A DNA stretch of 64,000 nucleotides from assembly GCA_964516095.1 (NCBI GenBank), contig CAZEYS010000001.1, positions 13,095 to 77,094 on the forward strand, given 5' to 3'. The notes below the pieces were generated by a model, which saw nothing but the letters and a program-made list of their open reading frames with translations, did not search any database and had not been told where the DNA came from. How positions within the stretch are numbered: the stretch's first letter is position 1; every line of letters starts with the position of its first letter. Origin of the DNA: an uncultured Aquificales bacterium (GTDB lineage: Bacteria > Aquificota > Aquificia > Aquificales > Hydrogenothermaceae). A program made the translations under genes and the position numbers. This document shows, one piece after another, positions 1-64,000 of this stretch.

Positions 1-1083
1 ATGCGTCCAGTTGGAGCTATTTTATTTGGTTATATAGGGGACAAGTTTGGCAGGAAAAAAGCATTAACTATTTCTATTATTATGATGGCCCTATCTACAA
101 CAGCCATTGGGCTTCTGCCTACTTACGAAACTATAGGTATCTTAGCACCAGTACTGCTTGTAATTTTAAAATTAGTTCAAGGTCTTTCTGTTGGTGGAGA
201 GTATACAACAAGCGTTTCTTTTTTAGTTGAACATGCTCCTCAGGATAAAAGAGGTCTTTATGGAAGTGTCGGTATACTCGGGGCAGTTGCAGGAATACTC
301 CTTGGTTCAGCATCTGGTGCATTTATAACGAAAGTACTAACAGAGCAGCAGCTCTATAGCTGGGGATGGAGAGTTTTATTCTTTACAGGAGTTTTACTTG
401 GTATTATTGGTTATTATGTTCGAAAACATATAGATGAAACCCCTAAGTTCTTAGAACTTGAATATGAAGAAATAAAATCTCCCTTAAAGAGATTATTTAC
501 AGAAGGTAGAAAAGAACTTTTGAAAACATTTGCACTTAGTACTTTTCAGGCAGTTGGGTTTTATACTATTTTTGTCTACATAGCCAGTCATTTATCAGTT
601 TTTGTGAAATTTCCAAAATCGGTAGCTCTTACAATAAATACTGTGAGTATGATAATCCTTGCTCTTCTTATACCTGTTTTTGGCTGGCTGTCTGATAAAA
701 TTGGAAGAAAACCTATCATACTCTTTTCCACCTTTGCGTCTTTTTTACTGTCATATCCACTTTTTAAGTTTATATCCTCTGGTAGTTTTGAAAATGCTCT
801 TATAGGACAGGTTGTCTTTGCGTTGATAACTGCTGGATTTATGGCAGTTTTACCTACAACGTTAGTTGAGATATTTCCAACACCAATTCGAAACTCTGGT
901 TATTCTATTGGCTATAATTTACCATTTGCCATTTTTGGAGGTACGTCTCCACTTATAGCTACTTATCTTATTAAACTTACGGGGGATTTGGCTTCACCTG
1001 CATATTATCTTATGTTTGCAGCTGCTGTTGCATTTACTGCAGGTTTGTTTTTAAAGGAAACAGCTAAACAGCCCTTAAAATAA
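1..1083 (+). CDS. MFS transporter, metabolite:H+ symporter (ProP-like) family; probably 5'-truncated by the window edge
   Basis: MFS motif GYIGDKFGRK, second-half repeat GWLSDKIGRK, QGLSVGGEY motif, many TM segments. Confidence 0.85.
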   Translation: MRPVGAILFGYIGDKFGRKKALTISIIMMALSTTAIGLLPTYETIGILAPVLLVILKLVQGLSVGGEYTTSVSFLVEHAPQDKRGLYGSVGILGAVAGILLGSASGAFITKVLTEQQLYSWGWRVLFFTGVLLGIIGYYVRKHIDETPKFLELEYEEIKSPLKRLFTEGRKELLKTFALSTFQAVGFYTIFVYIASHLSVFVKFPKSVALTINTVSMIILALLIPVFGWLSDKIGRKPIILFSTFASFLLSYPLFKFISSGSFENALIGQVVFALITAGFMAVLPTTLVEIFPTPIRNSGYSIGYNLPFAIFGGTSPLIATYLIKLTGDLASPAYYLMFAAAVAFTAGLFLKETAKQPLK

Positions 1084-1136
1084 GATGGCAAATTATCCGA
1101 ATATTAGATAGATAGATAAATAAGAGAGGTGGAAAG

Positions 1137-2522
1137 ATGAAAAGACCAGAACCGAAAAATGTGGAAGCACAATTAAATATTGATGAGATGTTTTTCTCTA
1201 AAACCGACTTAAAAGGGATAATATTAGACGGAAATGAAGTTTTCTACAGAGTATCTAAGTACACCAGAGATGAGATGGTAGGAAAGCCTCACAATATAGT
1301 AAGACACCCTGATATGCCAAAAGTTGTATTTAAACTTTTATGGGAATTTATAAAAAATGACAAGCCTTTTGCAGGATATGTTAAAAATTTAGCAAAGGAC
1401 GGTTCCTACTACTGGGTTTTTGCAGTTGTTGTACCAATTTTTGAAGGTGGAAAAAAAGAAAAATACTTATCAATAAGAATAAAGCCTACTTCAAATTTGT
1501 TCGCTGTTATTAGAAATTTATATCAGAAACTCCTGCAGATAGAAAAAGAAGAAGGTGTAGAAGCATCAGAAAAAGAGTTAATAGAATCTCTAAAAGCTAT
1601 GGGTTATCCTTCTTACGAAGCTTTTATGAGAGAAGCCCTTATAGAAGAACTTAAAGATAAAGATAAATATCTTGATGTCCAGATAGATTTAAATAAGATT
1701 CCTTCTGAGTTTTCTTTCATTAGAGAAATTTATAATCTATCTAAGAAAGCCAAGAACATTTTCGACCTTGTTTATGCTAAAGCAAGGGATTTTGTTAACT
1801 TAGAAAAAGAACTTGAAAATAAGTTCAGTTATGTTTTTGAAATCACAGATGAGCTATCTTTAATTGCGTTAAATTCTTCTGTTGAAAGTTATAAATTAGG
1901 TTCAGCAGGAGCTTCATTCTTCGTAGTATCAACAGAAATTAAAAAAGACTCTGAAAGAATTGGAAAACTTGTGTCTGGATTAAGAAGTGATATAGCTACT
2001 CTATTAAACATCGTAAGAGATTTGGAGCTTTACGTAAACATATCTAAACTTGAAATTTATATGATTAATTACTTTATAAATGAGCTTATAGGAAACTTAG
2101 AAAAAGACGATGAAATGCATAGAGACATGGAAAACCTACTTGACCTTGTTTTAGCATTAGAAAACAACTCAAAGAAAATTATTGAGTACTCTAAACAACT
2201 CCATAACTACCTTGCAAAAGCAATGAGGTATATAGAGCAAATAGAGGAAATAATAAGTGAGCTTCACTACATACAACTTAACGGTTTAATAGAGTCTGCA
2301 AGACTTGGAGAGCAAAAATTCTCAATAATTTTTAACCAGGTAAAAGAACTTGTAGAAAATACAAACAAACTTATAGAAGATGTTAACCCTATGATAAAAA
2401 AAGGTATAAATGACAGTGATGAAATGAGAGAGGCTAATGAAAAAATAATGAAAGAAATGAAAAAAATAACCAAAATATTGAAAAAAGAAGATAAAAACCT
2501 TAAGGCTGGCGCTTCTCGTTAG
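1137..2522 (+). CDS. Soluble Aer/CetB-like PAS protein with degenerate methyl-accepting chemotaxis signalling region
   Basis: PAS signature SKTDLKG...[10 protein letters not shown]...[15 protein letters not shown]; no TM helix; two MCP-tip-like motifs. Confidence 0.75.
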
Positions 2523-3615
2523 AAGCTGTAAATTTTAAATAACTTTCGATAAAGTTGTTTATTTCACCGTCCATAACAGATTGTATATTACCTGTTTCAT
2601 AACCAGTTCGAAGGTCTTTTACCATCTGATAAGGATGGAACACATAAGACCTTATCTGGCTTCCCCAGCTTATTTCTTTCTTTTCTCCTTCTAACTCTTT
2701 TTTCTTTTGTTTTTGTTTTTCAATTTCAAGCTGATAGAGTTTGGCCTTTAGCATCTGCATGGCTTTTGCTCTGTTTTGAATTTGTGACCTTTCACTCTGG
2801 CAAGAAACAACTATTCCAGTTGGTATATGGGTAATTCTAACTGCAGAATCAGTTTTGTTTACATGCTGACCACCAGCTCCAGAAGCTCTAAATGTATCAA
2901 TTCTCAAGTCATCTTCATTTATCTCAACTTTAATCTCCTCTCCAATTTCTGGAATAACACTTACAGCTGCAAAAGATGTATGTCTTCTTTTATTTGAATC
3001 AAAGGGAGATATTCTTACCAGTCTATGTACTCCCTGTTCTCCTTTTAGATAACCATATGCAAAAGGTCCTTTTACTATAAACGTAGCACTTTTTATTCCA
3101 GCAACATCATCAGGCTGATAATCAACTATCTCTATATCGTAACCATTTTTCTCAGCCCATCTTAGGTACATTCTAAGAAGCATTTCTGCCCAATCGCATG
3201 CTTCAACACCACCTGAACCAGCCTGAACAGAAACAATAGCGTTTTTAGAATCATGTTCCCCAGATAATAAACTTTGGGTTTCCAGTTTATCTACCAATTT
3301 CTCAAGATTTTTAATCTCTGTCTCAAGTTCAGCCTTTGCATTATCATCTGGTTCTATCTCTATAAGTTCAGCGTATTCTTCAAGATAATCTAATTTATCT
3401 GTCACATCTTTTAAATCTTTCAGCTTATTTGCAAGATATGTTCTTTTTGTAGTAATTTCCTGAGCTTTTTTCTGGTCGTTCCAGAAATCTGGCTTTGCCA
3501 TTTCACTGTCAAGTTTTTTTATTTCTTTTTCTATTTCTTCAGGTTTTTCTATTTCTTTAATAGTTTCAAATGTATTTTTAAGCTCTTGTATTTTAGTTTT
3601 AAGGTCTTCTATCAT
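2500..3615 (-). CDS. prfB: Peptide chain release factor 2, single uninterrupted ORF
   Basis: GGQ motif (GAGGQHVN), SPF anticodon-mimic motif, WGSQIRSY. Confidence 0.97.
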
Positions 3616-3760
3616 AACAACCCCCTTTTCACAAAATGTTTCTTACTTAAGGAAAAATAGGAACTTTTATTTTATAATCAATAACTCAGATCATGTGAAC
3701 TTGTATATTTTACGGTTAGAGGATAATATTATATCACTCTAAACAATTAGGAGGATTAAC

Positions 3761-4732
3761 ATGCCATTTCCAGTACACAGACCAAGAAGATTGAGAAAGA
3801 ATGAAAATATAAGACGTCTTGTAAGAGAAACAAAACTAACTATAGACGATTTAATTTACCCACTTTTCATAGAAGACGGAGAAAACATAAAAACAGAAAT
3901 TTCTTCTATGCCGGGTATCTACAGATACTCTATCGATAAATTGGACGATGAACTAAAAGAAATTGTTGATTTAAATATTCCTGCAGTACTGCTTTTTGGA
4001 ATACCATCCTACAAAGATAAGATTGGAAGTGACACCTGGAATGAAGAAGGTATCATCCAAAGGGCAGTTAAATATATAAAGGATAAATATCCTGAGATTT
4101 ATGTTATTACAGATGTGTGCTTTTGTGAATATACAGAACATGGACATTGCGGAGTTCTGTGCTGTGGAGATGTAGACAACGATAAAACTTTAGAAAACAC
4201 TAAAAAGCAAGTTATATCCCACGTAAAAGCCGGAGCAGACATGGTAGCTCCTTCAGGAATGATGGACGGTGTAGTAAAGGCTATTAGAGAGGCATTAGAT
4301 AACGAAGGGTTTTATGAAACTCCAATAATGGCATATTCAGCAAAATACGCATCTGCATACTATGGTCCGTTTAGAGATGCTGCAGAATCTGCACCATCTT
4401 TTGGAGATAGAAGAAGCTATCAGATGGATCCTGCCAATAGAAAAGAAGCATTAAAAGAAGTTCAGCTGGATGTAGAAGAGGGAGCAGATATTGTTATGGT
4501 AAAACCGGCATTGGCTTATTTGGACATAATCTCTGATGTTAAAAACAATTTTAACGTTCCTGTTGCTGCGTACAACGTAAGTGGAGAGTATTCTATGATA
4601 AAAGCAGCTGGTAAACTGGGCTGGATTGATGAAAAGAAAGTTATGCTTGAAACTTTAACATCTATAAAAAGAGCTGGAGCTGATATAATAATTACTTATC
4701 ATGCAAAAGAGGTAGCAAAAGAAATTGGGTAA
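3761..4732 (+). CDS. hemB: Delta-aminolevulinic acid dehydratase
   Basis: RPRRLR N-terminus, [13 protein letters not shown] Zn site, [14 protein letters not shown]; SD AGGAGG. Confidence 0.97.
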
Positions 4733-5522
4733 AAAATCAGTATTTTTATATTCATATATGGCAGTTTTAACTTTTGCAGTACTTTTTTTGGGATTTCAGG
4801 TTTTTAATGCCAAAAACATATGTGATAAAAAAACAACTGCTCTGGAAGAAAAGATAGCTAATTTAAAACAGCTTTTACAGGAAAAAGAAAATCACTTAAA
4901 AAAAGTAAATAAAGAAAAAGAGAATTTAGCTTTAAAGTTAAAAAATATCGAAGAAAAAATAAAAAAAGCAAATAAACTCTTACGAAGAAAAGGTATAAAA
5001 ATAACCATTCCAGAACCTGAAGGCGGCATATTTATACCTGCAAACAGTCATGATATACGTATATATGCAGAAAAAATAACATACAGTATGGACAAATTAA
5101 TTAAGATAATTCAGGATATACCTGTAGGCGTTCCTCTCTATGGTAGAATAACTTCAAGATTTGGATACAGAAGAGACCCTTTCAACGGAAAAAGAGCGTT
5201 TCATACAGGACTTGACTTTAGAGCAACCTTCAAACAACCAATATTTGCAACAGCAAATGGAATTGTTGAGTATGCTGGATGGGGTAAAGGTTACGGTAAA
5301 ATGGTCAAAATAAAACATAAATATGGATATGAAACCTTATATGCTCATATGTTTTATATAAAAGTAAAAGCCGGCCAGAGAGTAAAAGCTGGACAGATAA
5401 TAGGTTATGCAGGTAGTACAGGAAGATCAACAGGAGTTCATCTTCACTACGAAATAAGAAGATATGGAAAATTGATTAATCCTATAAGAATGCTTTATTT
5501 AAATAACAAAAACAGATTGTGA
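4725..5522 (+). CDS. M23 family peptidase with N-terminal TM anchor and coiled coil
   Basis: HTGLD (HxxxD) and HLH motifs, [14 protein letters not shown]. Confidence 0.9.
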
Positions 5523-5523
5523 G

Positions 5524-6414
5524 ATGAAGAAAAAATTAGTTCTAATAGACGGTTCATCATACATATATAGGGCTTATTACGCACTTCCTCCTTTAACAAG
5601 CCCAAAAGGTGTCCCTACAGGAGCCATATATGGATTTATAAGGATGATAACAAAACTTTTAAATGAAATAAATCCTGACTATATAGCAGTAGTTTTTGAC
5701 AAATCAGCAAAAACTTTCAGGCATGAAAAGTATCAGGACTACAAAGCCAATAGAAAGGAAACACCTGATGATTTAAAAATCCAAATACCAATTATCAAAA
5801 AAATAATAAATCTGTTTGGAATAAAAGTTATAGAAAAAGAAGGTTTTGAAGCTGATGATATAATTGCAACATTAGCAAAAAAAGCTAAAGAAAAAGAATT
5901 TGAAGTTTATATAATCACTCCAGATAAAGACTTCTTTCAGCTTGTAGAAGACGGGATATATGTCTTTAATCCCATAAATGAAAAATTGTACGATATACAG
6001 GGAGTTAAAGAAAAGTATGGCATATACCCGTACCAATTTGTTGATTATCAAGCTATTGTTGGAGATGCTGTGGATAATATAAAAGGAGTTAAAGGTGTAG
6101 GTCCTAAAACTGCGTCAAAACTTCTAAACGAGTATGGAAACTTAGAAGGAATACTTAACAATTTAGATAAACTACCAGAGAGAATAAAAACTGCTTTTGA
6201 AGAGGCTAAAGATAACCTTGAAAAAAATAGATTTTTAGTTAAACTAAATAGTAATGTTCCAATTGAAATTGATATTGAGGAGTTAAAGAAGGGAAAAACC
6301 CAGTGGGAAGCTTTACTGGAGCAATTCAACGAACTTGGCTTTAAAAGCTTACTAAAAGAAATGAAGAAAAAGGAAAAAGATGAAAAAAAAGCAGCCCAGA
6401 AAAAACTGTTCTGA
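5524..6414 (+). CDS. Stand-alone 5'-3' exonuclease / flap endonuclease (Pol I N-terminal domain only)
   Basis: LIDGSS, YKANR, EADD, GDAVDNIKGVKGVGPKTA; ends at 296 aa with no Klenow domains. Confidence 0.92.
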   Translation: MKKKLVLIDGSSYIYRAYYALPPLTSPKGVPTGAIYGFIRMITKLLNEINPDYIAVVFDKSAKTFRHEKYQDYKANRKETPDDLKIQIPIIKKIINLFGIKVIEKEGFEADDIIATLAKKAKEKEFEVYIITPDKDFFQLVEDGIYVFNPINEKLYDIQGVKEKYGIYPYQFVDYQAIVGDAVDNIKGVKGVGPKTASKLLNEYGNLEGILNNLDKLPERIKTAFEEAKDNLEKNRFLVKLNSNVPIEIDIEELKKGKTQWEALLEQFNELGFKSLLKEMKKKEKDEKKAAQKKLF

Positions 6415-7054
6415 AAAACCAAAAATTAACTTTACAGAAAAAGATGTAATAGAAAGATTAAAAAAGCATTTTCCTGAACCTAAAACCGAACTTAATTTTA
6501 GAAACCCTTTTGAATTAATTATTGTTGTACTACTATCAGCTCAGACTACTGACGTAAAAGTTAATGAAGTTTCAAAAAAACTATTTGAAAAATATCCAGA
6601 TCCTTTATCTCTTGCAAATGCAGATTTAGAAGATTTATACCAGATTTTAAGACCTATAAATTATTACAAAAAAAAGGCTAAATACATAAAAGAAGTTGCT
6701 CGAATGATTGTAGAAGAATTTAATGGAAAAATTCCAGATAACATAGAAGACCTTACAAAACTACCGGGTATTGGCAGAAAATCTGCATCAGTCATCTTAG
6801 TAAACGGCTTCAATAAGCCTGCTATTGTCGTCGATACCCATGTAAAAAGAGTTGCAAAAAGACTTGGTATAACATGTCATGATGACCCTTTAAAAGTCGA
6901 AGAAGACCTTGCAAAATTCTTTTCTAAAGAAAACTGGATTTATATATCCAACGCTCTTGTGCTATTTGGTAGATATATATGTAAAGCACGAAATCCTAAA
7001 TGTAAAGAGTGTTATCTAAACGATATATGTCCCTACGAGAATAAAAACTTATAG
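6380..7054 (+). CDS. nth: Endonuclease III
   Basis: LSAQTTD, HhH LPGIGRKSA, VDTHV, Fe-S motif C-x6-C-x2-C-x5-C. Confidence 0.95.
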   Translation: MKKKQPRKNCSEKPKINFTEKDVIERLKKHFPEPKTELNFRNPFELIIVVLLSAQTTDVKVNEVSKKLFEKYPDPLSLANADLEDLYQILRPINYYKKKAKYIKEVARMIVEEFNGKIPDNIEDLTKLPGIGRKSASVILVNGFNKPAIVVDTHVKRVAKRLGITCHDDPLKVEEDLAKFFSKENWIYISNALVLFGRYICKARNPKCKECYLNDICPYENKNL

Positions 7055-7065
7055 AGAGGAGAAAG

Positions 7066-8034
7066 ATGATTCCATTAATCAATAGAATAAAAAGAGAAAA
7101 AGGAAATATTTTAATATTTACCCATGAAAATCCAGATGCTGATGGTATAGGAAGTATGCTTGGACTGTATAGATTCTTAAAGAAAGAAGGCAAAAATGTT
7201 GAATGCAGAATAAAAGACCCTGTCCCTGCTGTGCTAGATTTTTTACCCAACGTAGATCAAGTAGGAAAACTGCCAGTTGATAAAGAGTATGACCTTGCAA
7301 TTTTAGTCGACGCTGCTGGTCGATTTAGAGCAGGTTGCGAAATAAAAGCAAAAGAAGTAATCAGAATAGACCACCATCTTGGAGGTAATAAAGAAAGTAA
7401 CTATGATTTTATAGAGACATTTGCACCATCAACTACATTTTTAGTTGCAAAAATACTTAGATACTGGGATGAAAACAAAATAGATAAAGAGATAGCAACT
7501 GCCCTTTATACAGGTTTAATGACTGATACAGGAAGTTTTAGATATAACAACGTTAATGAAGATGCATTTGAACTTGCAGAATTCTTAGTTAAAAAAGGAG
7601 CTGACCCGGCTTATATAGCAAATATGGTATATGAAAGAAACAAGCTCAGTACTATAAAATTACTGCAAAAAACCTTAAGCACATTAATGCTTTTTGAAGA
7701 AGGAAAAATAGCCTCACTAATCGTAGAAAGAAGATTTTTAGAAGAAACTGGAGCACAAGAAGAGGAAACAGAAGGCTTTGTAAATTATGCACGAAGTATA
7801 GATGGAGTTGAAGTTGCTTTCATAATGATTCAAAAAGAAGACCTTCAAACATGGAGAGTTTCTATCAGAGGAAAAGGTAATGTTGATGTCAGAGAGATAG
7901 CTGAAGCATTTGGCGGTGGCGGACATAGAGATGCAGCTGGATGTAGAATAAAAGGGGAAAAAACAGAAGTTTTAGATAAAATAGTGGAAAGAGCTAAAAA
8001 ACAACTAAAAAAAGATTTAACTCTTGCTGTTTGA
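7066..8034 (+). CDS. nrnA: DHH/DHHA1 phosphoesterase (NrnA-like oligoribonuclease / pAp phosphatase)
   Basis: HENPDADG, IDHH, TDTGSF, GGGGHRDAAG. Confidence 0.88.
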   Translation: MIPLINRIKREKGNILIFTHENPDADGIGSMLGLYRFLKKEGKNVECRIKDPVPAVLDFLPNVDQVGKLPVDKEYDLAILVDAAGRFRAGCEIKAKEVIRIDHHLGGNKESNYDFIETFAPSTTFLVAKILRYWDENKIDKEIATALYTGLMTDTGSFRYNNVNEDAFELAEFLVKKGADPAYIANMVYERNKLSTIKLLQKTLSTLMLFEEGKIASLIVERRFLEETGAQEEETEGFVNYARSIDGVEVAFIMIQKEDLQTWRVSIRGKGNVDVREIAEAFGGGGHRDAAGCRIKGEKTEVLDKIVERAKKQLKKDLTLAV

Positions 8035-8253
8035 ATCCTTTTCCTCTTCTTTTATATACTGAACAGCGTCTTTATACATATTGTAAAAACCTGCCATAAT
8101 GCCAAGTATAAGAAATACTATGGTTAATTTATAATGAGTTTTAAAAAGATTATCAAAAAAATAACCCAGCAGTAGACCTACTATAATGCCAGATATAAGA
8201 TGTAGGCCTATTGCTGATACCGAAATATACTTTGAAACTTTCTTATTTATCAC
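8017..8253 (-). CDS. AtpZ/AtpI-family small membrane protein
   Basis: Two TM helices, G..LG...D...T pattern, GIMAGFYNMY. Confidence 0.75.
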   Translation of the reverse strand: MINKKVSKYISVSAIGLHLISGIIVGLLLGYFFDNLFKTHYKLTIVFLILGIMAGFYNMYKDAVQYIKEEEKDSNSKS

Positions 8254-9059
8254 TTTAATCCTAAAACATCCATCATATCGTATAAAGATGGTTCTTTATC
8301 TTTAACCCACTTGGCGGCTTCTATCGCTCCTCTTGCGAATATATCCCTTGAACCTGCCTTATGGGTTAGTTCAATTCGTTCTCCCAAGCCTGCAAATATA
8401 ACTGTATGATCACCAACGACGTCTCCTCCTCTCAAAGCAAAAACAGCAATTTCATCAGAAGGTCTACCGTGAGGATAGTCTCCATGTCGTCCGTATATAA
8501 CCTTTTGTATACCTGTTTCTTTCTTTAGTATATCCACCAGTTTAACAGCTGTTCCAGACGGGGCATCTTTTTTAAACCTGTGGTGCATTTCAACTACTTC
8601 AATATCATAACCTTTGTCTTTTAGAGCTCTGGCTGCTTCTTGTACTAGTTTAAAAAGAAGATTTACGCCAATACTCATATTAGGAGCAAAAACAATAGGG
8701 AAATCTTTAGACAATTCTTGGAGTTGATTTATATCTTCTTCACTTAGACCTGTGGTTCCTATAACCATGCCTTTTTTATTCTTGTCAGCAGCAAGTAGTC
8801 TTGCATGTGAAATCACAGCCTCTGGAGAATTTGAAAACTCTATTAAAACATCAAAAAGATCCAAAACCTCGGCAACATCAGAAACTATTGGGGCTTTTAA
8901 GTCATTTACTCCAATAATTTCTCCGACAGTATCATGGGAATGTGCACAATCTGGATTTTCTATACCAGCTGTTATCTGAATTTCAGGATCTTCATAGGCT
9001 AACTTGGCAATTGTCCTGCCCATTCTTCCCATAACACCTGATATTGCAATTCTTACCAT
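8250..9059 (-). CDS. dapB: 4-hydroxy-tetrahydrodipicolinate reductase
   Basis: GVMGRMG, GTTG, APNMSIG, EMHHRFKKDAPSGTA. Confidence 0.97.
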   Translation of the reverse strand: MVRIAISGVMGRMGRTIAKLAYEDPEIQITAGIENPDCAHSHDTVGEIIGVNDLKAPIVSDVAEVLDLFDVLIEFSNSPEAVISHARLLAADKNKKGMVIGTTGLSEEDINQLQELSKDFPIVFAPNMSIGVNLLFKLVQEAARALKDKGYDIEVVEMHHRFKKDAPSGTAVKLVDILKKETGIQKVIYGRHGDYPHGRPSDEIAVFALRGGDVVGDHTVIFAGLGERIELTHKAGSRDIFARGAIEAAKWVKDKEPSLYDMMDVLGLK

Positions 9060-9070
9060 AGAAATCTCCT

Positions 9071-9328
9071 TTAGTTGCTCTGGTTATCTTCAGGATTAAA
9101 AACTACCTCTGCAAGTTGATTGAGAGCATCATTAACCTGGTCTGGAGGTACAACAAAAGGTGCTATAGCTATATCTACATCCTCTGCAAAAATTGTTTTT
9201 TTCAGTAGTTCCTGCAGTTTTTCAAGCTCTTCAGGTGTTACATCCTTTCTAAAGCATTCTTCAATAGGTTTATCAGATACAAAAAATCCTACAAGTGCAA
9301 ACGGATAAGCTTTTCTTTCTTCAGACAT
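9071..9328 (-). CDS. Hypothetical acidic protein (85 aa)
   Basis: SD AAGGAG; in-operon position; no recognised motif. Confidence 0.7.
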   Translation of the reverse strand: MSEERKAYPFALVGFFVSDKPIEECFRKDVTPEELEKLQELLKKTIFAEDVDIAIAPFVVPPDQVNDALNQLAEVVFNPEDNQSN

Positions 9329-9348
9329 TAAATTCTCCTTTATTTTTA

Positions 9349-9474
9349 TTATGTGGTTTGTTGATTGTTATCACCATTATTTCCACCCATCATAACTAAC
9401 CATAATACTACAAATTGAGTTAACATAAGTACAAGTAGTATTAATTCTGGTAAAGAATTCACCCAGTTTTGCAT
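9349..9474 (-). CDS. Unannotated 41-aa single-TM small protein MQNWVNSLPELILLVLMLTQFVVLWLVMMGGNNGDNNQQTT
   Basis: Translated by hand; strong SD AAAGGAGGT 6 nt before ATG; fills the gap between coaX and the next gene. Confidence 0.75.
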   Translation of the reverse strand: MQNWVNSLPELILLVLMLTQFVVLWLVMMGGNNGDNNQQTT

Positions 9475-9507
9475 TTTACAACCTCCTTTATATTTTTAAA
9501 TATAGTT

Positions 9508-10269
9508 TTATTTAGAATACAACAAATTATACTGATATATCAAATATATCCCTTCCATTGCAAGATATTCATCTAACATATGCTTGCTCTCTATACAATT
9601 TGATATTAATTTGGAATTTCCTCCTGTCAATATTATGTTGTAGTTCTTACCTTTTGATATTCTTTCTATCATTCCATCTATAAGGCTACAGTATCCGAAG
9701 TATATACCTGATTTTATACTCTCTACAGTCGTTTTTCCTACAATGTCTTCAGGTTTATCTATTTCTACCATTGGGAGCTTAGAAGTCTTTGAGAATAAAG
9801 CATATAAACTGCTATTTATTCCAGGGAAAATAGCTCCTCCTTCATAAGCTCCTTCTTCACTTATTACATCAAAAGTAATAGCAGTCCCAAGGTCTACTAC
9901 AATAATGGGAGGGTTTACTTTATTTATAGCACTATACGCATTTACAAGCCGATCTATTCCTACTTCAGAAGGATTTTTGTAGTTATTTTTTATAGGCACT
10001 TTGAGGTCTTTACCAATGATTAATGGCTTTTTGTTATATGCTTTTTCAAAACTGGATATTAAAGTTTTTTCCAGCTTTGGAACAACTGACGAAATGACAA
10101 TATCTCTTATACTATTGTTTTCTATATTTTTTATCTGAAGTAAATTTAAAACCCAATCATCTGAGGTTTTATCCAAATCTGAGGATAGTCTGTAACTTTT
10201 TATAAATTTTTTGTCTTTAACAAATCCTATTTCTACTGTTGTATTTCCAATATCTACAGCTATTATCAT
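9508..10269 (-). CDS. coaX: Type III pantothenate kinase
   Basis: DIGNT, SSVVP, GIDR, VDLGTAITFD, TGG. Confidence 0.95.
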   Translation of the reverse strand: MIIAVDIGNTTVEIGFVKDKKFIKSYRLSSDLDKTSDDWVLNLLQIKNIENNSIRDIVISSVVPKLEKTLISSFEKAYNKKPLIIGKDLKVPIKNNYKNPSEVGIDRLVNAYSAINKVNPPIIVVDLGTAITFDVISEEGAYEGGAIFPGINSSLYALFSKTSKLPMVEIDKPEDIVGKTTVESIKSGIYFGYCSLIDGMIERISKGKNYNIILTGGNSKLISNCIESKHMLDEYLAMEGIYLIYQYNLLYSK

Positions 10270-11432
10270 CTATTTAAAACCACGTTTTTATAGTTAAAAA
10301 AATAGCTCTCGATTGCCCTTGTTATGGCATTTGCAAATTTATCTAAAAATTCTGGATTAGTTAATAATTGAGCATCATGTTTATTTGTCAAATAGGCTGT
10401 TTCAATCAACACAGAAGGAATTCCTGGTGTTTTCAATACGGCAAAGTTTGCACTATCTATACCTCTTACCTTTGTTATTCCTTTAAGTTTATCTTTTAAG
10501 ATATAAGCAAAGTTTCTACCTTCTGTCATTGTTGTGTTTATTGCAAGTTCAGCAATAATTCTGTTTACATAACTGTTGTTACTAACTTTTATAATTCTCA
10601 TAACAGCTTTGTTTTCTCGCTTTTCTACGATTCTGGCAAGTTTGGATTTTGCACCTTTCAAATTTAATGTGTATATGTATGTGCCGTTTCCAAGACCACT
10701 TCTGTCGGCATTACAGTGTATACTAATAAAGATATCTGCTTTTTTCTTAAGGGCAAATACACTTCTTGAGTATAAATCTACATAGTAATCCCCATTTCTC
10801 GTTAGATAAACTTTGAATATCTTTTTCTCTTCTAATATTTTTTTCAGTTTACGTGCAAGCTTCAGGGTAATGTCTTTTTCTCTAAGTCCGTTTGCAATGG
10901 CACCTGGATCTTTTCCACCATGACCTGGATCTATTACAACAACCACCGGCCTTATAACTTTAAAATTTTCTTCGTTTTTCAACGTTTTTTGGAGAAAACC
11001 GTAAAGAGGATCAGAGTTTAACTTTATTACTTTAGGTTTAACTGGTGTATTTTTGTTTATTATTTTTGCTATTGTATCATTTTTAGCTTCAACATTTTTT
11101 CTAGTCTTATATAAATCAAGGACTATTTTTTTTCCGACACGAAATATTCTATAGCCTTTTACATTGTTAGATAGGCGAAAAACTAACTTACCTTTTCTCC
11201 TAAATTTGATAAATTCAAACTTTTTTATAAGTTTTTTGTTTAAATGGTTTCTTAGCTTTAAATTAATATCATTTGTTTCAAATATAATATACTCTTTGTC
11301 AAAAAAAGGAACTTCTTTTAAAGGGTAACGAGATTCTAAAACAATTCTATAGAACTCATTATGATTTCCTGTCCTTATATTTAAGGCCCACGTAAAATTA
11401 ACTATAATCAACAAAAAAACTAATATTCTCAT
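10266..11432 (-). CDS. N-acetylmuramoyl-L-alanine amidase (AmiC-like, Amidase_3)
   Basis: Signal peptide; IDPGHGGKDPGA, FISIHCNA, PSVLIETAYLTN. Confidence 0.92.
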   Translation of the reverse strand: MRILVFLLIIVNFTWALNIRTGNHNEFYRIVLESRYPLKEVPFFDKEYIIFETNDINLKLRNHLNKKLIKKFEFIKFRRKGKLVFRLSNNVKGYRIFRVGKKIVLDLYKTRKNVEAKNDTIAKIINKNTPVKPKVIKLNSDPLYGFLQKTLKNEENFKVIRPVVVVIDPGHGGKDPGAIANGLREKDITLKLARKLKKILEEKKIFKVYLTRNGDYYVDLYSRSVFALKKKADIFISIHCNADRSGLGNGTYIYTLNLKGAKSKLARIVEKRENKAVMRIIKVSNNSYVNRIIAELAINTTMTEGRNFAYILKDKLKGITKVRGIDSANFAVLKTPGIPSVLIETAYLTNKHDAQLLTNPEFLDKFANAITRAIESYFFNYKNVVLNR

Positions 11433-11524
11433 TTATACAGACACCACTCACCATTTTTGCAATCTTTAATGTATAATTTTATATAAATTATTCGGATGTA
11501 AAGCCGTTTTACTTGAGGAATAAA

Positions 11525-12250
11525 ATGAAACTTGGGGTAAACATAGACCATATAGCAACAATAAGAGAAGCTAGAAAAACATTTGAACCAGACCCAGTAA
11601 AAGGTGCCTTGATTGCCCAAGAATCTGGAGCTGACCAGATTACACTTCACTTAAGAGAGGATAGAAGACATATTCAAGATGAAGATCTATTCCGAATAAA
11701 GGTAAATATTACCAAAATTCCAATAAATCTTGAAATGGCACCAACTGATGAGATGAAACAGATAGCTTTAGATGTAAAACCAAATAGAGTTACCCTTGTT
11801 CCAGAAAAAAGGCAAGAAATAACAACAGAAGGCGGTCTTGATGTAATAGGAAATTTAGAATATTTAAAAAACTTTGTAAAAGAAATAAAAGAGGCAGGGA
11901 TAAATGTTGCTCTTTTCATTGACCCGGATAAAAATCAGATAGATGCCAGCAAAGAAACTGGAGCTGATGCAGTGGAATTACACACTGGAGAGTATGCAAA
12001 CGCATATGGTAAAAAAATATTTGAAGAGCTTGAAAGAATAAAAAGTGCTGCCAGATACGCACGAGAAAAAGGACTCAGAGTTTTTGCCGGACATGGACTT
12101 ACCTATGAAAATGTAAAACCTATTGCTCAGATAATGGAAATAGAAGAGTTAAACATTGGACATTCCATAATTGCTAATTCTGTTTTTTTAGGTCTTGATA
12201 AGGCTATAGAAAAAATGAAACGCTTAATTTTAGAAGAGAGATGTAAATAA
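11525..12250 (+). CDS. pdxJ: Pyridoxine 5'-phosphate synthase
   Basis: [27 protein letters not shown]; ATG 11525 preferred over TTG 11513. Confidence 0.97.
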
Positions 12251-14061
12251 TGTGTGGAATTGTAGGTTATGTAGGAAAAAGACAGGCTGTTCCTGTATTG
12301 CTGTATAGCTTACAAAGACTTGAATATAGAGGTTATGATTCAGCAGGAATAGCGGTAATAGAACCAAATGAAAACAAATTTATCCTGGAAAAACAGGTTG
12401 GTAAGATAAAAGATCTGCAAGAAAAGCTCTGGAATAAAAAAATAGAAGGTAATATAGGAATAGGACATACAAGATGGGCTACACATGGCCCACCATCAAT
12501 AGAGAACGCCCATCCACATACAAGTAAATCTGAGGTAATTGCTATTGTTCATAATGGGATAGTTGAAAACTACCCCCAACTAAAAGAAGAGTTAGAAAAA
12601 AAAGGTTATAAATTTAAATCCCAAACAGATTCAGAAGTTATTGCCCACCTTTTTGAAGAACTTTACACTGGGGATTTACTTGAAACAGCTTTTAAAGTAG
12701 AGAAAAAATTAGAAGGAGCCTATGCAGTTGCAGTAATATCAACATCCGAACCTGATAAAATTATAGCAATTAAAAAAGGAAGTCCTCTTGTTATAGGAAT
12801 TGGAAAGGAAGAAAATTTCTTAGCTTCAGACATTCCAGCTATTTTAGAGTATACAAAAGATTTTATAGTGTTAGATGATGGAGAAATAGCTGTTTTAACA
12901 AAACAGAATGTAAAAGTTTACAATTTAGATAAACAAAAACAGAAAAAAGAGATTTTGCATGTTAACTGGGACATATCTATAGCAGAAAAAGCAGGCTTTA
13001 AACATTTTATGCAAAAGGAAATACATGAGCAACCAAGAGTTATTGCAGACACAATATCAGGATTTAATTCTTCCGAAAATGAAAACCTTTTTGCCGATTT
13101 AAAAGATGCTTCTAAAATACATATAGTAGCCTGTGGAACATCCTATCATGCTGGTTTAATTGGTAAATTCTGGATAGAGAGATTTGCGAAAATTCCTGTA
13201 GAAGTTGACTATGCTTCAGAGTATAGATACAGAGATAAAATCATTGATAACAGGACTTTTGTTGTAGGTATAAGTCAATCAGGAGAAACTGCAGACACCC
13301 GATTTGCTCTACTGGATGTAAAAGAAGAAGGTGCCAAAACTTTATCTATAGTGAACGTGGTAGGAAGTTCCTTGTCCCGTGAAAGTGATTACGTACTTTA
13401 TACATATTGTGGTCCAGAAATAGGCGTTGCAGCTACAAAAACATTTACTGCTCAACTTGTTGTTTTATTTTTAACAGCTCTCAAACTAGGTAAATTAAAA
13501 GGTCTGATAGGTGAAAAAGAACACAATAAATATATACAGGCATTACTTTCTATTCCTTCAAAAATAGAATCTATTTTAAATAACGAAAACTACATTAAAA
13601 GTGTAGCTGAGAAATACATGAAAGCCCAAGATTTTCTTTTCTTGGGTAGGAATTTAAATTATCCTATAGCCCTTGAAGGAGCTTTGAAACTAAAAGAAAT
13701 TTCATACATACACGCTGAAGGGTATCCGGCAGGAGAAATGAAACATGGTCCAATCGCATTGATTGATGAAAATATGCCAGTTGTTGCCGTAGCGCCAAAA
13801 GATAGATTTTTTGAAAAAATGTTCTCAAATATACAAGAAGTAAAAGCCAGAAAAGGGAAAACAATTGTGGTTTCTACAGAAAATAGCAGAGATTTAGAAA
13901 ACTTGAGCGATGATATTATACAAATACCTACAACTGAAGAGGAACTTTACCCACTACTTACAGTAATTCCACTTCAACTATTGTCTTACCATATTGCAAC
14001 ACTTCTTGGTAAGGATGTAGACCAGCCAAGAAACCTTGCAAAAACTGTGACTGTAGAGTAA
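12250..14061 (+). CDS. glmS: Glutamine-fructose-6-phosphate transaminase
   Basis: MCGIVG, EYRGYDSAG, HTRWATHG, SQSGET, PRNLAKTVTVE. Confidence 0.98.
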   Translation: MCGIVGYVGKRQAVPVLLYSLQRLEYRGYDSAGIAVIEPNENKFILEKQVGKIKDLQEKLWNKKIEGNIGIGHTRWATHGPPSIENAHPHTSKSEVIAIVHNGIVENYPQLKEELEKKGYKFKSQTDSEVIAHLFEELYTGDLLETAFKVEKKLEGAYAVAVISTSEPDKIIAIKKGSPLVIGIGKEENFLASDIPAILEYTKDFIVLDDGEIAVLTKQNVKVYNLDKQKQKKEILHVNWDISIAEKAGFKHFMQKEIHEQPRVIADTISGFNSSENENLFADLKDASKIHIVACGTSYHAGLIGKFWIERFAKIPVEVDYASEYRYRDKIIDNRTFVVGISQSGETADTRFALLDVKEEGAKTLSIVNVVGSSLSRESDYVLYTYCGPEIGVAATKTFTAQLVVLFLTALKLGKLKGLIGEKEHNKYIQALLSIPSKIESILNNENYIKSVAEKYMKAQDFLFLGRNLNYPIALEGALKLKEISYIHAEGYPAGEMKHGPIALIDENMPVVAVAPKDRFFEKMFSNIQEVKARKGKTIVVSTENSRDLENLSDDIIQIPTTEEELYPLLTVIPLQLLSYHIATLLGKDVDQPRNLAKTVTVE

Positions 14062-14094
14062 TAATTAAACAAAGTAAAAAAGGAGGAATTTTTA

Positions 14095-15531
14095 TTGGTT
14101 AGAGTTAGATTCGCACCAAGCCCAACAGGATATCTTCACTTAGGAAATGCAAGAACAGCATTGTTCAATTATATTTTTGCAAGACATGAAGGTGGAAAGC
14201 TTATTTTAAGAATAGAAGATACTGATAAAGAAAGGTCTAAAAAAGAATACGAAGAAATGTTAATAGATGACTTAAAATGGTTAGGTATAAATTGGGATGA
14301 AGGACCAGATATAGGAGGAGAATATGGTCCTTATAGACAATCGGAAAGATTTCATATATATAACGAATATTTAGAAAAGCTAAAGGAAACAGGACATGTT
14401 TACAAATGCTACTGTACACCTGAGGAGCTTGAAGAAGAAAGAAAAAAGGCTTTAGCAGAAGGCAGACCCCCACGATACAGTGGAAAATGTAGAAACCTTA
14501 CAGAAGAAGAAAGAAAACAACTGGAAGAACAAGGAAGACCTTATGTATGGAGATTCAAAGTTCCAGATGGAAAAGTTATAACATTTGAAGACCTTATAAA
14601 GGGTATTATTGAAATAAATGTGGATGAATTTGGAGACTTTGTTATTGTACGTTCTGACGGTTCTCCTGTTTATAACTTTGTAGTTGTAATTGACGATGCT
14701 TTGATGAAAATATCACATGTTATAAGAGGAGAAGATCATCTTTCAAATACGCCAAAACAAATACTTATATACGAAGCTCTTGGTTTTAACGTACCAAAAT
14801 TTGCTCATTTACCTATAATACTTGGAGAAGATAGAAGTAAACTGTCAAAAAGACATGGAGCAGTATCATTGAGGGCTTTTCGAGATGATGGTTATATATC
14901 TGAAGCTATGTTCAACGGTTTAGCTCTTTTAGGTTGGCATCCGAAAAAAGACACTGAAGTAGTTTTACCTGAAGAAATAATTAAAGAGTTTGATATAAAA
15001 GATATACATAATGCTCCTGCAGTCTTTGATAGAGCAAAACTTAAATGGTTAAATGGAGTTTATATAAGAGAAATATTAGATCTGGATGATTTAACCAGTA
15101 GAGCAGTGCCGTTTTTCGAAAGTTTTGGTTATAGAGCAGATTATGATTACTATAAAAAAGTGATGGCTGCAATAAGAGACAGTATAGAAACACTTATGGA
15201 TATAGGAGAAAGAGCTAAACCATTTTTTGTTGATGATTTTCCTTTTGAAGAGGAAGCAGCAAGCTGGTTAGAAAGTGAAGACGGTTATAAAGTTGTTCAA
15301 GCCTTTTATGAGAAAATAAAAAATTTAGACAAAATAACAAAAGATGATTTTAAGAAAATAACAAAAGAAATACAAAAAGAACTTGGAGTTAAAGGGAAAA
15401 ATCTTTTCATGCCAATAAGAGTAGCACTGACAGGTAAAACGTCTGGAGTTGATATAGCTACGCTAGTAGAAATAATCGGTATTGATAGAGTAAAACATAG
15501 ACTTAAAAGAGCATTAGAATACTTTGGGTAA
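14095..15531 (+). CDS. gltX: Glutamate-tRNA ligase (TTG start)
   Basis: RFAPSPTGYLHLG, KLSKR; SD AAGGAGG. Confidence 0.96.
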   Translation: MVRVRFAPSPTGYLHLGNARTALFNYIFARHEGGKLILRIEDTDKERSKKEYEEMLIDDLKWLGINWDEGPDIGGEYGPYRQSERFHIYNEYLEKLKETGHVYKCYCTPEELEEERKKALAEGRPPRYSGKCRNLTEEERKQLEEQGRPYVWRFKVPDGKVITFEDLIKGIIEINVDEFGDFVIVRSDGSPVYNFVVVIDDALMKISHVIRGEDHLSNTPKQILIYEALGFNVPKFAHLPIILGEDRSKLSKRHGAVSLRAFRDDGYISEAMFNGLALLGWHPKKDTEVVLPEEIIKEFDIKDIHNAPAVFDRAKLKWLNGVYIREILDLDDLTSRAVPFFESFGYRADYDYYKKVMAAIRDSIETLMDIGERAKPFFVDDFPFEEEAASWLESEDGYKVVQAFYEKIKNLDKITKDDFKKITKEIQKELGVKGKNLFMPIRVALTGKTSGVDIATLVEIIGIDRVKHRLKRALEYFG

Positions 15532-15535
15532 TAAA

Positions 15536-15985
15536 ATGATAAGATGGATTACCGACAATTTAGGAGGAAGCAGAGCTCCAGAACCTGAAGAACTCGAAAA
15601 ATGGAAAAATGAAGGGGTAGATGTTGTTGTAAATCTACTAAATGGAGAATATGGAGATTTTATTGCAGAGAAACAAAAAGAAGCTGGATTTCAAGTAATT
15701 AGAATACCTTTTGATATGTACACTCCAATACCAGAAGAAGATTTCTTGGCAGTGTATGATTATATAAATCAGTTAGAAAAAGAAAGCAAAAAAGTAGTTG
15801 TTCATTGCAAGTACGGCAAAGCACGAAGTGGAACATTCCTTGCCGGCTACTTAATATACAATGGTAGAGACTACGAAGATGCACTGAATGAAGTGATAAG
15901 AAAGGGCTTTTTACCACAAACAGATTATCAAATAAAATTTTTGCAAAAACTTTACAGAAATAAAAATGGACACAATAACTCTTAG
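15536..15985 (+). CDS. Dual-specificity / Cys-dependent phosphatase
   Basis: CX5R loop VHCKYGKARSG; alternative TTG start at 15524. Confidence 0.85.
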   Translation: MIRWITDNLGGSRAPEPEELEKWKNEGVDVVVNLLNGEYGDFIAEKQKEAGFQVIRIPFDMYTPIPEEDFLAVYDYINQLEKESKKVVVHCKYGKARSGTFLAGYLIYNGRDYEDALNEVIRKGFLPQTDYQIKFLQKLYRNKNGHNNS

Positions 15986-16367
15986 AAAAAGTAAAATAGA
16001 ATTTTATGATTCAAGTGGCAATAAGATAAAGCCTAAAGATATAGAAAATCTGCTAAATGGGGAAAATCTAACTTTAGATGAAAAGTGGTTCTTAAGAGGT
16101 TGCAAACATATAACAGAAAGACATTACACCGAAGCAATAAAGAGATTTCAACTTTCTAAATCTCCTGATGCCAAATTAATGATTAGTGTGCTTGCTTTTA
16201 AAATAGCTGATGATTTTCTTTTTAAAGAGTATTTGAAACTTTTGAATGAAGAGAAGTTAATTTACTTTCCTAAAATTGGTTTTTACCCTTATTTTTTATT
16301 AGAAGACAAAAAATTACCTATCGACTTTAAGCTTATTAAAAAGCTATTAAAATTAACTAATTTTTAA
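15966..16367 (+). CDS. Hypothetical protein with a TPR-like helix pair
   Basis: FLRG...HYTEAIKRF pattern; start overlaps the previous gene. Confidence 0.6.
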   Translation: MDTITLRKSKIEFYDSSGNKIKPKDIENLLNGENLTLDEKWFLRGCKHITERHYTEAIKRFQLSKSPDAKLMISVLAFKIADDFLFKEYLKLLNEEKLIYFPKIGFYPYFLLEDKKLPIDFKLIKKLLKLTNF

Positions 16368-17419
16368 AACTTTAACTTTATGATGAATGTATTTTCTTTA
16401 ATATTCACTTTTAGTTTAAAGTTTAGTTCTTCGGCTAATTTTTTTACGATAGATAATCCTATGCCAATTCCTCTTTGACTCTCTCTATAATATCTTTCAA
16501 AAATCATATCGGGGTTTTCTATTTTTTTACTACTATTTTTTATGATAAGTTCCTTCTTGTTTAAAACAATTTCTACGTATCCGTTTTTTATGTTATGTTT
16601 AAATGCATTTGTTAGAAGATTTGAAACTATTCTTTCTAATCCTCTTTTATCTGTTGAAATTATTACCTTTTCTAATTTTGTTCTTACGGTGATGTCAGGA
16701 TACATCTTCGAAAGAATTTTTAATTCTTTTTCTATTAATTCTTTTACATTAACATCCTCTTTATATTTTTTAGTTTCCTTTAAAATATACTGTAGATTTT
16801 CGTATAAATTTGCCATTTGTTTTATAGCCACTTCTAATCTTTCCAAATCTTCATCATGCGAATACTTACTTTTTAGTATTTTTAAATTTATTAGGGCACT
16901 CATTATTGGAGTATTTATGTCATGGACTATATCTTTTAAAGTTTCATTTAAAATAATTATAGCTTTTTTTAGGGGATATACAGTATATATAGCAAAAATT
17001 AAAGATAATACCAATACAGTAAAAATCGACAACATGTAGAAGAACAAGAGAGTCTTTATTTTAGAAGACATGTCTTCAAAAAATCGCGATTTTGGGTAAT
17101 AAATTTTCAAAAATTCATTTTTAACACCTGGAACAGGAATTATCATGTAAAAACTTTCTTTAGTCTCTAATAATTCATACAATTTAAGTTTATTATCCGG
17201 GTATTTTACTAAATCTATTTTAAATTTTTTACCTTTAAAAGAAAGGGAATAATTCTTCATTTGTAGAAACAATTTATACTTTTCTGAAAAATATAAATCC
17301 CGATAGTAAAAATAAAATATAATAGTCACTAAGATAAAAATACTAATGAAATAAATAAAAAAAGCTTTGATAAAAGCTTCTTTCTCGTATTTGTTTTTAA
17401 ATAAACTGTCTTTAAACAT
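16364..17419 (-). CDS. Sensor histidine kinase (two TM helices, HisKA + HATPase)
   Basis: H-box DIVHDINTP, N-box NLLTNAFKH, G-box GIGIGLSIV; start 17419/17422 inferred from overlap with the regulator stop. Confidence 0.9.
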   Translation of the reverse strand: MFKDSLFKNKYEKEAFIKAFFIYFISIFILVTIIFYFYYRDLYFSEKYKLFLQMKNYSLSFKGKKFKIDLVKYPDNKLKLYELLETKESFYMIIPVPGVKNEFLKIYYPKSRFFEDMSSKIKTLLFFYMLSIFTVLVLSLIFAIYTVYPLKKAIIILNETLKDIVHDINTPIMSALINLKILKSKYSHDEDLERLEVAIKQMANLYENLQYILKETKKYKEDVNVKELIEKELKILSKMYPDITVRTKLEKVIISTDKRGLERIVSNLLTNAFKHNIKNGYVEIVLNKKELIIKNSSKKIENPDMIFERYYRESQRGIGIGLSIVKKLAEELNFKLKVNIKENTFIIKLKF

Positions 17420-18068
17420 CATCCTCAAGTATATATCCAATTCCACGAACAGATCTTATGTTAAGATTGGTTTTTTTCTTCAATTTCGCGATGTTTACCC
17501 TTAAACTTAATGATGAAGGTGTGTTTAAATATTCAAGCAATTGTTCTTTTGGCACTATTTTACCTGCATTTTTTATCAAAGTTTTAAGTAAATTTAACTG
17601 AACTTCACCCAATTCTAAGTTTTTATTGTTCTTAAAAACGTTTTTTCCATCAATTACTATATCTTTAAATTTTATATATTCCTTATTCAAGAAATCTTTT
17701 TGATTTTTACTGTTTAGTCTTGTTCGAACGCGAACCAAAAGTTCTTCTGGGTCAAAAGGCTTTTTGATATAATCCTCAGCACCAGCATTAAATCCTTTTA
17801 CCACAGTAGATGTATCTCTTAAAGCACTTATAAAAATAGTAGGAGTTGTGTCTTCTGCAAATCTTAAATCTTCCAGCAACTTTATACCATCTCCGTCTTT
17901 AAGATTTATATCGAAAATGTATAAATCATATTTGTTTTCATATATTTTGTCTGCAGCTTCAAAATAACTCTTGGCTATATCAACTTCATAATTATTTAAT
18001 TTTAAAAATTTAGCCAAAGAAAGAGCTAAATTATAATCATCTTCTACCAAGAGAATTTTTTTACTCAT
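17412..18068 (-). CDS. OmpR-family response regulator
   Basis: LVEDD, phospho-Asp in IFDINL, GAEDYIKKPF, winged-helix end VRGIGY. Confidence 0.93.
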   Translation of the reverse strand: MSKKILLVEDDYNLALSLAKFLKLNNYEVDIAKSYFEAADKIYENKYDLYIFDINLKDGDGIKLLEDLRFAEDTTPTIFISALRDTSTVVKGFNAGAEDYIKKPFDPEELLVRVRTRLNSKNQKDFLNKEYIKFKDIVIDGKNVFKNNKNLELGEVQLNLLKTLIKNAGKIVPKEQLLEYLNTPSSLSLRVNIAKLKKKTNLNIRSVRGIGYILEDDV

Positions 18069-18862
18069 CAGAATTTGACCCCAAATTTTGTAAAAATGGC
18101 ATGATCTAATGCTTTATTATTAAGACCGTAACTATAACTTAATGTTATATAGTATTTTGGGGACAAATTATATAACCCAAAATAAGAAATTGTATAACCA
18201 TAATCTCCGGTAATTATTGAAGAAGAACCATCTAAAGATAAACTGCTATAAAATTTATATGAGAACTGATAACCTACGCCTATCGAAAATGCATTAACAT
18301 CTTTTACTCCACTTTTGCCTTTAAAAGTTCTTCCATAATATATGAAATAATCATCTTTACCCCTAATATAGTCAAAAGTTATCGAGGGAGTAAAATCAAA
18401 CTTTTTATCACTTAAAGAGTTTTTACCAGTTGGGATTTTTGTATTTAAACCTATAGTTGTATATAAATTTTCCAACAAAAATGATGAGTAACTTAAATAA
18501 AAGTAAGTATCTCCTATACCTGAACTGTTATTGAAATTATCTTTTATGTAGTAAAGTGATGATAAAGAAGTATAAAAGCCTTTATATGCATAAGCTAATG
18601 AAGTTGAGGAGTAAATAGAATCATTTCCATTTTTTTTATTATATCCTACACCAATCTTAAGGTAAAACTTTCCTTTTATTCCACCTTCCCTTTCTTGCCC
18701 AATCTTTCCAAGAGGACAACCATCGGGTCCTACAATCTGATTAAAAGGAGTATTAGGACATCTATCTATTGAATCATCAACTCCATCTAAATCATTATCT
18801 GTGAATGCAAATGCTAAACCAAACGATAACAATGCAATCATCATTTGAAAAACTTTTTTCAT
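18068..18862 (-). CDS. Secreted/outer-membrane protein: thrombospondin-3-like Ca-binding repeat plus beta-barrel-like domain
   Basis: Signal peptide AFA; DNDLDGVDDSIDRCPNTP...GPDGCP; alternating aromatic strands; terminal Phe (GVKF). Confidence 0.72.
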   Translation of the reverse strand: MKKVFQMMIALLSFGLAFAFTDNDLDGVDDSIDRCPNTPFNQIVGPDGCPLGKIGQEREGGIKGKFYLKIGVGYNKKNGNDSIYSSTSLAYAYKGFYTSLSSLYYIKDNFNNSSGIGDTYFYLSYSSFLLENLYTTIGLNTKIPTGKNSLSDKKFDFTPSITFDYIRGKDDYFIYYGRTFKGKSGVKDVNAFSIGVGYQFSYKFYSSLSLDGSSSIITGDYGYTISYFGLYNLSPKYYITLSYSYGLNNKALDHAIFTKFGVKF

Positions 18863-18896
18863 GTTAGAACCTCCTTAAATATTTTTTATAGAAGTA

Positions 18897-18914
18897 GGGG
18901 GAAATCATCCCCCC
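18897..18914 (-). terminator. G/C hairpin between the first and second genes of the operon (partial terminator or mRNA stabiliser)
   Basis: GGGGG-AAATCAT-CCCCC. Confidence 0.45.
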
Positions 18915-18921
18915 ATTGAGT

Positions 18922-19578
18922 TTACCTGTTATGCATCATATATCTTTCATTATGATTTTCTCCAATATTATGCTCTTTTTCTGTATTTTGTAGATTTACT
19001 CTTTCTTGTATCATTTCTCTTTTTTCTTCGAGATTGTGTTCTCTTTCCATTATTCTTTCCATATGGTTTTCCATAGTATGTTCCATTCTACCTTCCATCA
19101 TTTCTTCTTTTTCTGTAAAGTTATGTTCTCTTTCTTTCGCTTTTTCCATATAGTTTTTCATGTTATGTTCCATCTTATTACCCATGTGAATACTTTCTTT
19201 ACGTTCATTTTCATGTTCGTGCAACATATTAACTATCTTATTGATAAGCATTTTTCTTTTTTCAGCAGAAATTTCTCTTAATTTTAGCTTTAGCTGATTC
19301 ATGTACTTATATTTTTCTTCTACTGGAGCATTCTTAACTTTTTCAATTAATTGTTTGATATCAGATGGTACTTCAGGATTTGTAGCACTATTTTCATGTT
19401 CTACAGATACTCCTCTGCCATCTTTCTCTACGGAAATTGTTTGGTTACTCGTACTAACATTGTGATCAATTTTAACTTGATTTGTGTTAGTATTATTTGA
19501 GCTTGCCTGTGGTGCTGCTACTGCTAAACCAACACTGAGATAAAAAATAGCGCCGGTTAATAATTTTTTTCCTTTCAT
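18922..19578 (-). CDS. Secreted protein with His/Met/Glu-rich repetitive C-terminus
   Basis: Signal peptide (AVA-A); SD GGAGG; C-terminal EHN/MEH repeats. Confidence 0.8.
   Translation of the reverse strand: MKGKKLLTGAIFYLSVGLAVAAPQASSNNTNTNQVKIDHNVSTSNQTISVEKDGRGVSVEHENSATNPEVPSDIKQLIEKVKNAPVEEKYKYMNQLKLKLREISAEKRKMLINKIVNMLHEHENERKESIHMGNKMEHNMKNYMEKAKEREHNFTEKEEMMEGRMEHTMENHMERIMEREHNLEEKREMIQERVNLQNTEKEHNIGENHNERYMMHNR
19000..19173 (-). repeat. Two tandem 87-bp (29-aa) degenerate intragenic repeats
   Basis: MEHNMKNYMEKAKEREHNFTEKEEMMEGR / MEHTMENHMERIMEREHNLEEKREMIQER. Confidence 0.85.
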
Positions 19579-19616
19579 GATAATAACCTCCAGAAATGAT
19601 TTATTTACTGAAGATT

Positions 19617-19652
19617 ATTGTAGGATACTAATGTTAACTGAAAGTTAACTGA
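19617..19652 (-). promoter_or_regulatory. Putative OmpR-type operator (9-bp direct repeat, 11-bp period) over the -35 position of a TACAAT promoter
   Basis: GTTAACTGA at 19633-19641 and 19644-19652; minus-strand TACAAT at 19617-19622. Confidence 0.65.
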
Positions 19653-20397
19653 TTCTTAAAACTCTTTTAGCGTTTTGATCAGTTATTTTCTCGAGTTCTT
19701 CAGGAGATAATCCAAGTAGGTTTGCAACAAAGTCTCGAGTATAAAATATATAAGGAGGTTTATTAGGTTTTCCTCTTTTTTTCTGGGGAGCAAGAAATGG
19801 ACTATCAGTTTCTAACAGAAGTCTGTCAAGTGGAACCTTCTTTAAGACTTCTCTAAGATTATCTGCTTTTGGATATGTTACATTCCCTGCAAATGAAATA
19901 TAAAATCCCATATCAACAGCTGACTGCATAAGTCTCATGTCTCCCCCAAAACAGTGAAGAATACCGTTAGATTCAAATGGAGCATATTTTTCCAATATTT
20001 TTTCTGTATCTCTGTTTGCTTCTCTGGAATGAACTACTATTGGAAGGTTTAGTTCTTTTGCCAGTTCTATTTGTCTTTCAAAAAAGTACTGCTGTCGGTC
20101 TTTAGGAGTATAGTCTCTATAATAATCCAGGCCACATTCTCCTACTGCTATAACTTTTTTATTTTTTTGTATTAACGATTTTAAATCTTGTATGTCTTCA
20201 TCTGTTATATCTTTAATATCATACGGATGATAACCTATAGATGCATAAACATTTTCATACTTGTTTGCTATGTCTATAGCTTTTGGTATCTCCTCTTTAT
20301 CACAACCAATTGTTAAAAGAAAATCAAGAGAGCTTACACTCTCCTGAAGGTCGTTTTCTCCTTTTAACATATCCAAATGACAGTGTGTGTCAATCAT
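19645..20397 (-). CDS. tatD: TatD family hydrolase/DNase
   Basis: DTHCHLD, GECGLDY, HSRE, LLETDSPFL. Confidence 0.93.
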   Translation of the reverse strand: MIDTHCHLDMLKGENDLQESVSSLDFLLTIGCDKEEIPKAIDIANKYENVYASIGYHPYDIKDITDEDIQDLKSLIQKNKKVIAVGECGLDYYRDYTPKDRQQYFFERQIELAKELNLPIVVHSREANRDTEKILEKYAPFESNGILHCFGGDMRLMQSAVDMGFYISFAGNVTYPKADNLREVLKKVPLDRLLLETDSPFLAPQKKRGKPNKPPYIFYTRDFVANLLGLSPEELEKITDQNAKRVLRIS

Positions 20398-20409
20398 AAT
20401 TTATTCTCC

Positions 20410-22302
20410 TTATACAGGGTCTGGTAGAGTTCCAGGTGGAACATCAGGAGCTGAAGAATCAGATATCACTGTAACTTCTTTATTTCTACATTTATTTACT
20501 ACAGGAACTCCATACTCTTCTAATACCTGGAAAAACTCTTCACAGGTTATTGTTTCCTTGTCAAGGAGCAATTCCACAATTGCAACAACTGCATCTTTAT
20601 AATTTTCAATTATATTCTTCGCTTTTTGATAACTTTCTCTTAATATCTTATTTACCTGCTCGTCTATTTTTCTTGCCGTTTCTTCACTTATTTCTGGTGC
20701 CTGAGATGGAACAAATGGGTTATTTCTACTTGTAGATACGTGAATTGGTCCAATTTCATCAAACATTCCCCATGCTGCTACCATTCTGTATGCAAGTTCA
20801 GTTGCCCTCATAAGGTCATTTTCTGCACCTGTTGTTATACCATCTTTTCCATAAAATACTTCTTCTGCAGCTCTTCCTCCAAACAGCTGTAATATTCTTG
20901 CCATAAGGTCTTTTTTAGAGTATATGTGTCTATCTTCTTCTGGAAGGTTTACGGTAACCCCTAAAGCCATACCTCTTGGAATGATAGAAACTTTATGAAG
21001 TGGGTCCGCCTCTTTTAGCATTACACTTACAAGAGCATGACCAACTTCGTGATATGCAATTTTTTCTTTTTCTGCAGGCGTTATTGCCATTCCTTTTCTT
21101 TCAAGGCCCATCATTATTCTATCCATAGCATCTTCGAATTCTTTCATTGATACTTTTTCTTTTCCTCTTCTTGCTGCAAGTAATGCTGCCTCGTTTACTA
21201 CATTCGCAAGGTCTGCCCCTGAAAATCCTGGCGTTCCTCTTGCTATTACCATTAAATCAACATCATTATCCAGTGGAATATTTTTCTTTTTAACATGAAC
21301 CTTAAGAATTTCATACCTACCCTTTACATCTGGCTTCGGTACTGCAATCTGTCTATCAAATCTTCCTGGTCTTAGCAATGCAGGGTCTAATATGTCTGGT
21401 CTGTTTGTAGCAGCAATTACTATAATTCCTTCGTTAGAATCAAAACCATCTAACTCAACCAATAGTTGGTTTAAAGTTTGCTCTCTTTCATCATGTCCAC
21501 CACCAAAGCCAACACCACTTCTTGCTCTACCAACAGCGTCTATTTCATCTATAAATACAAGACACGGTGCATGTTTTTTCGCAGTTTCAAAAAGGTCTCT
21601 TACTCTCGCAGCTCCAACTCCAACAAACATCTCCACAAAATCTGAACCGGATATTGATATAAATGGAACGTTTGCCTCACCAGCTATTGCTTTGGCTAAA
21701 AGAGTTTTCCCAACACCAGGATCTCCGTATAGAAGAATTCCTTTAGGAGCTCTACCCCCTAGTCTTTTAAATCTTTCTGGATCTTTTAAAAAGTCAATAA
21801 TTTCTTTTACTTCTTCTTTTACTTCATCCATTCCAGCAACATCATCTAATTTTACATTTGGCTTTTCTTCTAAATAAACTTTAGCTTTACTTTTAGCAAA
21901 TGAAAACGCTCTATTGGTTCCACCTGACATCTGCCGCATCATAAAAATCCATAAACCTATAAACAAGATTATTGGTAACCAGGATACCAGTAAAGTCATA
22001 ATCCAGCTATGGCTTTCAGTTGGGATAACTTCAACTTTTACACCATTCTCTGAAAGAATATCGTATATTTTTGAATACCCCTCAGGAACAGCAGTTTCTA
22101 TTTTCTTCCCATCTGATGTGGTTGCCGTAATTTCTGTTCCTTTGACAACGGCTTCTTTTATTTTATTTTCCTGTACCATCTGTATAAAATCTGTAAAAGG
22201 CACTTTATTACTTGATACTTGTTGGTTGCCAATCAAATTAAAAGCAAGTATCATTAAAGCACCTATTAAAAACCATATTATTAGGCTCTTTGATAACTGC
22301 AA
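20410..22302 (-). CDS. ftsH: ATP-dependent zinc metalloprotease FtsH
   Basis: Two TM helices, Walker [23 protein letters not shown]. Confidence 0.97.
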
Positions 22303-22304
22303 TT

Positions 22305-23648
22305 TTAGACCTCCTTTATTTCAAAGCAAATAATTTGCTTAGAGTTTTCTTTTATAGGAAAATATGCACTTCTTTTGTATCCTGCAAGCCATAATATTTT
22401 ATCCCGAAAAATCACTAAAGGTATATTCTTTCTCATATTTTTAGGTACTTTTAAGTTTATAAACACATCTTTTAATTTTTTTTCTGAAGAGCCAAAAGGT
22501 TTGAATCTATCTCCCTCTTTTCTGTTTCTAACGATAAATAAAGTATTCTCGTTTAAATCCGGAATATCAAAACAGACAACATTTTTTTCATTTTTTATAT
22601 CTGGAAGATTTTCCTTATCTGTTATAAATGCCTTTATTTTTAAATTTGCTTCTTTTATAAAAACCTCCTGTCCAGGTTTTAAATAATACTCATAAGAAAT
22701 ATTATTTTCATGTGTTATTTTTTCTATCTGAATTATGTTATTTTTCTTTACCAGGTAAAAATCCTTACATATTTGCAATCTATAATTAGCTTTATCTAAA
22801 TTTTTTAATATGTTATAAATTTGACGATATGATACTTTGCATTTTGTTTTATTTAAAACCCATAAGTCTAAGAATCTGTATAAAACCGGTTTTTCTATAT
22901 CGGTTATATCTATTTGGTTTTTCTCTAACTCTATCTCTTTTACTCTTTGGCTAAAATATTCTTCATCAACACTTATTAGTTGAGACATTACAAAAAGGGA
23001 GTCCTCTATAGATGGATTTACTTTTTTTAATAAGGGGATAACCTCTAATCTTACTTTATTTCTCATGTATTCTGTAGAATAATTTGTCATATCTTCTTTA
23101 AACTCAATGTTCTTTTCCATAGCGTACTTTTTTATTTCGTCTTTTTTTAAATAGTACAAAGGCCTTATTATGAAGTTTTCTTTTGGTTTGAATCCTTGTA
23201 AACCTTTCTTATTACCCTGGATAAACCATAAAATCACTGTTTCAACTAAATCAGAAAGATGATGTCCCGTAGCTAATTTATTAAAATCCTTTCGCTGTAA
23301 AATTTCTGTGAAAAATTTATATCTTTCTTCTCTGCCTTTTTCTTCAATTGATTTATTTTCAGACCGAGCCAGTTCTGGGACGTTAACCTTTTTTATGAAA
23401 AATTCTATACCAAATTTTTGTGCAACCTGTTCAATAAAACTTTCCTCTTCATTGGCTTCTTTTCTTATTCCGTGGTTAAGGTAAGCAATGGCAAGCCTAT
23501 CTATATTTAAATAATTTTTAAATTTATTGAGCAGATAAGTTAGTACTGAAGAGTCTACACCTGCTGAGTAGGCGATAAGAATTTTATCTTTGGGAGATAT
23601 GAGATTAAAATCTCTTATTGCCTGTAAAAACTTTTTTTCAACATTCAT
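22305..23648 (-). CDS. tilS: tRNA(Ile)-lysidine synthetase, long form with C-terminal domains
   Basis: PP-loop variant YSAGVDS, HGIR, TGHHLSD, RPL, RNKVR, RKEGDRF. Confidence 0.95.
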
Positions 23649-23653
23649 TTTAA

Positions 23654-23730
23654 TGGTGGCGGTGGCAGGACTCGAACCTGCGACTCCGCGGATATGAGCC
23701 GCGTGCTCTAACCAGCTGAGCTACACCGCC
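23654..23730 (-). tRNA. Non-initiator tRNA with CAT anticodon (elongator tRNA-Met more likely; tRNA-Ile2 not excluded), CCA encoded
   Basis: Full 77-nt cloverleaf GGCGGTG...CGCGG-CTCATAT-CCGCG...TTCGAGT...CACCGCCACCA; G1:C72 pair and no GGG/CCC anticodon stem. Confidence 0.95.
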
Positions 23731-23744
23731 ATACGTTGTTTTAT

Positions 23745-24023
23745 TTATGCCGAGAGTGAGGCTTTCGCCTGGTTTATTTTTCTTGCATATCTAGATACTC
23801 TTCTTGCTGCTTCATTTTTATGAATTGCACCTTTCGCAGCAGCTCTATATGCAATTTTTTGTGCAAGTGGTAGAAGGCTCTCTGCTGTTTGGATATCCCC
23901 AGCTTTTAGAGCTTCTCTTATTCTTTTGAAAGCTGTTTTCATACGAGAAATATGATATCTATTAATTAATCTTCTTTTTTGTGATTGTCTTATTCTTTTT
24001 TTAGCACTTTTTGTATGCGCCAT
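23745..24023 (-). CDS. rpsT: 30S ribosomal protein S20
   Basis: MAHTKSAKKRIRQ...KGAIHKNEAARR. Confidence 0.97.
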   Translation of the reverse strand: MAHTKSAKKRIRQSQKRRLINRYHISRMKTAFKRIREALKAGDIQTAESLLPLAQKIAYRAAAKGAIHKNEAARRVSRYARKINQAKASLSA

Positions 24024-24177
24024 AAATTCCTCCTTAAAGTTGTAAACAATAGTTTAATATATTTGAACACCCAAATTCAAGACTAATATTTTATATCAGC
24101 TCTTATAAGTTGTAAAGTATTTAAAAATATATTAAGCTAATTATTCAAAATTTCCATCAAATTCTGGAGGTAACGAA

Positions 24178-25380
24178 TTGGCAAATATATCCATTGGAAA
24201 GCTTGAATTTCCCAAAGTCAGCGAACAACCAGTTGAAATTGTAGAGAGAAAAGGGACTGGTCATCCTGATACAATTTGCGATGCTCTTGGAGAAGAATTA
24301 TCAATAGCTCTTTCTGAAATGTACTTGAAGGAATGTGGAGCTATTATGCACCACAATGTAGATAAAGCTCTACTTATAGGTGGTATTGCTGAACCTCAAT
24401 TTGGTGGTGGCTTTATGGTATCACCTATTGAGGTATACTTAACAGGTAGAGCAATTAATGAGTATAACGGAAAAAGACTTCCTGTAGAAGAACTGGCTGT
24501 TGAAACAGCCCACAGGTGGTTAAAGGAAAATATCCCAAATTTAGATGTTTCCAATCATATTATTATTATTCCTAAATTAAAACCGGGTTCTAAAGACCTT
24601 GTAGAACTTTTTGAAAGGTTTCAGAAAAAAGGTGAAGTTCCTCTTGCAAATGACACATCTTTTGGAACAGGTTTTGCTCCATTTGATGACACTGAAACTA
24701 TTGTTTATGAAGTAGAAAGGGCTCTAAATAGTAAGGAGTTTAAAAAAGACCATCCGTATGTTGGTGAAGATATAAAAGTAATGGGTGTCAGGAATAATGA
24801 TGAAATTAGAGTAACAATAGCTATGGCTTTTGTTGATAAATATATCAAAGATTTGAAAGATTATATAGAAAAGAAAGAAATTGTTGAAAATTACGCATAT
24901 GCACTTGCTCAAAAATTAACAGATAAAGAAGTTAAGATATTTTTAAATACTGCAGATGATATAGAAAACGGGTCTGTTTATATAACAGTCACTGGAACAT
25001 CAGCTGAAGCTGGTGATGATGGCCAAATTGGAAGAGGAAATAGAGTAAATGGTCTAATTACTCCTTATAGACCTATGAGTTTAGAAGCTGCTGCCGGGAA
25101 AAACCCTGTATCACATATTGGAAAGATATATAATACAGCTGCTATGGATATGGCAGAAAGGATTGTGGCAGAAATAGAAGAAGTGGAAGAAGCATACGTT
25201 TATCTTGTAAGTCAGATAGGAAAACCAATTACAGAACCTCAGGTTTGTGATATAAAACTAAGAACGAATAAAGATATAAAAGGTATTGAAGAAATAGCTA
25301 AAAAAATAGCTCAAGAAGAAATAGATAATCTCCCTAACACCTGGAAAAAATTCTTAGAAAGACACTTTAGACTTTATTAA
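24178..25380 (+). CDS. mat: S-adenosylmethionine synthetase, archaeal type (TTG start)
   Basis: [44 protein letters not shown]. Confidence 0.92.
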
Positions 25381-25392
25381 TTTTTCTTTAGA

Positions 25393-25420
25393 AGGGGCTT
25401 CTAAAAAGGCCCCTCCCTTT
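25393..25420 (+). terminator. Hairpin between convergent genes
   Basis: AGGGGCT...GGCCCCT stem followed by CCCTTT. Confidence 0.5.
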
Positions 25421-25592
25421 AAACATATATATCAATTATCCCTTTACCTGTTTTTTTCCTTTGAACTTTGTTTTCTAATTTTTTTAAGACCTTTTTTGAC
25501 TTTTTTCTCTTTAAAAGCCAAGTTTTCGGTCTTCTGTCAGTATCTGATACTGGCTTAACAGGTAATACTTCTTGTGTATAGAAGCTTTCCAT
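25419..25592 (-). CDS. Unannotated 57-aa Lys-rich protein ending GKGIIDIYV
   Basis: Translated by hand: MESFYTQEVLPVKPVSDTDRRPKTWLLKRKKSKKVLKKLENKVQRKKTGKGIIDIYV; weak SD. Confidence 0.6.
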   Translation of the reverse strand: MESFYTQEVLPVKPVSDTDRRPKTWLLKRKKSKKVLKKLENKVQRKKTGKGIIDIYV

Positions 25593-25633
25593 AATACTGT
25601 AACCTTATATTTATTGTTTTTAATATTATCGAA

Positions 25634-26836
25634 CTATTTAGTTTGTTTTTTTACATTTTCAGGCATTTGCATAGTTAAAACAAGTAAAAGCCATACAAAT
25701 GTTATTACCCCAACAAAGAGAAATACTGCATACTCACCGTATTTTAGCAGATAACCAGCAGCAACACCTCCAACAAAAGCACCTAAAAATTGAGATGTAT
25801 TAAATACACCGGATGCTGTTCCTTTTAAATGTTTTGGTGCGTATTTACTCATTAATGAAGGCATAATAGGTTCAAGCATCATAAATCCAGAGAAATATAC
25901 AATTATAGCTATTACTGCAGGAACAAATGAATTTTCAAATTTTATAAATAATCCAAAAGATATCAGCAGTATTACTATTGCAGCTATTTTTACCTCTTTT
26001 ATCAAACCTTTTTTTTCAGCTATTATCGTTGATGGAACCATTATAGTTAAACCAACTAAAAACATTATTAGATAAACTTTCCATATATCAGAAGGAGGTA
26101 TAAATTTTTCCAGAATTAGAGGAGATACAGTAAAAACCGCTGTTAATCCCATATGAAGTGTAAACATACCAAAATCCATTTTTAGAAGGTTTTTATCTTT
26201 TAGAACTGTTCCTAGATACGAACCTGTAAATTCTGCGTCATCATGATGAGTTATAACTTTAGGTCTTGGTAAGCCCCATATAATGTAAGGTAAAGAGATT
26301 AAAGCCAGTATGGCTGTAAATGTAAAAACCCCACCAAGACCAAAATGTGCAGCAATTAATGGCCCTACAACCATTCCAAAGGCAAAAGCCATACCAATAG
26401 AAGCACCAATAGTTGCCATTGCTCTTGTTCTTACTTCTTCTCGTGTCAGGTCTGCTATCAATGCAATTACCACAGATGAAACTGCTCCCATACCTTGTAA
26501 AAACCTACCAATGATAAGCCAGTAAATATTCTGTTCGTAAGATGCATAAGCTGCCAAACTACTGCCTAAGAAAAATATAATTGTAGAAAAAATTAAAATG
26601 GGAATTCTACCGTACTTATCACTCCACAAGCCATATGGAATTTGAAATATTGCCTGTGTTAAACCATAAGCGCCAATTGCAAGACCAACTAAAAAAGAAG
26701 TTGCTCCTGGAAACTTGGATGCATAAATAGATAAAACTGGTAAAACTAAGAATAAACCCAGCATACGAAGAGAAAATACACCTGCTAGTCCTAATGTTGC
26801 TTTTTTCTCTTCAGGTGTAAAATCTTTATCTATCAT
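25634..26836 (-). CDS. MFS transporter (YajR-like)
   Basis: RMLGLFLVLPV, GAYGLTQAIFQIPYGLWSDKYGR, GRFLQGMGAV. Confidence 0.88.
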   Translation of the reverse strand: MIDKDFTPEEKKATLGLAGVFSLRMLGLFLVLPVLSIYASKFPGATSFLVGLAIGAYGLTQAIFQIPYGLWSDKYGRIPILIFSTIIFFLGSSLAAYASYEQNIYWLIIGRFLQGMGAVSSVVIALIADLTREEVRTRAMATIGASIGMAFAFGMVVGPLIAAHFGLGGVFTFTAILALISLPYIIWGLPRPKVITHHDDAEFTGSYLGTVLKDKNLLKMDFGMFTLHMGLTAVFTVSPLILEKFIPPSDIWKVYLIMFLVGLTIMVPSTIIAEKKGLIKEVKIAAIVILLISFGLFIKFENSFVPAVIAIIVYFSGFMMLEPIMPSLMSKYAPKHLKGTASGVFNTSQFLGAFVGGVAAGYLLKYGEYAVFLFVGVITFVWLLLVLTMQMPENVKKQTK

Positions 26837-26905
26837 CTATTGACGTCCTCCTTTTTCGATACTAAGTTTATACTTACCATTATACTCCTGAAAGGTAAAT
26901 ATACA

Positions 26906-29044
26906 ATGAATCAAATTGAACTACTTTTCAACCCGAAGTCTATCGCTATTATTGGAGCTACTCCAAAAAAAGAAAAAGTAGGATATGCAATATTTAAAAA
27001 TATTGTTCAGGGAGGGTACAAAGGAAAAATTTACCTTGTAAATCCAAAATACACAGAAATAGAAGGCTTTAAAGTCTATAAAGATATAAAAGAAATAAAT
27101 GACAAAGTAGATTTAGCAATTATTGCTATACCTTTAAAGTATGTTCCTCAGCTTATGAAAGAACTTGGCGAAGCTGGTGTGAAGGCTGCAGTGGTTATAT
27201 CTGCAGGAGGAAGAGAAACTGGAGAAAAAGGCAAAAAACTGGAGGAAGAGATAAAAAAGGTTGCTAAAAAATACAATATAAGATTTTTAGGTCCCAACTG
27301 TTTTGGTTTTATAAACACAGATATAAACCTTAATGCAAATTTTGGTTCTTCTATGCCTTTAAAAGGAGATACAACATTCATTTCCCAAAGTGGAGCTTTA
27401 TTTGCATCTATTTTGGATTGGGCTATCAATGAAAATATAGGCTTTAGTTACTGCATAAGTATTGGTAATATGGCAGATATAGAATTTGGAGAACTCATAG
27501 AGTATTTATCTCAAAAAAAGAATGTTAAAAGAATTTTAATATATATGGAAAGCTTAAAAGATGCTAAAAAGTTTGCCAGCAGTGCTGTGAAAGCATCTAC
27601 ACGCATTCCAGTTGTTATAACAAAAGCAGGAAAATCGGAACATGGAATTAAAGCAGCAATTTCTCATACTGGAGCAATAGCTGGAAAAGATTTCTTGTAC
27701 TCTGCTTTGTTTAAAAGAACAGGATGTGTAAGGGTATCTACTGTTGAAGATTTATTCAATCTAACTGAAGGTTTATCAAAACAGCCAGTCCCCAAAGGTA
27801 ATAGGTTTGTTATCCTTACAAATGCTGGAGGGCCGGGAGTTTTAGCAACTGATAGACTTGATATGTGGAATATTCAACCTGCAGATTTAAGTAAAGATAC
27901 TATGGAAAAGTTAAATAGTGTGCTACCTCCTGTATGGAGCAAAAATAACCCTGTTGATATTATAGGAGATGCTCCTCCAGAGAGATACAAAAAAGCTCTG
28001 GAAATTCTTCTTGATGCCGATGACAATGACGGCATAATTGGTATATTAACACCTCAATTTATGACTAAACCTTACGAAACAGCCGTTGAGATTGTAGACC
28101 TTTTAAAAAATAAACAAGTAGAAAAACCCTTTTATTTTGCTGTACTTGGAGGGGAAAAAGTTGAAAAAGCTCGAACTTTCTTAGAGAAAAGCAATGTTGC
28201 CACTTATGAAACTCCTGAAGAAGCAGTTGATAGTATGGTTTTTGCATGGAAGTATAAATATCTCACTGAGCTTATAAAGAATGATAAATATCCACAACTA
28301 TCAAGTGAAGAAGGAAAAAAACTAATTCAAGAGTATTTAAAACAAGAAAAAATGTTGCTTACTGAATATGAAACAAAGCTGATTTTAAAAGCATATGGTA
28401 TTGCTGTAAATAAAACACTTTTAATAGAAAGAGAAGAAGAAATAGATAGTTTAGAAATTAAATTTCCTGTTGTAGTAAAAATCCATTCTCCAGATATAAT
28501 ACACAAAACAGAAGCTGGAGGTGTTATTTTGAACATTGAAAACAAAGACCAGCTTAAAAAAGCCTTCAGAAAAGTTATAGAAAATGTAAAAAAATACAAA
28601 AAAGATGCAAAAATAGAAGGGGTAATAGTTGAAGAGGAGGTGAAAAATGGATTTGAGCTTATACTTGGAAGTGCAAAAGATAAAATATTTGGTCAGTATA
28701 TTATGTTTGGTTTTGGAGGAATTTATACAGAATTTATAAAGGATGTATCCTTCGATTTTCCTCCTTTAAGTTATAACTTTGCAAAAGAAATGATTAAGGA
28801 AACAAAAACGTATAAACTTTTGAAAAATGGTTTTAGAAACATTCCTCCTGCTAACTTAGAGAAACTGACAGATACCTTAATCAAATTTTCCTATTTAGTT
28901 TATGAAAATCCAGCCGTTGAAGAAATAGATATAAATCCTCTTATCGTGAGCGGAGACGAACTCTTTGCTGTTGATGGCAGGATAAAACTATCAAAAGATT
29001 TAGGAGATAAGTTTATCATGGATAAGCAAACCTTACTAAGGTAA
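26906..29044 (+). CDS. ADP-forming acyl-CoA synthetase (CoA-binding + ligase + ATP-grasp; no GNAT domain)
   Basis: LFNPKSIAIIGA, LGPNC, SQSGA, phospho-His SHTGA, NAGGPG, NPVDIIGDA, HKTEAGGV, DINPL; start moved to ATG 26906. Confidence 0.9.
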   Translation: MNQIELLFNPKSIAIIGATPKKEKVGYAIFKNIVQGGYKGKIYLVNPKYTEIEGFKVYKDIKEINDKVDLAIIAIPLKYVPQLMKELGEAGVKAAVVISAGGRETGEKGKKLEEEIKKVAKKYNIRFLGPNCFGFINTDINLNANFGSSMPLKGDTTFISQSGALFASILDWAINENIGFSYCISIGNMADIEFGELIEYLSQKKNVKRILIYMESLKDAKKFASSAVKASTRIPVVITKAGKSEHGIKAAISHTGAIAGKDFLYSALFKRTGCVRVSTVEDLFNLTEGLSKQPVPKGNRFVILTNAGGPGVLATDRLDMWNIQPADLSKDTMEKLNSVLPPVWSKNNPVDIIGDAPPERYKKALEILLDADDNDGIIGILTPQFMTKPYETAVEIVDLLKNKQVEKPFYFAVLGGEKVEKARTFLEKSNVATYETPEEAVDSMVFAWKYKYLTELIKNDKYPQLSSEEGKKLIQEYLKQEKMLLTEYETKLILKAYGIAVNKTLLIEREEEIDSLEIKFPVVVKIHSPDIIHKTEAGGVILNIENKDQLKKAFRKVIENVKKYKKDAKIEGVIVEEEVKNGFELILGSAKDKIFGQYIMFGFGGIYTEFIKDVSFDFPPLSYNFAKEMIKETKTYKLLKNGFRNIPPANLEKLTDTLIKFSYLVYENPAVEEIDINPLIVSGDELFAVDGRIKLSKDLGDKFIMDKQTLLR

Positions 29045-29054
29045 AATATTATTT

Positions 29055-29690
29055 ATGGAAAATCAGGAAATTCTTAAATTAAAAGAGCTTTGTGAAAAAA
29101 ATGATATTTCTTTAAGTGAAGAACAACTTCAACTGTTTGATAAATACCTATCTTTTTATACTAAGTGGAATAGAGTATATAACTTATCCTCCATAAGAAA
29201 AAAAGAGGACGTAGTTTACAGGCATTTTTTTGATAGTTTAACCCTTGTAAAGTTATTTGAGAAAATAAACCTTGATGTAGAAGGCAAACATTTTTCTGAT
29301 TTTGGTTCAGGTGGAGGGTTTCCTGGTGTCCCTTTAAAGATTTACTATCTGGATAAAATTAAGCTTTCACTTATAGAAGCTGTAAATAAAAAATGTATTT
29401 TTCTTGAAATGCTTCGAAAAGAACTAAAAATAGACTACGAAGTTTTATGCCAGAGAGCTGAAACATTAAATGAAAAATTTGATATTTTAGTAAGTAGAGC
29501 TACCGGCGAAACATTTGAAGTTCTAAAGATATCTAAAAATTTAGTAAAAATAGGTGGTTATATTATTATAATGAAAGCAAAAAAAATAGAAGAAGAACTA
29601 AAACCTTTTACAATTAGTTTAAAGTTTAAAGGTTACCCAGAAAGATCGTTTATAGTAATAAGGAAAGAAAATGAAAGTAAGGCTAAATAA
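29055..29690 (+). CDS. rsmG: 16S rRNA m7G527 methyltransferase
   Basis: KWNRVYNLS, HFFDSL, DFGSGGGFPG, VSRA. Confidence 0.92.
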   Translation: MENQEILKLKELCEKNDISLSEEQLQLFDKYLSFYTKWNRVYNLSSIRKKEDVVYRHFFDSLTLVKLFEKINLDVEGKHFSDFGSGGGFPGVPLKIYYLDKIKLSLIEAVNKKCIFLEMLRKELKIDYEVLCQRAETLNEKFDILVSRATGETFEVLKISKNLVKIGGYIIIMKAKKIEEELKPFTISLKFKGYPERSFIVIRKENESKAK

Positions 29691-30411
29691 ATTCATTGCA
29701 TCTTCTGGTCTGTGTTCCAGAAGGAAAGCAGACCAACTAATTCAAGAAGGGAAAGTTAAAGTTAACGGCAAAACTGTAAGAGAACTGGGTACATTAGTTG
29801 ATCCTGATAAAGATAAAGTAGAAGTTGAAGGAAAAGAAATTAAGCCAGCAGAAGAAAAAGAGTACTACATAATATATAAGCCTACTGGTTATTTAACAGC
29901 TCTTGGAAAAGACAGATTTGGGAGAAAAACACTAACAGACTTATTTAAAGAAATAGGTTTTAAAAAAAGCGTTTTTCCAGTTGGAAGATTAGATTATGAT
30001 TCAGAAGGTTTACTTATTTTGACAAATGACGGAGAACTTGCCTATAGAATAACACATCCTAAACATAAAGTTCCTAAAACCTATCTTGTAGAAATTGAAG
30101 GAAGGGTAAATGCCAAAGATTTCAATAAAATGGAAAAAGGCACAAAGCTTGAAAACGGAGAGTTTATTAAACCTGATAGAATTTCAATAAAAAAGAAAAA
30201 GAACAAATCCACAGTAATTGAAATTACAATACATAGTGGACAAAAGAGGGTACTTCGGAGATTTTTCAAAAAATTTGGTTATCCAGTAAAAAGACTTACC
30301 AGAATATCTGTAGGTAATATAAAAATTGATAGTTTAAAGCCAAAACAGATAAGAAAGATAAGTAAAAAAGATATTCAAAAACTAAAAGAACGTTTGGAAA
30401 AAAGAAGATGA
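29671..30411 (+). CDS. RsuA/RluB-family rRNA pseudouridine synthase with S4 domain
   Basis: RLNKFIASSGLCSRR, PVGRLDYDSEGLLILTNDG. Confidence 0.92.
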   Translation: MKVRLNKFIASSGLCSRRKADQLIQEGKVKVNGKTVRELGTLVDPDKDKVEVEGKEIKPAEEKEYYIIYKPTGYLTALGKDRFGRKTLTDLFKEIGFKKSVFPVGRLDYDSEGLLILTNDGELAYRITHPKHKVPKTYLVEIEGRVNAKDFNKMEKGTKLENGEFIKPDRISIKKKKNKSTVIEITIHSGQKRVLRRFFKKFGYPVKRLTRISVGNIKIDSLKPKQIRKISKKDIQKLKERLEKRR

Positions 30412-31097
30412 AATTTGAAAAATTTATATACAAACAAAAAATAAAAGACTTACCTAAAGACCTGCTACCAAGAGAAAAAGCTTTAAAGTATGGAATAGAT
30501 TCATTATCAGAAGGGGAACTTCTCGCAATAGCTATTGGGTCTGGAACAAAAGGTCTGAATGTTATTGGCATTGCAGACCTGATTATTAAGAAATATGGCA
30601 TAGAAAATCTAAAAAATATTACTTTAGATGAACTGAAAAAAATAAAAGGAATAGGAGAAGCTAAAGCTTTACAGATAATATCTATAGTCGAACTTGCAAA
30701 AAGGATAGCAGAATATGACGAAAAGTTAGAAATATCTTCCCCAAAAGATGTCTATAATCTTGTGAAAGATTTAAGAAACGAAAAGCAAGAAAAGTTAGTG
30801 GTTTTATATACCAATACATTAAATCAGCTTTTAGGAAAAGAAACTATTGCAATTGGATCATTGAATGTCATAAATGTAAAACCCCGAGATATATTTACAT
30901 ATGGATTAAAATTAAACGCTTATGGAATAATTCTTGTTCATAATCATCCTGAGGGATATCCAGACCCAAGTAAAGAAGATATAGAATTTACAGAACTGGT
31001 TAAGGAACTATCTCTAAAACTTGGATTTGAACTTTTAGACCATATTATAATTTCAAAGAAAGGCTATTTTAGTTTCGCAGAAAAGGAGTTAGTTTAA
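30408..31097 (+). CDS. radC: RadC family protein (HhH + JAB)
   Basis: [20 protein letters not shown]. Confidence 0.9.
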
Positions 31098-31861
31098 TGA
31101 AAAAATATAAAGCTTTTTTAGTAAACGACGATGGTTACCTGTCTGAAGGATTAAATGCAATAAGAAAAAAACTCTTAGAGGAAGGATTTGATGTTATAAC
31201 TGTTGCACCTGATAGAAATATGTCAGGTTCATCCCACTCCCTTACATTTACAAGACCGCTAAAAATAGAAAAGTATAAAGATAATTTTTACTATGTTGTA
31301 GATGGAACACCGGCAGATTGTGTTCATTTAGGATATTACGTAATACTAAAAGAAGAAAAACCAGATATACTTGTGTCTGGCATCAATACAGGACCCAATT
31401 TAGGCAACGATATTTTTTATTCAGGAACAGTTGGAGCAGCCAGAGAAGGAACAAACTTTGGCATACCTTCGATAGCTCTATCTCCAGCATCATCTAAAAA
31501 TGTAGATTTTGATTTTATAGCTGAAAAATCCATGAAAATAATATATCAAGTGCTTCATAAAGGTCTTCCAAACGGAACATTCTTAAATATCAATTTTCCT
31601 GTTGGAAAGAATATCAAAGGCTATATGTTAACTAAACAAGGAAGAGGAGCCTATAAAGAAGAAATCAAAAAATATATATCTCCATCAAAAGAAATATACT
31701 ACTGGATAGGTGGTGAAGAAACTCTTACAGAAGAATGTGAGAAAGGAACAGACTATACAGCTGTAAAGGAAGGTTATGTGTCTATAACTCCAATAAAACT
31801 TGACCTTACTGATTACCATTCTATTCAGATTTTAGACAAGAACAATTTCCTTGCATTTTAG
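31097..31861 (+). CDS. surE: 5'/3'-nucleotidase SurE
   Basis: [37 protein letters not shown]. Confidence 0.96.
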
Positions 31862-31911
31862 GAATAAGTAACTGCCTAATCCTTTCTTTTTTAGAAGAGA
31901 TATACAGGCAG

Positions 31912-31940
31912 TTGATGTTTTTTAAATTCTTACGTATATT
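31912..31940 (+). promoter_or_regulatory. Sigma70-like promoter
   Basis: TTGATG - 17 nt - TATATT. Confidence 0.6.
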
Positions 31941-31949
31941 ATAAATATA

Positions 31950-32149
31950 AGCGATAACCAAGGTGAAAGTTTTCCTACGATAGAAGGTAGTAAGGGAGAA
32001 GGAAAACTCCCACCAAAAAACCGTAGGGTTGGAACGACCCGAGCTAAAGCCTGTGGAGAGGGTAAAACCTCTGTGAAGCAGGAAACTTCTCTGAAGTTGG
32101 CGAGCTTGCAAAGCGAGCAAGCTCCTCAATTTATTAGAGAGCAGTTCAC
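31950..32149 (+). mobile_element. IS200/IS605 (tnpB) right-end remnant / orphan omegaRNA-like scaffold
   Basis: GTAGGGTTGGAACGACCC...GCCTGTGGAG...GAAGCAGGAA...AGTTCAC; reads in one frame as a TnpB-type tail RVGTTRAKACGE..SVKQE..EQFT*; several GC-rich hairpins; no tnpA or tnpB body. Confidence 0.75.
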
Positions 32150-32197
32150 CTAATATTTACTCATATTTTTAGAAAATCGATAAAATGGAGGGTTATC

Positions 32198-32656
32198 ATG
32201 GATAAGGAAAAATTAGAAAAGTTTAGGCAACTTCTTCTACAAAAAAAACAAGAAATATTAAGTAGAGTTTTAGAGCAAGAAGATATAATAAGAAAATTTC
32301 AGGAAGAAAACCTTGAAATTCCTCAAGAAAGAGATGATTATGCACGAACAGATTTTTATGAACTTGTTTTAGATGAACTTGAAGAAGTAGAAATTGAAAT
32401 CCTTAGAGAAATAGATAAAGCTCTGCAAAGAATAGCTGACGGAACATACGGATACTGTGAAGTTTGTGGTCAACCAATAGAAGAAAAAAGATTAGAGGCA
32501 ATTCCTTGGACAACTCTTTGTATTAAGCATGCTCAAGAAGCTGAAAAGTATAAAGTTACTCCAGATAGAATATACGAAGATTATCTTCGTGAAAGTTTAA
32601 TACCTTATGACGAAGAATTAGAAAAAGATGTAAAAGAAGAAGGTTTAGACAAATAA
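32198..32656 (+). CDS. DksA/TraR family protein
   Basis: Coiled coil, ALQRIADGTYGYCEVCG..I..KRLEAIPWTTLCIKH. Confidence 0.9.
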   Translation: MDKEKLEKFRQLLLQKKQEILSRVLEQEDIIRKFQEENLEIPQERDDYARTDFYELVLDELEEVEIEILREIDKALQRIADGTYGYCEVCGQPIEEKRLEAIPWTTLCIKHAQEAEKYKVTPDRIYEDYLRESLIPYDEELEKDVKEEGLDK

Positions 32657-32675
32657 AATTGATGGAGATAGAAAA

Positions 32676-33893
32676 ATGGGTTTATCTCCTGTTGAAATAA
32701 AGGAGAAAATAAAAAAATATGCCCAAGAGTTATATCCAGAACTTGTAAACTGGAGAAGGCATATTCACATGCACCCTGAACTAAGTGGTGAAGAATATGA
32801 AACATCAAAATTTGTAGCAGAAAAATTAAGAGAATTTGGTGTTGATGAAGTGATAGAAAACTTTGCAGGAACAACGGCAGTAGTAGGTCTAATAAAAGGA
32901 AAGCATGATGTTACAGTAGCTTTAAGAGCTGATATGGATGCTTTACCAATGATGGAAAAAAGAGATGTACCTTATAAGTCTAAAAAAGACGGTGTAATGC
33001 ATTCGTGTGGGCATGATGCCCATACAACTATTTTACTCGGGGCTGCAAAAGTATTGATGGAAATGAAAGAACACTTACAGGGGAATGTAAAATTGATATT
33101 TCAGCCCTGTGAAGAAAGAATGGATTGCAAAGGGGCTAAATTTTTAATTGAAAATGGAGTGTTAGAAAATCCTAAAGTGTCTGCAATTTTTGGCATACAT
33201 ATGTTTCCAGAACTACCGATTGGTAAGGTCGGTACACGTATTGGTCATTTTATGGCATCTGCAGACATTTTTAAAGTAAAAATAAAAGGAAAAGGTTCCC
33301 ACGCTTCAAGACCTCATATGGGTATAGACCCAGTTTTGATAGCAGCTCAAACTATAAATGCAATGCATCATATAGTCAGCAGAAAAGTAGATCCACTTCA
33401 TCCAGCTGTAATTACCATAGGAAAAATAAATGGAGGTTTTGCAGAAAACATCATCCCTGATGAAGTAGAATTTTCAGGAACTGTAAGAACATTAAGCATA
33501 GATTTGAGAGACCAGATCCCTAAGTGGATAGAGCACACTATTTGGGGTACCACACTTGCTTATGGTGGAGCTTATGAATTTAAATACGAATATGGTAGTC
33601 CTCCAGTTATAAATGACGAAAAAACTACTAAATTTGCCCTTTCTATGATGAAAGATTTAATTGGTGAAGAAAATGTAGTAGAGCTTGAGTATCCAAGTAT
33701 GGGAGGAGAAGATTTTGGAGAGTATCTTCAGGTAGTACCTGGGACTTTTATACGATTAGGTATAAGAAATGAAGAAAAGGGTATCACTGCTCCACTCCAC
33801 AGTCCTCTGTTTGACATAGATGAAGAAGTGTTAAAAATTGGAACTATGATAATGGCATATTTAGCCTATAAATGGGTTGAAGAACACTCTTGA
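32676..33893 (+). CDS. M20D amidohydrolase
   Basis: RRHIHMHPELS, LRADMDALP, MHSCGHDAH, FQPCEE, GGEDF, HSP.F. Confidence 0.92.
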   Translation: MGLSPVEIKEKIKKYAQELYPELVNWRRHIHMHPELSGEEYETSKFVAEKLREFGVDEVIENFAGTTAVVGLIKGKHDVTVALRADMDALPMMEKRDVPYKSKKDGVMHSCGHDAHTTILLGAAKVLMEMKEHLQGNVKLIFQPCEERMDCKGAKFLIENGVLENPKVSAIFGIHMFPELPIGKVGTRIGHFMASADIFKVKIKGKGSHASRPHMGIDPVLIAAQTINAMHHIVSRKVDPLHPAVITIGKINGGFAENIIPDEVEFSGTVRTLSIDLRDQIPKWIEHTIWGTTLAYGGAYEFKYEYGSPPVINDEKTTKFALSMMKDLIGEENVVELEYPSMGGEDFGEYLQVVPGTFIRLGIRNEEKGITAPLHSPLFDIDEEVLKIGTMIMAYLAYKWVEEHS

Positions 33894-34129
33894 AAAATAT
33901 CTTCAATCTTCAAACTTTTTATTATTTTCTCACATACATGTGGTGGGTTTTTGATATCTACTTTTTTTCCTTCTTTTTTTAGCTTAAATATTAATTTAAG
34001 TGCTTCACTATCAACTATGCTGCATTTCGAAAGGTCAAAAACAACGTGTTTATAAGAGCTTAAATCTTTAAGTGAAGCGATATAAGCATAGTTAAAAGCC
34101 CAATCTGGTCTTAAAATTATTTTTTCCAT
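33866..34129 (-). CDS. STAS-domain protein (anti-sigma antagonist-like)
   Basis: VVFDLSKCSIVDSEAL matches the STAS DLS..xDS motif; start overlaps the upstream stop. Confidence 0.7.
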   Translation of the reverse strand: MEKIILRPDWAFNYAYIASLKDLSSYKHVVFDLSKCSIVDSEALKLIFKLKKEGKKVDIKNPPHVCEKIIKSLKIEDIFQECSSTHL

Positions 34130-35577
34130 TTTTTCATATCCTTAAATACAAATTTTTTCAACCTTTTAGCCATGTCTGAATAAACATGTATCCAGTCAGG
34201 TTGAAATTCTAAATCTATATATTGAAGTCTCAGATAGTCCTTTTCTTTATGAAAAAGCGGCATAATTCCTCCAAAGAAAAAGCCAATCTGGTTTAATTCA
34301 TCAGTTATATACTTCGTATAAGGTTTATCAAGAGGTAAGTCTATAAAGAAGGCCTTTATTCCTTTATCTTGCAGTGTGTCAAACTGTTTTTTTATTCTTT
34401 TTATAAAGTCTTTTCCGTATTCTCTCACTATAAAAAGGGAAAATCCTTTATCATAATCTATAATAGTATCTACTTTAGAGCCTTCTGAAAGAGAGAAATT
34501 TTTCACTCTTTTATTTTTTACTTTTATTCCCATATTTGCGTATATTTCTTTTATTATATTTTTATACCTTTCAGGTAGATACCCTTCTGCATTCTTCCTA
34601 TTAATCAAATGTAAAAAGTCAATAACTACAGAAATTCTTGGTTGCTTTACTTCAAAACCTTTATACTCAATATAAGGGAACATTCCTATTAAAAGGGCTG
34701 TAGATTTAAAACCAAATTTGGCGTTTACTTTTTGACTGATTGTATGAACAGTTACAGCCTCTCCAAAAAGACCTAAAAGTCCTTTCTCTTTTGCCATATT
34801 AATTAGTGCCTGCATCATAATGTTCATAAGACCTTTTCCTCTATGGTTAGGAGAAACCACAACTTCTCCAACTTCTCCTATTTTCGAGTCAGTGCTTTTT
34901 AAGACTGCAAAATATCCAACAGCTTCCCCTTCTTTGGTTCTTACTATTACTCCAAATTTCTTATTTTTTCTAAATGCTTCTTTTATCTTGTCTGGATAGT
35001 AAAGCTCATCTTTAGCATATGTGTATCCGTAGGCTCTGTATATAAGCTTGGCTATGTCTTCAGCGTCTTCTGGCCGAGCAACGTCAAGCTCGTAAATAAC
35101 GCCTTTAGGTTCTTCTTTTATTATCTCTTCTGGATTATAAATCTGGGTTATATGTTTTCGGGGTAATTTTTTTTCGAGTTGAAACTCTTTTCCCTCAAGA
35201 CCTAAGTTAAAAAATGTAAAATTATCACTTAGTTTTTTGGCTATTTCAAATCCTATTCCCTCAAAGTCTCCTTTTTTTATCTTTTCCTTAGAAAAAGTAT
35301 GTTTTTCAGGGTCAAATGGTTCACCTTTTTCTAAAATTTTTACAGTAATTTTTGTTCCATCATTATCCACAAGCAAATCAATATTTCCTTCTTCATCTTT
35401 ATAAGCGTGTAGTATTATATTTGTTAAAATTTCATCTACTGCAGTTGTGAACTCATCAGCTTGCTCTTTTTCAAGTCCGCTGGTCAAAAAATATTCATGT
35501 AAAAATCTAAGTGTTGGATTTAGATTTGTTAATCTACTTTTTAGAGTTATTTTAATTTCATCCATAATTTCTACCAA
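34117..35577 (-). CDS. RsbW-like HATPase fused to GNAT acetyltransferase domain(s)
   Basis: DEILTNIILHAY, KGEPFDP, EGIGF; acetyl-CoA motif VVSPNHRGKGL; SQKVN. Confidence 0.82.
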   Translation of the reverse strand: MVEIMDEIKITLKSRLTNLNPTLRFLHEYFLTSGLEKEQADEFTTAVDEILTNIILHAYKDEEGNIDLLVDNDGTKITVKILEKGEPFDPEKHTFSKEKIKKGDFEGIGFEIAKKLSDNFTFFNLGLEGKEFQLEKKLPRKHITQIYNPEEIIKEEPKGVIYELDVARPEDAEDIAKLIYRAYGYTYAKDELYYPDKIKEAFRKNKKFGVIVRTKEGEAVGYFAVLKSTDSKIGEVGEVVVSPNHRGKGLMNIMMQALINMAKEKGLLGLFGEAVTVHTISQKVNAKFGFKSTALLIGMFPYIEYKGFEVKQPRISVVIDFLHLINRKNAEGYLPERYKNIIKEIYANMGIKVKNKRVKNFSLSEGSKVDTIIDYDKGFSLFIVREYGKDFIKRIKKQFDTLQDKGIKAFFIDLPLDKPYTKYITDELNQIGFFFGGIMPLFHKEKDYLRLQYIDLEFQPDWIHVYSDMAKRLKKFVFKDMKKWKK

Positions 35578-35648
35578 ATCTAAAAATTTTTGTACTCAAC
35601 ACTATATAATATAGTGCCATAAATTAAAACTTTAAGGGTTAACAGCAA

Positions 35649-36095
35649 ATGAAAATTAAAATCGATTCTTTAGAAAACCTTGAAGAGTTTGCTAAAAAAT
35701 TTGTATCATGCTTAGAAGGTAATGAAGTTTTACTTTTATATGGAAACCTGGCAGCAGGAAAAACCACATTCACAAAATTTTTAGTAAAAGCATTAGAACC
35801 AAGTTTAGTTGACGAGGTCAACTCCCCTACATTTAATATAATGAATGTCTATGAAACCTCTAAATTTCCTATTTATCACATTGACCTTTATCGAGTAAAA
35901 GAATTTGATATTACCGATATCTTGAATACAGGCCTTATAATCGTAGAGTGGGCTGATTATATAGATGATAGAGATTTGGCAGATACCCCTGTTATACGTA
36001 TAAAATTTGATATAGTTGACGAAAATAAAAGAATTATTACTATAAATTCTACTGAAAGCAAGATTACAGAATGTTTAAAATCTTTTGGATTCTAA
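35649..36095 (+). CDS. tsaE: tRNA threonylcarbamoyladenosine biosynthesis ATPase
   Basis: GNLAAGKTTF, SPTF, HIDLYR, IVEWA. Confidence 0.93.
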   Translation: MKIKIDSLENLEEFAKKFVSCLEGNEVLLLYGNLAAGKTTFTKFLVKALEPSLVDEVNSPTFNIMNVYETSKFPIYHIDLYRVKEFDITDILNTGLIIVEWADYIDDRDLADTPVIRIKFDIVDENKRIITINSTESKITECLKSFGF

Positions 36096-37573
36096 TCTTA
36101 CTAATTTTCAGTGTAGGTGCAACTTTTGCACAAAAGGCATACTGTATAAAATTATTTGAGGATAATAAACTACCTAATATAAAAAAAATAAAGGATATTA
36201 GTATTCGCATGGGATTTGCTACAGGAAACTATAAAATTCTTTATAAAGATAAAAGTACCTTACTTATAGGCTATTTTAAAACTTTTAATTCTGTCATCCC
36301 TGTTTATAAAAAAGTAAGAAAATACTTCTATAAAACTTATATAACTACATGTGATGTAAATGATGATAAACTTAATAAAAAGGTTCTTGCACGCTCTAAA
36401 AACTTTAAAGACTTCATTGAATTTTATAGAAAACAGCTTCTATTTTTCGAAAGGATATTAAAAAACCAAAAGAAAATACAGTTCTACAATCCAAAATCAA
36501 CCACAAACACTGCTCTACTGAATATAAGAAATAAAATATATGATGTGTTATTTACAAGACCTGACTGGCAATTGTATTTTATAGGAAATCTATTTTATAA
36601 TTCACGAAAAACTCTTGGAGATGATATGTCTTATCCATATAAGTGGGGAGGTTCATTAGGTATAGAAATTCCCATTTTAGAAAACGATTTAAAGAAAAAT
36701 TCTCTAGAAAAAAGATATTACAAATTACTATCTGAGCTACAGAATTTAAGAATTTATACACCTTATGAAGATATACTATCGTTTTACAATAAACATAACT
36801 CTATATTAGATAGTAATTTAAATGCTATACAGTATCATCATTATATCTTTTTAAGATATATACAGGAATATATGAAAAAGCTATCTAAATTCGATAAGTA
36901 CTACAAAAGAACTCAAAAACTGGTACAATTAATGTCTTCTTACGAAAAGCCTTCTACAAAAGAAAATCTTGAACCGTATTTATTTAATATATGTAATGTT
37001 GATATTGATAAAATTCAACTTATCCTAAAACAGGAAAAACATAATTTGCTAACTGCAGCCAATAATATAAGTCTAAACGATTATTCAAGTTCAACTGATA
37101 TAGATTTAAGGTTAAAAATTACATTTAACTATAGAAAGGGAATCCAAAATTATAGTAATGATTATGTCAAAGGAGAAGTATCGTTTAGGATTCCAACGTT
37201 CAGTAAAAGTATAAGTAATAGGCAAATAGAAAAATTGAATTTAGAACTAGAAAGAATAAAAACTTTAAATAAAAATAGACAGTTTTTAATTCAAGTGGAA
37301 GATGAAATATCAAATTTGAAACAGTACTATTTCCTATATAAGAAACACGAGTTACTTTACAAAGTCAAGCTATTTGAAGTAAAAAAAGATTATTTTCTAT
37401 TGAAAATGGGAATAGGATATCCAGATTTTGAAAAAACGTTGAATCAGATAAATAGTATCTATAATGAGCTTGAGATGATGGCAATATATCAAGATAGACT
37501 AATTAAAAGCTTAAACAAGATATATATTTTCTTAAATAGTTTAAATAAAAAATTCCAAATACCATGTCGTTAA
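36071..37573 (+). CDS. Secreted TolC-like outer-membrane factor with possible N-terminal SPOR-like domain
   Basis: Signal peptide (TFA-Q); two repeats of paired beta-strands separated by long helices; leads an operon with a membrane-fusion protein. Confidence 0.5.
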   Translation: MFKIFWILILLIFSVGATFAQKAYCIKLFEDNKLPNIKKIKDISIRMGFATGNYKILYKDKSTLLIGYFKTFNSVIPVYKKVRKYFYKTYITTCDVNDDKLNKKVLARSKNFKDFIEFYRKQLLFFERILKNQKKIQFYNPKSTTNTALLNIRNKIYDVLFTRPDWQLYFIGNLFYNSRKTLGDDMSYPYKWGGSLGIEIPILENDLKKNSLEKRYYKLLSELQNLRIYTPYEDILSFYNKHNSILDSNLNAIQYHHYIFLRYIQEYMKKLSKFDKYYKRTQKLVQLMSSYEKPSTKENLEPYLFNICNVDIDKIQLILKQEKHNLLTAANNISLNDYSSSTDIDLRLKITFNYRKGIQNYSNDYVKGEVSFRIPTFSKSISNRQIEKLNLELERIKTLNKNRQFLIQVEDEISNLKQYYFLYKKHELLYKVKLFEVKKDYFLLKMGIGYPDFEKTLNQINSIYNELEMMAIYQDRLIKSLNKIYIFLNSLNKKFQIPCR

Positions 37574-37579
37574 TGAACC

Positions 37580-39097
37580 ATGGATATTGAAAGAAATTAT
37601 GCAAGGAAATCTTATAGGTTAAAAATCCCAGCCAAAATAATAATAAATGGGAATGAATACCAAGTTGTAGATTGGTCTTTTTTAGGATTTAGAATAAAAA
37701 AAGATGGTCTGGATATAAAGAAGGGAGAAAAGATTGATGTTGAATTTGAACTTCCATTTGCCGGTTTTGAAGTAAAATTTAAAGCCAAAGCTATATGTAG
37801 ATGGTGTAACCAAGAAGAAGCTGGATTTGAGTTTATCAATCTGCCTGATGAGACAAAACTCCTAATGAGACAGTATGTAGAAGCATATATAGAAGGTAGA
37901 TTAACTTCTTCAAATAATGAATTCTTAACTTTAGCCGAAGGAATTGAACTACCTGTTGAGACTGAACCTACTTTAAGCAAGAAAGAAAAAGATTTATTAG
38001 ATAAGAAACTCATACGCAATACTATTTTAATAATTATAGCCTTTATAATATTAGGAATTATAGGTTTTATCTTCTATAAGAATTTACCTGTTGTTTATAG
38101 TGTAGAAGCTTTTATTAGTGGTACTACCATAAATATAGTATCTCCAGAAAATGGGACTATAGAACAGATACCTGTCCATGCAGGAGATATGGTTTCAAAA
38201 GGAGATGTTTTATTTAAAATACGAAATAAAGAAATGTATTTAGAATACGAAGGATTACAAAAATCTCTCTCCTTAAAAGAAGAAGCATTGAGCAAGCTTA
38301 AAGATCAATTTTCAAAAATCAGTGTGTCTAATACGAAAAACAATGATATGGAACTAAAGTTAATTAATAAGCAGATAGCAATACTCACTAATACGTTGAA
38401 TAAGAAATTAAAGGAACTTGAACTCTTGAAAAAAGCTTATGATTTATATTTAATAAAAAAAGAGTATATAGAAAAATTGGAAAATGAAATAAATAACTTA
38501 AAAATCCAAATACTTCAGCTAAAAAAAGAAAAATCTCAGCTTGAAAATGACAAAAAATCAAAACTATTACAATATCAACTACGTACAAATCTGCTTTATA
38601 AAATTGCTTCTTTAAAAAGTGAAATTAGAGAAATTAAAAATAAGTTAGATATCCTCAGACATAATTTAGAGAAATTAACTGTTATTTCCGATGGAAATGG
38701 ATATATTTTTTCTGTGTATAAAAAACAAGGAGAAACTGTAAAAAAATATGAGCCAGTTCTAGTATTTAGTAACACTAAAGAAAACCCATACGTAATAGCA
38801 AGATTAAAATTAAAAGATGCAGAAAAAGTCAAAATAGGAGATAAGGCCGAAGTATTTATTCCATCATTAAAAAAAGTATACTATGGAAAAGTTGTTGCTA
38901 TAGGAAAGCAGTCCTTAGCTTCTGAAAGTGTTGTAAGTGAAACAGAAAGTTATGCTTTAAATGATGTTCCTGTAAAAATAAAAATAGAGAATGCTGACAA
39001 AAACTTATATGCCGGTCTATATGCTGAAGTAAAAATTAAAACTCAAAGCAGATACGTATTCATACTGGATTTTATATCCAAGTTATTAGGACATTAA
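37580..39097 (+). CDS. Alg44-like protein: PilZ + TM + membrane-fusion (HlyD-like) domain
   Basis: PilZ motifs RKSYR (RxxxR) and DWSFLG (DxSxxG); one TM; lipoyl-like half motifs flanking a coiled coil. Confidence 0.85.
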   Translation: MDIERNYARKSYRLKIPAKIIINGNEYQVVDWSFLGFRIKKDGLDIKKGEKIDVEFELPFAGFEVKFKAKAICRWCNQEEAGFEFINLPDETKLLMRQYVEAYIEGRLTSSNNEFLTLAEGIELPVETEPTLSKKEKDLLDKKLIRNTILIIIAFIILGIIGFIFYKNLPVVYSVEAFISGTTINIVSPENGTIEQIPVHAGDMVSKGDVLFKIRNKEMYLEYEGLQKSLSLKEEALSKLKDQFSKISVSNTKNNDMELKLINKQIAILTNTLNKKLKELELLKKAYDLYLIKKEYIEKLENEINNLKIQILQLKKEKSQLENDKKSKLLQYQLRTNLLYKIASLKSEIREIKNKLDILRHNLEKLTVISDGNGYIFSVYKKQGETVKKYEPVLVFSNTKENPYVIARLKLKDAEKVKIGDKAEVFIPSLKKVYYGKVVAIGKQSLASESVVSETESYALNDVPVKIKIENADKNLYAGLYAEVKIKTQSRYVFILDFISKLLGH

Positions 39098-41785
39098 ATG
39101 ATGCATACACCTTTAGATCAACTCAGAAAATACGAGACAAGATATGAGATGCCTATAAATATCATCCAAAGTATTAAATTCTTTACATTTTGGACATTTA
39201 TTATGATATTGATACTTTATTCTATCCCTGATGTTGCATGGGAGCTTAGGATGAATGGCTTTTTTGCCATAGCTATTATAGGGATATGGAGATATTCATG
39301 GTTTTTAATAAATGTTTTTCAAGGTCTTATATATGAGAAGATAGTTTTCAAAAAATATAAGGAAGAGTTAAGGAAAATACCTTTACAAAAAAAGTTTCCT
39401 AAAAGAGTGTATTTTATAATACCTTCATATCATGAAGATAAAAGAATTACCAAAAACGTATTTAAATTTTTGATAGAAGAATGTTATAAAATTCCATCCC
39501 AGATCTATTTTTTTATATCTGTAGGTTCACAAGAAGAAGTAGATTACATAAAAATGCTAATAAGCATATTTGATTTACAAAAAAAAGTAAAAGTAAAATT
39601 TTTATTCCAAAGCCAAGGAAAAAGAGTAGCTTTATACCATGCTCTAAAAGCAGTTGCCAGAGAATTTTATAAACCTTTGTCTTTTCATAGAGATTACAAA
39701 AACGACGTACTTGTATTGATGGACGGAGATACAGTTGTTGGAAAAAATATACTTTTAAAAACTTTACCCTTTTTTATCTGGAATACCAATTTAGGTGCAC
39801 TAACAACAGATGAAGAAATTTACTACTTTGGGAATAACAAATTAATTGGCGTGTGGTATAAATTAAAATTTGCACGAAGACATATAATGATGAAATCTCA
39901 TAGTTTACATAAAAAAGTGTTAACGTTAACAGGTAGATTTTCAGCCTTTAGAGCCCATATAATGTTAAATGAAGAATTTATCAATCTCATAGCAAAAGAT
40001 CATATTGATCACTGGTTGTTTGGAAAATTTAGATTTTTAATGGGGGATGACAAAACTACATGGTTTTATTTGTTAAAAAACGGATGGGATATGCTTTATA
40101 TTCCAGATGTATTAATATTTTCTGTGGAAAATAGGGAAGGCTCTTTCTTCAAAGTAACAACATCCCTAATGTTTAGATGGTATGGAAATATGCTTAGAAA
40201 CAACTGGAGGGCTATCAAATTGGGGCCAAAAAGAATAGGTAGCTTTTTTATATGGTATGCAATTATAGACCAAAGAATATCTATGTGGACATCTCTCATC
40301 GGACCCACAGCCATAACGTTAATGTCTTTATTTATATCACCTTTTTACTGGTTGTTTTACACCGCATGGGTAATATTTACAAGACAACTTCAAATTGCAG
40401 TATTGATCAGAGAAAGACTTTCGCTTGAAATAATAACACTACCCCTCCTGTTATACGATCAATGGTTTGGTTCTATTGTAAAGATATACACTTCAGCAAA
40501 TCTTGCAAAACAAAAATGGTCTAAAGCTAAATCTCAAACTGTTAATATAAGTATAGACACATATCCACTTTTAAGAAAAAGCTTGCCCTACGTTTTATTA
40601 ATTTTGCTATTTATTTTATTTATATTTTTTATAGGAGTTTATGTAAAAATATTTAAATTTCCAGATATTAGGTTTGAAATATTTAAACAGGCATATGCTG
40701 AGGAGCCTTTACTTATTCCTAATGATGGTTTAGATGATTCTAAAAGTTTACAGATACTTGTAAATAGTAAAAATTTTATTAAATTGCCCCCAGGAATTTT
40801 GGATTTTTATCATCCTGTAGTTATAAATCGGAATAATGTTCATATTGTAGGAAATAATACAATTATACATTCTCATATCAAAACTCCAGGAAAAGCCGTT
40901 TTCGTAATAGAAGGTAAAGGAATTAAGAGAACAATAGGATACGTTCCTAAAACTATCAAAGAAGGTACTAACTTTATTCCTATTGAATATACAAAACAAC
41001 CTTCAGATGAGACTAAATTCATATGGGTTGGAAGCCCAAATACAGATGAATTTTTAAAAAAAATAAAAGCAAAAATATGGAAAAGAAAGTATCCCTATAT
41101 AAGGCAAAGAATATTCAGAATATTTAAGATAACCAATAATGGAATTAAAACTACTGATCAGGTAGATTTTCCTATAGACAAAAACTCTGCAGTAAAAGAA
41201 ATCTCTTTAGTTAAAGATGTGATTATAAGTAATTTAGTTATTAAACAAATTATTCCGAATGCTGATCCTAACAAAGTAAAATTCGTATACAAAAATCTTT
41301 ACCCAGGCTATAGAGTTGATGCTATTAAAATATATTGGGGGGCTAATATTAAACTGTATAACATAGATATATATATGGCAGGAAGACATCCTATAAATAT
41401 GGAAAATTCTTATGGAATTTCAATAAGGAATACAAAAATCATAGGCGCATGGAATAAAGGAAAAAAAGGAAATGGGTATGTAAGGTTTTCCAAGACTTAT
41501 AATTCTATACTAGAAAACTGCATTATTAAGGATATAAGGCATATGACTTTCCAATGGTCATCTTCTAAAAACATGGTAAAAAACTGCAAGATATACGTAG
41601 ATATAAATTTTCATGGAGGATTCGACAGATACAACACAGTTAAAAACTGCTTTATATCGATACCACCTTATCACAAATGGAATCCAATACAAAAAACACC
41701 TTTAGATGCTAGATGGGCACCTCCAGATGGATGGGGGAATAAGATTTTAGATTGTATTATTAATATAGGTGGGGCTAAAGATTAG
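39098..41785 (+). CDS. Alg8-like GT2 polysaccharide synthase fused to a C-terminal parallel beta-helix domain
   Basis: GIWRYSW, MDGDT (DxD), LTGRFSAFRA, MGDDK, LMFRWYGNMLRN (LxxRW); after about residue 535 a pectin-lyase-like start NDGLDDSKSLQ...LPPG and beta-helix periodicity. Confidence 0.85.
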   Translation: MMHTPLDQLRKYETRYEMPINIIQSIKFFTFWTFIMILILYSIPDVAWELRMNGFFAIAIIGIWRYSWFLINVFQGLIYEKIVFKKYKEELRKIPLQKKFPKRVYFIIPSYHEDKRITKNVFKFLIEECYKIPSQIYFFISVGSQEEVDYIKMLISIFDLQKKVKVKFLFQSQGKRVALYHALKAVAREFYKPLSFHRDYKNDVLVLMDGDTVVGKNILLKTLPFFIWNTNLGALTTDEEIYYFGNNKLIGVWYKLKFARRHIMMKSHSLHKKVLTLTGRFSAFRAHIMLNEEFINLIAKDHIDHWLFGKFRFLMGDDKTTWFYLLKNGWDMLYIPDVLIFSVENREGSFFKVTTSLMFRWYGNMLRNNWRAIKLGPKRIGSFFIWYAIIDQRISMWTSLIGPTAITLMSLFISPFYWLFYTAWVIFTRQLQIAVLIRERLSLEIITLPLLLYDQWFGSIVKIYTSANLAKQKWSKAKSQTVNISIDTYPLLRKSLPYVLLILLFILFIFFIGVYVKIFKFPDIRFEIFKQAYAEEPLLIPNDGLDDSKSLQILVNSKNFIKLPPGILDFYHPVVINRNNVHIVGNNTIIHSHIKTPGKAVFVIEGKGIKRTIGYVPKTIKEGTNFIPIEYTKQPSDETKFIWVGSPNTDEFLKKIKAKIWKRKYPYIRQRIFRIFKITNNGIKTTDQVDFPIDKNSAVKEISLVKDVIISNLVIKQIIPNADPNKVKFVYKNLYPGYRVDAIKIYWGANIKLYNIDIYMAGRHPINMENSYGISIRNTKIIGAWNKGKKGNGYVRFSKTYNSILENCIIKDIRHMTFQWSSSKNMVKNCKIYVDINFHGGFDRYNTVKNCFISIPPYHKWNPIQKTPLDARWAPPDGWGNKILDCIINIGGAKD

Positions 41786-41789
41786 CCCC
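41771..41789. terminator. Hairpin between convergent alg8-like gene and khpA
   Basis: GGGGCTAA-AGA-TTAGCCCC; no clear U tract. Confidence 0.5.
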
Positions 41790-41799
41790 GAAAAAGATG

Positions 41800-42045
41800 T
41801 TATTCTAATATTTCAAGAACAGCTCTTTTGTTTTGCTTTCTTGCCAGTGCTGCTAATAATGTTCTTATTGCTCTGGCAGTTCTTCCCTGTCTACCAATAA
41901 CCTTTCCAAGGTCTTCAGGTGCAACTTTTAATTCTATAACAGTAGTTTTTTCTCCTTCAATCTCTCTTACTTCGACTTTCTCAGGGTGATCAACGAGAGA
42001 TTTTGCTACAAACTCTACGAATTCTTGAAGTTTGCTCATGGTCAT
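41800..42045 (-). CDS. khpA: KH-domain RNA-binding protein
   Basis: [24 protein letters not shown]; downstream of rpsP. Confidence 0.93.
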
Positions 42046-42053
42046 CTACCTCC

Positions 42054-42311
42054 TTATTTTCCTCTTGGGATTTCGATTTCTTCTAATCCAAATGCTTTTA
42101 GAATTTTTGCAGCTCTTTCAGTTGGTTGGGCTCCTTTTTCAAGCCATACCTTAGCTTTCTCTATGTTTATGTTTCCAGTTTTTAATATAGGGTCATAAGT
42201 ACCTATATATTCAATATAGTCTGACTCTCTGGGTTTTCTACTATCTACAACAACCATTTTGTAAACTGGATGTTTTTTCCTTCCGTATCTTGCAAGTCTA
42301 ATTTTAACCAA
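42054..42311 (-). CDS. rpsP: 30S ribosomal protein S16
   Basis: VKIRLAR.GRKKHP.Y, WLEKGAQPTE. Confidence 0.96.
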   Translation of the reverse strand: MVKIRLARYGRKKHPVYKMVVVDSRKPRESDYIEYIGTYDPILKTGNINIEKAKVWLEKGAQPTERAAKILKAFGLEEIEIPRGK

Positions 42312-42331
42312 TACCTGCTACCTCCTTGATT

Positions 42332-43651
42332 TTAAAATGGTAAATTAAACGGAAGTTTCATTTTACCAGATTTTTTTATTTTTTTCATCATTTTTTTCAT
42401 CTCTTTATACTGCTTTAATAATTTATTTACATCCATTATAGTTGTACCGCTTCCCCGGGCTATTCTCTTTTTTCTACTTCCATTTATTATGTGTGGGTTT
42501 CTTCTTTCCTCTGGAGTCATTGAATTTATTATAGCTTCAATTTTTACAAATTGTTTATTATCAACTTTTAGATCTTTTATTTTACTCCCTATACCAGGTA
42601 TCATCTTTAATATATTTTCTAATGGGCCTAAATTTTTTATCATTTGAAGTTGTTCTTTCAAATCTTCTAAAGTAAACTCTGCATTCATTACTCTTTCGGC
42701 CATTTTCTGGGCTTTGTCTTCATCAATGGCATTTTGCATTTTCTCTATTAAAGTTTGAATATCTCCAAGCCCAAGTATTCTTTGAGCTATTCTATCTGGA
42801 TAAAATGGTTCAAAATCTGAAATTTTTTCACCAACACCAACAAATTTTATTGGAACTCCAAGAACCTGTCTAACTGATAAAGCGATACCTCCTTTAGCAT
42901 CTCCATCTACTTTAGTCAAAATTACACCTGTTAAACCTAATCTTCGATGGAATTCTTCGGCTGTATTAATTGCATCCTGACCTTGCATAGCATCTGCGAC
43001 GTACAGAATTTCATGAGGATGTACTCTGTTTTTTATTTCAACCAGTTCTTCCATTAATTCTTCATCTATATGAAGACGGCCAGCTGTATCTAAAATTAAA
43101 TATGAAAGTCCAGCATTTCTAGCTTTTTCTATAATCTTTTCTGTAAGTTTTATAGCATCTTTTTCTTCTTCATCTACAAAACACGGAACTTTAATACTTT
43201 CAGCAAGAATACACAGTTGCTTTGCTGCAGCGGGTCTTCTAACATCTGTTGAGGCAACTCCTACTGTATATCCTTTTGATTTTAAGTAATTTGCAAGTTT
43301 TCCAGCAGTAGTAGTTTTACCAGTACCCTGTAGACCTACAAGCATAATGATTGTAGGAGGTTTTTCTGCTTTTTTAAGGCCTTCTGCTTCCCCAAGGATA
43401 TTTAAAACTTCGTCGTATATCAGCTTTATTACAGTTTCTCCAGCATTTAAACCTTTGATTACTTCTTGTCCAATGAGCTTTTGTTTTATATCTGATATAA
43501 ATTTTTGGACTACTTCAACATTAACATCTGCCTCTAAAAGTGCTTTCCTTATATCTTTTAGGGCTTCATCGATGGTCTTTTCATCTAACTTTTTTGCTCT
43601 TTTTAACTTTTCTACAACATTGGAGAACTTTTCTGTCAGAAGTTCAAACAA
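42332..43651 (-). CDS. ffh: Signal recognition particle protein
   Basis: GLQGTGKTTT, DTAGR, TKVDG, Met-rich M domain. Confidence 0.97.
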   Translation of the reverse strand: MFELLTEKFSNVVEKLKRAKKLDEKTIDEALKDIRKALLEADVNVEVVQKFISDIKQKLIGQEVIKGLNAGETVIKLIYDEVLNILGEAEGLKKAEKPPTIIMLVGLQGTGKTTTAGKLANYLKSKGYTVGVASTDVRRPAAAKQLCILAESIKVPCFVDEEEKDAIKLTEKIIEKARNAGLSYLILDTAGRLHIDEELMEELVEIKNRVHPHEILYVADAMQGQDAINTAEEFHRRLGLTGVILTKVDGDAKGGIALSVRQVLGVPIKFVGVGEKISDFEPFYPDRIAQRILGLGDIQTLIEKMQNAIDEDKAQKMAERVMNAEFTLEDLKEQLQMIKNLGPLENILKMIPGIGSKIKDLKVDNKQFVKIEAIINSMTPEERRNPHIINGSRKKRIARGSGTTIMDVNKLLKQYKEMKKMMKKIKKSGKMKLPFNLPF

Positions 43652-43765
43652 TTTTTATACCTCGATTTTTCTTTATTTTTATTTTATATTTTATCATAGG
43701 CTATAAAAGTTCAATTTCAACTGATACTGAGTTAACATGATTTTTCTCATTTAACTTTTTAGTTC

Positions 43766-43782
43766 AATAATCGATAATTATT
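43766..43782 (+). promoter_or_regulatory. Possible PerR/Fur-like operator upstream of ahpC
   Basis: AATAAT-CGATA-ATTATT inverted repeat; AT-rich background makes chance plausible. Confidence 0.3.
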
Positions 43783-43813
43783 CCTAATAAAACATACGAA
43801 GGAGGTATCAAAA

Positions 43814-44416
43814 ATGTCAGAAGTAATCTTAGTTGGTCAAGAAGTACCTGAGTTTGAACTTGAAACTTACGAACCAGAAACAGGAAAATTTGGAACATTT
43901 TCATTAAAGAAAGCCAAAGAAGAAGGAAAATGGACTATTCTTTTCTTTTACCCAGCTGACTTTACATTTGTTTGTCCAACTGAACTTGCAGATTTAGCAG
44001 AAGTTTATCCAAAATTAAAAGAATTAGGAGCTGAAGTTGTTTCTGTTTCTACAGATACTAAATTCGTACATCTTGCATGGCACAGAGATGAAAAATTATT
44101 ACAAAATGTAAAATATCCAATGGGTGCAGACCCAACTGGTAAAGTTTCAAGAATGTTTGGAGTATACGACGAAAACACAGGTCTTGCTTTAAGAGGAACA
44201 TTCATAATTTCCCCAGAAGGAAAATTAGTTGGTTCTGAAGTAAACTTCTACAACGTTGGAAGAAATGCTGATGAACTTGTTAGAAAAATGGAAGCTAATG
44301 CTTATTTAATTGGACATCCAGAAGAAGCGTGCCCAGCAAAATGGGAACCTGGAAAGAAAACTTTAAAACCTTCTGAAGAGTTAGTTGGTAGAGTTTACGA
44401 AGCATTAAATGAATAA
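43814..44416 (+). CDS. ahpC: 2-Cys peroxiredoxin
   Basis: FYPADFTFVCPTE, LRGTFII, resolving EACPAKW. Confidence 0.94.
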   Translation: MSEVILVGQEVPEFELETYEPETGKFGTFSLKKAKEEGKWTILFFYPADFTFVCPTELADLAEVYPKLKELGAEVVSVSTDTKFVHLAWHRDEKLLQNVKYPMGADPTGKVSRMFGVYDENTGLALRGTFIISPEGKLVGSEVNFYNVGRNADELVRKMEANAYLIGHPEEACPAKWEPGKKTLKPSEELVGRVYEALNE

Positions 44417-44424
44417 TTTAAGAT

Positions 44425-44442
44425 GGGAGCGTTTTTGCTCCC
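44425..44442 (+). terminator. Hairpin after ahpC
   Basis: GGGAGC-GTTTTT-GCTCCC; short T tail. Confidence 0.5.
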
Positions 44443-44457
44443 TTAAATGGTATTAAT

Positions 44458-44784
44458 ATGGCTATATATAAACTCAAGAGATTTATCCCACAGGAAATAG
44501 AAATACAGATAACTGATAAACAGTTAATACAGATGTTTCCTATCGAACTTCATGAACATCCGTTTATGGGGGAAATTAGTCGCCAATGGATAGCTCAAGA
44601 CAAAACGTATAGCGTAGAAAAAGCTAATGAAGATGAGGTTATAGATTTATCTAAGGATACAAAACACATACAAATGAAACAGGAAGTTATGGAAAAGATT
44701 TTAAAAGAACTTGATAATTTTAAAATAGTCCTCTTTTACGAGGACAAAGAAGATATTTATGAAGTAACCAAGCTTTCAGACTAA
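44458..44784 (+). CDS. Hypothetical protein (108 aa)
   Basis: ORF with genome-typical composition; no motif recognised. Confidence 0.65.
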   Translation: MAIYKLKRFIPQEIEIQITDKQLIQMFPIELHEHPFMGEISRQWIAQDKTYSVEKANEDEVIDLSKDTKHIQMKQEVMEKILKELDNFKIVLFYEDKEDIYEVTKLSD

Positions 44785-44819
44785 TCTTTAAAGCAATTTC
44801 TTTAAACATATTAAAAATT

Positions 44820-44847
44820 TTGAAATATTCAAAAATTGTTATATAAT
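44820..44847 (+). promoter_or_regulatory. Sigma70-like promoter
   Basis: TTGAAA - 16 nt - TATAAT. Confidence 0.6.
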
Positions 44848-44852
44848 AATTT

Positions 44853-44937
44853 ATGTATTATGGCTACCCTCCTAAAGGTTTAACCTACCAATTTACGCAC
44901 TTCTAGGCACCTTTAAAAGGTGCCTCTTTTTATTTTT
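44853..44937 (+). ncRNA. Candidate ~85-nt sRNA or attenuator leader (contains a 17-codon ORF)
   Basis: Bracketed by a promoter and an intrinsic terminator; contains CCCTCCT. Confidence 0.4.
44905..44937 (+). terminator. Intrinsic terminator
   Basis: AGGCACCT-TTAAA-AGGTGCCT followed by CTTTTTATTTTT. Confidence 0.8.
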
Positions 44938-44985
44938 AAGCCATTACCTTTAATTTATATAGCACATCTATGAAGAGGTTGTCAA

Positions 44986-45513
44986 ATGCTAACCTTAGAA
45001 GAAAAAGCAAAAAAGATAAAAATGTTTCTTATGGATGTGGATGGTGTTTTAACAGACGGGAAAGTTATATACGACAGTAATGGCAATGAAATAAAAGCTT
45101 TCAATGTAAGGGATGGTCTTGGTATAACGCTATTACATAAAGCAGGAATAAAGACTGGCATAATAACAGGCAGAAACTCACCTATGGTAGAAAAAAGGGC
45201 AAACGAACTAAAAATAAATGAAGTTTTTCAAGGTAAAAATAAAAAAATAGAAAGTTACCAGCACATAAAAGAAAAGTACAACTTAAAAGATGAAGAGATA
45301 CTTTATATAGGGGATGATTTAATAGATATTCCTATTTTAAAAAAAGTTGGTTTTCCTGTTTCTGTACATGATGCCCCTGAGATAGTAAAAAAATACTGTA
45401 TATATATAACTAAAAAGAGAGGAGGAGAAGGGGCTGTCAGAGAAACTGTTGAGTTTTTATTGAAACTGCAAAATAGATATGAAGATATAATAGAGGAGTT
45501 TTTAAATGATTGA
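44986..45513 (+). CDS. kdsC: KDO 8-phosphate phosphatase (HAD)
   Basis: MDVDGVLTDG, FNVRDG, ITGR, YIGDDLID, GGEGAVRE. Confidence 0.93.
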   Translation: MLTLEEKAKKIKMFLMDVDGVLTDGKVIYDSNGNEIKAFNVRDGLGITLLHKAGIKTGIITGRNSPMVEKRANELKINEVFQGKNKKIESYQHIKEKYNLKDEEILYIGDDLIDIPILKKVGFPVSVHDAPEIVKKYCIYITKKRGGEGAVRETVEFLLKLQNRYEDIIEEFLND

Positions 45514-46051
45514 AGACAGAAAACGATGGAATGAAAGGTACATTTCTCAAAAATTTCCTGAAGAACCTTCTGAAATAGTAAAAAGGTTTTATAAACTGGC
45601 AAGTCCTGGGAAAGCTTTAGATATAGCATCTGGAACAGGCAGAAATGCTGTTTTTTTACAGGAAAAAGGATTTGAAGTTGATGCTGTTGATATATCAGAT
45701 GTGGCATTAAAAATTTTAAAGGAGAAAAATTCGTCTATAAATACAATAAATATGGATCTGGATTATGCAGATTTACCGAAAGATACTTACCAGTTGGTTT
45801 TAAACATAAACTTCCTAAATAGGAAGTTAATACCAAAGATTAAAGATTCATTAAAAAAAGGTGGAGTAATCATTTTTGAGACATTCATGTTAAATTCAAA
45901 CGCCAAAACAAAAGATTTTTATCTTAGAGAAAATGAACTCATCCAATTATTCTTAGATTTTCATATTATTTATTATCAAGAATTTAATACAAAAAAGCAT
46001 GATGGATCAGATGCTAAAAAGGCTTCTCTCGTTGCTATAAAAAAATGCTAA
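45506..46051 (+). CDS. Class I SAM-dependent methyltransferase (TehB-like)
   Basis: WNERY, ALDIASGTGRNA, VDAVDIS. Confidence 0.85.
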   Translation: MIEDRKRWNERYISQKFPEEPSEIVKRFYKLASPGKALDIASGTGRNAVFLQEKGFEVDAVDISDVALKILKEKNSSINTINMDLDYADLPKDTYQLVLNINFLNRKLIPKIKDSLKKGGVIIFETFMLNSNAKTKDFYLRENELIQLFLDFHIIYYQEFNTKKHDGSDAKKASLVAIKKC

Positions 46052-47358
46052 ATACAGATTTAAAAAGAATCTTTTCTATAGCTTTACCTGCAGCTTTAAA
46101 TCAGTTTCTTGATATGTTTCAGGTTCTTGTAGATATGATTTTTATCGGAAGGATTTCTGCTGTTGCTATAGCCTCTGTAGGTCTAAGTATGAATCTGATA
46201 GGAACACTGTATGCTGTTATCTCTATTTTTAGTATTGGAACCAACGTTTTAGTGGCAAGATTTTTTGGAGCTAAAGATGAAAAATCCTTATCTATAATAG
46301 TAGGAACGTCTCTAATAACTTCTTTTATAGTATCTCTGCCGATTACATTAGCTATTTTTTTTCTATCTAAAGAATTCTTTTTGGTTTTTGGAGACAACAC
46401 CCTTATAGCAGAAACTGGAAGTGTTTATATGAAAATTGTTTCCCTCTCTATTCCATTTTTGTTTATAGGAGCCGTTCTTGTTTCCACATCAAACGGTTTA
46501 GGAGATACTAAAACCCCTCTTTATATAGGTATAATAGGGAATATCCTAAATACCATTTTGGATTATATTTTAATCTTTGGGGAATTTGGCTTTCCGGAAC
46601 TTCAAGTAAAAGGTGCTGCAATAGCTACAACAACTGCTTATGTAGTTGAGGTTATAATATATCTATTTTTAGTATTTCATAAAAAAATATTTCAATTCAA
46701 ACTCAAGTTTGATTTTCAAAAAGCTCTAAAATTACTTAAAATTGGTATTCCTGCAGGTATGGAAAGACTTATAATACAGGCATCTTTTATGGTATTTATC
46801 TGGATAATATCTTTGTACGGTACTTACGTTTTGGCTGGATATCAGGTTGGTTTGAGGATAGAGGGACTTGCTTTTATGCCTGGTTTTGGGTTTTCTATAG
46901 CTGCTATGACTTTAGTTGGACAGTTTTTAGGAGCAAAAAGACCAGATTTGGCTCATAAATTCGCAATAAAAACAGCAGTTATAGCTGGTATTATTATGCA
47001 AATAATAGGTCTGTTTCTCTTTTTATTTCCAGAAGATATAGCTTCATTGTTTACAAACGATTTAAGAACTATTAAGGAGGCCAGTATATATCTGAAGATT
47101 GTTGCCCTTTCACAGTTCCCTTTAGCTATAGACTTTGTTTTAAGTGGGGCACTAAGAGGAGCTGGTGCAACGAAAACTTCCTTACTGGTGAATACTGCAA
47201 GTTTGTGGTTTTTTAGGATTTTACCTGCCCTAATTATGACTTTTTTTACACAAAATATAATTTATGTATATCTAATAATGCTATTAGAGACCTATATAAA
47301 AGGGTACATTATATGGTATATTTTTCAAAAAGGTAAATGGAAAGAGGTGAGGGTTTAA
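46045..47358 (+). CDS. MATE family efflux transporter
   Basis: DMIFIGRI, GDTKTP, N.ILD..LIFG, GAAIAT, GQFLGAKR. Confidence 0.92.
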   Translation: MLNTDLKRIFSIALPAALNQFLDMFQVLVDMIFIGRISAVAIASVGLSMNLIGTLYAVISIFSIGTNVLVARFFGAKDEKSLSIIVGTSLITSFIVSLPITLAIFFLSKEFFLVFGDNTLIAETGSVYMKIVSLSIPFLFIGAVLVSTSNGLGDTKTPLYIGIIGNILNTILDYILIFGEFGFPELQVKGAAIATTTAYVVEVIIYLFLVFHKKIFQFKLKFDFQKALKLLKIGIPAGMERLIIQASFMVFIWIISLYGTYVLAGYQVGLRIEGLAFMPGFGFSIAAMTLVGQFLGAKRPDLAHKFAIKTAVIAGIIMQIIGLFLFLFPEDIASLFTNDLRTIKEASIYLKIVALSQFPLAIDFVLSGALRGAGATKTSLLVNTASLWFFRILPALIMTFFTQNIIYVYLIMLLETYIKGYIIWYIFQKGKWKEVRV

Positions 47359-47693
47359 TGCAATCTTCTGAAAATGATGCTTTAAAAGAGGCTGAAAAGC
47401 TAAACGAATTTGTTACAAATCCTAAAGAAAAAATAAAAGAAATAGAAAACAAGTTCCTTAAATACAAAAATAAAACCAAAGAAACTATAAAACAGATTTT
47501 GCCAGACAAAGTAAAGCCTATAATGGAAGGAGACACAGGTGATATAGTCCTTATAGTAATAGCTGCTTTGATACTTTTTGTTATACTTAAAATCCTTGAC
47601 TTAGCTATAAAAATTATAATTAGAGTTATATTCATTGTTTCGATAATTTTAGCTATGTATCTTTTATATCAAAAATATACAGGTGGTGGATAA
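47358..47693 (+). CDS. Hypothetical membrane protein (two C-terminal TM helices)
   Basis: ATG overlaps the MATE stop; hydrophobic C-terminus. Confidence 0.65.
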   Translation: MQSSENDALKEAEKLNEFVTNPKEKIKEIENKFLKYKNKTKETIKQILPDKVKPIMEGDTGDIVLIVIAALILFVILKILDLAIKIIIRVIFIVSIILAMYLLYQKYTGGG

Positions 47694-47694
47694 G

Positions 47695-49443
47695 ATGAAA
47701 TATATAGATGTAGCTAATTTCTACGCCAAGGTAGAGGCAACAACATCTCGTATAAAAATGATAAATTTACTTGCAAATCTATTTAAAATCACACCTAAAA
47801 ATCTTATTGATAAGATTGTATATCTTTCAATAGGAAAGATAGCTCCTGAGTATACAGGATTAGATTACAATTTCAGTGAAAAATCAGCTATAAATTCCCT
47901 GTCAAAAGTTTTAAATATTCCTGCCTCTGAAATAGAAAAAAAAGCAATAGAAGTAGGAGACCTTGGAGAAGCAGCAAAACAGCTGTATGAAGAAAAAAGT
48001 ATATCAAATGAACCAACTTTAGAAGTGGAAGAAGTATACTCAACCTTAAGAAAGATAGCTGAAACGTCTGGTTATGGTTCTACCACGAAGAAGATGGAAC
48101 TTTTTATAAACCTATTGAAAAAGGCAACCCCTTTAGAAGTAAAGTACTTGATAAGAACTATACTTGAGAGATTAAGACTTGGGATTGGTGATAACACAAT
48201 TATGGATGCACTTGCAGTTGCATTTACTGGAAACCAAAAAAATAGAGAAATAATAGAAAGAGCTTACAATCTAACCTCAGACCTGGGCTATGTCGCTAAA
48301 GTACTGGTGGAGGAAGGCTTAGAAGGAGTAAAAAAGATAAAAATACAGATAGGTAGACCTGTAAGACCTATGTTGGCAGAACGTCTGTCTGTACCAGTTT
48401 TAATCTTACAAAAGTTAGGAGGAAAGGCTGGTGCAGAGTACAAATATGATGGAGAAAGAATTCAGGTTCACAGAAAAGGTGATGAGTTTTATCTATTTTC
48501 AAGAAGGCTAGAAAATATTACCCACCAGTTTCCAGATTTAATAGAGTTTTTAAAAGAAGCAACTCCTGAGGAATACATTTTAGAACTTGAAGCAGTAGTA
48601 ATTGACCCTAATTCAGGGGCTATAAGACCTTTTCAAGATCTAATGAATAGACGAGTTAAATATGTAACAAGATTTCATATAATGAAATATCCTGTTGCTG
48701 GTTTTATATTTGATATTATTTACTTAAATGGTAAAGACTTAACATTAAAACCATATCCAGAAAGAAGGAAGATCCTTGAAGAAAACATAAAACTGACTGA
48801 TAGAATTAATCTAGCCACTAGAAAAATAGTTGATAATGTTGATGATTTGGAAAGATTTTTCCTTGAGGCTATAGAAAATGGATGTGAAGGATTAGTATGT
48901 AAATCTCTTAAAAAAGACTCGATTTATCAAGCTGGTAAGAGGGGATATTTATGGATTAAGTACAAAAGAGACTACAAATCCCATCTCGCTGATACCCTTG
49001 ACCTGGTTGTTGTTGGTGCATTTTACGGAAAAGGCCAAAGAGCCCAATATTTTGGTTCCCTTTTAATGGCTTGTTATGATCCTGAAACAGACCAATTTAA
49101 AACTGTATGTAAGGTAGGTTCAGGTTTTACAGAAGACGATTTTAAAAAACTAGATGAAATACTATCAGAACATCAAATAGAACATAAACATCCTCGTGTA
49201 AACTCTATTTTAACAGCTGATATATGGTATGAACCTTTTTTAGTTTTAGAAATAACAGGGGCAGAACTTACGTTAAGCCCTGTTCATACCTGCGCATGGG
49301 ATAAAATCAAAGTAAACAGAGGTTTAGGACTAAGGTTTCCACGATTTACAGGAAGATATAGATTTGATAAAAGACCAGAAGATGCCACAACAGAACAGGA
49401 AATAATTGAAATGTATCTAAATCAAGTTAAAATTAAAGTATAA
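47695..49443 (+). CDS. ATP-dependent DNA ligase, archaeal type (DBD + adenylation + OB)
   Basis: RPMLAE, motif I EYKYDGER, EGLVCK, WIKYK, DLVVVGA, LRFPRF; ATG 47695 preferred. Confidence 0.95.
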   Translation: MKYIDVANFYAKVEATTSRIKMINLLANLFKITPKNLIDKIVYLSIGKIAPEYTGLDYNFSEKSAINSLSKVLNIPASEIEKKAIEVGDLGEAAKQLYEEKSISNEPTLEVEEVYSTLRKIAETSGYGSTTKKMELFINLLKKATPLEVKYLIRTILERLRLGIGDNTIMDALAVAFTGNQKNREIIERAYNLTSDLGYVAKVLVEEGLEGVKKIKIQIGRPVRPMLAERLSVPVLILQKLGGKAGAEYKYDGERIQVHRKGDEFYLFSRRLENITHQFPDLIEFLKEATPEEYILELEAVVIDPNSGAIRPFQDLMNRRVKYVTRFHIMKYPVAGFIFDIIYLNGKDLTLKPYPERRKILEENIKLTDRINLATRKIVDNVDDLERFFLEAIENGCEGLVCKSLKKDSIYQAGKRGYLWIKYKRDYKSHLADTLDLVVVGAFYGKGQRAQYFGSLLMACYDPETDQFKTVCKVGSGFTEDDFKKLDEILSEHQIEHKHPRVNSILTADIWYEPFLVLEITGAELTLSPVHTCAWDKIKVNRGLGLRFPRFTGRYRFDKRPEDATTEQEIIEMYLNQVKIKV

Positions 49444-49474
49444 TAAGAAAAAATTTAAACAGAGGTAGTTAAAA

Positions 49475-49903
49475 ATGGATGATAAAAAACTTAGGACAAA
49501 CCCTTTTATGACAAATATGAAATATCTTCAAGATTTCAAAGAAGAAACAGAATTTGAAAGAATATTAAAACTTCTTACAGTTCCAGCTAAAAGTGGTATA
49601 TATATTTCAAGAATAGATATACAAAAACTCGCAAAATCCATAGGTGTTGATGTTCCAATTAGAGAAAGAAAAGAGATGTTAAAAGATATATTCCATTATG
49701 CAAAACAGATGGATAAGATGGTCGATATGATTGATAATCTAATAAATTATGTAGATTACAGAATAAAGCAGTATCAAGAGGTAGAGGATAACTTCCCTAA
49801 AAGCAGAAAAATTACCCAAAAATGGATAAAATTGGCAGAAAGAACAAGAAAAATCTTGGAAAATATGAAAAAGGAAGCCCAGATGCTGAAAGATATATAC
49901 TAA
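49475..49903 (+). CDS. Hypothetical helical protein downstream of the ligase
   Basis: SD GAGGT; no motif recognised. Confidence 0.7.
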   Translation: MDDKKLRTNPFMTNMKYLQDFKEETEFERILKLLTVPAKSGIYISRIDIQKLAKSIGVDVPIRERKEMLKDIFHYAKQMDKMVDMIDNLINYVDYRIKQYQEVEDNFPKSRKITQKWIKLAERTRKILENMKKEAQMLKDIY

Positions 49904-50961
49904 CTCTCTATTATCCCACCACCTAACAGAATATCATCCTTATAAACAGCCAGTATCTGACCAGGTGCAAATCTGGCTGTAGGTTCTTTTAATTTAAAAA
50001 TAAACTTGTCTCCTTTCCTTTTAAAATCTTCTACATCAATGGGAGTTTGTCTGTATCTTCCTTGTATCTTTAAAGAACCGTTCCATTTTTCTATAGGTAG
50101 ATGAAAGTTAAAATTCGAAACCTTTACCGTGTCTTGCAGGAGAAATTTGTCTTCTCCGACTATTAGAATATTTTTTTCTGGTATTTTGTCTATAACGTAT
50201 AAAGGTTTGTGCCATCTTATCCCAAGACCTTTTCTCTGTCCAATGGTATAATGAACAAGTCCTTTATGCTTTCCTAATTTTTTACCTGTTATATGTATAA
50301 TGTCTCCTTCTTCTATGTCAAAAGCATTAGTTTCTTCTATGTACTCGGCAGGCGTTCTACCTGCTGTGAAACAAATTTCAAAACTCTCCTTTTTTTTGGC
50401 TACTGGAAGCCCATATTTTTCTGCTATTTTACGAACTTCATCTTTTGTTAAATCTTGTAGAGGAAATATAAGCCCATTTATTACGTCTCTTTCTACCAAT
50501 GCCATGAAATATGATTGGTCTTTTTTTGTATCTGTGGCTTTTTTTAAAAGTTTATAGCCATCAATATCTACAGTTTTTATATAATGTCCTGTAGCCATAT
50601 AATCAGCATTAAAAATGGCTTTTGCGTATTTGTATAATTTTCCTGTTTTTACTTCTCTATTACAGATACTACATGGATTAGGCGTTTTCCCAGTTTTAAG
50701 TTCATTTATAAAATAATCTATAACTTTTCCTTTGAACTCTTTTTCCCAGTCTAAAGTGTAATGCTCTATACCTAAAAAATTAGCTACCTTTTTAGCATCT
50801 TTTATATCTTGTGGTGAACAGCAAACCTGAATATTCTCAGAACAAGATTGTGGAGAAGATAGTTTTAACGTTACTCCTATTACGTCATATCCTTTTTCTT
50901 TGAGGAGCAGAGCAGCCACAGAACTGTCTACTCCTCCACTCATCCCAACTACAATCCTCAT
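49900..50961 (-). CDS. mnmA: tRNA-specific 2-thiouridylase
   Basis: GMSGGVDSS, TPNPCSICN, ATGHY, KDQSYF, ESFEICF, GQRKGLG, PGQ. Confidence 0.96.
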   Translation of the reverse strand: MRIVVGMSGGVDSSVAALLLKEKGYDVIGVTLKLSSPQSCSENIQVCCSPQDIKDAKKVANFLGIEHYTLDWEKEFKGKVIDYFINELKTGKTPNPCSICNREVKTGKLYKYAKAIFNADYMATGHYIKTVDIDGYKLLKKATDTKKDQSYFMALVERDVINGLIFPLQDLTKDEVRKIAEKYGLPVAKKKESFEICFTAGRTPAEYIEETNAFDIEEGDIIHITGKKLGKHKGLVHYTIGQRKGLGIRWHKPLYVIDKIPEKNILIVGEDKFLLQDTVKVSNFNFHLPIEKWNGSLKIQGRYRQTPIDVEDFKRKGDKFIFKLKEPTARFAPGQILAVYKDDILLGGGIIES

Positions 50962-52185
50962 TTATTTAGCAATCAGATCTCCCATTTTGAATATTGGTAG
51001 ATAAAGAGCTATAATTATGAAACCAACTATTCCACCTATAAATACCATCAGTAATGGTTCAATTGTAGATAGTAAACCATCAACTGCTCTATCAACTTCA
51101 TCTTCAAAGAACTCTGCAATTGTATCCAACATATCATCTATTCTACCTGTCTCTTCACCTACCTTAAGCATAGAAATGAAGATAGGAGGAAATAACTTTT
51201 TATCAAGGGAAGACCATAAAGGCCTACCCTGTTCAACAGCATCCCTTGTTTTTAATATGGCTTCTTCAATGATAACATTACCAGTTGTTTTAGAAGCTAT
51301 TTCTAAAGCCCTAATTATAGGTACCCCTCCAGAAATCAGGGTAGCAAATGTTCTTGAAAATTTAGCTATCGCTCCTTTGAGAAATATATTTCCTAAAAGA
51401 GGTATTTTTAACATTATACGATGGTATATTTTCTTTCCAATTTTAGTTTTATAAAAGTAAGAGTTTAGTCCCACAAAAGCAAATGTAAAAATCACTATAT
51501 ATAATATGTTTTCCTTAAGGCTGTTACTCATATTAATTAAAAGCTGAGTTAAAACTGGAAGATGAGCACCCATTCCTTCGTATAATTTGGCGAATGTGGG
51601 AACTATAAATGTGAGTATTCCTATAACTATTAAAGTTGCAATAACAAGTACTGCTGTTGGATACCAGGAAGCACTGATGATTTTTCTTTTAATGGCTGCA
51701 ATCTTTTCATAGTATTTGGATGCTCGTTGAAGTATTATATCCAGATTACCTGATTCTTCAGCAGCTTCAATTAGATTTACTAAAAATTCAGGAAATACTT
51801 TTGGATGTTTGGCCATAGCTTTAGCCAAAGACATCCCACTTAACACATCATCTCTTACTGCATACAAAGCCTTAGCAAGGGTTGGATTTGGAGTTTGCTC
51901 TGCTATGATTTCGAGGGCTTCTGCAATGCCCACACCTGCTGCTATCATTACACCAAGTTGTCGTGTAAATAAAGCAAGGTCCTTTTCCTTTACTTTTCCT
52001 CCAAAAAGAGAAAAGCTATTCTTTTTCTTTTTCTCCTCTTCTTTAAAGTCTAAAAGTTTTACAACAATTTCTTTTAGGCCTTGTGCTTTTAGTTTATCTT
52101 CAGCTTCAGCCGGTGACTGAGCATCTATTAAACCAATTTTTAAAACCCCATAACTATCTCTTGCTTTGTAGTGGAATTTTGGCAT
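50962..52185 (-). CDS. pilC: Type IV pilus platform protein
   Basis: FTRQLGVMI, AEESGNLD, YP, GEETGRID, EP; three TM helices. Confidence 0.93.
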   Translation of the reverse strand: MPKFHYKARDSYGVLKIGLIDAQSPAEAEDKLKAQGLKEIVVKLLDFKEEEKKKKNSFSLFGGKVKEKDLALFTRQLGVMIAAGVGIAEALEIIAEQTPNPTLAKALYAVRDDVLSGMSLAKAMAKHPKVFPEFLVNLIEAAEESGNLDIILQRASKYYEKIAAIKRKIISASWYPTAVLVIATLIVIGILTFIVPTFAKLYEGMGAHLPVLTQLLINMSNSLKENILYIVIFTFAFVGLNSYFYKTKIGKKIYHRIMLKIPLLGNIFLKGAIAKFSRTFATLISGGVPIIRALEIASKTTGNVIIEEAILKTRDAVEQGRPLWSSLDKKLFPPIFISMLKVGEETGRIDDMLDTIAEFFEDEVDRAVDGLLSTIEPLLMVFIGGIVGFIIIALYLPIFKMGDLIAK

Positions 52186-52186
52186 T

Positions 52187-53269
52187 TTATATACCTCTCA
52201 TACCTAACATCCGTCTTAATTCTTGAGGGTCGGGAGATATTTTTAAAGCATCTTCTAAAGTTATTAATCCTTCTTTTAAAGCTTTCAAAATAGACTGATT
52301 CATGGTCTGCATACCAGATTCAGCCTGTCCTGCTTGCATTAAACCATAAATTTGGTGGATTTTGTTTTCTCTTATTAAATTTCTTATTGCTGTATTTGGT
52401 ATGAGAACTTCATGGATTAGAACTCTACCTCCACCAACTTTAGGTACTAATCTCTGTGATATTACACCCTGCAAAACAAAACTGAGCTCAGTTCTTATCT
52501 GGTCTTGTTCATGCTCAGGGAAAACGTTAACTATACGATTTATAGTTTGAATTGCCGTATTTGTATGTAAAGTTCCAAATACCAGGTGTCCTGTTTCAGC
52601 TGCAGTTAATGCTGCTCTTATTGTTTCAAGGTCTCTCATTTCCCCTACTAAAATTACATCTGGGTCTTCTCTTAATGCATATTTTAGAGCTATTGAGAAC
52701 CCATTTGTATCGTTACCAACTTCTCTTTGTGATACAACAGACTTTTTATGTGGGAATAGATATTCAATTGGATCTTCTATAGTTATGATATGATATTCAA
52801 AATTTGAATCTATATAATCTATCATAGATGCTAAAGTAGTAGTTTTACCAGAACCTGTAGGCCCTGTTACAAGAACCAGTCCCATACTTTTATGACATAA
52901 TTCTTTAACTGAAGGAATAAGGCCCAGCTCTTCCATAGGTTTTATTTCATAGGGTAATCTTCTCAATGCAGCTGCGACTGTTCCTCTCTGTCTGTAGACG
53001 TTAACTCTAAATCTACCTATATTTCTCATACCTATTGAGAAATCCACTTCATGTTGTTCCTCATATACCCTTCTTTGCTTTTCACTCATTATAGAGTAGA
53101 TTAGGGATTGGGTATCTTTTGGAAGTAAAACTGGGTACTGGGTAAGGTAAACTATTTTTCCATCTATCCTTAAGGCTGGTGGCGCCCCAGCAACTATATG
53201 AATATCTGAAGCATTTGTTTTTACAGCCTCTTGGGCAATCACATCTAAAGTTAAATCTTTATTCTCCAT
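52187..53269 (-). CDS. pilT: Type IV pilus retraction ATPase
   Basis: ASDIH, GPTGSGKTTT, EDPIE, LREDPDVILVGEMRD, HLVFGTLH, AIRNLIRE. Confidence 0.96.
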   Translation of the reverse strand: MENKDLTLDVIAQEAVKTNASDIHIVAGAPPALRIDGKIVYLTQYPVLLPKDTQSLIYSIMSEKQRRVYEEQHEVDFSIGMRNIGRFRVNVYRQRGTVAAALRRLPYEIKPMEELGLIPSVKELCHKSMGLVLVTGPTGSGKTTTLASMIDYIDSNFEYHIITIEDPIEYLFPHKKSVVSQREVGNDTNGFSIALKYALREDPDVILVGEMRDLETIRAALTAAETGHLVFGTLHTNTAIQTINRIVNVFPEHEQDQIRTELSFVLQGVISQRLVPKVGGGRVLIHEVLIPNTAIRNLIRENKIHQIYGLMQAGQAESGMQTMNQSILKALKEGLITLEDALKISPDPQELRRMLGMRGI

Positions 53270-53285
53270 AAATACTTACCCCTGT

Positions 53286-55010
53286 TTATTTCATTAATAC
53301 TCTTTCTACTTCTGCAATATCAGTAATACCTTTTTTTACCTTTATTAATCCATCCTTATACAGAGTTTTCATTCCTTTTTTTAAAGCTATATTTTTTATC
53401 TCATCTGCTGCTTTTCCTTCAATTAGGGCTTTTCTTATATCTTCGTCTAATTTTAAAATTTCATGAACAGCAGTTCTGCCTTTATAGCCGGTTCCATTAC
53501 AGTACTCACATCCATCTTTCTTATGTATAAAAAATTGACCTTCTTTTATGTCTTCATCTGAAAAACCGAACCCTTTCCAGTATTCTGGTGGAAAAGGTGC
53601 TGGTTGTTTGCATTTAGGGCAAAGTTTACGAACTAATCTTTGGGCAACAATAAGATTTACTGCTGTTGCAACTAAAAATGGATCAACTCCAATATCCACC
53701 AGTCTTGTGATAGATGAAGGAGCATCATTTGTATGGAGTGTTGAAAATACTAAATGCCCTGTTAAAGCAGCTTTCACAGCAATCTCAGCAGTTTCCTGGT
53801 CTCTAATCTCTCCAACTAGTATAATATCTGGATCTTGTCTTAAAAATGCTCTTAACGCTTCGGCAAAAGTTAAACCTATTTTTTCTTTTATTTGAACTTG
53901 ATTTATTCCTTTAATTGAAACTTCTACAGGGTCTTCAGCAGTCGATATATTAACATCTTCCGTGTTCCTTTCCATCAACGCAGTATAAAGAGTTGTTGTT
54001 TTACCTGACCCTGTAGGTCCTGTTACAAGTATCATTCCCCATGGACTATATATGGCTTCTCTAAAGACTTTTAAGTCGTCTTCTTCAAATCCAAGATCTT
54101 CAAGTTTTAAATTTAAGAAGCTTTCAGCATCCTGAATTCTCATTACGACTTTTTCACCATATACAGTTGGTATAGTTGAGACCCTTAAATCTATAGGTTT
54201 GTTATCTATTTTTATTCTTATTCTCCCATCTTGAGGTAATCTTTTTTCTGATATATCAAGATTTGCCATGATTTTGTATCTGGCTACAAGTGCATCTTTT
54301 ATAGAAACAGGTAGTTTTTGAACAGTCCTTAAAATACCGTCTATACGATATCTAACTCTTACTTCTTTTTCAAACGGTTCAATATGAATATCAGAAGCTC
54401 CCATTCTAACAGCATTAACAATAAATGCCCGAGATGCTTTCACAATAGGAGCTTCTTCTGCTTCTTGTAAAATTTCATCTTCTTTTTCAATTTCCTCATC
54501 TTTAACTATTTCTTCTTCTACATTAGAGGTTATCTCTATGTCTTCAAAAATAGCTTCCGCTGAAAAAGCTGGGGTTATTTCATTTATTAGTTTCTCTATT
54601 TCTTCATAGGAACCTACAAAAAAGTTCATTTTTTTTGCGCCAACAAATTTTAAGTACTGGAAAATCTCTTTATCTGTAGGATTAAAAAGTACAACATTAA
54701 GATTATTAAGATCTGCATTAACAGGGACAAACATTTTCTTTTTTAAGTAGCTTAGAGAGAATAATTTTGCAATATCTTTGGCAGGTATAGAATCAATACT
54801 ATCTAGAGAAAAAGGCTTTAAGTTAAAGTTTTTTATGAAAAATTCCTTTATTTTCTGTGGATTTGCCTTTTTTCGTTTTATTAGGTTAACAAGTAGAGTA
54901 GTAAGGTCTTTTTCATTAACTTCTGGATTGCCTCGAACGGCATGAACGTCAACAGCTCCATAATCTACTAAGAGCCTTAAAAGTGGATTTTTTCTCTTGT
55001 TTTTTACCAT
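53286..55010 (-). CDS. pilB: Type IV pilus assembly ATPase
   Basis: ASDIHIEP, RLPQDGR, GPTGSGKTTT, Zn motifs CPKC/CEYC; start reassigned to ATG 55010. Confidence 0.93.
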   Translation of the reverse strand: MVKNKRKNPLLRLLVDYGAVDVHAVRGNPEVNEKDLTTLLVNLIKRKKANPQKIKEFFIKNFNLKPFSLDSIDSIPAKDIAKLFSLSYLKKKMFVPVNADLNNLNVVLFNPTDKEIFQYLKFVGAKKMNFFVGSYEEIEKLINEITPAFSAEAIFEDIEITSNVEEEIVKDEEIEKEDEILQEAEEAPIVKASRAFIVNAVRMGASDIHIEPFEKEVRVRYRIDGILRTVQKLPVSIKDALVARYKIMANLDISEKRLPQDGRIRIKIDNKPIDLRVSTIPTVYGEKVVMRIQDAESFLNLKLEDLGFEEDDLKVFREAIYSPWGMILVTGPTGSGKTTTLYTALMERNTEDVNISTAEDPVEVSIKGINQVQIKEKIGLTFAEALRAFLRQDPDIILVGEIRDQETAEIAVKAALTGHLVFSTLHTNDAPSSITRLVDIGVDPFLVATAVNLIVAQRLVRKLCPKCKQPAPFPPEYWKGFGFSDEDIKEGQFFIHKKDGCEYCNGTGYKGRTAVHEILKLDEDIRKALIEGKAADEIKNIALKKGMKTLYKDGLIKVKKGITDIAEVERVLMK

Positions 55011-55086
55011 AGCTAAATCGTTTTTAGTTTTTATTATATAATTTATTTTTGTAAATTCAAGTAATTCTTTAGAAAAGGAAAGTAAA

Positions 55087-56442
55087 TTGCTAAGAAATAT
55101 AAAAAGGATACTTGTTGCAAATAGAGGAGAAATAGCTGTAAGGGCAATAAGAAGCATTCGAGAATTAGAAGGAGAATCTGTTGCCATATACTCTACAGCT
55201 GATAAAAACTCTATCCATAAAGATATAGCTGATATATCTATCTGTATTGGAGAAGCTCCTGTTAACAAAAGTTATATAAACATTCCAGCTATACTTTCAG
55301 CAATAGAGATTTCAGGGAGTGATGCAGTTTATCCTGGTTATGGTTTTTTAGCTGAAAATCCTAATTTCGCTGAAATCTGTGAAAAAAGTAATATTAAATT
55401 TATTGGTCCTTCTTCAGATACATTAAGGTTAGTAGGAGATAAAGCAAAAGCCCGTCAGGCAGCACAAAGGGCAAATGTTCCGGTTATACCTGGAAGTCCT
55501 CCTGTAGATACTATAGAAGATGCATTGACATATGCTAAAAAAATAGGATATCCAGTATTAATTAAAGCTGCTTCTGGTGGTGGTGGAAGAGGAATGAGGA
55601 TAGCTCATAACGAACAAGAACTTACCAGACTGCTGCCAGTAGCCCAAAGGGAAGCCCAAGCCAATTTTGGAGATTCTACTGTCTATATAGAAAAATTAAT
55701 ACTATCCCCTAAACATATTGAAATCCAGATACTTGCTGATGAATACGGAAATGTTGTCTATTTAGGGGAAAGGGAATGTTCAATCCAGAGAAGACACCAA
55801 AAATTATTGGAAGAATCACCTTCGGTGTTCATAAATGATGAAGTTAGAAAAGAAATGGGTGAAGCTGCTGTCAGATTTGCTAAGGAAGTAAATTTTGTTG
55901 GTGCAGGTACAGTAGAATTTATAGTAGACAAAAATATGAACTTTTATTTCATCGAAATGAATGGTAGAATTCAAGTTGAACATCCAGTAACAGAGGTTTC
56001 AACAGGTATTGATATAGTCGCATGGCAGTTAAGAATAGCTGATGGACAAAAATTAGATATAAAACAAGAAGATATAAAACAACTTTACCATGCAATAGAA
56101 TTTAGAATAAATGCAGAAGACCCTGAAGATTTTACACCAAATGTTGGAGAAATTGAAAAACTTTACTTTCCAGGAGGTTATGGAGTTAGAGTAGACACTC
56201 ATATATATAGTGGATATAAAATCCCACCATATTACGACTCTTTAATAGGTAAAATTATAGTTTATGGAAAAACACGAGAAGAAGCAATAACACGAGGAAA
56301 GAGAGCATTACAGGAATTTATTATAGAAGGTGTAAAAACCACTAAAGATTTTCACTTGAAAATTTTAGAAGATGAATCATTTTTAGATGGAAGTTATACA
56401 ACTACACTGGTAGATGAAAAATATATAAAAGGGAACAAATGA
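55087..56442 (+). CDS. accC: Biotin carboxylase
   Basis: ANRGEIA, SYINIPAILS, PGYGFLAEN, GGGGRGM, RECSIQRRHQK, QVEHPVTE, YYDSLIGK; Aquificae paralogues (PycA/CfiB) not fully excluded. Confidence 0.88.
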   Translation: MLRNIKRILVANRGEIAVRAIRSIRELEGESVAIYSTADKNSIHKDIADISICIGEAPVNKSYINIPAILSAIEISGSDAVYPGYGFLAENPNFAEICEKSNIKFIGPSSDTLRLVGDKAKARQAAQRANVPVIPGSPPVDTIEDALTYAKKIGYPVLIKAASGGGGRGMRIAHNEQELTRLLPVAQREAQANFGDSTVYIEKLILSPKHIEIQILADEYGNVVYLGERECSIQRRHQKLLEESPSVFINDEVRKEMGEAAVRFAKEVNFVGAGTVEFIVDKNMNFYFIEMNGRIQVEHPVTEVSTGIDIVAWQLRIADGQKLDIKQEDIKQLYHAIEFRINAEDPEDFTPNVGEIEKLYFPGGYGVRVDTHIYSGYKIPPYYDSLIGKIIVYGKTREEAITRGKRALQEFIIEGVKTTKDFHLKILEDESFLDGSYTTTLVDEKYIKGNK

Positions 56443-57077
56443 TAAAAGTATTAGCAGTTGGACCGATACAAGAAAATACGATAATAATAACTGATGAAGA
56501 TTCTAAAGAAGCTCTATTAGTAGACCCTGGAGCAGAAGGTGAAAAGATAGAAAAGCATATAGAAGGCTATAATCTGAAAGCTATTATAAACACACACGGA
56601 CATATTGACCATGTAGGTCAGGTAGGGTACTTTAGAGAAAAGTACGATGTTCCTTTTTACTTGAATAGAAAGGACATATTTTTAACAAATAATGAACTGT
56701 GGCCGTCATTTGGTAAATATATAGGAGCTTATCCATGCCCATCTCCTGATTTTGATTTAAAAGAAGGAGATACTATAAAACTGGGAAACTTAAATTTTAA
56801 TGTTATAGAAACACCTGGCCACACACCAGGAGGAGTATGTTTTTTCGAGCCTAATTTAAAGCTCTTAATTGCTGGAGATACTCTATTCAGAGAAAGTGTT
56901 GGGAGAACAGATTTACCAGGTGGAGATGCCAACCAGCTTATGGAAAGTTTAAAAAAACTAATGCAGCTTCCAGAGGAAACTGAAGTCATATGTGGACATG
57001 GCCCAAATACAACCATTGGACATGAAAAAGAAAACAATCCATACATAACAGGGAAACATAGAATACAATTATGGTAA
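56439..57077 (+). CDS. MBL-fold metallo-hydrolase (YcbL/glyoxalase II-like)
   Basis: THGHIDH, TPGHTPG, GDTLF, CGHG. Confidence 0.9.
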   Translation: MIKVLAVGPIQENTIIITDEDSKEALLVDPGAEGEKIEKHIEGYNLKAIINTHGHIDHVGQVGYFREKYDVPFYLNRKDIFLTNNELWPSFGKYIGAYPCPSPDFDLKEGDTIKLGNLNFNVIETPGHTPGGVCFFEPNLKLLIAGDTLFRESVGRTDLPGGDANQLMESLKKLMQLPEETEVICGHGPNTTIGHEKENNPYITGKHRIQLW

Positions 57078-57931
57078 GAATAGGAACACACGTATCATCT
57101 GCTGGAAGTTTAGATTTAGTATTTGATAGAGCATTAGAAGTAAAAGCAGATACTATCCAATTCTTTCTAAGGTCTCCACGTAGCTGGACATGGAAAAACA
57201 GAGAAGACAAAGAAAAAGAAATGTTTTTACAAAAAAAGAACATTTCAAATGTATATCCAGTAGTTGTTCATGCTTCCTATTTATTTAATCTGGCATCAAA
57301 TGATGAAGGTCTCAGAGAAAAATCTATAAATGGTGTATTGCAGGAATTACGTCTTTGCGAGGAATTAGAAATCAATTACTATGTAATACATGCAGGAAAA
57401 GCAAAAGGGCAAAAGGAAGAACAAGCTATAAATAATATTCTAAAAGCCATGGATGAAATCTTTAACAAAGTGCAGTTAAAAAATACTTATTTCTTAGTAG
57501 AAACCCTTGCTGGTCAAAAAGGAGAAATAGGAAAAACCACTGAAGAAATAAAAAAACTCATTGAACCTTTTAAATCTGAAAAAATCGGTGTATGTATAGA
57601 TACCTGCCATTTATACTCTGCCGGTTATAAAATAAATGAGAGGGAAGGTTTTAATAACTATAAAGAGCAGTTAGAAAATCTCATTGGAATAGAAAAAGTG
57701 AAAGTAATTCATTGTAACGACTCTAAGACAGAGTTCAATTCAAAAAAAGATAGGCATGAACATATAGGAGAAGGAAGTATTGGACTTAAAGGATTTGAAC
57801 TTTTCTTGAACGATGTATATTTTTCTAAATTGCCTTTTATATTGGAAACCCCAAAAAAAGATAACTGGGATATTATAAATATGAGAAGATTAAGAAGTCT
57901 TATTAAAGCGCCCGTAGCTCAGTCTGGATAG
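57071..57931 (+). CDS. nfo: Endonuclease IV; last 8 codons including the stop lie within tRNA-Arg
   Basis: HASYLFNL, ETLAGQ, CIDTCH, HCNDS, DRHEHIGEG, ILETP. Confidence 0.95.
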   Translation: MVRIGTHVSSAGSLDLVFDRALEVKADTIQFFLRSPRSWTWKNREDKEKEMFLQKKNISNVYPVVVHASYLFNLASNDEGLREKSINGVLQELRLCEELEINYYVIHAGKAKGQKEEQAINNILKAMDEIFNKVQLKNTYFLVETLAGQKGEIGKTTEEIKKLIEPFKSEKIGVCIDTCHLYSAGYKINEREGFNNYKEQLENLIGIEKVKVIHCNDSKTEFNSKKDRHEHIGEGSIGLKGFELFLNDVYFSKLPFILETPKKDNWDIINMRRLRSLIKAPVAQSG

Positions 57932-57982
57932 AGCATCGGTTTCCGGGGCCGAGGGTCGCAGGTTCAAATCCTGCCGGGCGCA
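57908..57982 (+). tRNA. tRNA-Arg(CCG), CCA not encoded
   Basis: Cloverleaf GCGCCCG...TCGGT-TTCCGGG-GCCGA...GGTTCAAATCC...CGGGCGC-A. Confidence 0.95.
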
Positions 57983-57997
57983 TAAAAAAGGAGAAGG

Positions 57998-58960
57998 ATG
58001 GAGAAACTAAAAACAGAACTTAGAAGCTTGGTAAAAGAAAACTTAACGAAGTTTATGGATTCAGAAGTAGAATTAATACTTCGAATTGGAAATTATATAC
58101 TGGAAAGTGGTGGAAAGAATTTACGGCCTGTTCTTGTTCTTGCATTTGCTAAAATGCTTAACAGTACATCTTTAGATAATCTCATTCCCCTTGCCGTAGG
58201 GCTTGAATATATTCACACAGCATCTCTTCTTCATGATGATGTAGTAGACAAAGCAAATAAACGAAGAGGTAAACCTTCGGCAAATAAAGTTTTTGGCAAC
58301 GACACTGTAGTTCTTACTGGAGACTACATGTACGCAAACGCTCTTTACCTCTTTTCGAAGTATGGAAATATTGAAATGATAAAAGTAGTTAGTGATGCAG
58401 TCAAAAAAATGGCAGAAGGTCAATTATTAGAACTAAAGAAAATAGCTGACTTTGACATGAAAGAAGAAGAATATTTCAAAATAATAGACGGAAAAACAGC
58501 TGTTTTATTCGCAGCATGCAGTTTTGTAGGTGCCAATTATGCAAATGCAGATGAAACACAGCTAAAACAGGCCTATGAATATGGTATCAATATTGGCAGA
58601 GCCTTCCAAATTATCGATGATTTACTTGACTACACTTCTTCAGAAGAAAAGCTTGGTAAACCAGTATGCAATGATTTAAGAGAAGGAAAGGTTACTTACC
58701 CCCTCATTGCTGTTAGAGATTTGTTAAAAGAAGAAGAAAAGGAATTTTTTAAAACTCTTATAAAAACCATTGAACCTTCTAAAGAAGATATTTTAAAAGC
58801 AAAAGAAATAGTTCTAACCTATAAAGGCCATGAAATTTCTTTTGAAAAGGCTAAAAAATATGTGAGAAAGGCCATAGAAAATTTAGACTACTTTCCAAAA
58901 AATATTTATAATGAAGAATTAAGAAAATTAGCAGAATACATCATAGAGAGGAATGTATAA
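57998..58960 (+). CDS. Polyprenyl diphosphate synthase (IspB-like)
   Basis: GGKNLRP, HDDVVD, RRG, GQ, FQIIDDLLD, DLREGK. Confidence 0.92.
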   Translation: MEKLKTELRSLVKENLTKFMDSEVELILRIGNYILESGGKNLRPVLVLAFAKMLNSTSLDNLIPLAVGLEYIHTASLLHDDVVDKANKRRGKPSANKVFGNDTVVLTGDYMYANALYLFSKYGNIEMIKVVSDAVKKMAEGQLLELKKIADFDMKEEEYFKIIDGKTAVLFAACSFVGANYANADETQLKQAYEYGINIGRAFQIIDDLLDYTSSEEKLGKPVCNDLREGKVTYPLIAVRDLLKEEEKEFFKTLIKTIEPSKEDILKAKEIVLTYKGHEISFEKAKKYVRKAIENLDYFPKNIYNEELRKLAEYIIERNV

Positions 58961-59347
58961 ATGGAAAGAACAGTTCTTAAATCTAAAATCCACAGAATTA
59001 AAATAACAGGTGCTGACCTAAACTATGAAGGAAGTTTAACTTTAGATGAAGACTTAATGGAAAGGGCCAATCTTGTACCCTTTGAAAAAATAGAAGTTTA
59101 TAACGTAAATAATGGTCAACGATTTTCTACTTATGTAATACCTGGAGAAAGGTATAGTGGACAGTGTATTTTAAATGGTGCAGCAGCAAGACTTGGACAT
59201 AAAGGTGATATAATTATTATTGCATCCTATGTAAATCTTACAGACGAGGAGCTGAACGACTTTAAGATTAATCTTGTTTATATGGATGAAAATAATAATG
59301 TAAAGGAACATAAAAAAGTTTCCGTTTTTTCTAAAGAGTTAGTATAA
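58961..59347 (+). CDS. panD: Aspartate 1-decarboxylase
   Basis: LKSKIHR, YEGS cleavage site, TYVI, NGAAAR. Confidence 0.96.
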
Positions 59348-59357
59348 AGGCAAAAAA

Positions 59358-60383
59358 ATGAAAAAGAGCTGGGGCTTAGCAGTCATACTAACTTCAGCTC
59401 TTTTTTTTATTTCATGCAGTTCAAAATCTAGCAAGATTAACTATAACTATGTAGATTACGATGAAGAAATATACCTTCAGCAAGAGTACAAAAAAACCGG
59501 TATTAAAATTCCAAACAGATGGGAAATAAGAAAGTACTTAAATTACTATACCCATAAAGATAAAAAATTCATTAAAGAAGGTCTGTACAACGCCCAGAAA
59601 TTTTTACCTACTATAAAAAGAATTTTTAAAAAGTATGGTATTCCAGAGGATTTATCTTATTTGCCTCTAATAGAAAGTAAATTTAATCCTTATGCTGTAT
59701 CATCATCAGGTGCTGCAGGTTTATGGCAATTTTTACCTGTAACGGCGAGAAGATTTGGTTTAAAAATAAATTACAAAATAGATGAAAGAAAAGACCCATA
59801 TAAATCCACCATAGCAGCTGCTAAGTATTTTAGATATCTTTACTCAATATTTCATAGATGGGATCTGGTATTAGCAGCATATAACTGTGGAGAAGGGTGT
59901 ATTAAAAGAAAACTACGAGGAAGACAGAATTTCTGGCACATAAAACATAGACTTCCACGGCAAACAAAAGAGTATGTACCCAGGTTTTATGCAGCATTAT
60001 TAATAGCTAAAAACCCACAAAAATACGGCATATATGTTCCTCAGCGTCCACTTTTTATAATAAGAAAAAAAGCCAAGACAACTTTTTCTTTAAAGAAATT
60101 TGCCCAAATTTATGATATTGATTACAACCTTCTTAATTTATTTAACGCTCATTTAAAAAGAAAAATCGCTTATAAGGGAGTATTTTTAAATATTCCGCTG
60201 CAGCCAAATAAAGTAAAAAAAGTTTCTCTGCAGTATATGTATTATAAAGTCAAAAAAGGAGATACCTTGTACAGTATTTCCAAAAAGTTTGGCATTAATC
60301 TTGAAGATATAATAAAGGTAAATAATTTAAAAGGTTATAATATTAAAATTAATCAAATACTTAAAATACCCATAAATTACTAA
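59358..60383 (+). CDS. Lipoprotein lytic transglycosylase with LysM (MltD-like)
   Basis: Lipobox FISC, IESKFNP, AAGLWQF, LAAYNCG, LysM YKVKKGDTLYSIS. Confidence 0.9.
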   Translation: MKKSWGLAVILTSALFFISCSSKSSKINYNYVDYDEEIYLQQEYKKTGIKIPNRWEIRKYLNYYTHKDKKFIKEGLYNAQKFLPTIKRIFKKYGIPEDLSYLPLIESKFNPYAVSSSGAAGLWQFLPVTARRFGLKINYKIDERKDPYKSTIAAAKYFRYLYSIFHRWDLVLAAYNCGEGCIKRKLRGRQNFWHIKHRLPRQTKEYVPRFYAALLIAKNPQKYGIYVPQRPLFIIRKKAKTTFSLKKFAQIYDIDYNLLNLFNAHLKRKIAYKGVFLNIPLQPNKVKKVSLQYMYYKVKKGDTLYSISKKFGINLEDIIKVNNLKGYNIKINQILKIPINY

Positions 60384-60384
60384 A

Positions 60385-61437
60385 ATGATAGAAAGAAGAA
60401 AAACACGACCTGTTTATATAGGCAACGTTAAGATTGGAGACGATGCCCCTATTGTAGTCCAATCAATGACAGATACAAAAACCAGGAATGTAGAAGAAAC
60501 ATTATCTCAGATACATAGGCTTTCAGATGCTGGATGTGAAATTATAAGGGTAGCTGCTCCAACAGAAGAAGACGCCAAAGCTCTTGCTGAAATAGTAAAA
60601 AAATCTCCTATACCTGTTATAGCAGATATACATTTTTCTCCAAGAATTGCATTTTTAGCCCTTGATAGTGGAATACACGGCATAAGGTTGAACCCCGGAA
60701 ATATAAATGATAAAGGAAAAATCAAAGAAATACTTCAAGAATGCAAGAAGAAAAATATTGCTGTTAGACTTGGTGTTAATTCTGGTTCACTTGAAAAAAG
60801 GTTGCTGGAGAAATATGGATTTCCTTCAGGACCTGCTCTTGCAGAAAGTGCCCTTTACTGGTCAGAATTTTTTGAAAGTGTTGGTTTTACAAATTTTAAA
60901 GTTTCAATAAAAGGTTCTGATGTATTGCAAAACATCCATGCAAATCAGATTTTTGCAGAAAAAACAGATATACCATTACATATAGGCATAACTGAGGCAG
61001 GACCCCTACAAAGAGGTTCTATAAAATCTGCAGTAGGAATAGGAATACTTCTTTATATGGGAATAGGAGACACTGTAAGAGTATCATTAACAGCAGATCC
61101 AGAAGAAGAGGTAAAAGTTGCTTATGAGATACTAAAAGCCTTAGGTTTAAGAAAAAAAGGTATTGAAGTAATATCCTGTCCGACCTGTGGTCGAATTGAA
61201 GTAAACCTGCCAGAAATAGTTTCTAAAGTTGAAGAAAAACTAAAAAATATAGACAAACCCCTTAAAGTTGCTATTATGGGATGTGTTGTAAATGCAATAG
61301 GAGAAGCAAAAGAAGCTGATATCGGATTAGCATGTGGGAATAAGTCAGCAATTTTGTTTAAGAAAGGACAACCTATAAAAAGAGTATCTGAAGAAGAGAT
61401 GGTAGATGCACTGATTAATGAGATTAAAAATATATAA
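60385..61437 (+). CDS. ispG: HMBPP synthase
   Basis: VQSMT, ADIHF, RLNPGN, RLGVNSGSL, PLHIGITEAG, SCPTCGR, MGCVVN. Confidence 0.97.
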   Translation: MIERRKTRPVYIGNVKIGDDAPIVVQSMTDTKTRNVEETLSQIHRLSDAGCEIIRVAAPTEEDAKALAEIVKKSPIPVIADIHFSPRIAFLALDSGIHGIRLNPGNINDKGKIKEILQECKKKNIAVRLGVNSGSLEKRLLEKYGFPSGPALAESALYWSEFFESVGFTNFKVSIKGSDVLQNIHANQIFAEKTDIPLHIGITEAGPLQRGSIKSAVGIGILLYMGIGDTVRVSLTADPEEEVKVAYEILKALGLRKKGIEVISCPTCGRIEVNLPEIVSKVEEKLKNIDKPLKVAIMGCVVNAIGEAKEADIGLACGNKSAILFKKGQPIKRVSEEEMVDALINEIKNI

Positions 61438-61448
61438 CGGAGGAATAC

Positions 61449-61784
61449 ATGAGCTGGGAAGAGCTTGATGTTAATCTTAAAGGTGTAGCTGTTGATGTAA
61501 TTTCAGATGAGTGGTTAGATGAAGATATAGTGAACAAAGCCCCAGTTCAAATCTATAAAATAGCCAAAAGGAAAGGTGGATTTACATTGTTTATGAAAAC
61601 ACCAACAGAAGATATAGAATGGTACTTCTCTCGAGGTCTAACAGAATTCAAAATAGGTCAAGCGCGAGGAGGTAAATTTCTTCATATAGAACATGAAGAC
61701 GGACAGTACTGGGTTGATATGCAACTCACTAAAGAGGTTTATGAATTTCTAAAAGAATTTATAACAGACCAACAGGAGAAATAA
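61449..61784 (+). CDS. Hypothetical protein (111 aa)
   Basis: SD GGAGG; stop abuts the argB start. Confidence 0.75.
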   Translation: MSWEELDVNLKGVAVDVISDEWLDEDIVNKAPVQIYKIAKRKGGFTLFMKTPTEDIEWYFSRGLTEFKIGQARGGKFLHIEHEDGQYWVDMQLTKEVYEFLKEFITDQQEK

Positions 61785-62684
61785 ATGGAAAAAGCCCTCG
61801 AAAAAGCTGAAATATTAATGGAAGCCCTTCCCTATATAAATAAATTTAAAGGGAAGACATTTGTTATAAAATATGGCGGAAACGCTATGGCCAAAGCAGA
61901 TCTCAAAACAGCCTTTGCACAGGATATTTTAATGCTAAAGTACATCGGTATTAATCCAGTTATAGTACATGGTGGAGGACCTCAAATAGGAGAATACCTG
62001 AAGAAAATGGGTTTGGAAAGTAAATTTATCGGAGGTCTAAGAGTTACACCAAAAGAAACAATGGACGTTGTAGAAATGGTTTTAGGAGGATTAGTCAATA
62101 AAAATATTGTGATGCTGATAAATAAATATGCTGGTGGACATGTAAGAGCTGTAGGATTAACAGGGAAAGACGGAGGACTGATAAGAGCAAAAAAACTAGA
62201 CATAGAAGAATACTTTAAAGAAATTGGAGAATTTATACCAACAGAACTCTTAGATTTAGGACATGTGGGAGAAGTTGAATATATCGATACTCAAATACTC
62301 AAACATTTAGAACAAGACAACTATATACCTGTAATTGCCCCAATAGGATTTGATGTTGAAGGAAATGCCTACAACATAAATGCTGACTTTGTTGCAGCAG
62401 CGATTGCAGGAGCTTTAAAAGCAGAAAAGGCAATATTCTTGACAGACATAGAAGGTTTAAAAGATAAAGAAGGGAAAGTTATATCCTCACTAAAAAAAGC
62501 AGAAGCTCATAAACTTATAGAAAATGGAACTATTACCGGCGGAATGATACCTAAAATAAAAGCCTGTATAAAGGCCATAGAAGAAGGCGTAAAAAAAGCC
62601 CATATTTTAGATGGAAGGATACCCCATGCAGTTTTACTGGAAATTTTTACATCCCAGGGTATTGGAACAGAAATCACTGCATAA
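61785..62684 (+). CDS. argB: Acetylglutamate kinase
   Basis: VIKYGGNAM, VHGGGPQI, GLRVT, NINAD, GGMIPK. Confidence 0.96.
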   Translation: MEKALEKAEILMEALPYINKFKGKTFVIKYGGNAMAKADLKTAFAQDILMLKYIGINPVIVHGGGPQIGEYLKKMGLESKFIGGLRVTPKETMDVVEMVLGGLVNKNIVMLINKYAGGHVRAVGLTGKDGGLIRAKKLDIEEYFKEIGEFIPTELLDLGHVGEVEYIDTQILKHLEQDNYIPVIAPIGFDVEGNAYNINADFVAAAIAGALKAEKAIFLTDIEGLKDKEGKVISSLKKAEAHKLIENGTITGGMIPKIKACIKAIEEGVKKAHILDGRIPHAVLLEIFTSQGIGTEITA

Positions 62685-62780
62685 CATAATCATTGAATTT
62701 AATTTAATTTTCATTATAATTAATTATTCCATTTACAAAAATTTTAAGTTTAAAAATTTTGAAAGGAGGTTTTTTCTATC

Positions 62781-62867
62781 ATGGGCACTGATAATGGCCC
62801 AAGGACAAAGCTAAAAATTTTTAAGGAGGATAGAAAATGGAAAAAACCCTCGGACTGCATATCTTAG
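62781..62867 (+). other. Candidate 28-codon upstream ORF overlapping the speD start in another frame
   Basis: SD GAAAGGAGGT then ATG 62781; MGTDNGPRTKLKIFKEDRKWKKPSDCIS*. Confidence 0.45.
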
Positions 62868-63244
62868 CAGACCTTTACGGAGTAGATGGTTCTAAAATTG
62901 ACCACGTTGAAGATGTAAAAGAACTCTTAGAAAATGCCGTCAAATATGCAAATCTATCAAAACTATCATCTCACTTTCATCAGTTTTATCCTCAAGGAGC
63001 AACTGGAGTAATTCTCTTAGAAGAATCACACATCTCCATCCACACATGGCCAGAACATGGTTATGCTGCAGTTGATGTTTATACCTGTGGCGGAAAAGAA
63101 AAAACTTTCAAAGCTATGGAATACATACTAAAAGTATTAAAACCTAAAAGAGTTGATGAGAAAGTAGCAGAAAGAGGAGTTGTTCCGGTAGACACAGCAC
63201 AGGTTAATATAGAAAAACTGCAGCTTGAACCTGTAGAAAAGTAA
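62837..63244 (+). CDS. speD: S-adenosylmethionine decarboxylase proenzyme
   Basis: LGLHILADLY, GATGV..EESHISIHTWPE (E-S cleavage), DVYTCG. Confidence 0.95.
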   Translation: MEKTLGLHILADLYGVDGSKIDHVEDVKELLENAVKYANLSKLSSHFHQFYPQGATGVILLEESHISIHTWPEHGYAAVDVYTCGGKEKTFKAMEYILKVLKPKRVDEKVAERGVVPVDTAQVNIEKLQLEPVEK

Positions 63245-63341
63245 ACTTCTAACGTTAATAGAAAAAGTTTTATGATATAAGCCATTTATACCCAAAATAA
63301 AGGGGATTACTTTATCTAAATAATACACGATTTAATGTATT

Positions 63342-63785
63342 TTGGAGGATATTACTGTGGATTTAAGAAAAAAAGTATTAGAAATAATGAAAGACCTTAC
63401 ACCAGTTGTTGTAGCTACGTGTGATGGTCAAAAACCTTATACAACTTTTATCTCGTGGGCTACTGCTGTAGATGAAAATACTATTAGGATTGCCGTAAGC
63501 ACAAATGCAAAAACCACTGAAAATATAAGAAAAAATCCATATGTTGGGATAGAAGTCTTTGACGAAGATACTGCTTTATCAATAAGCGGGGAAGCTAAAA
63601 TTATAAAAGAAGAAATAGAAGGTATATCTTTTCCTGTAGCTGTTATAGAGATAAAAATTCTTGAAATTAATGATAATTTATTCCCAGGGGCAACTATTAC
63701 AGGAAAAATACCTTTTAAACATACTGGTAACATAGAAAAAGCTGAAGAATTAGACCAGAAAGTATTGCAGGCTCTCAAAAGTTAA
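63342..63785 (+). CDS. Pyridoxamine 5'-phosphate oxidase-like FMN-binding split-barrel protein
   Basis: [10 protein letters not shown]..., [15 protein letters not shown]. Confidence 0.75.
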
Positions 63786-63786
63786 T

Positions 63787-64000
63787 ATGGCAAAGGTTGC
63801 AGTAATTGGGGCAGGTTTAGCTGGTAGTGAAGCTGCCTATAGGTTAGCTGAAGAAGGAATTAATGTAGACTTATATGAAATGAGACCTCAAAAAACGACT
63901 CCTGCCCATAAAACTCCTTATTTTGCGGAAATTGTTTGTTCAAATTCTCTAGGAAGTTTTGAAATAGGAACAGGGTCAGGACTTTTAAAGGAAGAGATGA
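63787..64000 (+). CDS. trmFO: tRNA m5U54 methyltransferase TrmFO (3'-truncated by the window edge; absent from the ORF track)
   Basis: [17 protein letters not shown]...EMRP...[14 protein letters not shown]. Confidence 0.93.

Follow-up and report, generated by a model that had tools for sequence, protein, structure and literature searches.

A block of DNA between surE and a dksA-like gene in an Aquificales genome is very probably a protein-less, non-autonomous miniature IS200/IS605 element that carries an omegaRNA, would be moved in trans and has inserted where surE ends, directly 3′ of TTAGG. Protein-less IS200/IS605-type elements of this kind are known as palindrome-associated transposable elements (PATEs). 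Sequence comparisons of the 64-kb window, by which we mean the whole stretch of DNA that was analysed, demonstrated homology to the 3′ end of tnpB, the boundaries of the element, copies at several sites, absence from the orthologous site and compensatory changes in the predicted RNA structure.

Architecture of the element between surE and dksA

The block is bordered on its left by surE (31097-31861; Pfam SurE, E 3.7e-57) and on its right by a DksA/TraR zinc-finger gene (32198-32656; E 4.3e-13). An initial annotation of this DNA had singled it out as GC-rich, and we measured a GC content of 0.46-0.49 over 31950-32149 versus 0.26-0.33 in the flanks; the whole-genome value is 31.8%. All of the hairpins named in that annotation were present in their places, and the RNA fold of the block reaches −70.6 kcal/mol (z = −4.0). 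Rfam contained no family matching at the gathering score, and permissive E-values yielded only chance-level matches (E 0.2 or worse).

The block had also been read as a TnpB C-terminal tail, and this reading was upheld. Its tail frame, RRVGTTRAKACGEGKTSVKQE...APQFIREQFT*, agrees with the full TnpB C-termini of same-genus genomes (for example, ...RVGTTRAKACEAGSVGG..AVKQEARCFNSE*), and neither a start codon nor a tnpA or tnpB body was found in 32012-32149 or in the element to which it belongs. A small protein encoded in the TnpB-tail frame was ruled out, as the frame has no start codon and frames are not kept among the copies. Substitutions fall at all codon positions, and stops and indels break the frames; given these indels, the mini-element is not coding. 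The mechanical list of open reading frames includes a minus-strand ORF of 102 aa antisense to the element (window 31821-32129). Since the antisense ORFs of the other copies lie in different frames, we consider it spurious and not suitable for annotation.

The scaffold forms the right two-thirds of a 287-nt tnpB-less IS200/IS605 mini-element (31863-32149), the features of which are collected in Table 1. The initial annotation had overlooked the left end (31863-31911), two further copies, and the fact that the promoter belongs to the repeated element and not to host sequence. Subterminal imperfect palindromes are present at both ends of the element, and terminal inverted repeats are absent. In the left-end palindrome, the outer stem CTGCCT/AGGCAG is preserved in all copies, G053c keeping the outer stem only, and the inner stem covaries (TCTTC/GAAGA versus TCCTC/GAGGA). 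At the other end, the AGTTCAC already noted in the initial annotation proved to be the terminus of nearly all family members, with sequences diverging right after it. GUGAA (32073-32077), part of the invariant CUGUGAAGCAGGAA segment, and the likewise invariant 3′-terminal UUCAC (32145-32149) are complementary. This pairing could form a pseudoknot beside the guide, or could serve as a DNA 'guide' for recognition of the right cleavage site by TnpA.

Table 1 Features of the mini-element in the window
Feature	Position	Strand	Remark
Whole tnpB-less IS200/IS605 mini-element (PATE-like), 287 nt	31863..32149	+	Multiple copies; absence in relatives
Left-flank target / TAM-like motif TTAGG	31858..31862	+	Overlaps the surE stop codon TAG (31859-31861)
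Left-end imperfect palindrome, outer stem CTGCCT/AGGCAG around inner stem	31872..31911	+	Conserved, covarying
Sigma-70-like promoter TTGATG-17-TATATT, reading into the element	31912..31940	+	Position conserved among copies; predicted
Conserved leader, 64 nt, two hairpins	31951..32014	+	Near-invariant in 8 aligned copies
Leader hairpins	31972-31978/31987-31993 and 31994-31998/32007-32011	+	
omegaRNA scaffold (former tnpB 3′ end plus right end)	32012..32149	+	Model R1 match
Scaffold helices	32026-32031/32035-32040, CCTG/CAGG, 32057-32061/32068-32072, 32084-32089/32093-32098, 32102-32109/32117-32124	+	
Right end: subterminal hairpin 32121-32142, terminus AGTTCAC 32143-32149	32121..32149	+	Hairpin covaries
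Predicted guide (host flank directly 3′ of the right end)	32150..32169	+	Position only

Homology and compensatory changes in the omegaRNA scaffold

We built a covariance model, R1, from an alignment (A2) of the final 150-230 nt of nine tnpB-linked elements, one from each of nine other genomes, and excluded mini-elements from the model. In the 64-kb window, R1 matched 32012-32149 and nothing else (61.2 bits, E 4.4e-16); the whole genome had three matches. On this homology, the interval is a TnpB omegaRNA scaffold, which bears out the assignment made in the initial annotation. In full-length elements, the TnpB of G006, a genome of the same genus, comprises 417 aa and ends in ...RVGTTRAKACEAGSVGGTGDNSQSTRHPAVKQEARCFNSE, and that of G015 ends in ...RVGTTQAEACGAGSVGG..TAVKQEAPQFIKE; both are followed by the right end AGTTCAC.

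The initial annotation had looked to covariation among relatives, and such covariation was found. In 14 tnpB-less copies aligned to R1, 93.6% of cells were paired (standard pairs), a value biased towards the model because the alignment was fitted to R1; sliding the 3′ partners of the same alignment by 1-3 columns left 38-49% paired. Changes on both sides were seen in 16 of the 43 pairs. This set includes one 5′-truncated copy at a contig end and copies of an independent family from genome G039. As TnpA also uses the terminal hairpin as a substrate, only the internal helices argue for RNA function. Among these is the hairpin whose counterpart in full elements codes for GRVGTT; it reads GGGTTG/CGACCC in the window copy, GGGTAG/CTACCC where tnpB is linked, and CCGCAG/CTGCGG in G016. 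Full elements also have a long stem, coding for ...AGSVGGMG..QSTRHPA..., which the window lineage has shortened to AGAGG/CCTCT, and in the G039 copies that we read the internal stem is cut to a comparable short hairpin. Judging from these alignments, the RNA helices are maintained by compensatory changes in the tnpB-less copies. A long-range helix suggested by single-sequence folding, GGUGAAA/UUCACC, was unsupported, its 5′ strand varying among copies with no compensation.

These changes bear on the possibility that the element is an inert, decaying remnant of a deletion, immobile and untranscribed, with a functionless RNA whose structure reflects recent descent and the former DNA hairpins of TnpA. 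We regard this as quite improbable. Compensatory changes occur in internal helices 2 and 4, distant from the termini that TnpA needs, and G016 has swapped the entire GGGTTG/CGACCC stem. The copies themselves, described below, provide evidence on both sides.

Copies, insertion sites and the putative partner TnpB

The population contains three copies of the element at different sites, each with its own flank and all sharing the frame TTAGG/.../AGTTCAC(C). Copy 2 lies between trpB and rplU (C25:6221-6476; about 95% identity), and copy 3 has its left end at the extreme end of contig C1; the two are 93-96% identical to the window element. The similarity of copy 2 extends from AATAAGTAACTGCC (window 31863), ahead of the promoter, as far as AGTTCAC(C), and this copy lacks ~36-40 nt carrying the AACTTC/GAAGTT and GAGCTTGC/GCAAGCTC hairpins. 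Copy 3 was completed by two metagenome contigs (L073 and L070) that are 99.9% identical to the assembly where they overlap it; it is a mini-element with its own right flank and without the −35 hexamer. The stand-alone omegaRNA of the initial annotation therefore holds in part: the scaffold has no tnpB gene and would need an external TnpB, but it is not an orphan, as it lies in a three-copy mini-element.

In five same-genus genomes (G002-G006), surE and dksA are adjacent, separated by a spacer of ~55-80 nt with no element. By this comparison, the element is an insertion at surE-dksA in the window genome; the exact empty site was not found in the metagenome contigs. Its absence from the locus in these five genomes also counts against the domesticated regulatory RNA that the initial annotation had put forward as an alternative.

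Relatives of the element are present in the family in at least three further genomes, as well as in one metagenome contig: the same architecture recurs at unrelated sites in G016, in G050, four times in G053 and on that contig. The G016 copy, from a different genus, lies between mutS and clpB with 82% identity, and was the only one recovered when 185,579 species genomes were scanned for the pattern. In metagenome contig Ga0256834_1026380 (L072), a related mini-element sits exactly between a pair of tRNA genes; immediately before it is TTTAGG, at the 3′ end of the first gene. Nine independent insertions are each preceded by TTAGG, TTAGA, TTAAG or TTAAC and have unrelated right flanks, and no target-site duplication was found at the right flank among the insertions examined. 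IS200/IS605 elements insert beside a short fixed target without duplication. G039, which belongs to another family of the same order, has eight matches to the scaffold; three of its loci (L029, L037 and L039) represent an independent tnpB-less mini-element family inserted after CTTTAAC. The G039 copies that we read run from a left-end hairpin through TTGACA-17-TATAAT, at the position equivalent to the promoter in the window, to an omegaRNA with a shortened internal stem.

Several of these observations favour the inert remnant: each of the three copies in the window genome carries private deletions or point changes, copy 2 has a weakened −10 hexamer, and copy 3 has lost its −35 hexamer. The loss of two hairpins in copy 2 and of the −35 in copy 3 suggests relaxed constraint or early decay. 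Against the remnant, however, the element is 82-86% identical across genera versus 72-77% for the adjoining surE, and the combination of promoter and omegaRNA arose in a second lineage, that of G039.

The lack of an intact tnpA or tnpB in the assembly also fits an inert remnant. Searches of the 107 contigs with PF07282, PF01797 and NF040570, and by tblastn with same-genus TnpB, detected no complete tnpB or tnpA, and returned only contig-edge fragments and one decayed copy, an internally deleted tnpB at C7:17751-17978. A sub-threshold PF01797 match on C19 was spurious. The genome search called for by the initial annotation yielded two further copies of the element, with the matching tnpB found only as contig-end fragments. 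The start of contig C46 carries a related left end, what is left of a deleted tnpA (its last few codons) and 22 codons of a tnpB with 86% identity to the G006 TnpB; the end of C62 carries the final 31 tnpB codons together with the right end, where R1 scored 105.9 bits. Two other tnpB families are cut at the starts of C8 and C62. Three tnpB families are each truncated at a contig edge (C46, C62 and C8), and IS elements seem chiefly responsible for the breaks in this assembly. As the shortest contig in the assembly is 1,508 nt, a collapsed repeat contig of ~1.2 kb would presumably have been dropped.

The putative partner TnpB of the mini-element is represented in the genome by these contig-edge fragments only. 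Its 417-aa homologue in G006 (locus L017) retains the RuvC motifs GIDVG, VVESL and DRDEN, so this tnpB family looks nuclease-competent. Upstream of that full tnpB, the Y1 tnpA has an in-frame stop (G006 L017:1-390; …KKVL*EIAEEKG…); together with the tnpA remnant on C46, this makes autonomous copies look scarce in the genus.

Promoter, leader and guide of the predicted RNA

A promoter scan returned four promoter-like sites versus 2.0 ± 1.4 in shuffles; a hexamer match alone therefore means little, and the support for the promoter is its conservation. The TTGATG-17-TATATT named in the initial annotation is indeed present as a predicted promoter, and in six of the eight aligned copies a −35 TTGAT(G/A) directly follows the left-end hairpin and is separated by a 17-nt spacer from TAT(A/C)TT. 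The conserved leader starts about 8-10 nt past the −10 hexamer. One G053 copy has the same leader on a different left end, and its promoter region resembles that upstream of the G015 tnpB. Taken with the G039 copies, these sequences indicate that a predicted promoter feeding an omegaRNA is a recurrent design.

No part of the element is more conserved than the 64-nt leader, which is almost unchanged among mini-elements of several genomes and genera, has been seen with two left-end types, and is present in tnpB-less copies only. Derivation of the leader from tnpB coding sequence was ruled out, the best local alignment score equalling that of shuffled sequence. In full elements the 5′ stems of the scaffold fall within the tnpB reading frame, and the leader may take their place. 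One candidate interpretation drawn from its conservation, though on balance an unlikely one, is that the leader (31951-32014) gives a free-standing omegaRNA a 5′ domain not described before. Alternatively, the leader might give the RNA a TnpB-independent role in stability, processing or sRNA-like regulation.

No two copies share the sequence that comes after AGTTCAC, as expected if the guide is plain host flank; in the sub-lineage of the window element the terminus may be AGTTCACC, making the start of the guide uncertain by 1 nt. We searched the genome with both guide registers of the window copy and copy 2. Apart from the element's own flank, no 16-nt match had fewer than two mismatches, and of the near-matches listed none follows TTAGG or TTTAG. 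As no other genomic target was found, the natural target would be the joint of TTAGG and right flank left by excision. The expected target, by analogy with the standard IS605 arrangement, is thus the element's own empty donor site, TTAGG + CTAATATTTACTCATA, and targeting of the donor joint fits the published retention model (PMC10055086). The trans-acting guide proposed in the initial annotation was not supported: the guide is local flank, with no other genomic match below two mismatches in 16 nt.

It is highly improbable that the block is a domesticated trans-acting guide or regulatory RNA (TnpB- or TldR-like, with its target elsewhere), or a mobile promoter for dksA, rplU or other genes. The promoter-like site, the conserved leader that lacks an explanation, and the placement of all three copies in the window genome, which face a gene 40-50 nt downstream without an intervening terminator, would suit either version; yet the element is multi-copy, has transposon ends, is not conserved at surE-dksA within the genus and carries a guide that differs per copy, while the shared orientation is expected from the insertion strand bias of IS200/IS605 and copies elsewhere face terminators or gene 3′ ends.

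For the mobile mini-element that we favour, we infer transcription, TnpB binding, cleavage and mobility as follows. A Y1 TnpA acting in trans would recognise the left- and right-end hairpins and move the element. The internal promoter would yield an RNA of ~200 nt, comprising the leader, the omegaRNA scaffold and a guide of ~16-20 nt of host flank, which would be loaded onto TnpB from a full-length sister element. The TnpB-RNA complex would cleave the element's empty donor joint (TTAGG + right flank), and recombination with the sister chromosome would then restore the element. Because there is no terminator between the element and dksA, read-through transcription into dksA is a likely side effect.

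Relation to known gene-less elements

Meers et al. described PATE-like elements of Geobacillus stearothermophilus that have no protein-coding genes and encode omegaRNAs (2023; PMC10055086). Like these (PMC10055086), the window element has no protein gene, has left and right hairpins of the IS200/IS605 type and carries an omegaRNA that would need the TnpB of another element; its guide would likewise be the flank, so that the predicted target is its own donor joint. Unlike the Geobacillus PATEs (PMC10055086), it resides in an Aquificales host and has a position-conserved promoter-like site fused directly to the predicted RNA, and its 64-nt leader is without counterpart in the tnpB-bearing relatives examined.

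According to the summary in PMC10691335 of Altae-Tran et al. (2021), stand-alone mobilised omegaRNAs exist and work in trans; the same source describes TnpB as particularly common in Aquificae. The window element resembles the stand-alone OMEGA omegaRNAs, as presented there, in having no effector and no transposase. In the OMEGA case, by the account in PMC10691335, the genomes also hold effector-bearing loci and function in trans has been shown, whereas here the matching effector consists of contig-edge fragments and any activity in trans is a prediction.

The full-length IS605/IS1341-type tnpB element at G006 L017 combines a tnpA remnant with the 417-aa TnpB. It shares with the mini-element the last ~140 nt, including the GTAGGG-hairpin, AAGCCTGTGGAG, CTGTGAAGCAGGAA, the terminal hairpin and AGTTCAC. 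By comparison, the mini-element is without the entire tnpB body, has the long internal stem reduced to AGAGG/CCTCT, and carries the non-coding leader in place of the upstream coding part. The guide RNAs of TldR, a nuclease-dead TnpB (Wiegand et al., PMC10705468), are likewise of the TnpB type, but TldR systems are immobile, locus-conserved and aimed at a conserved promoter target (PMC10705468), and none of these properties was found for the window element.

Gene-less, omegaRNA-carrying elements of IS200/IS605 have thus already been published (PMC10055086, PMC10691335), and the leader is the sole unexplained part. The element leaves the understanding of TnpB/omegaRNA systems unchanged, and provides a well-delimited Aquificales example of the known gene-less, omegaRNA-only IS200/IS605 class. 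For annotation, it means that the block is neither a pseudogene nor a new small RNA, and that its promoter may read into dksA. It is also a case of natural minimisation: the shortened stem that encodes the C-terminus in full elements, together with the hairpin losses of copy 2, suggests that parts of the scaffold are dispensable to a thermophilic TnpB. Were the leader truly a new 5′ domain, in either of the roles considered above, these elements would represent an independently evolving guide-RNA gene and not a deletion remnant.

Follow-up and report, generated by a model that had tools for sequence, protein, structure and literature searches.

Three tightly packed genes, here called orf1, orf2 and orf3, lie between tsaE and khpA in the window (the whole stretch of 64,000 nucleotides that was analysed), which comes from a Hydrogenothermaceae (Aquificota) genome. 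The features of the locus are as follows.

35649..36095, forward strand: tsaE, left flank of the insertion (PF02367, E 3.9e-29)
36071..37573, forward strand: orf1, 500 aa, secreted candidate outer-membrane factor with signal peptide, SPOR-like domain and TolC-like repeats
36134..36355, forward strand: SPOR-like domain of orf1 (residues 22-95; beta-alpha-beta-beta-alpha-beta)
36488..37540, forward strand: TolC-like channel module of orf1 (residues ~140-490), two repeats of a beta-hairpin plus a long helical hairpin
37580..39097, forward strand: orf2, 505 aa, Alg44-like, with PilZ domain, transmembrane helix and membrane-fusion protein (MFP)
37592..37882, forward strand: PilZ domain of orf2 (residues 5-101; R9xxxR13 and D31xS33xxG36; E 7.5e-9)
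38015..38077, forward strand: single transmembrane helix of orf2 (residues ~146-166), from hydropathy peak and sequence
38237..38671, forward strand: coiled-coil hairpin of orf2 (residues ~220-364), rich in Lys, Glu and Leu
39098..41785, forward strand: orf3, 895 aa, Alg8-family GT2 synthase with fused beta-helix domain
39401..40189, forward strand: cytoplasmic GT2 catalytic domain of orf3 (PF13641, Glyco_tranf_2_3, aa 102-364, E 4.3e-39)
39722-39730, 40043-40054 and 40166-40180, forward strand: GT2 motifs DGD, GDDK and LxxRW of orf3, respectively
40565..40642, forward strand: last transmembrane helix of orf3 (residues 490-515)
40718..41782, forward strand: right-handed beta-helix domain of orf3 (residues 541-895, the C-terminal 355 residues)
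41800..42045, reverse strand: khpA, right flank of the insertion (PF13083, E 2.7e-27)

The gene layout described by an earlier, sequence-only reading proved accurate: the three genes are intact and co-directional, with intergenic gaps of 6 nt (orf1/orf2) and 0 nt (orf2/orf3), and orf1 overlaps the end of tsaE by 25 nt (orf1 ATG at 36071, tsaE stop codon at 36093-36095). The flanking genes tsaE and khpA are directly adjacent in three congeners (G003, G005 and G006), and the GC content of the cassette is 0.265-0.274 for the most part and 0.31 in the last ~1 kb, compared with ~0.32 for the window. The GC analysis proposed earlier agrees with a horizontal origin. The three genes are a 5.7-kb low-GC insertion, read as horizontally acquired.

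All of the motifs named previously (PilZ in orf2; DxD, GDD and LxxRW in orf3) were found. In orf3 they correspond to D209-G-D211, G316-D-D-K319 and L357xxR360-W361; 64 homologues show no variation at the D-G-D, G-D-D-K and R-W residues, and these residues as well as L357 are invariant in alignments A2 and A4. The AlphaFold (AF2) model of orf3 has a pLDDT of 92.2. Foldseek searches paired its N-terminal half with hyaluronan, cellulose and chitin synthases and its C-terminal half with tailspike depolymerases and lyases (9k4a, 4ru4 and 7w1d), which are the nearest to the beta-helix in fold. This C-terminal domain was not part of the earlier finding on the three genes; the sequence-only reading had listed it separately. 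PF12708 was detected in 15 of 23 family members (best E 5e-7). The positive-inside rule and a hyaluronan-synthase-like helix order suggest that the last transmembrane helix runs in-to-out, and the beta-helix domain is probably periplasmic. It is a putative glycan-processing, depolymerase-like domain. An AlgG-like identity for it was rejected (hhalign probability 5.9%), and DPHD does not appear among the invariant residues or in the consensus of alignment A5. A Lys/Arg-rich loop precedes the last transmembrane helix of orf3 and an AYA-EE peptidase-like site follows it.

In orf2, residues R9, R13, S33 and G36 are invariant (alignment A7). Its MFP domains are of the HlyD/biotin-lipoyl type (HlyD_3, E 1.5e-9; HlyD_D23, E 8.6e-9), and the protein matches EmrA/HlyD-type adaptor models at E 1e-17 to 1e-20. 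The same alignment showed that the MFPs of the window, Aquifex, Sulfurimonas and Ramlibacter have the hairpin insertion, which is missing both in Alg44 from the canonical operon (L118) and in Alg44 from the alginate-type operons of Aquificota. This difference between the clade of the cassette and canonical Alg44 was counted as support for TolC coupling.

Sequence searches with orf1 against Pfam (OEP included), NCBIfam and PDB gave no match, and just two relatives were found among 1.84 billion representatives; orf1 is a fast-evolving secreted protein. Its AF2 model, of moderate confidence (pLDDT 66.6), shows two repeats of a beta-hairpin and a long helix, and the best 24 Foldseek matches in the PDB are all TolC-family channels (E 2.8e-6 to 2e-3). 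Compared by hhalign with the genome's own OEP proteins, the wider gene family of orf1 gave a probability of 75% (E 2.5e-5), but the orf1 set by itself gave only 13%. The description of orf1 as TolC-like has support from the fold but none from sequence families. Residues 22-95 align at a probability of 96.2% (hhalign, E 2.4e-9) with the SPOR domain found in SPOR-AlgE porins of Aquificota, and that porin domain in turn hits Pfam SPOR at E 5e-5. The order of strands and helices in this part of orf1 comes from the AF2 model, and the SPOR-like domain is probably a peptidoglycan anchor.

In ~75 of 80 related loci from more than 10 phyla, the synthase gene is immediately preceded by an MFP gene. Of the 63 loci that have enough flank, 34 carry an orf1-like gene right next to the synthase; these orf1-like genes are homologous to orf1 (hhalign 96.5%, E 8e-10). 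The gene order orfX-MFP-synthase was seen in five further Aquificota loci. Of 76 partner MFPs, 62 keep the PilZ motifs of orf2. One related locus (L013) has a GGDEF gene immediately downstream, and in the genome itself the search for diguanylate cyclases counted at least 14 GGDEF genes. With the PilZ motifs intact, these results bear out the earlier proposal of a compact synthase-MFP-OMF machine, probably controlled by c-di-GMP. A literature search found no study of a system of the orf1/orf2/orf3 type.

The cassette very probably encodes a c-di-GMP-gated tripartite synthase-adaptor-channel exopolysaccharide exporter. In such a machine, the cytoplasmic GT2 domain of orf3 at the inner membrane would polymerise a sugar-nucleotide and thread the chain through orf3's own membrane channel, and the chain would exit beside the periplasmic beta-helix, which may trim or modify it in a role like that of AlgL, BcsZ and PslG. 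Binding of c-di-GMP to the cytoplasmic PilZ domain of orf2 would switch the synthase on, and the periplasmic MFP part of orf2, with its long alpha-hairpin, would dock to the outer-membrane partner; the polymer would leave via orf1, a putative TolC-like channel tied to peptidoglycan by its SPOR-like domain. The donor would most likely be UDP-glucuronate, not GDP-mannuronate, giving a glucuronan-like acidic polymer. We put the probability of this reading as a whole (an acquired c-di-GMP-gated tripartite exporter with UDP-glucuronate as most likely donor and a glucuronan-like product) at about 0.6; that the exported polymer is glucuronate-based is, as a claim of its own, tentative.

Published precedents for TolC coupling are BgsA/BgsB/TolC of Sinorhizobium meliloti, which makes a mixed-linkage beta-glucan (PMC13438883), and CesA/HlyD/TolC of Thermosynechococcus, which makes cyanobacterial cellulose (Maeda et al. 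2018, as cited in PMC13438883). Both are proposed tripartite polysaccharide exporters with output controlled by c-di-GMP, and both share with the cassette the plan of an inner-membrane GT2 synthase, an HlyD-type adaptor and a TolC-type channel, but they carry the c-di-GMP receptor on the synthase, whereas the cassette has PilZ on the adaptor, and they use a housekeeping TolC encoded elsewhere, whereas the cassette has a dedicated, highly divergent, SPOR-tagged channel candidate in its operon; the cassette synthase further differs from theirs in being Alg8-like and in carrying a beta-helix. The periplasmic glycanases AlgL, BcsZ, PslG and PelA of synthase-dependent systems are alike in placing a polysaccharide-cleaving or -modifying enzyme at the exit of the nascent chain, but in the cassette the putative enzyme, whether lyase, hydrolase or epimerase, forms one polypeptide with the synthase.

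The sole sugar-nucleotide dehydrogenase found in the genome is a UDP-glucose 6-dehydrogenase (UGDH, Ugd), which scores 577 bits to PDB 3phl versus 128 bits to AlgD 1mfz. Ugd is present in all six genomes of the genus with or without the synthase, so their co-occurrence is uninformative. A UGDH gene adjoins 10 of the 80 related loci, a minority that perhaps represents only two independent lineages; the UGDH of L100 scores 619 bits to 2y0c, and that adjoining the Sulfurimonas locus is of a non-orthologous type (625 bits to 3pid). No gene for GDP-mannose dehydrogenase (GMD) lies next to any of the 80, whereas an AlgD-type GMD is present in the alginate-context loci that were examined.

The same machine could instead make a neutral or amino-sugar polymer from UDP-glucose or UDP-GlcNAc, with the beta-helix acting as a glycoside hydrolase. 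Consistent with this, no sugar-1-phosphate nucleotidyltransferases other than GalU and GlmU were found in the genome, both known synthase-MFP-TolC systems produce beta-glucans, the majority of related loci have no adjoining UGDH, and many hydrolases occur among PF12708 and tailspike-like beta-helices. However, the nearest characterised relatives of the synthase produce a polyuronate, and two UGDH types that are not orthologous have come to adjoin related loci. In addition, Asn, Lys, Arg and His predominate among the invariant beta-helix residues and acidic ones are few, a pattern more in keeping with uronate-active enzymes than with retaining or inverting hydrolases. A neutral or amino-sugar product is considered unlikely, if still a serious contender.

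The sequence-only reading had favoured an alginate or mannuronan system, in which orf3 would use GDP-mannuronate and the beta-helix would be an AlgG-like C5-epimerase or an AlgL-like lyase. The cassette does resemble Alg8-Alg44 of Pseudomonas and Azotobacter (algD-8-44-K-E-G-X-L-I-J-F-A): orf3 has 33% identity to Alg8 from a canonical 12-gene operon, with the Alg8 signature motifs (DxD, GDDK and LxxRW) throughout its length and the same helix layout, JGI labels its relatives 'glycosyltransferase Alg8' or 'mannuronan synthase', and orf2 has the arrangement of Alg44 (cytoplasmic PilZ, one transmembrane helix, periplasmic MFP), with the synthase and partner genes adjacent in both. However, the Alg8 proteins of true alginate operons form one clade (SH-aLRT 100) with orf3 outside it, a grouping that the reading itself had named as contrary to its proposal, and placing orf3 inside was rejected by the AU test (p-AU 1e-9), in a synthase tree with a very long outgroup branch and an uncertain root. 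The cassette also departs from Alg8-Alg44 in the beta-helix fused to its synthase, which shows no relationship to AlgG, in the long alpha-hairpin of its MFP, in a TolC-like outer component where the alginate system has AlgK/AlgE, and in the genomic link of cassette-type loci to UGDH rather than GMD.

The reported lack of recognisable algD, algK, algE, algX and algL holds when extended from the window to its whole genome (96% complete, 107 contigs). GMP_PMI, a GDP-mannose route, AlgA/ManC, an AlgD-type GMD and AlgK/E/G/X/L/I/J/F were not found there, and tblastn with 12 canonical alg proteins as queries matched only orf3 and Ugd; at this completeness, a GDP-mannose pathway could sit in a gap. 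The search for a GDP-mannose dehydrogenase yielded UGDH instead, and no conventional alg operon was found elsewhere in the genome.

Genuine alginate-type operons do occur in other Aquificota (family f5; L020 and L022-L024), and these share with the cassette an Alg8-family synthase, a PilZ-MFP, beta-helix enzymes and an outer-membrane component whose N-terminal SPOR domain is homologous to that of orf1. In contrast to the cassette, they have an AlgD-type GMD (387 bits to 1mfz) and a nearby AlgA, together with an AlgG-like epimerase with DPHD, a PL6-like lipoprotein and an AlgE-type porin, where the cassette has its TolC-like module. A true alginate or mannuronan identity is highly improbable: the alginate synthase is its cousin, but the cassette itself is no alginate system, and its product is most likely a different acidic polymer. 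The 'polyuronate-like' polymer proposed earlier is still plausible, but from UDP-glucuronate instead of GDP-mannuronate.

It is least probable of all that the cassette is a passenger island, decaying or silent, making no polymer in its host: it is an insertion with patchily distributed relatives (13 of 178 Aquificota species genomes), two in-frame stops interrupt the copy in congener G003 and no promoter or terminator stands out at the cassette, but its three ORFs are intact and tightly coupled and all of the invariant catalytic and PilZ residues are kept.

The cassette comprises three co-directional genes that lie between tsaE and khpA and encode a candidate TolC-like secreted protein (orf1), an Alg44-like protein with a PilZ domain and a membrane-fusion protein (MFP) part (orf2), and an Alg8-family GT2 synthase fused to a beta-helix (orf3).

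Features of the cassette and its flanks
35649-36095, plus strand: tsaE, left flank
36071-37573, co-directional with orf2 and orf3: orf1, 500 aa
37580-39097, co-directional with orf1 and orf3: orf2, 505 aa
39098-41785, co-directional with orf1 and orf2: orf3, 895 aa
41800-42045, minus strand: khpA, right flank

The ATG of orf1 is located 25 nt within tsaE, and the intergenic gaps are 6 nt between orf1 and orf2 and 0 nt between orf2 and orf3. The GC content is 0.265-0.274 over most of the cassette and 0.31 in its last ~1 kb, with a window average of ~0.32. Comparison with congeners showed that tsaE lies immediately next to khpA in three of them (G003, G005 and G006), in which the flank genes are 57-97% identical to their window counterparts. 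The cassette is therefore a 5.7-kb insertion, and the empty site in these congeners proves that it was inserted. In the congener G004, another insert of ~2.1 kb was found between tsaE (3179-3595) and khpA (5737-5973) of contig C132 (locus L130); given this different insert, the tsaE/khpA junction may be a recurrent integration spot. G003, with its empty site, carries a copy of the fused synthase at another locus (L002/L005, G003:C47:1447-4090), which is interrupted by two in-frame stops, a TGA and a TAA, and is probably decaying. The nearest relatives of the synthase are from Hydrogenothermaceae and Hydrogenothermus MAGs (69-71% identity), in keeping with the earlier attribution of the DNA to a probable Aquificota thermophile.

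A promoter scan of the locus yielded fewer promoter-like sites than shuffles, and a terminator scan of the locus found none. Across the stop codon of orf3 lies a 6-bp GC hairpin (GGGGCT...AGCCCC, 41772-41790), which 10 nt separate from the stop of the convergent khpA; it has no T-run on either strand and is therefore not a canonical terminator.

The sequence-only reading had taken the cassette for a minimal alginate/mannuronan-like system, and an alginate comparison set was assembled from genomes. A 12-gene operon in a gammaproteobacterial genome (L118) has the order and protein sizes of algD-8-44-K-E-G-X-L-I-J-F-A, and alginate-type operons were also found at two more gammaproteobacterial loci and in four genomes of another Aquificota family. 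The dehydrogenase of these operons is nearest to P. aeruginosa GDP-mannose dehydrogenase (GMD, AlgD), with 387 bits to 1mfz versus 300 for any UDP-glucose 6-dehydrogenase (UGDH). The operons also encode a PL6-like lipoprotein, an unfused Alg8, a short Alg44, a porin with SPOR and Alginate_exp domains and an AlgG-like protein (NF038177) in which DPHD is kept, and an AlgA gene lies nearby. Those of the other Aquificota family, in the thermophile genomes G173, G152, G176 and G174 (loci L020, L022, L023 and L024), are complete; their AlgG-like proteins are 830-866 aa long with DPHD, and their porin is a SPOR domain fused to an AlgE-type barrel. A second alginate-type copy in G173 (L021) lacks the dehydrogenase.

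When 94 synthase domains were placed in a maximum-likelihood tree, the eight synthases from an alginate context (operons carrying algD/algG/algE) formed one clade (SH-aLRT 100), with the window protein outside it, among the fused forms. Forcing the window synthase into this clade cost 87.8 log-likelihood units (p-AU 1e-9). No claim is made on the root of the tree, because the outgroup branch is very long. The window's genome is a 107-contig draft of 96.2% completeness, in which neither GMP_PMI (TIGR01479) nor Alginate_exp had a match and the NTP_transferase (PF00483) proteins are two only, GalU and GlmU. The genome search for a GMD returned only a UGDH, the sole sugar-nucleotide dehydrogenase present (577 bits to 3phl versus 128 bits to AlgD). 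When all canonical and Aquificota alg proteins were used as tblastn queries, only orf3, the PilZ domain of orf2, Ugd and one SPOR domain were recovered; AlgA/ManC, AlgD, AlgK/AlgE, AlgG and AlgX/L/I/J/F were not found in this 96.2% complete draft. The lack of algD/K/E/X/L reported for the window thus extends to the draft genome, and genes for GDP-mannuronate supply were likewise not found. On these sequence comparisons the alginate/mannuronan label is not supported, because the GT2 falls outside the Alg8 clade and a search for a conventional alg operon elsewhere in the genome found none.

The GT2 domain of orf3 (PF13641, E 4e-39) contains D209-G-D211, G316-D-D-K319 and L357xxR360-W361, so that the DxD, GDD and LxxRW motifs of processive membrane GT2s noted previously are all present. 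None of the D-G-D, G-D-D-K and R-W residues varies across 64 homologues, nor when the alginate-context Alg8s are included. In an AlphaFold model built on the 64-homologue alignment (pLDDT 92.2), the N-terminal 520 residues matched hyaluronan synthase (E 2.5e-14), BcsA and chitin synthases by Foldseek. Searching orf3 against PDB sequences with phmmer gave no match, and NCBIfam offered no informative model, the sole match being NodC (E 6e-4). The Alg8 residues D188, D190, D295, D296 and K297 are given no evidential weight here; the topology of Alg8 was reportedly treated by Oglesby et al. in 2008.

The orf2 gene adjoins the synthase gene, and its product consists of a PilZ domain (PF07238, E 7.5e-9), one transmembrane helix and an HlyD/EmrA-type adaptor. 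The adaptor part (HlyD/MFP) is predicted to be periplasmic, as in the Alg44-type co-polymerase layout. R9xxxR13 and D31xS33xxG36 are present, and R9, R13, S33 and G36 are invariant in the MFP alignment, which bears out the earlier description of the PilZ motifs as intact. The PilZ domain of orf2 alone matched nothing in the PDB at E up to 10, the P. aeruginosa Alg44 PilZ structure (4rt0) included; the Alg44 of the canonical operon L118 matches 4rt0 at E 4e-31. The hairpin was compared by aligning orf2 with the Alg44 of the canonical operon and of the Aquificota alginate-type operons. The results showed that orf2 is 17-26% identical to the alginate-context Alg44s and has a hairpin insertion of ~145 aa. 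This extra Lys/Glu/Leu-rich coiled-coil, of ~110-150 residues, occurs in orf2 and its Aquifex, Sulfurimonas and Ramlibacter orthologues, and we take it to be the MFP alpha-hairpin that contacts TolC-type channels.

The orf1 protein has a signal peptide and evolves fast. It had no match in Pfam, in NCBIfam or among PDB sequences (phmmer), a word-based homologue search returned only orf1 itself, and phmmer of 1.84 billion representatives found two relatives only. By hhalign, residues 23-95 align with a SPOR domain (96.2%, E 2.4e-9); the target of this comparison itself matches Pfam SPOR, the Pfam SPOR profile does not match orf1 directly, and the Aquifex aeolicus orthologue has a weak SPOR match. 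In the model of the remainder (pLDDT moderate, 66.6), a unit made up of a beta-hairpin and long helices occurs twice. The best 24 Foldseek PDB matches of the model were all TolC-family channels (E 2.8e-6 to 2e-3, >400 aligned columns). Pfam OEP, the sequence family of TolC-type channels, does not match orf1, and a genome-wide OEP search yielded five or six other proteins. In hhalign against this genome's own OEPs, a six-sequence orf1 set scored 13% and the wider 37-sequence orf1-like family 75% (E 2.5e-5). The earlier description of the first gene as TolC-like is thus supported, short of proof, at the level of the modelled fold. The possibility that orf1 is an AlgE-type porin, the kind that the final gene of the Aquificota alginate operons encodes, was rejected: homology is confined to the SPOR part, and helices make up most of the model. 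In Aquificota, two unrelated outer-membrane modules carry this SPOR-like domain at the N-terminus, one TolC-like (window 36134-36355) and one AlgE-like (L020:11255-13111). Because this one domain heads both modules, the sequences suggest domain swapping around a common peptidoglycan anchor in Aquificota.

The fused synthase has >1,300 relatives in the protein collection, and a relative of the synthase domain, fused or unfused, is encoded at no fewer than 565 loci in species-level genomes of bacteria from vents, sediments and groundwater. Eighty loci were analysed, from Campylobacterota, Desulfobacterota, Gammaproteobacteria, Bacteroidota, Rhodothermota, Verrucomicrobiota, Actinomycetota, Planctomycetota and others. 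The results showed that an MFP gene lies directly upstream of the synthase gene in about 75 of the 80 loci and that the PilZ motifs are kept in 62 of 76 MFPs. A third gene, homologous to orf1 (hhalign 96.5%, E 8e-10), abuts the synthase in 34 of the 63 loci having enough flank. Only scattered Aquificota carry a relative (13 of 178 species genomes), and an orf1-like gene, the MFP gene and the synthase gene follow each other in the window's order at five other loci, that of A. aeolicus among them; at one of the five, a GGDEF gene comes directly after. Judged by gene content and conserved adjacency, the cassette would belong to the synthase-MFP-TolC-type exporters.

The C-terminal 355 residues of the orf3 model form a right-handed beta-helix, and the nearest solved structures found by Foldseek are phage tailspike depolymerases and lyases (9k4a, 4ru4 and 7w1d). 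PF12708 (Pect-lyase_RHGA_epim) was matched by 15 of 23 orthologous beta-helix domains (best E 5e-7), and a profile search with the window's own domain gave only Beta_helix (E 0.009). An AlgG-type epimerase was rejected (hhalign 5.9%): DPHD, which is invariant among the AlgG-like proteins collected for comparison, is absent from both the invariant residues and the consensus of the domain. Six Lys/Arg are found in the loop (residues 468-489) that leads into the final transmembrane helix, and the helices come in the same order as in hyaluronan synthase (interface helix, two transmembrane helices, interface helix, transmembrane helix); from these two features of the model we infer a periplasmic location for the beta-helix. 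Its invariant residues include many Asn, Lys, Arg and His, a set that fits uronate-active enzymes.

Just ahead of the beta-helix, at 40640-40720 (orf3 residues ~516-541), lies an Ala-X-Ala-like site, AYA-EE. In many orthologues a second short hydrophobic stretch, followed by a site of this kind such as AQA-ES, AFA-QT or ASA-DT, precedes the beta-helix. The domain may derive from a protein that was once secreted on its own, or signal peptidase may free it. A split version, with a 528-aa synthase gene followed by a separate 369-aa beta-helix gene, was found on a 3.3-kb contig (L030, JALWJP010000110.1) labelled as a Nanobdellati archaeon MAG from a DPANN bin. It shares 59-60% identity with the window protein, the tree places it amid Aquificota sequences, and the DPANN assignment is probably a binning error.

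As to the polymer, a UGDH gene adjoins 10 of the 80 related loci, which belong to Ramlibacter and to a gammaproteobacterial group. One UGDH was verified (619 bits to Burkholderia BceC), and those at the ten loci share 56-91% identity with it. A UGDH of another, non-orthologous type (625 bits to Klebsiella Ugd) was found at a Sulfurimonas locus, and no GMD gene lies next to any of the 80 loci. The window's genome is predicted to be able to make UDP-GlcA. Glucuronate is favoured as a component because of the UGDH adjacency, the 0/80 GMD adjacency, the UDP-GlcA capacity and the Asn/Lys/Arg/His-rich beta-helix residues; the evidence is circumstantial, and we put the presence of glucuronate somewhat short of an even chance. 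UGDH adjacency is a minority pattern among the 80 loci, and a neutral glucan or a GlcNAc polymer is a serious rival, though rated less likely. The co-occurrence of Ugd with the synthase was dropped as an argument, because Ugd is present in six of six congeners with or without the synthase. A further, bolder reading, with a probability of about 0.35, is that the fused-synthase family represents a so far unassigned bacterial glucuronan (poly-glucuronate) system, a distinct synthase-dependent pathway of several hundred species in >10 phyla, which would combine a UDP-GlcA-using Alg8-like enzyme, a built-in lyase/epimerase-type beta-helix, a dedicated peptidoglycan-anchored TolC-like duct and PilZ/c-di-GMP control.

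In the proposed mechanism, c-di-GMP would bind the PilZ domain of orf2 and thereby activate orf3, which would polymerise the chain and translocate it, and the fused periplasmic beta-helix would trim or modify the chain. A ring of orf2 would span, via its alpha-hairpins, to the orf1 channel, itself tethered to peptidoglycan by the SPOR-like domain.

To our knowledge, few synthase-dependent exopolysaccharide systems are understood, namely those for cellulose, alginate, PNAG, Pel and mixed-linkage glucan. The cassette represents a widespread relative of those systems, and no study of the fused synthase family was found in the literature. It unites an Alg8/Alg44-type polymerase pair, a TolC-type duct and a synthase-fused processing enzyme, three features seen apart elsewhere. 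The principle of synthase-MFP-TolC export is already known, because S. meliloti BgsA/BgsB/TolC and the Thermosynechococcus cellulose system are precedents (PMC13438883). Unlike in these systems, the window's synthase is of the Alg8 type, the PilZ domain is on the adaptor, a divergent SPOR-tagged channel is encoded in the operon and a processing domain is fused to the synthase. The database labels 'Alg8' and 'mannuronan synthase' are probably misleading for biofilm metabolic reconstructions in chemolithoautotrophs, and a self-contained three-gene exporter from a thermophile would suit structural work on polymer passage through both membranes.

The nearest unfused relative of the synthase (P0027, 535 aa, ~60% identity), on a JGI metagenome contig (L014), stands back to back with a cellulose-type cluster encoding a BcsQ-like ATPase, a BcsC-like TPR protein and GH8. 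Just upstream of tsaE, on the minus strand (33866-35577), an HATPase-GNAT fusion (486 aa) and a small STAS protein (87 aa) form a translationally coupled pair, which is kept in the congener G006.
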